Assembly: GCA_004524535.1 (NCBI GenBank)
Contig: SDNY01000082.1
Span: 1 to 16,242 of the forward strand
Direction of reading: 5' to 3'
DNA from: Promethearchaeota archaeon
Lineage (GTDB): Archaea; Asgardarchaeota; Lokiarchaeia; Sigyniarchaeales; SOKP01
Length of the DNA: 16,242 nt
The position numbers were made by a program, and so were the translations under genes. Within the stretch, counting starts at the first letter, position 1; every line of letters starts with the position of its first letter. Shown piece after piece: positions 1 to 16,242 of this stretch. The notes under the pieces are model-generated. The model worked only from the letters and a program-made list of their open reading frames with translations. It made no database searches and was not told where the DNA came from.

Positions 1-687
1 TTGGGATTTTTAATCATTGACGAAACACCTGCTGTTGGACTTACTTTTAGCAAAGATATTTTCGATCGTCATTTAGATTTATGTCAAAGATATATTAAGG
101 AGTTAATTGAACGGGATAAAAATCATCCAAGTGTTATAATGTGGAGCCTTGCGAATGAACCAGGACGAAGCAAAGGAGCTAAAGATTTTTTTCGAGCGAT
201 GTATGATACTGCGAGAAATATAGATTCAACTAGACCAATTACTTTAGTAAGCATGGTTGGAGTTTCAGAACGAGCATTTGAATTTTTAGAAGTTATATGC
301 TTAAATCGATACTATGGATGGTATACAGAACCCGGTCAAATTGATGAAGGATGTAAAATATTATCTGATGAATTGGATAAAATTAATAATAAATACCAAA
401 AGCCCTTAATACTTTCAGAATTTGGAACAGATACGCTTCCTGGATGTCATTCTGAACAACCAGAAATGTGGAGTGAAGAATATCAAGTTGAATTTATAAA
501 AAATTATTTAGAAGTACTAAAATCTAAAGATTATGTTGTAGGGGCCCATATATGGAATATGTGTGATTTTAAAACATCTCAAAGTATATTAAGAGCTAAA
601 GGACTGAACCATAAAGGCGTATTTACACGAGATAGAAAACCAAAAATGGCAGCACATTTCCTTCGCAAACTTTGGTATAAAACTTAG
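1..687 (+). CDS. uidA: Glycoside hydrolase family 2, beta-glucuronidase-like; C-terminal TIM-barrel part (5'-truncated by the window edge)
   Basis: NHPSVIMWSLANEP (acid/base Glu), LNRYYGWY, LSEFG (nucleophile Glu), WNMCDF and the GUS-type NxKG motif NHKGVFTRDRKPK. The TTG at position 1 is a window-edge artefact, not the real start. Confidence 0.9.
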   Translation: MGFLIIDETPAVGLTFSKDIFDRHLDLCQRYIKELIERDKNHPSVIMWSLANEPGRSKGAKDFFRAMYDTARNIDSTRPITLVSMVGVSERAFEFLEVICLNRYYGWYTEPGQIDEGCKILSDELDKINNKYQKPLILSEFGTDTLPGCHSEQPEMWSEEYQVEFIKNYLEVLKSKDYVVGAHIWNMCDFKTSQSILRAKGLNHKGVFTRDRKPKMAAHFLRKLWYKT

Positions 688-734
688 GTTGAAAATCTAA
701 AAGAATTTTATATCTTATTTAAAATTGATTACTC

Positions 735-745
735 TTTTTTTTTTT
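735..745 (+). terminator. Oligo-T tract (T11), candidate archaeal terminator of the GH2 gene
   Basis: Run of 11 T about 48 nt after the stop codon at 687. Oligo-T tracts are the known archaeal intrinsic termination signal. Confidence 0.5.
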
Positions 746-830
746 ACCTTTTAAAGATCTTAAAATTTTAATTCTCATTCATAATGATTTAAATATAATA
801 ATTTAATTATAAACAATATTATGGCACTAT

Positions 831-900
831 AATGAAAAATATAAAACAATGAAAAATATAAAACAATGAAAAATAAAAACGAAGAATATAAAAGAATGAA
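831..900 (+). repeat. 17-bp tandem repeat AATGAAAAATATAAAAC across the MIPS start region
   Basis: Exact copies at 831-847 and 848-864, a 16-bp copy with one deletion at 865-880, and a degenerate copy (GAAGAATATAAAAG-AATGAA) at 881-900. Confidence 0.85.
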
Positions 901-1999
901 GGATACTAACGAGAAAGGCATAAGCGTATGTTTAATCGGCATCGGTGATGTTGCTTCTGCTTTAGTACAAGGGATTGAAAATTATAAAAAGAATCCAGAG
1001 AAAATTATTGGGATTTTACCTGAAATCACCCAATATAAGATAGAAGATATTAATTTTGTGTTAGGAATTGAAGTCAATGCAAATAAAGTTGGTAAAGATT
1101 TAAGTGAAGCCATATTTGCAGAGCCAAATTGTAATATGGAATTATTTAGACCTAATTTTTTAGATGCGCCAGTGGTTAAGGGTCCAATCTTGGACGGGTT
1201 ACAAAGCAACATAAAAAACATCGTTCCTGTGGATGATAATCAAAAAGAAGTTGATATTGTTAAAGAAATGAAAGATCGTAATATAGATGTAGCAGTAATT
1301 CTTCTGCCAACAGGCGCTCACAAAGCTGTAAAATTCTATGCGATGGCAGCTCTTGAAGCAGGAGCTTGTGTGATCTGTGGAATGCCATCACATGTTGCGA
1401 AAGATCCAGATTTAGTAAGGAAAGCTGAAGAATCACGGCTTTCATTAATAGGAGATGATGTGAAATCACAAATTGGAGCAACTATCATTCATAGATCTTT
1501 AGCTAACCTTTTTCCAATGCGTGGTGCAATATTGGATCGTACTATTCAATTAGATTGGGGCGGATGCAGTGACTTTTGCAATTTGTTAACTCCTAAACCT
1601 AATGGAGAATTGTTTTATGAAGAAGGAAAGCGCCAATCCAAAACAGCCTCTGTCGTTGCTAAACTAAAAAACAAAGATACCGTTGAATGTCAAATATCTG
1701 CTGTAGATTATATCCCATTCTTAAAGAACCAAAAAGAGGCATATATGAGATTGGAAGGACGTATTTTTGGAGGTGCTCCTGTTAGAGTGGATATTACTAT
1801 GTTTGTTGAAGATGGGAATAATTCAGCGGGAATTATTGCGGATTGTATTCGAATATCAAAAATAGCTAAAGATCGACATGTCGGGGGTGTATTACATACA
1901 GCATGTTCATTTTTCATGAAATACCCACCAAAGCAACTCGATGATTTTCGGGCGAAACGACGCCTAATAAGATTTATACAAGGAAAAAGAACGAGATAA
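866..1999 (+). CDS. ino1: myo-inositol-1(3)-phosphate synthase (MIPS/IPS), prokaryotic/archaeal type, divergent
   Basis: Rossmann motif LIGIGDVASALVQG, NKVGKDLSEAIFAEPN, GPILDG, IGDDVKSQIGATIIHR, AYMRLEGRIFGGAP, NSAGIIAD and FFMKYPP all match the INO1 family. The true start may be ATG 866 or in-frame ATG 896. Confidence 0.92.
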   Translation: MKNKNEEYKRMKDTNEKGISVCLIGIGDVASALVQGIENYKKNPEKIIGILPEITQYKIEDINFVLGIEVNANKVGKDLSEAIFAEPNCNMELFRPNFLDAPVVKGPILDGLQSNIKNIVPVDDNQKEVDIVKEMKDRNIDVAVILLPTGAHKAVKFYAMAALEAGACVICGMPSHVAKDPDLVRKAEESRLSLIGDDVKSQIGATIIHRSLANLFPMRGAILDRTIQLDWGGCSDFCNLLTPKPNGELFYEEGKRQSKTASVVAKLKNKDTVECQISAVDYIPFLKNQKEAYMRLEGRIFGGAPVRVDITMFVEDGNNSAGIIADCIRISKIAKDRHVGGVLHTACSFFMKYPPKQLDDFRAKRRLIRFIQGKRTR

Positions 2000-2038
2000 T
2001 TTACTAATTTAATAAATCAGTATTTATTTATTTTCTTT

Positions 2039-2956
2039 TTATGAATTATATGTTTTTACTTTCATTCTCATAGGAATTTTGGTAAGGCTTAGTCTTGCTA
2101 AACAGAATCTATATATATATTCGGAAATCATGCTCACTGATTCCGGAATATTACTAAAACTAGGAAAATCATTAATATCAACGATATAAGGAATACCATC
2201 CTTTAAAACATAATCTACACCAAAAATCGACATTCCAAATTTTCTTCCTGTTCTTAAAATTTGTCTTTTAAATTCTTTATCAATAGGAACTCTAATATGT
2301 ACTAATTTTTTAGATGAACGCTTACGTTGCTGTATAAGATTTTGAGAGGTAATCGTTTGTACATAGCGATCAATTATATACACTTTATACACGTTTTCAT
2401 ATTTTCCTAAATATTCTTGGAAAAATAAACAATTATTCTGAATATCGTAATGTCTAATTAAATTTAGCAAATCGTCAGGATTTCTTGCGACACCAATAAT
2501 CCGATCATATTTTGATAAGTTTCTTATATTATGCGTATCTAACTTAATAATTAAAGGGATTCCTTTAGAAACTGCTTCATATGCAGTGTTTATCGAATAA
2601 AAAGATTGAGGAATCTTCAATTTTTTACATTTTTGTTCCACTAATTTAAATGACTCTTTACGACTTTCGCAAGTTTTAACAGATCTTAGACTATTTAAAC
2701 GTGGAATATTGGCTGCGTATGAATTTAACGCATCATAAATCTTTTGATTCGTTTCCTCTGAATATAATTTAACAATTAAGAATGAAATTTGGTACTTTTT
2801 CAACTTTTTTTTAAAATATTTCACAGAAAAAGAAGAACCATTTTTTAAGAGATTAACAAACTTGATTCCATAATTAATCTTAGAAAATCTCTTGATCTCG
2901 TCAAATATATCAAGATCCCGATTGCAAATTGAACCAACAATGATTTTTTTTGGCAT
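2039..2956 (-). CDS. ATP-grasp protein, ITPK1-like inositol phosphate kinase (copy A)
   Basis: Colinear ITPK1-type motifs: LIVKL, PLIIKL, FFQEYL...VYKVYII, and GMSIFGVDYV...YIVDINDFPSF (ITPK1 consensus GxxLFGxD...IDINxFPGY). It has DxN rather than the ExN of RimK/LysX ligases. Confidence 0.8.
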   Translation of the reverse strand: MPKKIIVGSICNRDLDIFDEIKRFSKINYGIKFVNLLKNGSSFSVKYFKKKLKKYQISFLIVKLYSEETNQKIYDALNSYAANIPRLNSLRSVKTCESRKESFKLVEQKCKKLKIPQSFYSINTAYEAVSKGIPLIIKLDTHNIRNLSKYDRIIGVARNPDDLLNLIRHYDIQNNCLFFQEYLGKYENVYKVYIIDRYVQTITSQNLIQQRKRSSKKLVHIRVPIDKEFKRQILRTGRKFGMSIFGVDYVLKDGIPYIVDINDFPSFSNIPESVSMISEYIYRFCLARLSLTKIPMRMKVKTYNS

Positions 2957-3168
2957 AAAAAAATCTCATTAGTTTGTCTAAATATAGTTATTAAGTTATA
3001 TAAATGTATTTGTTATTTATATAGTAGATTACACCATTGTTATGTAAAATTATAAATATAAAATGAAAATATTGTAAAAAGAGAAGTAGATAAATTTATA
3101 TAAATCAAATAAAACGCTATTATTAAATATAATTGACTTATAAACAATTTAAGAGCTAAAATAAAAAA
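2957..3168. promoter_or_regulatory. Divergent promoter region between the ATP-grasp genes, with palindromic TATA-like boxes
   Basis: 212-bp AT-rich intergenic region. TTATATAA at 2996-3003 lies about 40 nt upstream of the minus-strand ATG, and a perfect palindrome ATTTATATAAAT sits at 3094-3105. The very AT-rich background lowers specificity. Confidence 0.45.
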
Positions 3169-3987
3169 ATGAAAAATATTGGACTTATAATAGATCGTTT
3201 TCATTTAGAAAATAAAGTAGCTGAATTTTTAAAAATCTTAAAAAAAAAAGCCAAAGTTTCGATTTATGTGGAAGAGTCATATTTATTGAATAAAGATAAT
3301 CTGAATTTTGATGTGGATCTATTTTTTGTTAAAGGTAAAGGAAAATTAATGGTTGCTATGGCGAGAATGATTGAAAATGAAACTTCAATACCACTGATAA
3401 ATTCTTATAAGGGAATTTGGTTATCTATTAATAGATTTATGAATAGCCTTATATTAAAAAAGGGTGGTATTAGGGTTCCTGATTTTTCTTTAAATCCTTC
3501 AAATTGTAAATCTCCTTTTCCAAATTATATTATGAAAAATATAATTGATCAGAAAACATATTCTTTCAAACCAAATATTTTAAGGGAAGATGGATGTTTA
3601 AAAATAAATGATGAAAGAGCAATTGAGGAATGTAATGGAATAAATGAGAAATATCAATATTTTTACTATCAGAAATTTATTAAAAGTAAATGGGAATACA
3701 AAGTTTATGGTTTTGGAGACAATCTATATTTTTACAAACAAATACCAGTATTAGTTAATCCAAACAAAATGGAAACTAGAAGAGAAATTGAGGAGATTAC
3801 AGAATTAAAAGAAATTGTTTTAAAAGCAATGAAACTTCTGGACCTAAAGGTAGCATCATTAGATTTTCTTAAGTCTAATGAGGATCAATATTATTTGACA
3901 GATATAAATTCGACACCTAATTTTAATTATATTAAGGATGGCCCAAAAATTATGGCAGACTTTTTAATTGAACAAACAAGAAATTAA
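3169..3987 (+). CDS. ATP-grasp protein, ITPK1/RimK-like (copy B)
   Basis: IPLINS, INRF, IRVPDF, YYQKFI...EYKVYGFG, and LKVASLDFL...YYLTDINSTPNF. The YKVY and DIN motifs are ITPK1-type. Confidence 0.7.
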   Translation: MKNIGLIIDRFHLENKVAEFLKILKKKAKVSIYVEESYLLNKDNLNFDVDLFFVKGKGKLMVAMARMIENETSIPLINSYKGIWLSINRFMNSLILKKGGIRVPDFSLNPSNCKSPFPNYIMKNIIDQKTYSFKPNILREDGCLKINDERAIEECNGINEKYQYFYYQKFIKSKWEYKVYGFGDNLYFYKQIPVLVNPNKMETRREIEEITELKEIVLKAMKLLDLKVASLDFLKSNEDQYYLTDINSTPNFNYIKDGPKIMADFLIEQTRN

Positions 3988-3998
3988 ATAATTTTAAA

Positions 3999-4790
3999 AT
4001 GCATTTAAGAATTGGAATTCTATCAAAAAGAAAAGGATATTTTACGGGTAAACTAAAGAACTTTTTTGAAAGTAATGGACATAATACTATAATTTATACA
4101 AAAGAAAATTTATGTATTAACGAATCAATGCTTGAAAACGATTTATATATTTTAAAGTCTAAGCATCAGATACCTTTTGTTTATGCGGGCTTTTACGCAG
4201 AATCACATGGCATTCCAGTTATTCCAAATACTGACATTAGCCAAAAACATAAAGATAGATTTGAAGCTTATCTATTAATAAAAAATGCGGGTTTGCTATA
4301 TCCAAAATGGTATTATGGAACTCCACAAACAATTAAAAAAAATCTTAAGGATAAAGATTTTCCATTAATTTTAAAACCTGTTTCAGGTTCGGGGAGTAGA
4401 GGTGTTAAAGTCATTTATAATTTTGGTGATATTGAAAATTTAAATCAGGATATTCTCTATTTGGAGAAATATATTGAAGGAACACATTATACTGTTTACT
4501 TTATTGGTGATAAAATATGTGCAATGGAGAAAATTCCCTTAAAAAATGAGCATTCTGAAATGACAAGAAGGAAGCTCTCGAAGGAAATTAAGCAAATTAT
4601 AATGACGTGGAAAAATCAATATAATCTCTTATTTGGACATCTTGATATAGTTATAGAAAAAAAAACACATAAACATTTAGTTGTTGATCCAGGTTCCTTC
4701 CCTGAATTTTCTAATTGGAAGTGTGGAGGAGATCCTGTGTCGTTAATTGGAAACTTAATTTTAGAAGAATATAAGAAGTTAAAAAACTAA
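3999..4790 (+). CDS. ATP-grasp protein, RimK/ITPK1-like with degenerate metal motif (copy C)
   Basis: GIPVIPN, HKDRF, FPLILKPVSGSGSRGV (Gly-rich ATP-grasp loop), LYLEKYI, and FGHLDIV...LVVDPGSFPEF. It starts 11 nt after copy B. Confidence 0.7.
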   Translation: MHLRIGILSKRKGYFTGKLKNFFESNGHNTIIYTKENLCINESMLENDLYILKSKHQIPFVYAGFYAESHGIPVIPNTDISQKHKDRFEAYLLIKNAGLLYPKWYYGTPQTIKKNLKDKDFPLILKPVSGSGSRGVKVIYNFGDIENLNQDILYLEKYIEGTHYTVYFIGDKICAMEKIPLKNEHSEMTRRKLSKEIKQIIMTWKNQYNLLFGHLDIVIEKKTHKHLVVDPGSFPEFSNWKCGGDPVSLIGNLILEEYKKLKN

Positions 4791-4824
4791 AGATAATTTT
4801 TAAATAAAATATATAAAGTAAAAA

Positions 4825-5817
4825 GTGGATTATCTTCAAATGGCAAGGGAAATTCAAAAGCAAGAAGAAAGTAGAATAAAACAGGTATTTGGGTCCCAAA
4901 AAATCAGATTATACAAAATCAAGCATTTTATTTTTGATTTTGGAGGGGTAATGATTGAGCAAACGTTTGTAATAAAAAATTTAATAGATATTATTGAGAG
5001 TGATTTAAAAATAACCATCCCTCGCTCTGAAAATTCATATTATAGGAAACTCTTCAGGCAAGTCGGATCAGGAGTAATCTCATCGAGAGATTTTATTACA
5101 AAGATTCTTGGTAAATACTATTATCCTATCAAAAAAGAAAAAGAAGGTGCTTTGCCTGAAAAAAAAGTAAATGTTAGTTATTATTTGGAACTCTGGTTTC
5201 AGTTATATACCAAATTTGCTCGTTTATCTGAAGATATGAGAGAGATTGTTCAAAATCTGCATGAGGCAGGATATATTGTTAGTCTAATGTCTAATACATT
5301 TGACATCCATGCCAAATCAAATGAGCTTAAGGGATTTTACGAAATATTTGACAACGTTTTTCTCTCGAACGAAATTGGATTGAGAAAGCCAGAATTAGAA
5401 AAGTACAAATATGTTTTAAAAAAATTGAAAACAAAACCAAAGTATTGTATTTTTATTGATGATAAAATGGCAAATCTTATCCCTGCTCGCCAGTTAGGAA
5501 TCCACGTAATTAAATTCGAGTCGATTCAGAAGTTTAAAGAACAATTGGGAGATTTGGGCTTAAAGGATATAAGTGATGTGTCGAGAAAAGATATTAAATT
5601 ACAATACAAAGAATATAAATTAATAAAAGAGGAATTTAGAAAAGCAAAAAAGAAATACGAGAAAATTAAAAAAGAATTTCTAAAAACGGATAAGGATACC
5701 TCTCAATTGAAAATTGATCTTCAATTAAAATATGATGATTATATGATTAAGAAAGCTGAATATAAAAAAGCAAAACTGAGTAAAAAAGAACTTGTGTCAA
5801 GAATTAAAGTTACTTAA
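4825..5817 (+). CDS. HAD-superfamily (subfamily IA, YihX/ACAD10-like) phosphatase with Lys-rich helical C-terminal extension (paralog 1)
   Basis: Motif I IFDFGGV, motif II LMSNT, motif III SNEIGLRKP, motif IV CIFIDD. GTG start at 4825, with an alternative ATG at 4840. The last ~84 aa are Lys-rich. Confidence 0.85.
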   Translation: MDYLQMAREIQKQEESRIKQVFGSQKIRLYKIKHFIFDFGGVMIEQTFVIKNLIDIIESDLKITIPRSENSYYRKLFRQVGSGVISSRDFITKILGKYYYPIKKEKEGALPEKKVNVSYYLELWFQLYTKFARLSEDMREIVQNLHEAGYIVSLMSNTFDIHAKSNELKGFYEIFDNVFLSNEIGLRKPELEKYKYVLKKLKTKPKYCIFIDDKMANLIPARQLGIHVIKFESIQKFKEQLGDLGLKDISDVSRKDIKLQYKEYKLIKEEFRKAKKKYEKIKKEFLKTDKDTSQLKIDLQLKYDDYMIKKAEYKKAKLSKKELVSRIKVT

Positions 5818-5836
5818 TTATTTAGTATGAAAAATA

Positions 5837-6817
5837 ATGAATTCTCAAGATGCTGATAAATCTTATGAGATTTTTTCATCAGAATTATTTGGACAGCAAA
5901 AAGTAAAACTATTTGAGATACAACATATAATATTTGATTTTGGGGGAGTCTTAGCTGAGAGATCGTTCATACTAAAAAATCTTCTTGATAATATTGAGAA
6001 CGATTTAGGTATTAAAATTCCTAGAAATGAGGACGTTTATTATAGAAAAATTAAACGTCAATTAAGTTCTGGACGAATTACTTCACGTGAATTCTTAGAA
6101 TTAATTATAGACAAATATTATTATCCATTTCAAAAAGTTAATGGAGCTCTACCTGCTAAGAAAGTGAATATTGATTATTATTTGGAACTATGGTTCCAAA
6201 TGCATATAAAGCTAACAAAATTATCTAAAGATATGAGGAAGATCATTAAACGGTTTCATAATGCGGGTTATACTGTGAATTTGATGTCTAACGTTTATGA
6301 TCTATATGCTAAGTCATATGAAATCAGAGGTTTTTACAATCTGTTTGATAATGTGTTTTTATCTAATGAGATTGGGGTCATAAAACCAGATATTGATAAA
6401 TATAAATATGTTTTAAACAAGTTGAGTGCTAAACCAAAGGAATGTATATTTATTGATGATAAAATCCAAAATCTCGTACCAGCAAGAACGCTCGGTATGA
6501 TTGTCGTCAATTTTAAGTCATTCAAAAAATTCACTGAGCAATTAGATTGTCTAGGTTTTAATGAAGTTTCTAAACGCTTTCGAAAAGAGATAAATCAAAA
6601 ATATCAAGAGTATAGAATGAAGAAAAAACAATATAAAAGATCTCGAAAAGCATATAAAAAAAGTCGAAGAGCTTTTCTCAATAAAAAGGGTAAGTCAGAA
6701 AAAGAATTAAAGGAATTTAAACAAAAACAAGAAGAATATCACAAATTAAAATTAGAATTTCAAAAAATAAAAGAAATTAAAAAGCACGAATTAATTGCTA
6801 AATGTGAATTAGATTAA
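5837..6817 (+). CDS. HAD-superfamily (subfamily IA) phosphatase with Lys/Arg-rich helical C-terminal extension (paralog 2)
   Basis: IFDFGGVL, LMSNV, SNEIGVIKPD, CIFIDD. It shares KYYYP..GALP.KKVN..YYLELWFQ with paralog 1, indicating tandem duplication. Confidence 0.85.
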   Translation: MNSQDADKSYEIFSSELFGQQKVKLFEIQHIIFDFGGVLAERSFILKNLLDNIENDLGIKIPRNEDVYYRKIKRQLSSGRITSREFLELIIDKYYYPFQKVNGALPAKKVNIDYYLELWFQMHIKLTKLSKDMRKIIKRFHNAGYTVNLMSNVYDLYAKSYEIRGFYNLFDNVFLSNEIGVIKPDIDKYKYVLNKLSAKPKECIFIDDKIQNLVPARTLGMIVVNFKSFKKFTEQLDCLGFNEVSKRFRKEINQKYQEYRMKKKQYKRSRKAYKKSRRAFLNKKGKSEKELKEFKQKQEEYHKLKLEFQKIKEIKKHELIAKCELD

Positions 6818-6892
6818 AATTAATTATTGGTTTGGATTTGAATAAAAAGAAGAAGTTAGTTTCAAGAATTAAAATTACTTAATTATTTAAAT

Positions 6893-8011
6893 TTATTCAG
6901 TTTTTTTGCTTTGTTCTTCTTCTTGTTCTGATTCTTGTTGTTTATTATATTCCTCAACTTTTTTCATAACCGATTCTGATGGTGTTGTTGCTGGTGCTGG
7001 TATGGGCATTTTTTCGTAAATTTCAATGAATTTAACATCATTAATTTCTTCTCCCATATTGGTTTGCAAATCCATAGCAAGCCCGAATTTTAACATTATT
7101 AAATTTTGGAACAAAAATTGTTTAGGAATTATGAATTCAATTGATTTATCTTTCTTATTATAATTTGCTTTAAAATCGGCTATATTTGCCTTTGGAATTC
7201 CTTTATTTATCATAAAATACTCAATCTTGTCATTAAAATCTTCGATTTTATCGATTACTTCGATATTATAATCTAGATTTTGTCCCGCTAATGGATGATT
7301 ATAGTCAATTATAACTCTACCTTGCAAAATATTAGTTACTGTCCCCCGTTGACCATCTTTCTTAACAAAATCTTGTCCTAGCTCTGGATTCTTGCCGTCA
7401 TTTAATTTTCTAAATTTAGCAATTCCTATCCTTTCTATTTTTGCTGGATCTCTTTTGCCAAATCCCTTTGATGGCGGAATACGAACAGATTTCTTTTCAA
7501 AATAATTCATTTTTTCAATAGTATCCATAAGACCTTCATTTAAAAATCCTGGTTTTCCTACGATTACAAATTCGGGGGTATAAATATGTTCCTTCTTCTC
7601 GTCGTAGATGCCTGCTTTCTTAGCGTCTTCAACTGAAGAAACTTGAAAAATTCGGCCTTTTTGAGTTTTTCCCGTTATTTTAACTAAGATAAAATCTCCT
7701 TCTTCAACTTTTTTTCCTTCTAATAGTTTTTTCTTTTCTTCCAGCTTTTTAAGTTCTTCTTGAATTTTTTTCTCTTCATCAATATCTTCAGGGGATTCCT
7801 TAACTTCGGATTCAGTTTCATCTGATTGTTCTTCTAATAATATTTTTGCGTTATCAATATATTTCTGGGCGGATGCTTTACCAATACCTTTAATTTTTAA
7901 TAAATCATCTATATTAGCACTTGCTAACTTTTCAACAGAGTCTATTCCCGCCTCTTTAAGATTTTCCGCTTTTTTGCCCAAACCTTTTACATCTTCTAAT
8001 TTAAGATTCAT
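6893..8011 (-). CDS. Archaeal long-type FKBP peptidyl-prolyl isomerase/chaperone (SlyD-like) with N-terminal helix-hairpin-helix domain
   Basis: FKBP motifs EGDFILVKITGK, IPPSKGFGKRDP and VIIDYNHPLAGQNLDYNIEV, plus the extra C-terminal domain of long-type FKBPs. The N-terminus VKGLGKK...AGIDSVEKLA...LLKIKGIGKASAQK is a tandem HhH. Confidence 0.88.
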   Translation of the reverse strand: MNLKLEDVKGLGKKAENLKEAGIDSVEKLASANIDDLLKIKGIGKASAQKYIDNAKILLEEQSDETESEVKESPEDIDEEKKIQEELKKLEEKKKLLEGKKVEEGDFILVKITGKTQKGRIFQVSSVEDAKKAGIYDEKKEHIYTPEFVIVGKPGFLNEGLMDTIEKMNYFEKKSVRIPPSKGFGKRDPAKIERIGIAKFRKLNDGKNPELGQDFVKKDGQRGTVTNILQGRVIIDYNHPLAGQNLDYNIEVIDKIEDFNDKIEYFMINKGIPKANIADFKANYNKKDKSIEFIIPKQFLFQNLIMLKFGLAMDLQTNMGEEINDVKFIEIYEKMPIPAPATTPSESVMKKVEEYNKQQESEQEEEQSKKTE

Positions 8012-8155
8012 AATAAATTCATTTCCAATTTAAACATTAAGCCTAATAACTGTTAATAAGTTAAATACCAAAGTATTAGAGCCCTTATAGGTTTTACTAT
8101 ATAAACATAGAAAGATAATATTTTTTAAATGGATAAGTCAAATATGGGTAGTAAT

Positions 8156-9271
8156 TTATGAAACAGGTTGATATAGAATTCCCAATTTGTCAGCATAATT
8201 TTTGACATCTGCTATCTCTTGTGATGTAGGAAGTCTATTAATTTCTTTATACTTATTTGTTTTGTACTGAGGCCGGTATTGCTGCATAATATTTACAGCA
8301 CATTTAGGGATTTCTTTTGCTACATAATCCAAAATAGGTTTTGAACAGCATTCAATATGATTCGGCATTACTAGATGACGAATAATAATTTCACCGCTAC
8401 CCTCATCATGTATTCTTTTATGATTTCGAGATATAACATCGAAATAATTTTTAATTCCTGAGTATTTCTCAGCACATTCATTATTTCCATATTTAAAATC
8501 AGGCAACCAAAAATCCATAAAATCAATAATTAGAGATAAAGATTCGTTTGTTAAATAAAAATTTGAATTCCATAACTGGCAAATATTGGATGTTTGATAT
8601 TTTAAACTCCCAACAATCGTGTGCAAATTTGGGATAGGATCGCCTCCGACATAATTAATATTAAATGCTCCTTTTTCCACCAGTCTCTCCGCTATTGCTG
8701 CTAATTTTTTTTCATTGATTTTTTGAGCAATATCTTCAATATTTCTTCTACCTTTCCAAGCTTGGGAGAGATCGTAGTTCTGGCAAAATACACATCCAAA
8801 GTTGCAAGATTGAAAGAAAATAGTACCAGAAGGAACCAGAACAGATTCTTCTCCGAAATGTAGAAAAGCTGAAGAGACATAAGAGTCCTTAGTTAATAAA
8901 CAATAGCCCGTTTCATTTTGAATTCGATTGACACCACACCTTCGTTCGCAAAAAATGCAACTCTCAAGATACCTATTTGCGATGGTTGTAGCTAAATCTA
9001 TATAAGATGAAGCTTTAATTTCTCGATTTTTAAGTGATGCGATGCTTTTTTTTAGTAACTCGTTAAATTCAATAGATTTTTCTTTTAATAAATTCTCTAA
9101 AACCTCTAAAGAATCATTATTAGGATCAAATTTACATTCTAAGCTTTTAGCAATTAAATATCTTGCTATTTGCTTTCCATCTAAAATTCCTCTGTAATTA
9201 GAAAAGCGTTTAAGAATATATTCGTTCTCCCAAGCTGAAAGTGAGTCTGGACGTAAAATTCTAAAAGCCAT
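8156..9271 (-). CDS. pflX: Radical SAM protein, PflX-like (COG1313 type)
   Basis: CIFCERRCGVNR, HFGEE...PSGTIFF, CxxxCxxC motif CNFGCVFCQN, NINYVGGDP, PDFKYGN, IIRHLVMPNHIECC and NIMQQYRP. Confidence 0.88.
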   Translation of the reverse strand: MAFRILRPDSLSAWENEYILKRFSNYRGILDGKQIARYLIAKSLECKFDPNNDSLEVLENLLKEKSIEFNELLKKSIASLKNREIKASSYIDLATTIANRYLESCIFCERRCGVNRIQNETGYCLLTKDSYVSSAFLHFGEESVLVPSGTIFFQSCNFGCVFCQNYDLSQAWKGRRNIEDIAQKINEKKLAAIAERLVEKGAFNINYVGGDPIPNLHTIVGSLKYQTSNICQLWNSNFYLTNESLSLIIDFMDFWLPDFKYGNNECAEKYSGIKNYFDVISRNHKRIHDEGSGEIIIRHLVMPNHIECCSKPILDYVAKEIPKCAVNIMQQYRPQYKTNKYKEINRLPTSQEIADVKNYADKLGILYQPVS

Positions 9272-9297
9272 AATTCTTATTTAAATTATTCAATCAG

Positions 9298-10023
9298 TTA
9301 AATCTCAAAGGATAACCAGTTTATGATATTCTCAAGAAATTTGAGATTATCTCCGGCATCTAAGCCAAAATCATTGTCTTCAAGCAACCAATCTGAAGAT
9401 CCTACAGTCACACACCTTCCACGAAAAAATTCGCTAACAACGCATATCGGAACTTGTCCAACATCATCGATCTCATCATCGCTGTGATACTCAAATTCTG
9501 CTTTCTCCGAAGTCAATATAATATCTTCAACTTCTTCTTCTGTTAAATTAAAAAAAGTGCAATTCGGGAAAACCAATTCCGTTATTCCTTTTGTAATAGA
9601 ATGTGAAAATAACTCAGTTATCAAAACATTTTTCTTTTTTACTAAAAAATTAGAACTGGCTTCTAGAATCCTCCCATTCCAGAATCTTTTTACTCCTGTT
9701 ATTTTGTATAATACTCTAATAGAACCTTCTTTCATTGATATATTGTTATCTCCACCAGCACCACTAGTTAATAAAAGTCCTCCACCTTCTCCTATAAATC
9801 TTTTTATATCTTTTAATTGATCTGGAGTAAATTTATCAGTTTTTTTATTTTTAGCATGTTGAATATTCCCGATAAATAAAATATCGTAATCTTCCAAGGC
9901 GTCAAAATCTAATATATCATTTTTATCTATGTAATCAACATCATAATCATCCTCACTTAAAGCAAGTTCTGGGAACTCAACTTGTTCACGATGAGACAAA
10001 TCTACGATAATTTTATAGGGCAC
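9298..10023 (-). CDS. Stand-alone GIFT (GldG/IFT52)/DUF4350-like domain protein, class I glutamine amidotransferase-like fold
   Basis: IIVDLSHRE, YDILFIG...KFTPDQLKDIKRFIGEGGGLLL, HSITKGI, GRCVTVGSSD and DNLKFLENIINWLS. GTG start; no signal peptide or transmembrane segment. Confidence 0.65.
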   Translation of the reverse strand: MPYKIIVDLSHREQVEFPELALSEDDYDVDYIDKNDILDFDALEDYDILFIGNIQHAKNKKTDKFTPDQLKDIKRFIGEGGGLLLTSGAGGDNNISMKEGSIRVLYKITGVKRFWNGRILEASSNFLVKKKNVLITELFSHSITKGITELVFPNCTFFNLTEEEVEDIILTSEKAEFEYHSDDEIDDVGQVPICVVSEFFRGRCVTVGSSDWLLEDNDFGLDAGDNLKFLENIINWLSFEI

Positions 10024-10227
10024 TGCTTTATCACTAAAATTATTTTGATCAATATATCAATTTACGGAAAAAAATTTTGTAATTTGTTTTATTAAGATAT
10101 GCTATTATTATTAAAAATTATTAAAATCATTAAAATTACAAAATCAATAAATTTAAACTTTTCTTAAGGAAGAATTTAATGATTATTAAAAAGAATTATT
10201 AATGAAAAAATAAGTAGAAAAACATTA

Positions 10228-10938
10228 TTAGGATTGATTTATAGAAATAAACTCTTTTTCAGCGGGACCTTTCTCTTTAACAACTACAATATCAATCCCA
10301 TTCCCACTTGCCATATCTCTAATTATTGAGGAGGTAACAGCCGTCCTGACAATTTCTTTAGCTTCTTCAATCGAAAGATCATCCTTATACTTAGCTTCTA
10401 ACACACCATAAGAAAAATTCTGCCCACTTCCCACAGCAACGTATTTTTCTGGCAAAATTGAACCGTAAGCTCCAATGTCTAATAATACAGGTCCTTCTTC
10501 TCTTGTCACACCTCCTAATATAAGCCCAACTTCAAAAGGAAATAATTTATATCGATAAAGGAGATTTGACATCATCTTTCCAGCTGCTTTTACTGGAATT
10601 GGCTTTTCTTTTTGTAATTGGTAAATTTTTGTTTCAGCTCGCAAAATATCAACTAGATACTGGGCATCTGCCACAGAGCCCGCTATAGTTAAATAAAGAT
10701 GCTCTTGTATTCTATGGACTTTTTCTGCTGTCTTACTCGCAATAAAATATGTTAGAGTCGCTCGTTTGTCGGCTCCGAGAACCACAGCGTCCTTGCATAC
10801 TAAACCAACCGTTGTGGTTCCTGTACTAAAAGTTGAGGCTTTTGTCAATTCATGATCTTTACTGGAATTTAAAGAAGTGATGTCAACTTCATTACTAAAT
10901 TTACTTACAAGAGGTTTCAGTATATCTTCTTTTCTCAT
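10228..10938 (-). CDS. psmB: 20S proteasome beta subunit (Ntn hydrolase) with 40-aa propeptide
   Basis: G|TTTVGLVCKDAVVLGADKRAT (catalytic Thr41), TIAGSVADAQ, YVAVGSG, and RDMASGNGID. Confidence 0.95.
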   Translation of the reverse strand: MRKEDILKPLVSKFSNEVDITSLNSSKDHELTKASTFSTGTTTVGLVCKDAVVLGADKRATLTYFIASKTAEKVHRIQEHLYLTIAGSVADAQYLVDILRAETKIYQLQKEKPIPVKAAGKMMSNLLYRYKLFPFEVGLILGGVTREEGPVLLDIGAYGSILPEKYVAVGSGQNFSYGVLEAKYKDDLSIEEAKEIVRTAVTSSIIRDMASGNGIDIVVVKEKGPAEKEFISINQS

Positions 10939-11040
10939 AATTTCAATAAAGATCTAATAGTTTAATAATTTTCTCTTAAATTTTTATAAATTTGATATTA
11001 AAAGTCTATTTGATAATTCTCGAAATCCTCATTTTTCTAT

Positions 11041-13413
11041 TTATCCAAATGTTTTCATTTTCGTAATTTCAGCAATATTCATATATTTCAATTTCCTGAA
11101 TTGGAATAGAAGTACTAATGCGATCATTATACTCATACATATACCGAAATATACATAGCTTATAGGATATATATTCACGAACAACCCAGGCATTAAACTG
11201 GAATACATCTCAAAGATACCAATCATTATTAAAAATCCTAACATCAACCCAAGAGGGATTGAAATAGCAAAATAAATTAAAAGTTCTTTAAAAATACTTT
11301 TTTTAATCTCAGAATCTAATAGTCCCAACGCTTTCATATTTGCATAATCTTCAATTCGATAATCAACCAGATTTTTTACTATAACCCCAACGATTCCTAA
11401 TCCAAACAATAAAAATATGAGTGCTAACACCCATATAACACCTTGAGTTATTTCAATCGCACTTTCTAAATCCTCTTTAATACTCTCTTTTAATATAACA
11501 TCTTTAACAATTGGTAAATCCTGAATATCTTGAATAAACTCATCTTCATCAACATCTTTCTCTATTTTGAAATAGACTGTATTAACCCTATTTGAATTAT
11601 TCAATAAGCTTTGAGCTCTTTTAAGAGGCATATAAATAGTAACCGCCGTCATATCATTCACTGTTCCGACTACCGAAAATTCCTTTACCTCCTCTGAGAA
11701 TATTGTCTTGAGAAACACATGGGAACCAATTTTAAGGGAATACTTTTGAAGAGTATCTTTAGATAGGAAAATTTCATTCCTTTTTTCAATTTTTGCAGGA
11801 TTCTCCGTTTTTAACATATGTAATTCTGCATCATCTTCAAAAGCCATTAACCTGAAGTAATCATTAAAATCATTCTTATTTCTTGATAAAAGAACAGTAT
11901 CAACAATACCAAATTCATACATATCAATTCCAGAAATACTGCTTAAATTGTTATCTAGTACATATTCATCTTCATATTGCCAAGTTGCAGCCATCGCATC
12001 CCATCTTTCGATATCATCAAGTTTTTTATCAATGGAATATATGATACTGTCAGAAAGACTGAATGAGAAAAATATAAAGCACGATGATATTGTAAGGCCA
12101 ATAAGCAGGAGCCCTAGAAATAATTTTTTTCCATAGACTCTGCGAATTGTATATTTTTTAAATGGATGTAGATTTTTATTAAATCTTAATGCGATTTTTT
12201 CTAAAAAATTCGTTTTTGACAGGAATTTTGTTTCATATTTTAACGATTGTTGAACATCCATAGTAAATGATCGTTTTATGATGAGAATCGTGGTCAAGGA
12301 AGATACGGCAAATAAACAAATGCCGATAAATATAGTGTTATTAAAAGTAAATGATATCCCAGGAGAAAAGGGAATTTTCATCATGTCAGCGAGCCAAATA
12401 TTAAAAGGAATATTTAAAGCTAATCCAACTATACTTCCAAGTACAAAGGCAATTGAAAATATCAGTAGATTAAAAATAAGATAAGCCCCAAGAATTTCGC
12501 CCTTTGTTGCCCCTAATCCTTGAAACACCGAGACTGATTTCAAATCCGCTTCTATTAATCGATATATGACCACAATCAATACAATTATTGACCCTATGAT
12601 AAATGCGATAAGAAAGATCAATAGCATCTGTCTATCTGACTCTTCATCTTCCCGCATTGATTTAATAAAGGGTTGGTCTTCCTGGGGAACTATTTTTTGA
12701 AGTATTATGCCAAATTCCTCTTCAATTGCAACCTTAATATCATCTTGATCCTCTTCCTCCTCGATTTTATAGATTATTTGGTTGATTACGACTGTTGGGG
12801 AAAGGAGAATATTATTACTTAAAAACTCAAGCGATACAAAAAATACTGGATAAGGATCCAACGAGGGAATGATTATATCTTCATGCAAGGGTACCATTGT
12901 AAATTCAGGAGTGTACCCGACTTCTTTTATTTCAACTCTGTGGCTCATAGAACCATATCTTATTGATATATCATCTCCCACTTTAGCATCTATAAAATCT
13001 GCAAAATTCCAATTCAGACAATACTCATATTCCTCGATTTCATCTTTATCATCATCCAGTAAAGCATTTATGTGAGACGAAAGGGATGTATCTAATCCTA
13101 TCAATAATCCTTCAAATTCTTCATCATCAATTTCAAATTTTAAGGTAAGTATCATTCTAAATTCATATTCATTAAAATATTCACTTGCAATTGAATTAAG
13201 GCGTTGATCAGTGGAACTTCTATTTTGGGCATCTAAATATATAAATCCATCTGCAAAATTACTTAATTCGATCACTTCATTTATAACTCTGCTACGAGAA
13301 TCTTGGACATCATATAATACACTCCCAAAGCCGATAGTGAATACCATTAATATTAAAATTGGAATTACCTTTCCCTTATTCTTAAGAAGCGTCCGAGATC
13401 CTTTTTTATACAT
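11041..13413 (-). CDS. ABC transporter permease, FtsX/MacB (type VII) family, two fused repeats
   Basis: Two repeats of TM1 + large extracytoplasmic domain + 3 TM. Family motifs VFQGLGATKGEI and MKALGLLDSEI. It lies directly downstream of the ATPase gene. Confidence 0.85.
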   Translation of the reverse strand: MYKKGSRTLLKNKGKVIPILILMVFTIGFGSVLYDVQDSRSRVINEVIELSNFADGFIYLDAQNRSSTDQRLNSIASEYFNEYEFRMILTLKFEIDDEEFEGLLIGLDTSLSSHINALLDDDKDEIEEYEYCLNWNFADFIDAKVGDDISIRYGSMSHRVEIKEVGYTPEFTMVPLHEDIIIPSLDPYPVFFVSLEFLSNNILLSPTVVINQIIYKIEEEEDQDDIKVAIEEEFGIILQKIVPQEDQPFIKSMREDEESDRQMLLIFLIAFIIGSIIVLIVVIYRLIEADLKSVSVFQGLGATKGEILGAYLIFNLLIFSIAFVLGSIVGLALNIPFNIWLADMMKIPFSPGISFTFNNTIFIGICLFAVSSLTTILIIKRSFTMDVQQSLKYETKFLSKTNFLEKIALRFNKNLHPFKKYTIRRVYGKKLFLGLLLIGLTISSCFIFFSFSLSDSIIYSIDKKLDDIERWDAMAATWQYEDEYVLDNNLSSISGIDMYEFGIVDTVLLSRNKNDFNDYFRLMAFEDDAELHMLKTENPAKIEKRNEIFLSKDTLQKYSLKIGSHVFLKTIFSEEVKEFSVVGTVNDMTAVTIYMPLKRAQSLLNNSNRVNTVYFKIEKDVDEDEFIQDIQDLPIVKDVILKESIKEDLESAIEITQGVIWVLALIFLLFGLGIVGVIVKNLVDYRIEDYANMKALGLLDSEIKKSIFKELLIYFAISIPLGLMLGFLIMIGIFEMYSSLMPGLFVNIYPISYVYFGICMSIMIALVLLFQFRKLKYMNIAEITKMKTFG

Positions 13414-13445
13414 GAACCATAGTGATCTTTTCAGAAAATTCCCCC

Positions 13446-14213
13446 CTAATTATTATTATTATTATAGATAATTTTATGAGCCACTTCCTCGCTTTTAATG
13501 ATTTTTCCATCCCGGATAAAAATGTGTTTTTCGGCGTATTTATTCGCCATATCCTCATCATGTGTTACGATTAGTACTGTCTTTCCATATTTCACAGCCA
13601 TATTTTTTAAGAGACGGTAAATATCATTGCTTTTCTTCGTATCTAAATTCCCTGTCGGCTCATCTGCAAGGATTAATACTGGATCTTTAACAAGAGCTCG
13701 AGCAATAGCGACTCTTTGTTGTTCACCTCCAGAAAGCTGATTAGGATAATGATCTAGTTTCTCTGTTAATCCAAATTCTGTCAGAAGCTCTATTGACTTC
13801 TTTTTGGGATTTTCTATATTTGAAAATCTTGCAGCTAACTCAACATTCTCTAAAGCTGTTAAAATAGGGATTAAATTATAGAATTGAAAAATGATTCCTA
13901 TTTTTTGTCTTCGATAGAGGGTTAATTGGTCTTTTGAAAATTTCGTGATATCTCGCATTGAACCATCAAAATTAATAAGGATTTCTCCTTTGTCAGGAGA
14001 ATCAAGCCCTCCCAAAACATTTAATAAAGTAGATTTGCCGCATCCTGATGGTCCTAAGATCATTTTAAAAGCTCCCTTTTTTATTTTGAGATTAATCCCA
14101 TTTAATGCTCTTACTTCAATATCACCTGTATAGTAGCTTTTCATGACGTCTTTTATAATAATTTGAACGTCTGATTCGTTGATCACATATTTTCCAACCT
14201 TACTTTTTGACAT
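13446..14213 (-). CDS. ABC transporter ATP-binding protein, LolD/MacB/SalX family
   Basis: Walker [11 protein letters not shown]-loop IFQFYNL, signature LSGGEQQR, Walker [13 protein letters not shown]-loop VTHD. The start is placed at 14213 (MSKSK) because an SD-like GGTGT lies 7 nt upstream; the ORF track start is 14240. Confidence 0.93.
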
Positions 14214-14234
14214 CTTTTTTACACCTTTTTCATA

Positions 14235-14316
14235 TTTCATAAAATTTGAAATTTAAAAACTCCAAATAAATAAAGTAAAAGTACATATATAAATGTTTTC
14301 ACAAGATTTGAAATTT
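14235..14316. promoter_or_regulatory. Two copies of palindromic operator candidate TTTCA-N7-TGAAA
   Basis: TTTCAtaaaattTGAAAttt (14235-14254) and TTTCAcaagattTGAAAttt (14297-14316) are 18/20 identical and 62 bp apart, between the divergent ABC and regulator genes. Confidence 0.7.
14286..14300 (-). promoter_or_regulatory. BRE/TATA-like promoter for the ABC operon
   Basis: The minus strand reads GAAAACA-TTTATATA (14300 to 14286), upstream of the ATPase start. Confidence 0.5.
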
Positions 14317-14332
14317 GAAAAAAATTTATATA
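14317..14332 (+). promoter_or_regulatory. BRE/TATA-like promoter for the regulator (probably leaderless transcript)
   Basis: GAAAAAAA-TTTATATA at 14317-14332 ends 26 nt before in-frame ATG 14359, the typical geometry of an archaeal leaderless mRNA. Confidence 0.55.
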
Positions 14333-14358
14333 GTTGCATGATCTTATTTATATTGTCA

Positions 14359-15435
14359 ATGTCGAATAGGAGAACCTTTAGGAATACTCATATTTTTGAG
14401 GGTAAAATTCGGGAATATGAGCTTCAATTAATTAATTTTGCATTAGCCATTGGAGAACGTCGTGGTCAGAGCCCAATTATAACGAATTTATTAACATATT
14501 TACTAATCCATGAACAATTGACACAAAAACAGCTAAAACAATTAACTGGATTCTCAATAGGATCAATATCAACTCATTTAACAGCAATGATGAGTATGGG
14601 ATTTATTGATAAAAGATTTATTCCTGGTACCCATACAAATACCTATTTTTTAAAAATTGATTTAGGTCCGAACTTATCAAATTTAAAGAAAATGAGTCTA
14701 AGTTACTTAAACCAAGCTCGTGAATTTCTTAAATCTAAAAGAGAAGACCTAAACAAAATTATTGATAAAAAGAAAGAAGGCTTAGAAACTATTTTAAATC
14801 GATTTAATGAAATCGAGGTCGTTTTACAAATTTATGCTAAGCTCGTAGAAATGTTAATCAATGTTGATGATATTAAGGATTTCGATTATGATTTGAAATA
14901 TCATAAAGATCCCTATTACACTACTGAATTCGATCCTGAAATTAAGATTATAGAAGATGATCTGGTTGAATTTTTTACTTATACCCCTATGTTTTTTGGA
15001 AAGCAAGAATTGTTTTCAGAAGTTTTTGCATATTTTATTACAAGGAAAAAGTTAAGTCAAAAAAATCTAAGAAAATTAACAGGATTATCTGCAGGAAAAA
15101 TCTCACAAGAAATAAATAACCTTCTTGAACTAGGAATTATCAGAATAGTAGAGAAATCAGAAAAAGGAGAATTAATCTATCAGATGGATTCTGTTTCTCT
15201 TTCCTTCTTAAAAATCAGTTATAATATCTTAAGTGAATACATTGTCTGGAAGAATAAACTCGGAAAAATCCATTCTGAATTGGAAAGTAATAAAGAACAA
15301 TTAAAAAAATTAAATGGATTCAATGAAATTTATCATTCAGTCAATCTTTTCTTGAAAATTACTCCTATTTATGAAAATTTATATTATGCAATTGAAAAAA
15401 TAAAAAACAAAATGGAATCTTCCTTAACTATATAA
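14359..15435 (+). CDS. Transcriptional regulator with two tandem GbsR/MarR-like winged-HTH modules
   Basis: Module 1 LTQKQLKQLTGFSIGSISTHLTAMMSMGFI and module 2 LSQKNLRKLTGLSAGKISQEINNLLELGII, each followed by a long helical segment. The start is placed at ATG 14359 from TATA spacing; the ORF track start is 14293. Confidence 0.8.
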   Translation: MSNRRTFRNTHIFEGKIREYELQLINFALAIGERRGQSPIITNLLTYLLIHEQLTQKQLKQLTGFSIGSISTHLTAMMSMGFIDKRFIPGTHTNTYFLKIDLGPNLSNLKKMSLSYLNQAREFLKSKREDLNKIIDKKKEGLETILNRFNEIEVVLQIYAKLVEMLINVDDIKDFDYDLKYHKDPYYTTEFDPEIKIIEDDLVEFFTYTPMFFGKQELFSEVFAYFITRKKLSQKNLRKLTGLSAGKISQEINNLLELGIIRIVEKSEKGELIYQMDSVSLSFLKISYNILSEYIVWKNKLGKIHSELESNKEQLKKLNGFNEIYHSVNLFLKITPIYENLYYAIEKIKNKMESSLTI

Positions 15436-15479
15436 AAATTAAAGAAAAAAATTATACTATAAACTATAATACTAATTTT

Positions 15480-15755
15480 TTATGAGAAAATAATTTCTAT
15501 TCCATTATTTATAGCATAATGTTTTGCTTCATTATCATCCTCAAATCTTTTTAACACATCATACTCTCCAAATATCCTTTGACAACCAACATAAACTTCT
15601 GTCATAGGTCTAGCGATATCACCCTGTTCTAAATAAACTTTAATTAAAGCAAAACTTTCGCCTCTATTTTCAAATTCTTTACACTTTTCACATCTTAAAG
15701 GGCCTCTCGCACAATGAATATAAGGCATTCTTTTTATTAGCTTTATAAATTCCAT
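15480..15755 (-). CDS. Small hypothetical protein with His/Cys cluster (possible Zn-binding)
   Basis: 91-aa ORF filling the intergenic gap, with motif HCARGPLRCEKC. No family recognised. Confidence 0.6.
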   Translation of the reverse strand: MEFIKLIKRMPYIHCARGPLRCEKCKEFENRGESFALIKVYLEQGDIARPMTEVYVGCQRIFGEYDVLKRFEDDNEAKHYAINNGIEIIFS

Positions 15756-15861
15756 TCTAGACTCTTTTTATACTTAAATTAAAGAAATTTTAATAAGAAT
15801 GCATAAAGGACGTTTATTATGCTTATTTTAATATACTTTTAAAATTATTTAAAACTATTTT

Positions 15862-16242
15862 TCACATTTCTGAAGGTTGGTAAATATAAGGATAATATGG
15901 TTTTAATCCAAAAACAGCAACCCACCAAATAAATAAGCAAATTACAATAATAGAAAGAATTATTGTACAGATTAAAATAGGTCGCTCAAGAATGTTAATT
16001 TTTTTCACAAGAATAATGGTAAGGTCAGCAATTAAAAGAATAACACATAAAATAACCACTAAAACTGCTGCTTGTCCCTCATATGTCGAATAACCAAATA
16101 TTAAGCCCATTCCAACACCACAACAGATGGTATAAATTAATTCATCATTTCTTAATCTCTTAAGGTTTTCACTTAAGAATTCTGTTATTAATGCCATAGC
16201 TATATAACCAGAATAAGCAATATGAATAAGATGATGCCCCAA
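15862..16242 (-). CDS. Multi-pass membrane protein, C-terminal part (5'-truncated by the window edge)
   Basis: At least three or four hydrophobic segments; the frame is open to the window edge. Confidence 0.65.
   Translation of the reverse strand: MGHHLIHIAYSGYIAMALITEFLSENLKRLRNDELIYTICCGVGMGLIFGYSTYEGQAAVLVVILCVILLIADLTIILVKKINILERPILICTIILSIIVICLFIWWVAVFGLKPYYPYIYQPSEM

What the first reader, a model, noticed from the sequence alone, without database searches (positions are those of the whole stretch)
2039..2956. Strongly ITPK1-like (eukaryote-type) kinase in an archaeal context
Seen: FGMSIFGVDYV...IVDINDFPSF, QEYL...VYKVYII and LIVKL parallel the ITPK1 segments GVSLFGIDII...VIDINAFPGY, QNFI...LYKVFVVG and IIHKL. 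Basic patches (KKKLKK, RKRSSKK) suit a polyanionic substrate. An automated pipeline would probably label it a RimK-family ligase.
Basis: partly seen in the sequence, partly recalled or inferred. Interest (0 to 1): 0.7.

Follow-up and report, generated by a model that had tools for sequence, protein, structure and literature searches.

The report
Asgard archaeal ITPK-like inositol phosphate kinase
This gene most likely encodes an archaeal relative of the eukaryotic inositol phosphate kinase ITPK1, sitting beside the enzyme that makes inositol phosphate; genes of this kind were already described in Lokiarchaeota in 2019, so it is a new example of a known thing.

Summary
The ORF is real: 2039..2956 on the minus strand, 305 aa, pI 9.8, and every quoted motif is present.

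On its own the protein is only weakly ITPK-like. Pfam PF05770 scores 20.8 bits, below the cut-off of 23. Its family is clearly ITPK-like:
- 27 of 28 orthologues hit PF05770.
- The family profile finds 10 ITPK structures before any other ATP-grasp enzyme.
- Profile-profile comparison gives E 1e-21 to canonical ITPKs, against 2.5e-8 to RimK.

The ATP and Mg residues and two of the inositol-phosphate-contact lysines are kept.

In Asgard relatives the gene sits in a strongly conserved cluster. Myo-inositol-phosphate synthase is adjacent in 51 of 52 loci. There are also two further ATP-grasp genes, HAD phosphatase(s) and a fourth, ITPK-like paralogue.

Phylogeny agrees but is weak. The family is sister to canonical ITPKs with support of only 48/60, and the AU test does not reject a RimK grouping (p 0.138).

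Desfougères et al. 2019 (PMC6900528) already described four Lokiarchaeal ITPK1 homologues flanking inositol-phosphate synthase genes. One of them partly restored IP6 synthesis in yeast.

The parts
2039..2956 (-). Target gene ('ITPKa', P0001): 305-aa ATP-grasp protein of the ITPK family, and the putative inositol phosphate kinase.
   Evidence: ORF and translation. Pfam PF05770 20.8 bits. Family profile against PDB. hhalign E 1e-21 to canonical ITPKs. AF2 model with pLDDT 87 and an ATP-grasp fold.
866..1999 (+). Myo-inositol-1-phosphate (Ins3P) synthase. It is convergent with the target across a 39-bp gap and is the only copy found in the genome.
   Evidence: Pfam Inos-1-P_synth E 6.8e-20. NCBIfam inositol-3-phosphate synthase 282.9 bits. 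Single match in the own genome. Adjacent and convergent in 51 of 52 close loci that have room.
2957..3168 (.). AT-rich 212-bp divergent intergenic region between the target and the AGb-AGc-HAD genes. It is presumed to hold both promoters (inferred).
   Evidence: Sequence read only. No promoter test was made; the promoter scanner does not cover archaeal promoters and was not run.
3169..3987 (+). 'AGb' (P0121): 272-aa ATP-grasp paralogue with no Pfam hit. It keeps the ITPK-type Lys and D-x-N and lacks the Gly-rich loop.
   Evidence: hhalign to ITPK 7.8e-10 and to RimK 6e-13. Upstream and divergent in 51 of 51 close loci with room.
3999..4790 (+). 'AGc' (P0122): 263-aa RimK-like ATP-grasp paralogue with a GSGS loop. 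It has D-P-G where other ATP-grasp enzymes have D/E-x-N.
   Evidence: Pfam ATP-grasp_3 33.2 bits. hhalign to RimK 3.9e-15 and to ITPK 6.7e-12. Residues. Present in 48 of 48 close loci with room.
4825..5817 (+). HAD-IA phosphatase 1 (P0273), of the YihX / soluble-epoxide-hydrolase N-terminal type, with a K/E-rich C-terminal tail of about 85 aa.
   Evidence: Pfam and NCBIfam results. Best PDB match is YihX glucose-1-phosphatase at 7.9e-11. Sequence. A HAD gene is present in 39 of 46 close loci with room.
5837..6817 (+). HAD-IA phosphatase 2 (P0274), a tandem duplicate of the previous gene.
   Evidence: Two HAD genes occur in only 2 of 46 close loci with room.

Best explanation
The gene encodes a divergent member of the ITPK (inositol tris/tetrakisphosphate kinase, PF05770) branch of the ATP-grasp superfamily, in an Asgard (Promethearchaeota) archaeon. 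Proposed mechanism, inferred from homology. ATP binds between the central and C-terminal domains. Lys138 and the Q180-E-Y-L hinge hold the nucleotide. Asp248, Asp260 and Asn262 hold Mg2+. A strongly basic pocket binds a phosphorylated inositol, and the gamma-phosphate is transferred to one of its hydroxyls. The pocket residues are Lys63, Lys191 and Arg152, probably with Arg13, Lys50/53/54 and His142. The substrate is most likely the Ins(3)P made by the adjacent myo-inositol-phosphate synthase, or a more phosphorylated product of the other paralogues. The gene belongs to a conserved cluster: synthase, two ITPK-like genes (this one and a fourth paralogue beyond the synthase), two further ATP-grasp genes and HAD phosphatase(s). 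Together these would give a lipid-independent route to inositol polyphosphates, with the phosphatase(s) trimming or recycling them. Shown here: homology, residue conservation and synteny. Inferred: substrate, product and the roles of the paralogues.
For: A1 profile against PDB: the 10 best distinct sequences are all ITPKs (AtITPK4 1.2e-6, human ITPK1 4.3e-6 ... Entamoeba 2.6e-3); RimK scores 1.1. 27 of 28 orthologues hit PF05770 at E<=0.01, and 2 of 28 hit RimK. hhalign against 10 canonical ITPKs: probability 99.4 %, E 1e-21, P0001 residues 56-290. With a 55-sequence family alignment: ITPK E 7.7e-20 (score 141.8) against RimK 2.5e-8 (62.9), with a RimK-ITPK baseline of 3.8e-12. Residue map: K63 = human K59, K138 = K157, K191 = K199, D248/D260/N262 = D281/D295/N297, R152 at the H167 position, and S266 at G301 (also Ser in the canonical consensus). 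The family is very basic: median pI 9.6, with 19 basic against 8 acidic residues conserved at >=90 %. Synteny: synthase adjacent in 51/52, AGb 51/51, AGc 48/48, HAD 39/46, fourth paralogue within 7 kb in 36/42 close loci with room; 3 of 5 distant archaeal loci keep synthase + AGb + AGc. The ML trees put the family beside canonical ITPKs and put RimK with AGb/AGc. Literature: four Lokiarchaeum ITPK1 homologues flank inositol-phosphate synthase genes, and LcIKC partly restored IP6 in plc1-delta yeast (PMC6900528: section 6 read whole, plus the Fig. 2 legend and passages). The ESM Atlas cluster of this protein is auto-named as an Ins(1,3,4)P3 5/6-kinase ATP-grasp domain protein; 85 % of its 282 members carry PF05770.
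Against: For this protein alone PF05770 is below the gathering score (20.8 against 23), covers only residues 235-282, and there is no hit to the ITPK pre-ATP-grasp domain PF17927. Foldseek does not discriminate: ArgX 9.6e-15, potato ITPK1 1.3e-14, and Ddl, RimK and PPIP5K2 all lie within two to three orders of magnitude. Tree support for the family + canonical ITPK grouping is weak (SH-aLRT 81; UFBoot/SH-aLRT 48/60). An AU test does not reject the family + RimK as one clade (delta lnL 23.3, p 0.138). Human R212 aligns to Ser204. The nearby family Arg207 (>=90 % conserved) is Leu in this protein, and human H167 is Arg. The first 55 residues do not align to ITPKs. The synthase is the only copy in the genome, so it also serves other inositol uses and adjacency is not exclusive evidence. 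I could not establish which LcIK, if any, is the orthologue: no accessions appear in the main text and supplements are closed. No biochemical data exist for this clade.
Confidence: 0.7

Rival explanations
1. It is a RimK/LysX/MptN-type ATP-grasp ligase. It would form an acyl-phosphate and add an amino acid such as glutamate to a carboxylate on a protein tail, a cofactor or an inositol-derived metabolite. The ITPK resemblance would only reflect the shared fold.
For: Weak NCBIfam hits to MptN (24.6 bits) and rimK_fam (21.6 bits) span most of the protein's length. The top Foldseek hit is ArgX, at 9.6e-15. The AU test does not reject family + RimK (p 0.138). Two neighbours (AGb, AGc) score slightly better to RimK than to ITPK. 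Some source annotations call orthologues RimK-type.
Against: Scores are far below the NCBIfam cut-offs of 143.4 and 350, and a genuine RimK-family gene scores 247.8 bits elsewhere in the genome. hhalign to RimK (2.5e-8) is weaker than the RimK-ITPK baseline (3.8e-12) and 12 orders of magnitude weaker than to ITPK. The protein lacks the KPxxGSxG loop, has Lys where RimK has the D-x-R Arg, and has D-x-N where RimK has E-x-N. RimK groups with AGb/AGc and away from this family at 86/84. No carrier protein or carboxylate-supplying gene was noted in the cluster.
Confidence: 0.12
2. It is an ITPK-family phosphotransferase, but its job is not the stepwise building of InsPs from Ins(3)P. It could be an InsP6 kinase making PP-InsP, as plant ITPK1 does. 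It could be a reversible InsP:ADP phosphotransferase or isomerase. Or it could be a kinase for another polyanionic sugar phosphate.
For: Plant ITPK1 is described in the read passages as possibly using IP6 to make IP7, and human ITPK1 as also able to dephosphorylate position 1 (PMC6900528 passages). Substrate-contact residues differ from the canonical ones (R152 for H167; no aligned R212). Four paralogues in one cluster imply divided roles. No IPK (PF03770) match was found in the genome.
Against: Nothing in the genome searched would supply InsP5/InsP6 apart from these paralogues. IPPK and PPIP5K_N were not found, though those two searches had no positive control. The tight conserved adjacency to the synthase fits an early-pathway role best.
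Confidence: 0.13
3. It is a catalytically inactive or regulatory ATP-grasp paralogue that only binds inositol phosphates or partners the other paralogues.
For: It is one of four paralogues in the cluster. Leu replaces the family-conserved Arg207 in this protein.
Against: The ATP-binding Lys, the hinge Q-E-Y and the Mg ligands D248/D260/N262 are invariant in 28 of 28 orthologues. The whole subclade with Leu/Ile207 keeps all of them.
Confidence: 0.03

Closest known systems
LcIKA-LcIKD, the four ITPK1 homologues of 'Lokiarchaeum' (Desfougères et al. 2019, PNAS, PMC6900528)
   Same: They are Asgard archaeal ATP-grasp proteins homologous to ITPK1 and located beside inositol-3-phosphate synthase genes. 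They were proposed to phosphorylate Ins(3)P in a lipid-independent route, and LcIKC gave partial IP6 rescue in plc1-delta yeast. This genome also has four ATP-grasp paralogues around or near the synthase.
   Different: One-to-one orthology could not be established: there are no accession numbers in the main text and supplements are closed. By my profile comparisons only two of the four paralogues here (this one and P0123) are distinctly ITPK-like; AGb and AGc sit at or nearer the RimK baseline. The passages I read do not mention the HAD phosphatase genes.
Eukaryotic ITPK1 (human 2q7d/2qb5/2odt; maize 7tn5; potato 8oxe; Entamoeba 1z2n)
   Same: It shares the ATP-grasp fold and the ATP-binding Lys. 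It shares the K59- and K199-equivalent substrate lysines and the D...D-x-N Mg site. It also shares the C-terminal motif (FG.D ... .D.N.FP) and the absence of a Gly-rich loop.
   Different: Only 16 % of aligned columns are identical at profile level. The N-terminal pre-ATP-grasp domain is not recognisably homologous (no PF17927 hit). There is Arg in place of H167, no aligned R212, and a shorter insert between the K199 and D281 equivalents. The protein is much more basic (pI 9.8 against a median of 6.4 for the canonical set).
RimK / LysX / ArgX / MptN alpha-L-glutamate-type ligases
   Same: Same superfamily, similar size and three-domain architecture, with indistinguishable Foldseek scores. This is the usual automated label for orthologues.
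   Different: It fails the NCBIfam cut-offs by a wide margin. It lacks the Gly-rich loop, the D-x-R Arg and the E-x-N motif. Its profile similarity is weaker than the general RimK-ITPK baseline.
Plant ITPK4 (AtITPK4, 7pup), a HAD-like domain fused to an ITPK kinase domain
   Different: Here HAD and kinase are separate genes. The window's HAD does not hit 7pup by sequence and aligns to P0214's HAD only weakly (E 4e-4 over 60 residues). No evolutionary link is shown.

Membership tests
ITPK (Ins134_P3_kin, PF05770) | Score at or above the Pfam gathering threshold for PF05770 | tested here: inconclusive
   This protein scores 20.8 bits against a cut-off of 23. 27 of 28 orthologues match at E<=0.01, best 1.5e-8. 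Many orthologues carry a precomputed PF05770 hit.
ITPK (Ins134_P3_kin, PF05770) | Closer by profile to canonical ITPKs than to other ATP-grasp families | tested here: met
   PDB hmmsearch: 10 ITPK sequences come first, and RimK scores E 1.1. hhalign E 1e-21 / 7.7e-20 to ITPK against 2.5e-8 to RimK.
ITPK (Ins134_P3_kin, PF05770) | Three-domain ATP-grasp fold | tested here: met
   AF2 model with pLDDT 87 and pTM 0.83. 376 PDB chains at E<=0.001 in the Foldseek search; every chain listed is an ATP-grasp enzyme.
ITPK (Ins134_P3_kin, PF05770) | ITPK pre-ATP-grasp N-terminal domain (PF17927) | tested here: not met
   No hit at E<=10. hhalign alignments start at residue 56 or 72.
ITPK (Ins134_P3_kin, PF05770) | Nucleotide/Mg residues: Lys (human K157), hinge Gln (Q188), and D281, D295, N297 | tested here: met
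   K138, Q180, D248, D260 and N262 are invariant in 28 of 28 orthologues. They were mapped through.
ITPK (Ins134_P3_kin, PF05770) | Inositol-phosphate contact residues named in PMC6900528 (proximal H167, K199, R212; distal K18, K59, H162, G301) | tested here: inconclusive
   K199 maps to K191 and K59 to K63, both kept. H167 maps to R152 and H162 to N146, with invariant H142 four residues earlier. R212 maps to S204; the family's R207 is Leu here. G301 maps to S266, which is also Ser in the canonical consensus. K18 is not aligned.
ITPK (Ins134_P3_kin, PF05770) | Phylogenetic placement with ITPKs | tested here: inconclusive
   Sister to canonical ITPKs in both ML trees, but with SH-aLRT 81 and 48/60. 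The AU test does not reject a RimK grouping, p 0.138.
ITPK (Ins134_P3_kin, PF05770) | ATP-dependent phosphorylation of inositol phosphates | not testable with these tools
   Needs an enzyme assay. The only indirect support is the LcIKC yeast rescue in PMC6900528.
RimK family (TIGR00768 / PF08443) | Score at or above the NCBIfam cut-off | tested here: not met
   rimK_fam 21.6 bits against 143.4, and MptN 24.6 against 350. No Pfam RimK hit for this protein. The genome's own true RimK-family gene scores 247.8 bits.
RimK family (TIGR00768 / PF08443) | Gly-rich loop (KPxxGSxG), Arg in the D-x-R strand, and the E-x-N Mg site | tested here: not met
   hhalign against 14 RimK-family sequences shows a gap at the loop, K191 opposite the Arg, and D260-I-N262 opposite E-V-N. 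These defining motifs are read from that alignment and from the conservation table.

The most novel reading that the evidence does not exclude
The conserved cluster (Ins3P synthase, four diverged ATP-grasp paralogues and HAD phosphatase) is a self-contained prokaryotic pathway to highly phosphorylated inositols or pyrophosphates. Each paralogue would have its own positional specificity, replacing the eukaryotic IPMK and IPPK, neither of which was detected in this genome. In this reading the target family, rather than the Pfam-positive paralogue, is the closest prokaryotic sister of eukaryotic ITPK1. The RimK-like pair (AGb/AGc) would be either new kinds of inositol phosphate kinase or ligases that make an undescribed inositol-phosphate conjugate. 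PF05770 matched in one family-level lineage and a single genome of a second family, out of the 29 families sampled in the phylum. The same module occurs in a Thermoplasmatota-labelled MAG. That distribution would make the simple 'inherited from the Asgard ancestor' story for ITPK1 worth re-examining.
Probability: 0.25. Interest if true: 0.75.

Novelty: new member of a known kind. Interest (0 to 1): 0.4.

Why it matters
Inositol polyphosphates were long taken as a eukaryotic hallmark. ITPK1 homologues in Lokiarchaeota are the published argument that the lipid-independent route predates eukaryotes. This window adds a well-resolved example and three points that could sharpen that argument.

- **Cluster conservation.** The gene order around the synthase is highly conserved and includes two more ATP-grasp genes and a phosphatase. 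That suggests a multi-enzyme pathway that could be reconstituted.
- **Closest relative.** By profile comparison, the Pfam-subthreshold family studied here is at least as close to canonical ITPKs as the Pfam-positive paralogue.
- **Narrow distribution.** In an even sample of 201 genomes of the phylum, ITPK-like genes are almost confined to one family-level lineage. This bears on whether eukaryotic ITPK1 was inherited vertically.

None of this changes the basic, already published conclusion.

Tried and rejected
**Fold search.** Foldseek against PDB could not separate ITPK from ArgX/LysX, Ddl, RimK or PPIP5K2; all fell between about 1e-14 and 1e-11. It supports only 'ATP-grasp fold'. The two VIA-align libraries, which might have ranked them, were not on the machine.

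**Phylogeny as a decisive test.** Two ML trees and one AU test gave the expected topology without strong support. I do not use them as proof. The rows were chosen by me:
- 7-8 sequences per Asgard paralogue family were drawn at random from 39-55.
- The first tree used 37 of the 67 full-length representatives.
- The second tree used 12 of those 37, dropping long-branch rows.
- The 'canonical ITPK' rows are unnamed representatives. I labelled them from Pfam scores and PDB similarity, not from taxonomy.

**HAD link to plant ITPK4.** The window's HAD protein does not hit 7pup. It aligns only weakly to the HAD part of the fusion protein P0214. I keep this only as a remote possibility.

**Expression.** No RNA holder was listed for window:866-6817. 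This says nothing about expression.

**Orthology to named LcIK proteins.** No accession numbers or locus tags appear in the main text of PMC6900528, and supplements are closed. The SI (Fig. S1, S2 and the sequence list) may settle which paralogue was assayed.

**TTL hits.** 10 of 28 orthologues hit the tubulin-tyrosine ligase family at E<=0.01. I treated these as generic ATP-grasp similarity.

**Own-genome family searches.**
- IPPK (PF06090), SPX (PF03105) and PPIP5K_N (PF18086) found nothing, but had no positive control. They do not show absence.
- IPK (PF03770) found nothing, with one control genome ringing.

**Literature.**
- PMC7618535 was listed for 'archaea', but the find returned no occurrence in its main text.
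- Novelty statements rest on three full-text searches: ITPK1 + archaea gave 24 papers, of which 15 were listed. Asgard + 'inositol phosphate' + ATP-grasp gave 1 paper. Lokiarchae + ITPK gave 4 papers.
- I read section 6 of PMC6900528 whole, plus passages and the Fig. 2 legend.
- I read passages only from PMC8024741, from bioRxiv 10.64898/2026.05.08.723234 and from PMC7614388.
- All other papers were seen as search listings only.
Full report
**Observation.** The window is one whole contig (C194) of a 3.66-Mb assembly in 198 contigs, 99 % complete. GC content is about 23-36 %. An ORF runs 2039..2956 on the minus strand and encodes 305 aa. The protein is very basic, with pI 9.8 and 55 K+R against 27 D+E.

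The context is archaeal. Neighbours include a proteasome subunit, an FKBP26-type protein with a helix-hairpin-helix domain, a radical SAM protein and an ABC transporter. The nearest relatives that carry names bear Asgard archaeal labels: Promethearchaeota, or Lokiarchaeota, Thor-, Hod- and Hermodarchaeota.

**Single-sequence evidence is weak.**
- Pfam gives Ins134_P3_kin (PF05770) at E 3.1e-4 and 20.8 bits, below the gathering score of 23. The match covers only residues 235-282. ATP-grasp_3 scores 17.2 bits.
- NCBIfam gives MptN at 24.6 bits (cut-off 350) and rimK_fam at 21.6 bits (cut-off 143.4).
- phmmer against PDB sequences lists 8 sequences at E<=10. Five are ITPKs (AtITPK4 0.022; human ITPK1 about 0.08). 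Then come D-Ala-D-Ala ligase (0.16) and two RimK chains (0.4, 1.5).

'Strongly ITPK1-like' is therefore an overstatement for the sequence on its own.

**Family-level evidence is clear.** The protein has 405 relatives at E<=1e-3 among 1335 candidates; the best 120 are listed, at 53-90 % identity. I aligned 28 of them, picked by hand to span the identity range, as alignment A1. Mean column identity is 62 %, with 39 invariant positions.
- 27 of the 28 hit PF05770 at E<=0.01, 2 of 28 hit RimK and 10 of 28 hit TTL.
- The A1 profile against PDB finds 14 sequences at E<=10. The first 10 are all ITPKs: AtITPK4 1.2e-6, four human ITPK1 constructs 4.3e-6 to 6e-6, three maize ITPK1 constructs and potato ITPK1 at 2.1e-5 to 1.9e-4, and Entamoeba 2.6e-3. 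Ddl follows at 0.022 and RimK at 1.1.
- An exhaustive HMMER search of 1.84 billion cluster representatives finds only 495 at E<=1e-3 and 16 at E<=1e-30.
- I scanned 71 proteins: the 67 listed representatives of at least 250 aa plus this genome's four paralogues. Of these, 62 hit PF05770, 39 hit RimK and 7 hit the ITPK N-domain.
- From these I took 10 canonical ITPKs (alignment A3). One of them, P0190, scores PF05770 165.5 bits plus the N-domain, and matches human ITPK1 2q7d at E 1.3e-80.
- hhalign of A1 against A3 gives probability 99.4 %, E 1e-21 and 226 aligned columns, covering P0001 residues 56-290.

**Control against the rival family.** The same genome has a genuine RimK-family gene elsewhere (C103, 247.8 bits). 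I built alignments of 14 RimK-family sequences from relatives and of each paralogue family from the related loci. hhalign then gave the following.

| Family | Against canonical ITPK (E / score) | Against RimK (E / score) |
|---|---|---|
| Target family | 7.7e-20 / 141.8 | 2.5e-8 / 62.9 |
| Fourth paralogue (P0123 family) | 5.4e-18 / 128.2 | 5.3e-12 / 86.5 |
| AGb | 7.8e-10 / 73.2 | 6e-13 / 92.1 |
| AGc | 6.7e-12 / 87.1 | 3.9e-15 / 106.3 |
| RimK (baseline) | 3.8e-12 / 89.2 | not applicable |

The target family and P0123 stand well above the baseline toward ITPK. AGb and AGc do not.

**Residues.** I chained two alignments: P0190 to human ITPK1 and A1 to A3. Chain index equals native number + 11. 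This offset reproduces the residues R212 and G301 named in the paper. The map, checked against the sequence, is below.

| P0001 | Human ITPK1 | Note |
|---|---|---|
| K63 | K59 | kept |
| K138 | K157 | kept |
| Q180 | Q188 | kept |
| K191 | K199 | kept |
| D248 / D260 / N262 | D281 / D295 / N297 | kept |
| R152 | H167 | His replaced by Arg |
| N146 | H162 | invariant H142 lies four residues earlier |
| S204 | R212 | not conserved |
| S266 | G301 | the canonical consensus also has Ser |

- The family conserves Arg207 at >=90 % three residues after the R212 position. In this protein and its closest subclade that position is Leu or Ile.
- Against RimK, the family lacks the KPxxGSxG loop. It has Lys opposite the D-x-R arginine and D-x-N opposite E-x-N.
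- The family has a median pI of 9.6, with 19 basic and 8 acidic residues conserved at >=90 %. RimK relatives have a median pI of 5.7 and the canonical ITPK set 6.4.
- The second patch (211-217) lies in the only long internal low-confidence loop of the model, residues 207-217 with pLDDT below 50.

**Structure.** The AF2 model built on A1 has pLDDT 87 and pTM 0.83. Foldseek finds ATP-grasp enzymes of several families with near-equal scores. The fold is confirmed but the family is not resolved by this method.

**Phylogeny.**
- A 90-row quick ML tree puts the target clade sister to the 10 canonical ITPKs with SH-aLRT 81. The clade has 17 rows, including 9 more distant representatives, with support 100. 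RimK joins AGb + AGc with support 86.
- A careful 65-row tree keeps this topology. The split of {canonical ITPK + target clade} from the rest has only 48/60. {AGc, AGb, RimK} has 86/84.
- An AU test of target clade + RimK held together costs 23.3 lnL units and is not rejected, p 0.138.

The tree alone does not prove the opposite.

**Genomic context.** The gene is convergent with the genome's only detected myo-inositol-phosphate synthase (866..1999), across a 39-bp gap. It diverges, across a 212-bp AT-rich spacer, from AGb (3169..3987), AGc (3999..4790) and two tandem HAD-IA phosphatases (4825..5817, 5837..6817). The best PDB match of the first of these is the glucose-1-phosphatase YihX, followed by the phosphatase domain of soluble epoxide hydrolase.

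Of these, 522 were confirmed and the best 80 loci were kept. By tblastn of the window's proteins the 80 loci split as follows.
- **57 close loci (>=45 % identity).** Counting only loci with enough flanking DNA: the synthase is adjacent and convergent in 51 of 52. AGb is present in 51 of 51, AGc in 48 of 48 and a HAD gene in 39 of 46 (two HAD genes in 2 of 46). A P0123-type paralogue lies within 7 kb beyond the synthase in 36 of 42.
- **5 distant archaeal loci.** Three of them (two 'uncultured archaeon' MAGs and one Thermoplasmatota-labelled MAG) keep synthase + AGc + AGb + target.
- **18 far loci (bacterial, 21-27 % identity).** None of these keeps any of it.

In this assembly the fourth paralogue is on contig C4 (647..1543). 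It scores PF05770 at 51.8-53.8 bits.

**Distribution.** I searched an even sample of 201 genomes of the phylum.
- The A1 profile matches at E<=1e-20 in 26, all in the window's own family-level group (25 of 40, plus the window's genome), in 3 of 59 genera.
- PF05770 at E<=1e-5 matches in 37 of 201: 35 of 40 in that family, plus the window's own genome, and 1 of 3 in a second family. It was not found in the genomes searched from the other 27 families.

Elsewhere the genome has one IMPase-family gene. IPK, IPPK, PPIP5K_N and SPX were not found; three of those four searches had no positive control.

**Comparison with what is known.** Desfougères et al. 2019 (PMC6900528; section 6 read whole, plus the Fig. 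2 legend and passages) reported four ITPK1 homologues (LcIKA-D) in 'Lokiarchaeum'. According to the paper:
- Two pairs of them flank two inositol-phosphate synthase genes.
- The ATP and proximal substrate residues are conserved.
- There are extra basic residues in the modelled pocket.
- LcIKC partly restores IP6 in plc1-delta yeast.

Later papers repeat the point. These are PMC8024741 and a 2026 bioRxiv preprint that places Asgard sequences sister to the eukaryotic ITPK1 clade; I read passages only. The ESM Atlas cluster holding this protein is already auto-named as an Ins(1,3,4)P3 5/6-kinase domain protein. The finding is therefore a correct recognition of a published kind.

Three things go beyond the passages I could read, though the closed supplement may cover them:
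- the size and conservation of the cluster, including the two RimK-like ATP-grasp genes and the HAD phosphatase(s);
- the observation that the Pfam-subthreshold family is at least as ITPK-like as the Pfam-positive paralogue;
- the narrow distribution within the phylum.

**Verdict.** Observation confirmed and interpretation supported. The most likely function is an ATP-grasp inositol phosphate kinase acting on synthase-derived Ins(3)P or its phosphorylated products (confidence about 0.7). The RimK-type ligase reading is unlikely (about 0.12). This is a new member of a known kind, of moderate interest.

Noticed in passing
window 3999-4790 (+), AGc / P0122: This RimK-like ATP-grasp paralogue keeps the Gly-rich GSGS loop. 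It has D230-P-G232 where ATP-grasp enzymes have D/E-x-N, so the Mg-binding Asn is missing, and Thr where ITPKs have Lys and RimK has Arg. This pattern is conserved at >=90 % in 50 orthologues. Its chemistry may be atypical.
   Followed up: partly
window 3169-3987 (+), AGb / P0121: This ATP-grasp protein has no Pfam hit at E<=0.001, yet it is conserved next to the target in 51 of 51 close loci with room. It shares the ITPK-type Lys and D-x-N and lacks the Gly-rich loop, but by profile it is slightly nearer RimK.
   Followed up: partly
window 4825-5817 and 5837-6817 (+): These are tandem duplicated HAD-IA phosphatases with motif I reading D-F-G (the second Asp replaced by Gly). Each has a lysine/glutamate-rich C-terminal tail of about 85 residues with no family match. 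Most relatives have a single copy; two copies occur in 2 of 46 loci.
   Followed up: partly
G000 contig C4: 647-1543 (+) = L001:647-1540, P0123: This is the fourth ATP-grasp paralogue and the only one above the PF05770 cut-off (51.8-53.8 bits). It keeps the Arg that matches human R212. In relatives it lies 0.2-7 kb beyond the synthase, so contigs C194 and C4 are probably neighbours in the genome.
   Followed up: partly
window 2039-2956 (-), residue 207: Arg207 is conserved in >=90 % of 55 family members, but it is Leu in this protein and Leu or Ile in its nearest subclade, which has extra basic residues at 209-213 instead.
   Followed up: no
L044 (DATKTW010000070.1): This contig is labelled 'Candidatus Nanopelagicaceae bacterium', yet it carries the whole Asgard-type stretch in the same order: proteasome, ThuA-like, radical SAM, FKBP, AGc, AGb, target and synthase. 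It looks like a mis-binned archaeal contig.
   Followed up: no
proteins P0243 and P0214 (representatives): P0243 (540 aa) fuses an ATP-grasp domain of this broad group to an inositol monophosphatase family domain (177 bits). P0214 (510 aa) fuses an intact HAD_2 domain to an ITPK domain. Both are fusion hints linking these ATP-grasp enzymes to inositol phosphate metabolism and to HAD phosphatases.
   Followed up: partly
The genome search sample of the phylum: ITPK-like genes (PF05770) were found in 35 of 40 genomes of one family-level lineage and 1 of 3 of a second. They were found in none of the genomes searched from 27 other families of the phylum. This is a patchy distribution for a gene said to be inherited by eukaryotes from Asgard archaea.
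   Followed up: partly
L008:9228-11431 and L020:2293-4490: Two related loci carry two extra, divergent synthase-like genes (32-39 % identity to the window's synthase) directly after the conserved one.
   Followed up: no
window 1-687 (+): A glycoside hydrolase family 2 TIM-barrel gene is cut off by the contig start. The same gene follows the synthase in the closest relatives (L005-L007).
   Followed up: no
window 6893-8011 (-): A 372-aa protein combines an N-terminal helix-hairpin-helix domain with an FKBP-type isomerase domain and the FKBP26 IF domain. It is conserved next to the cluster in most relatives.
   Followed up: no
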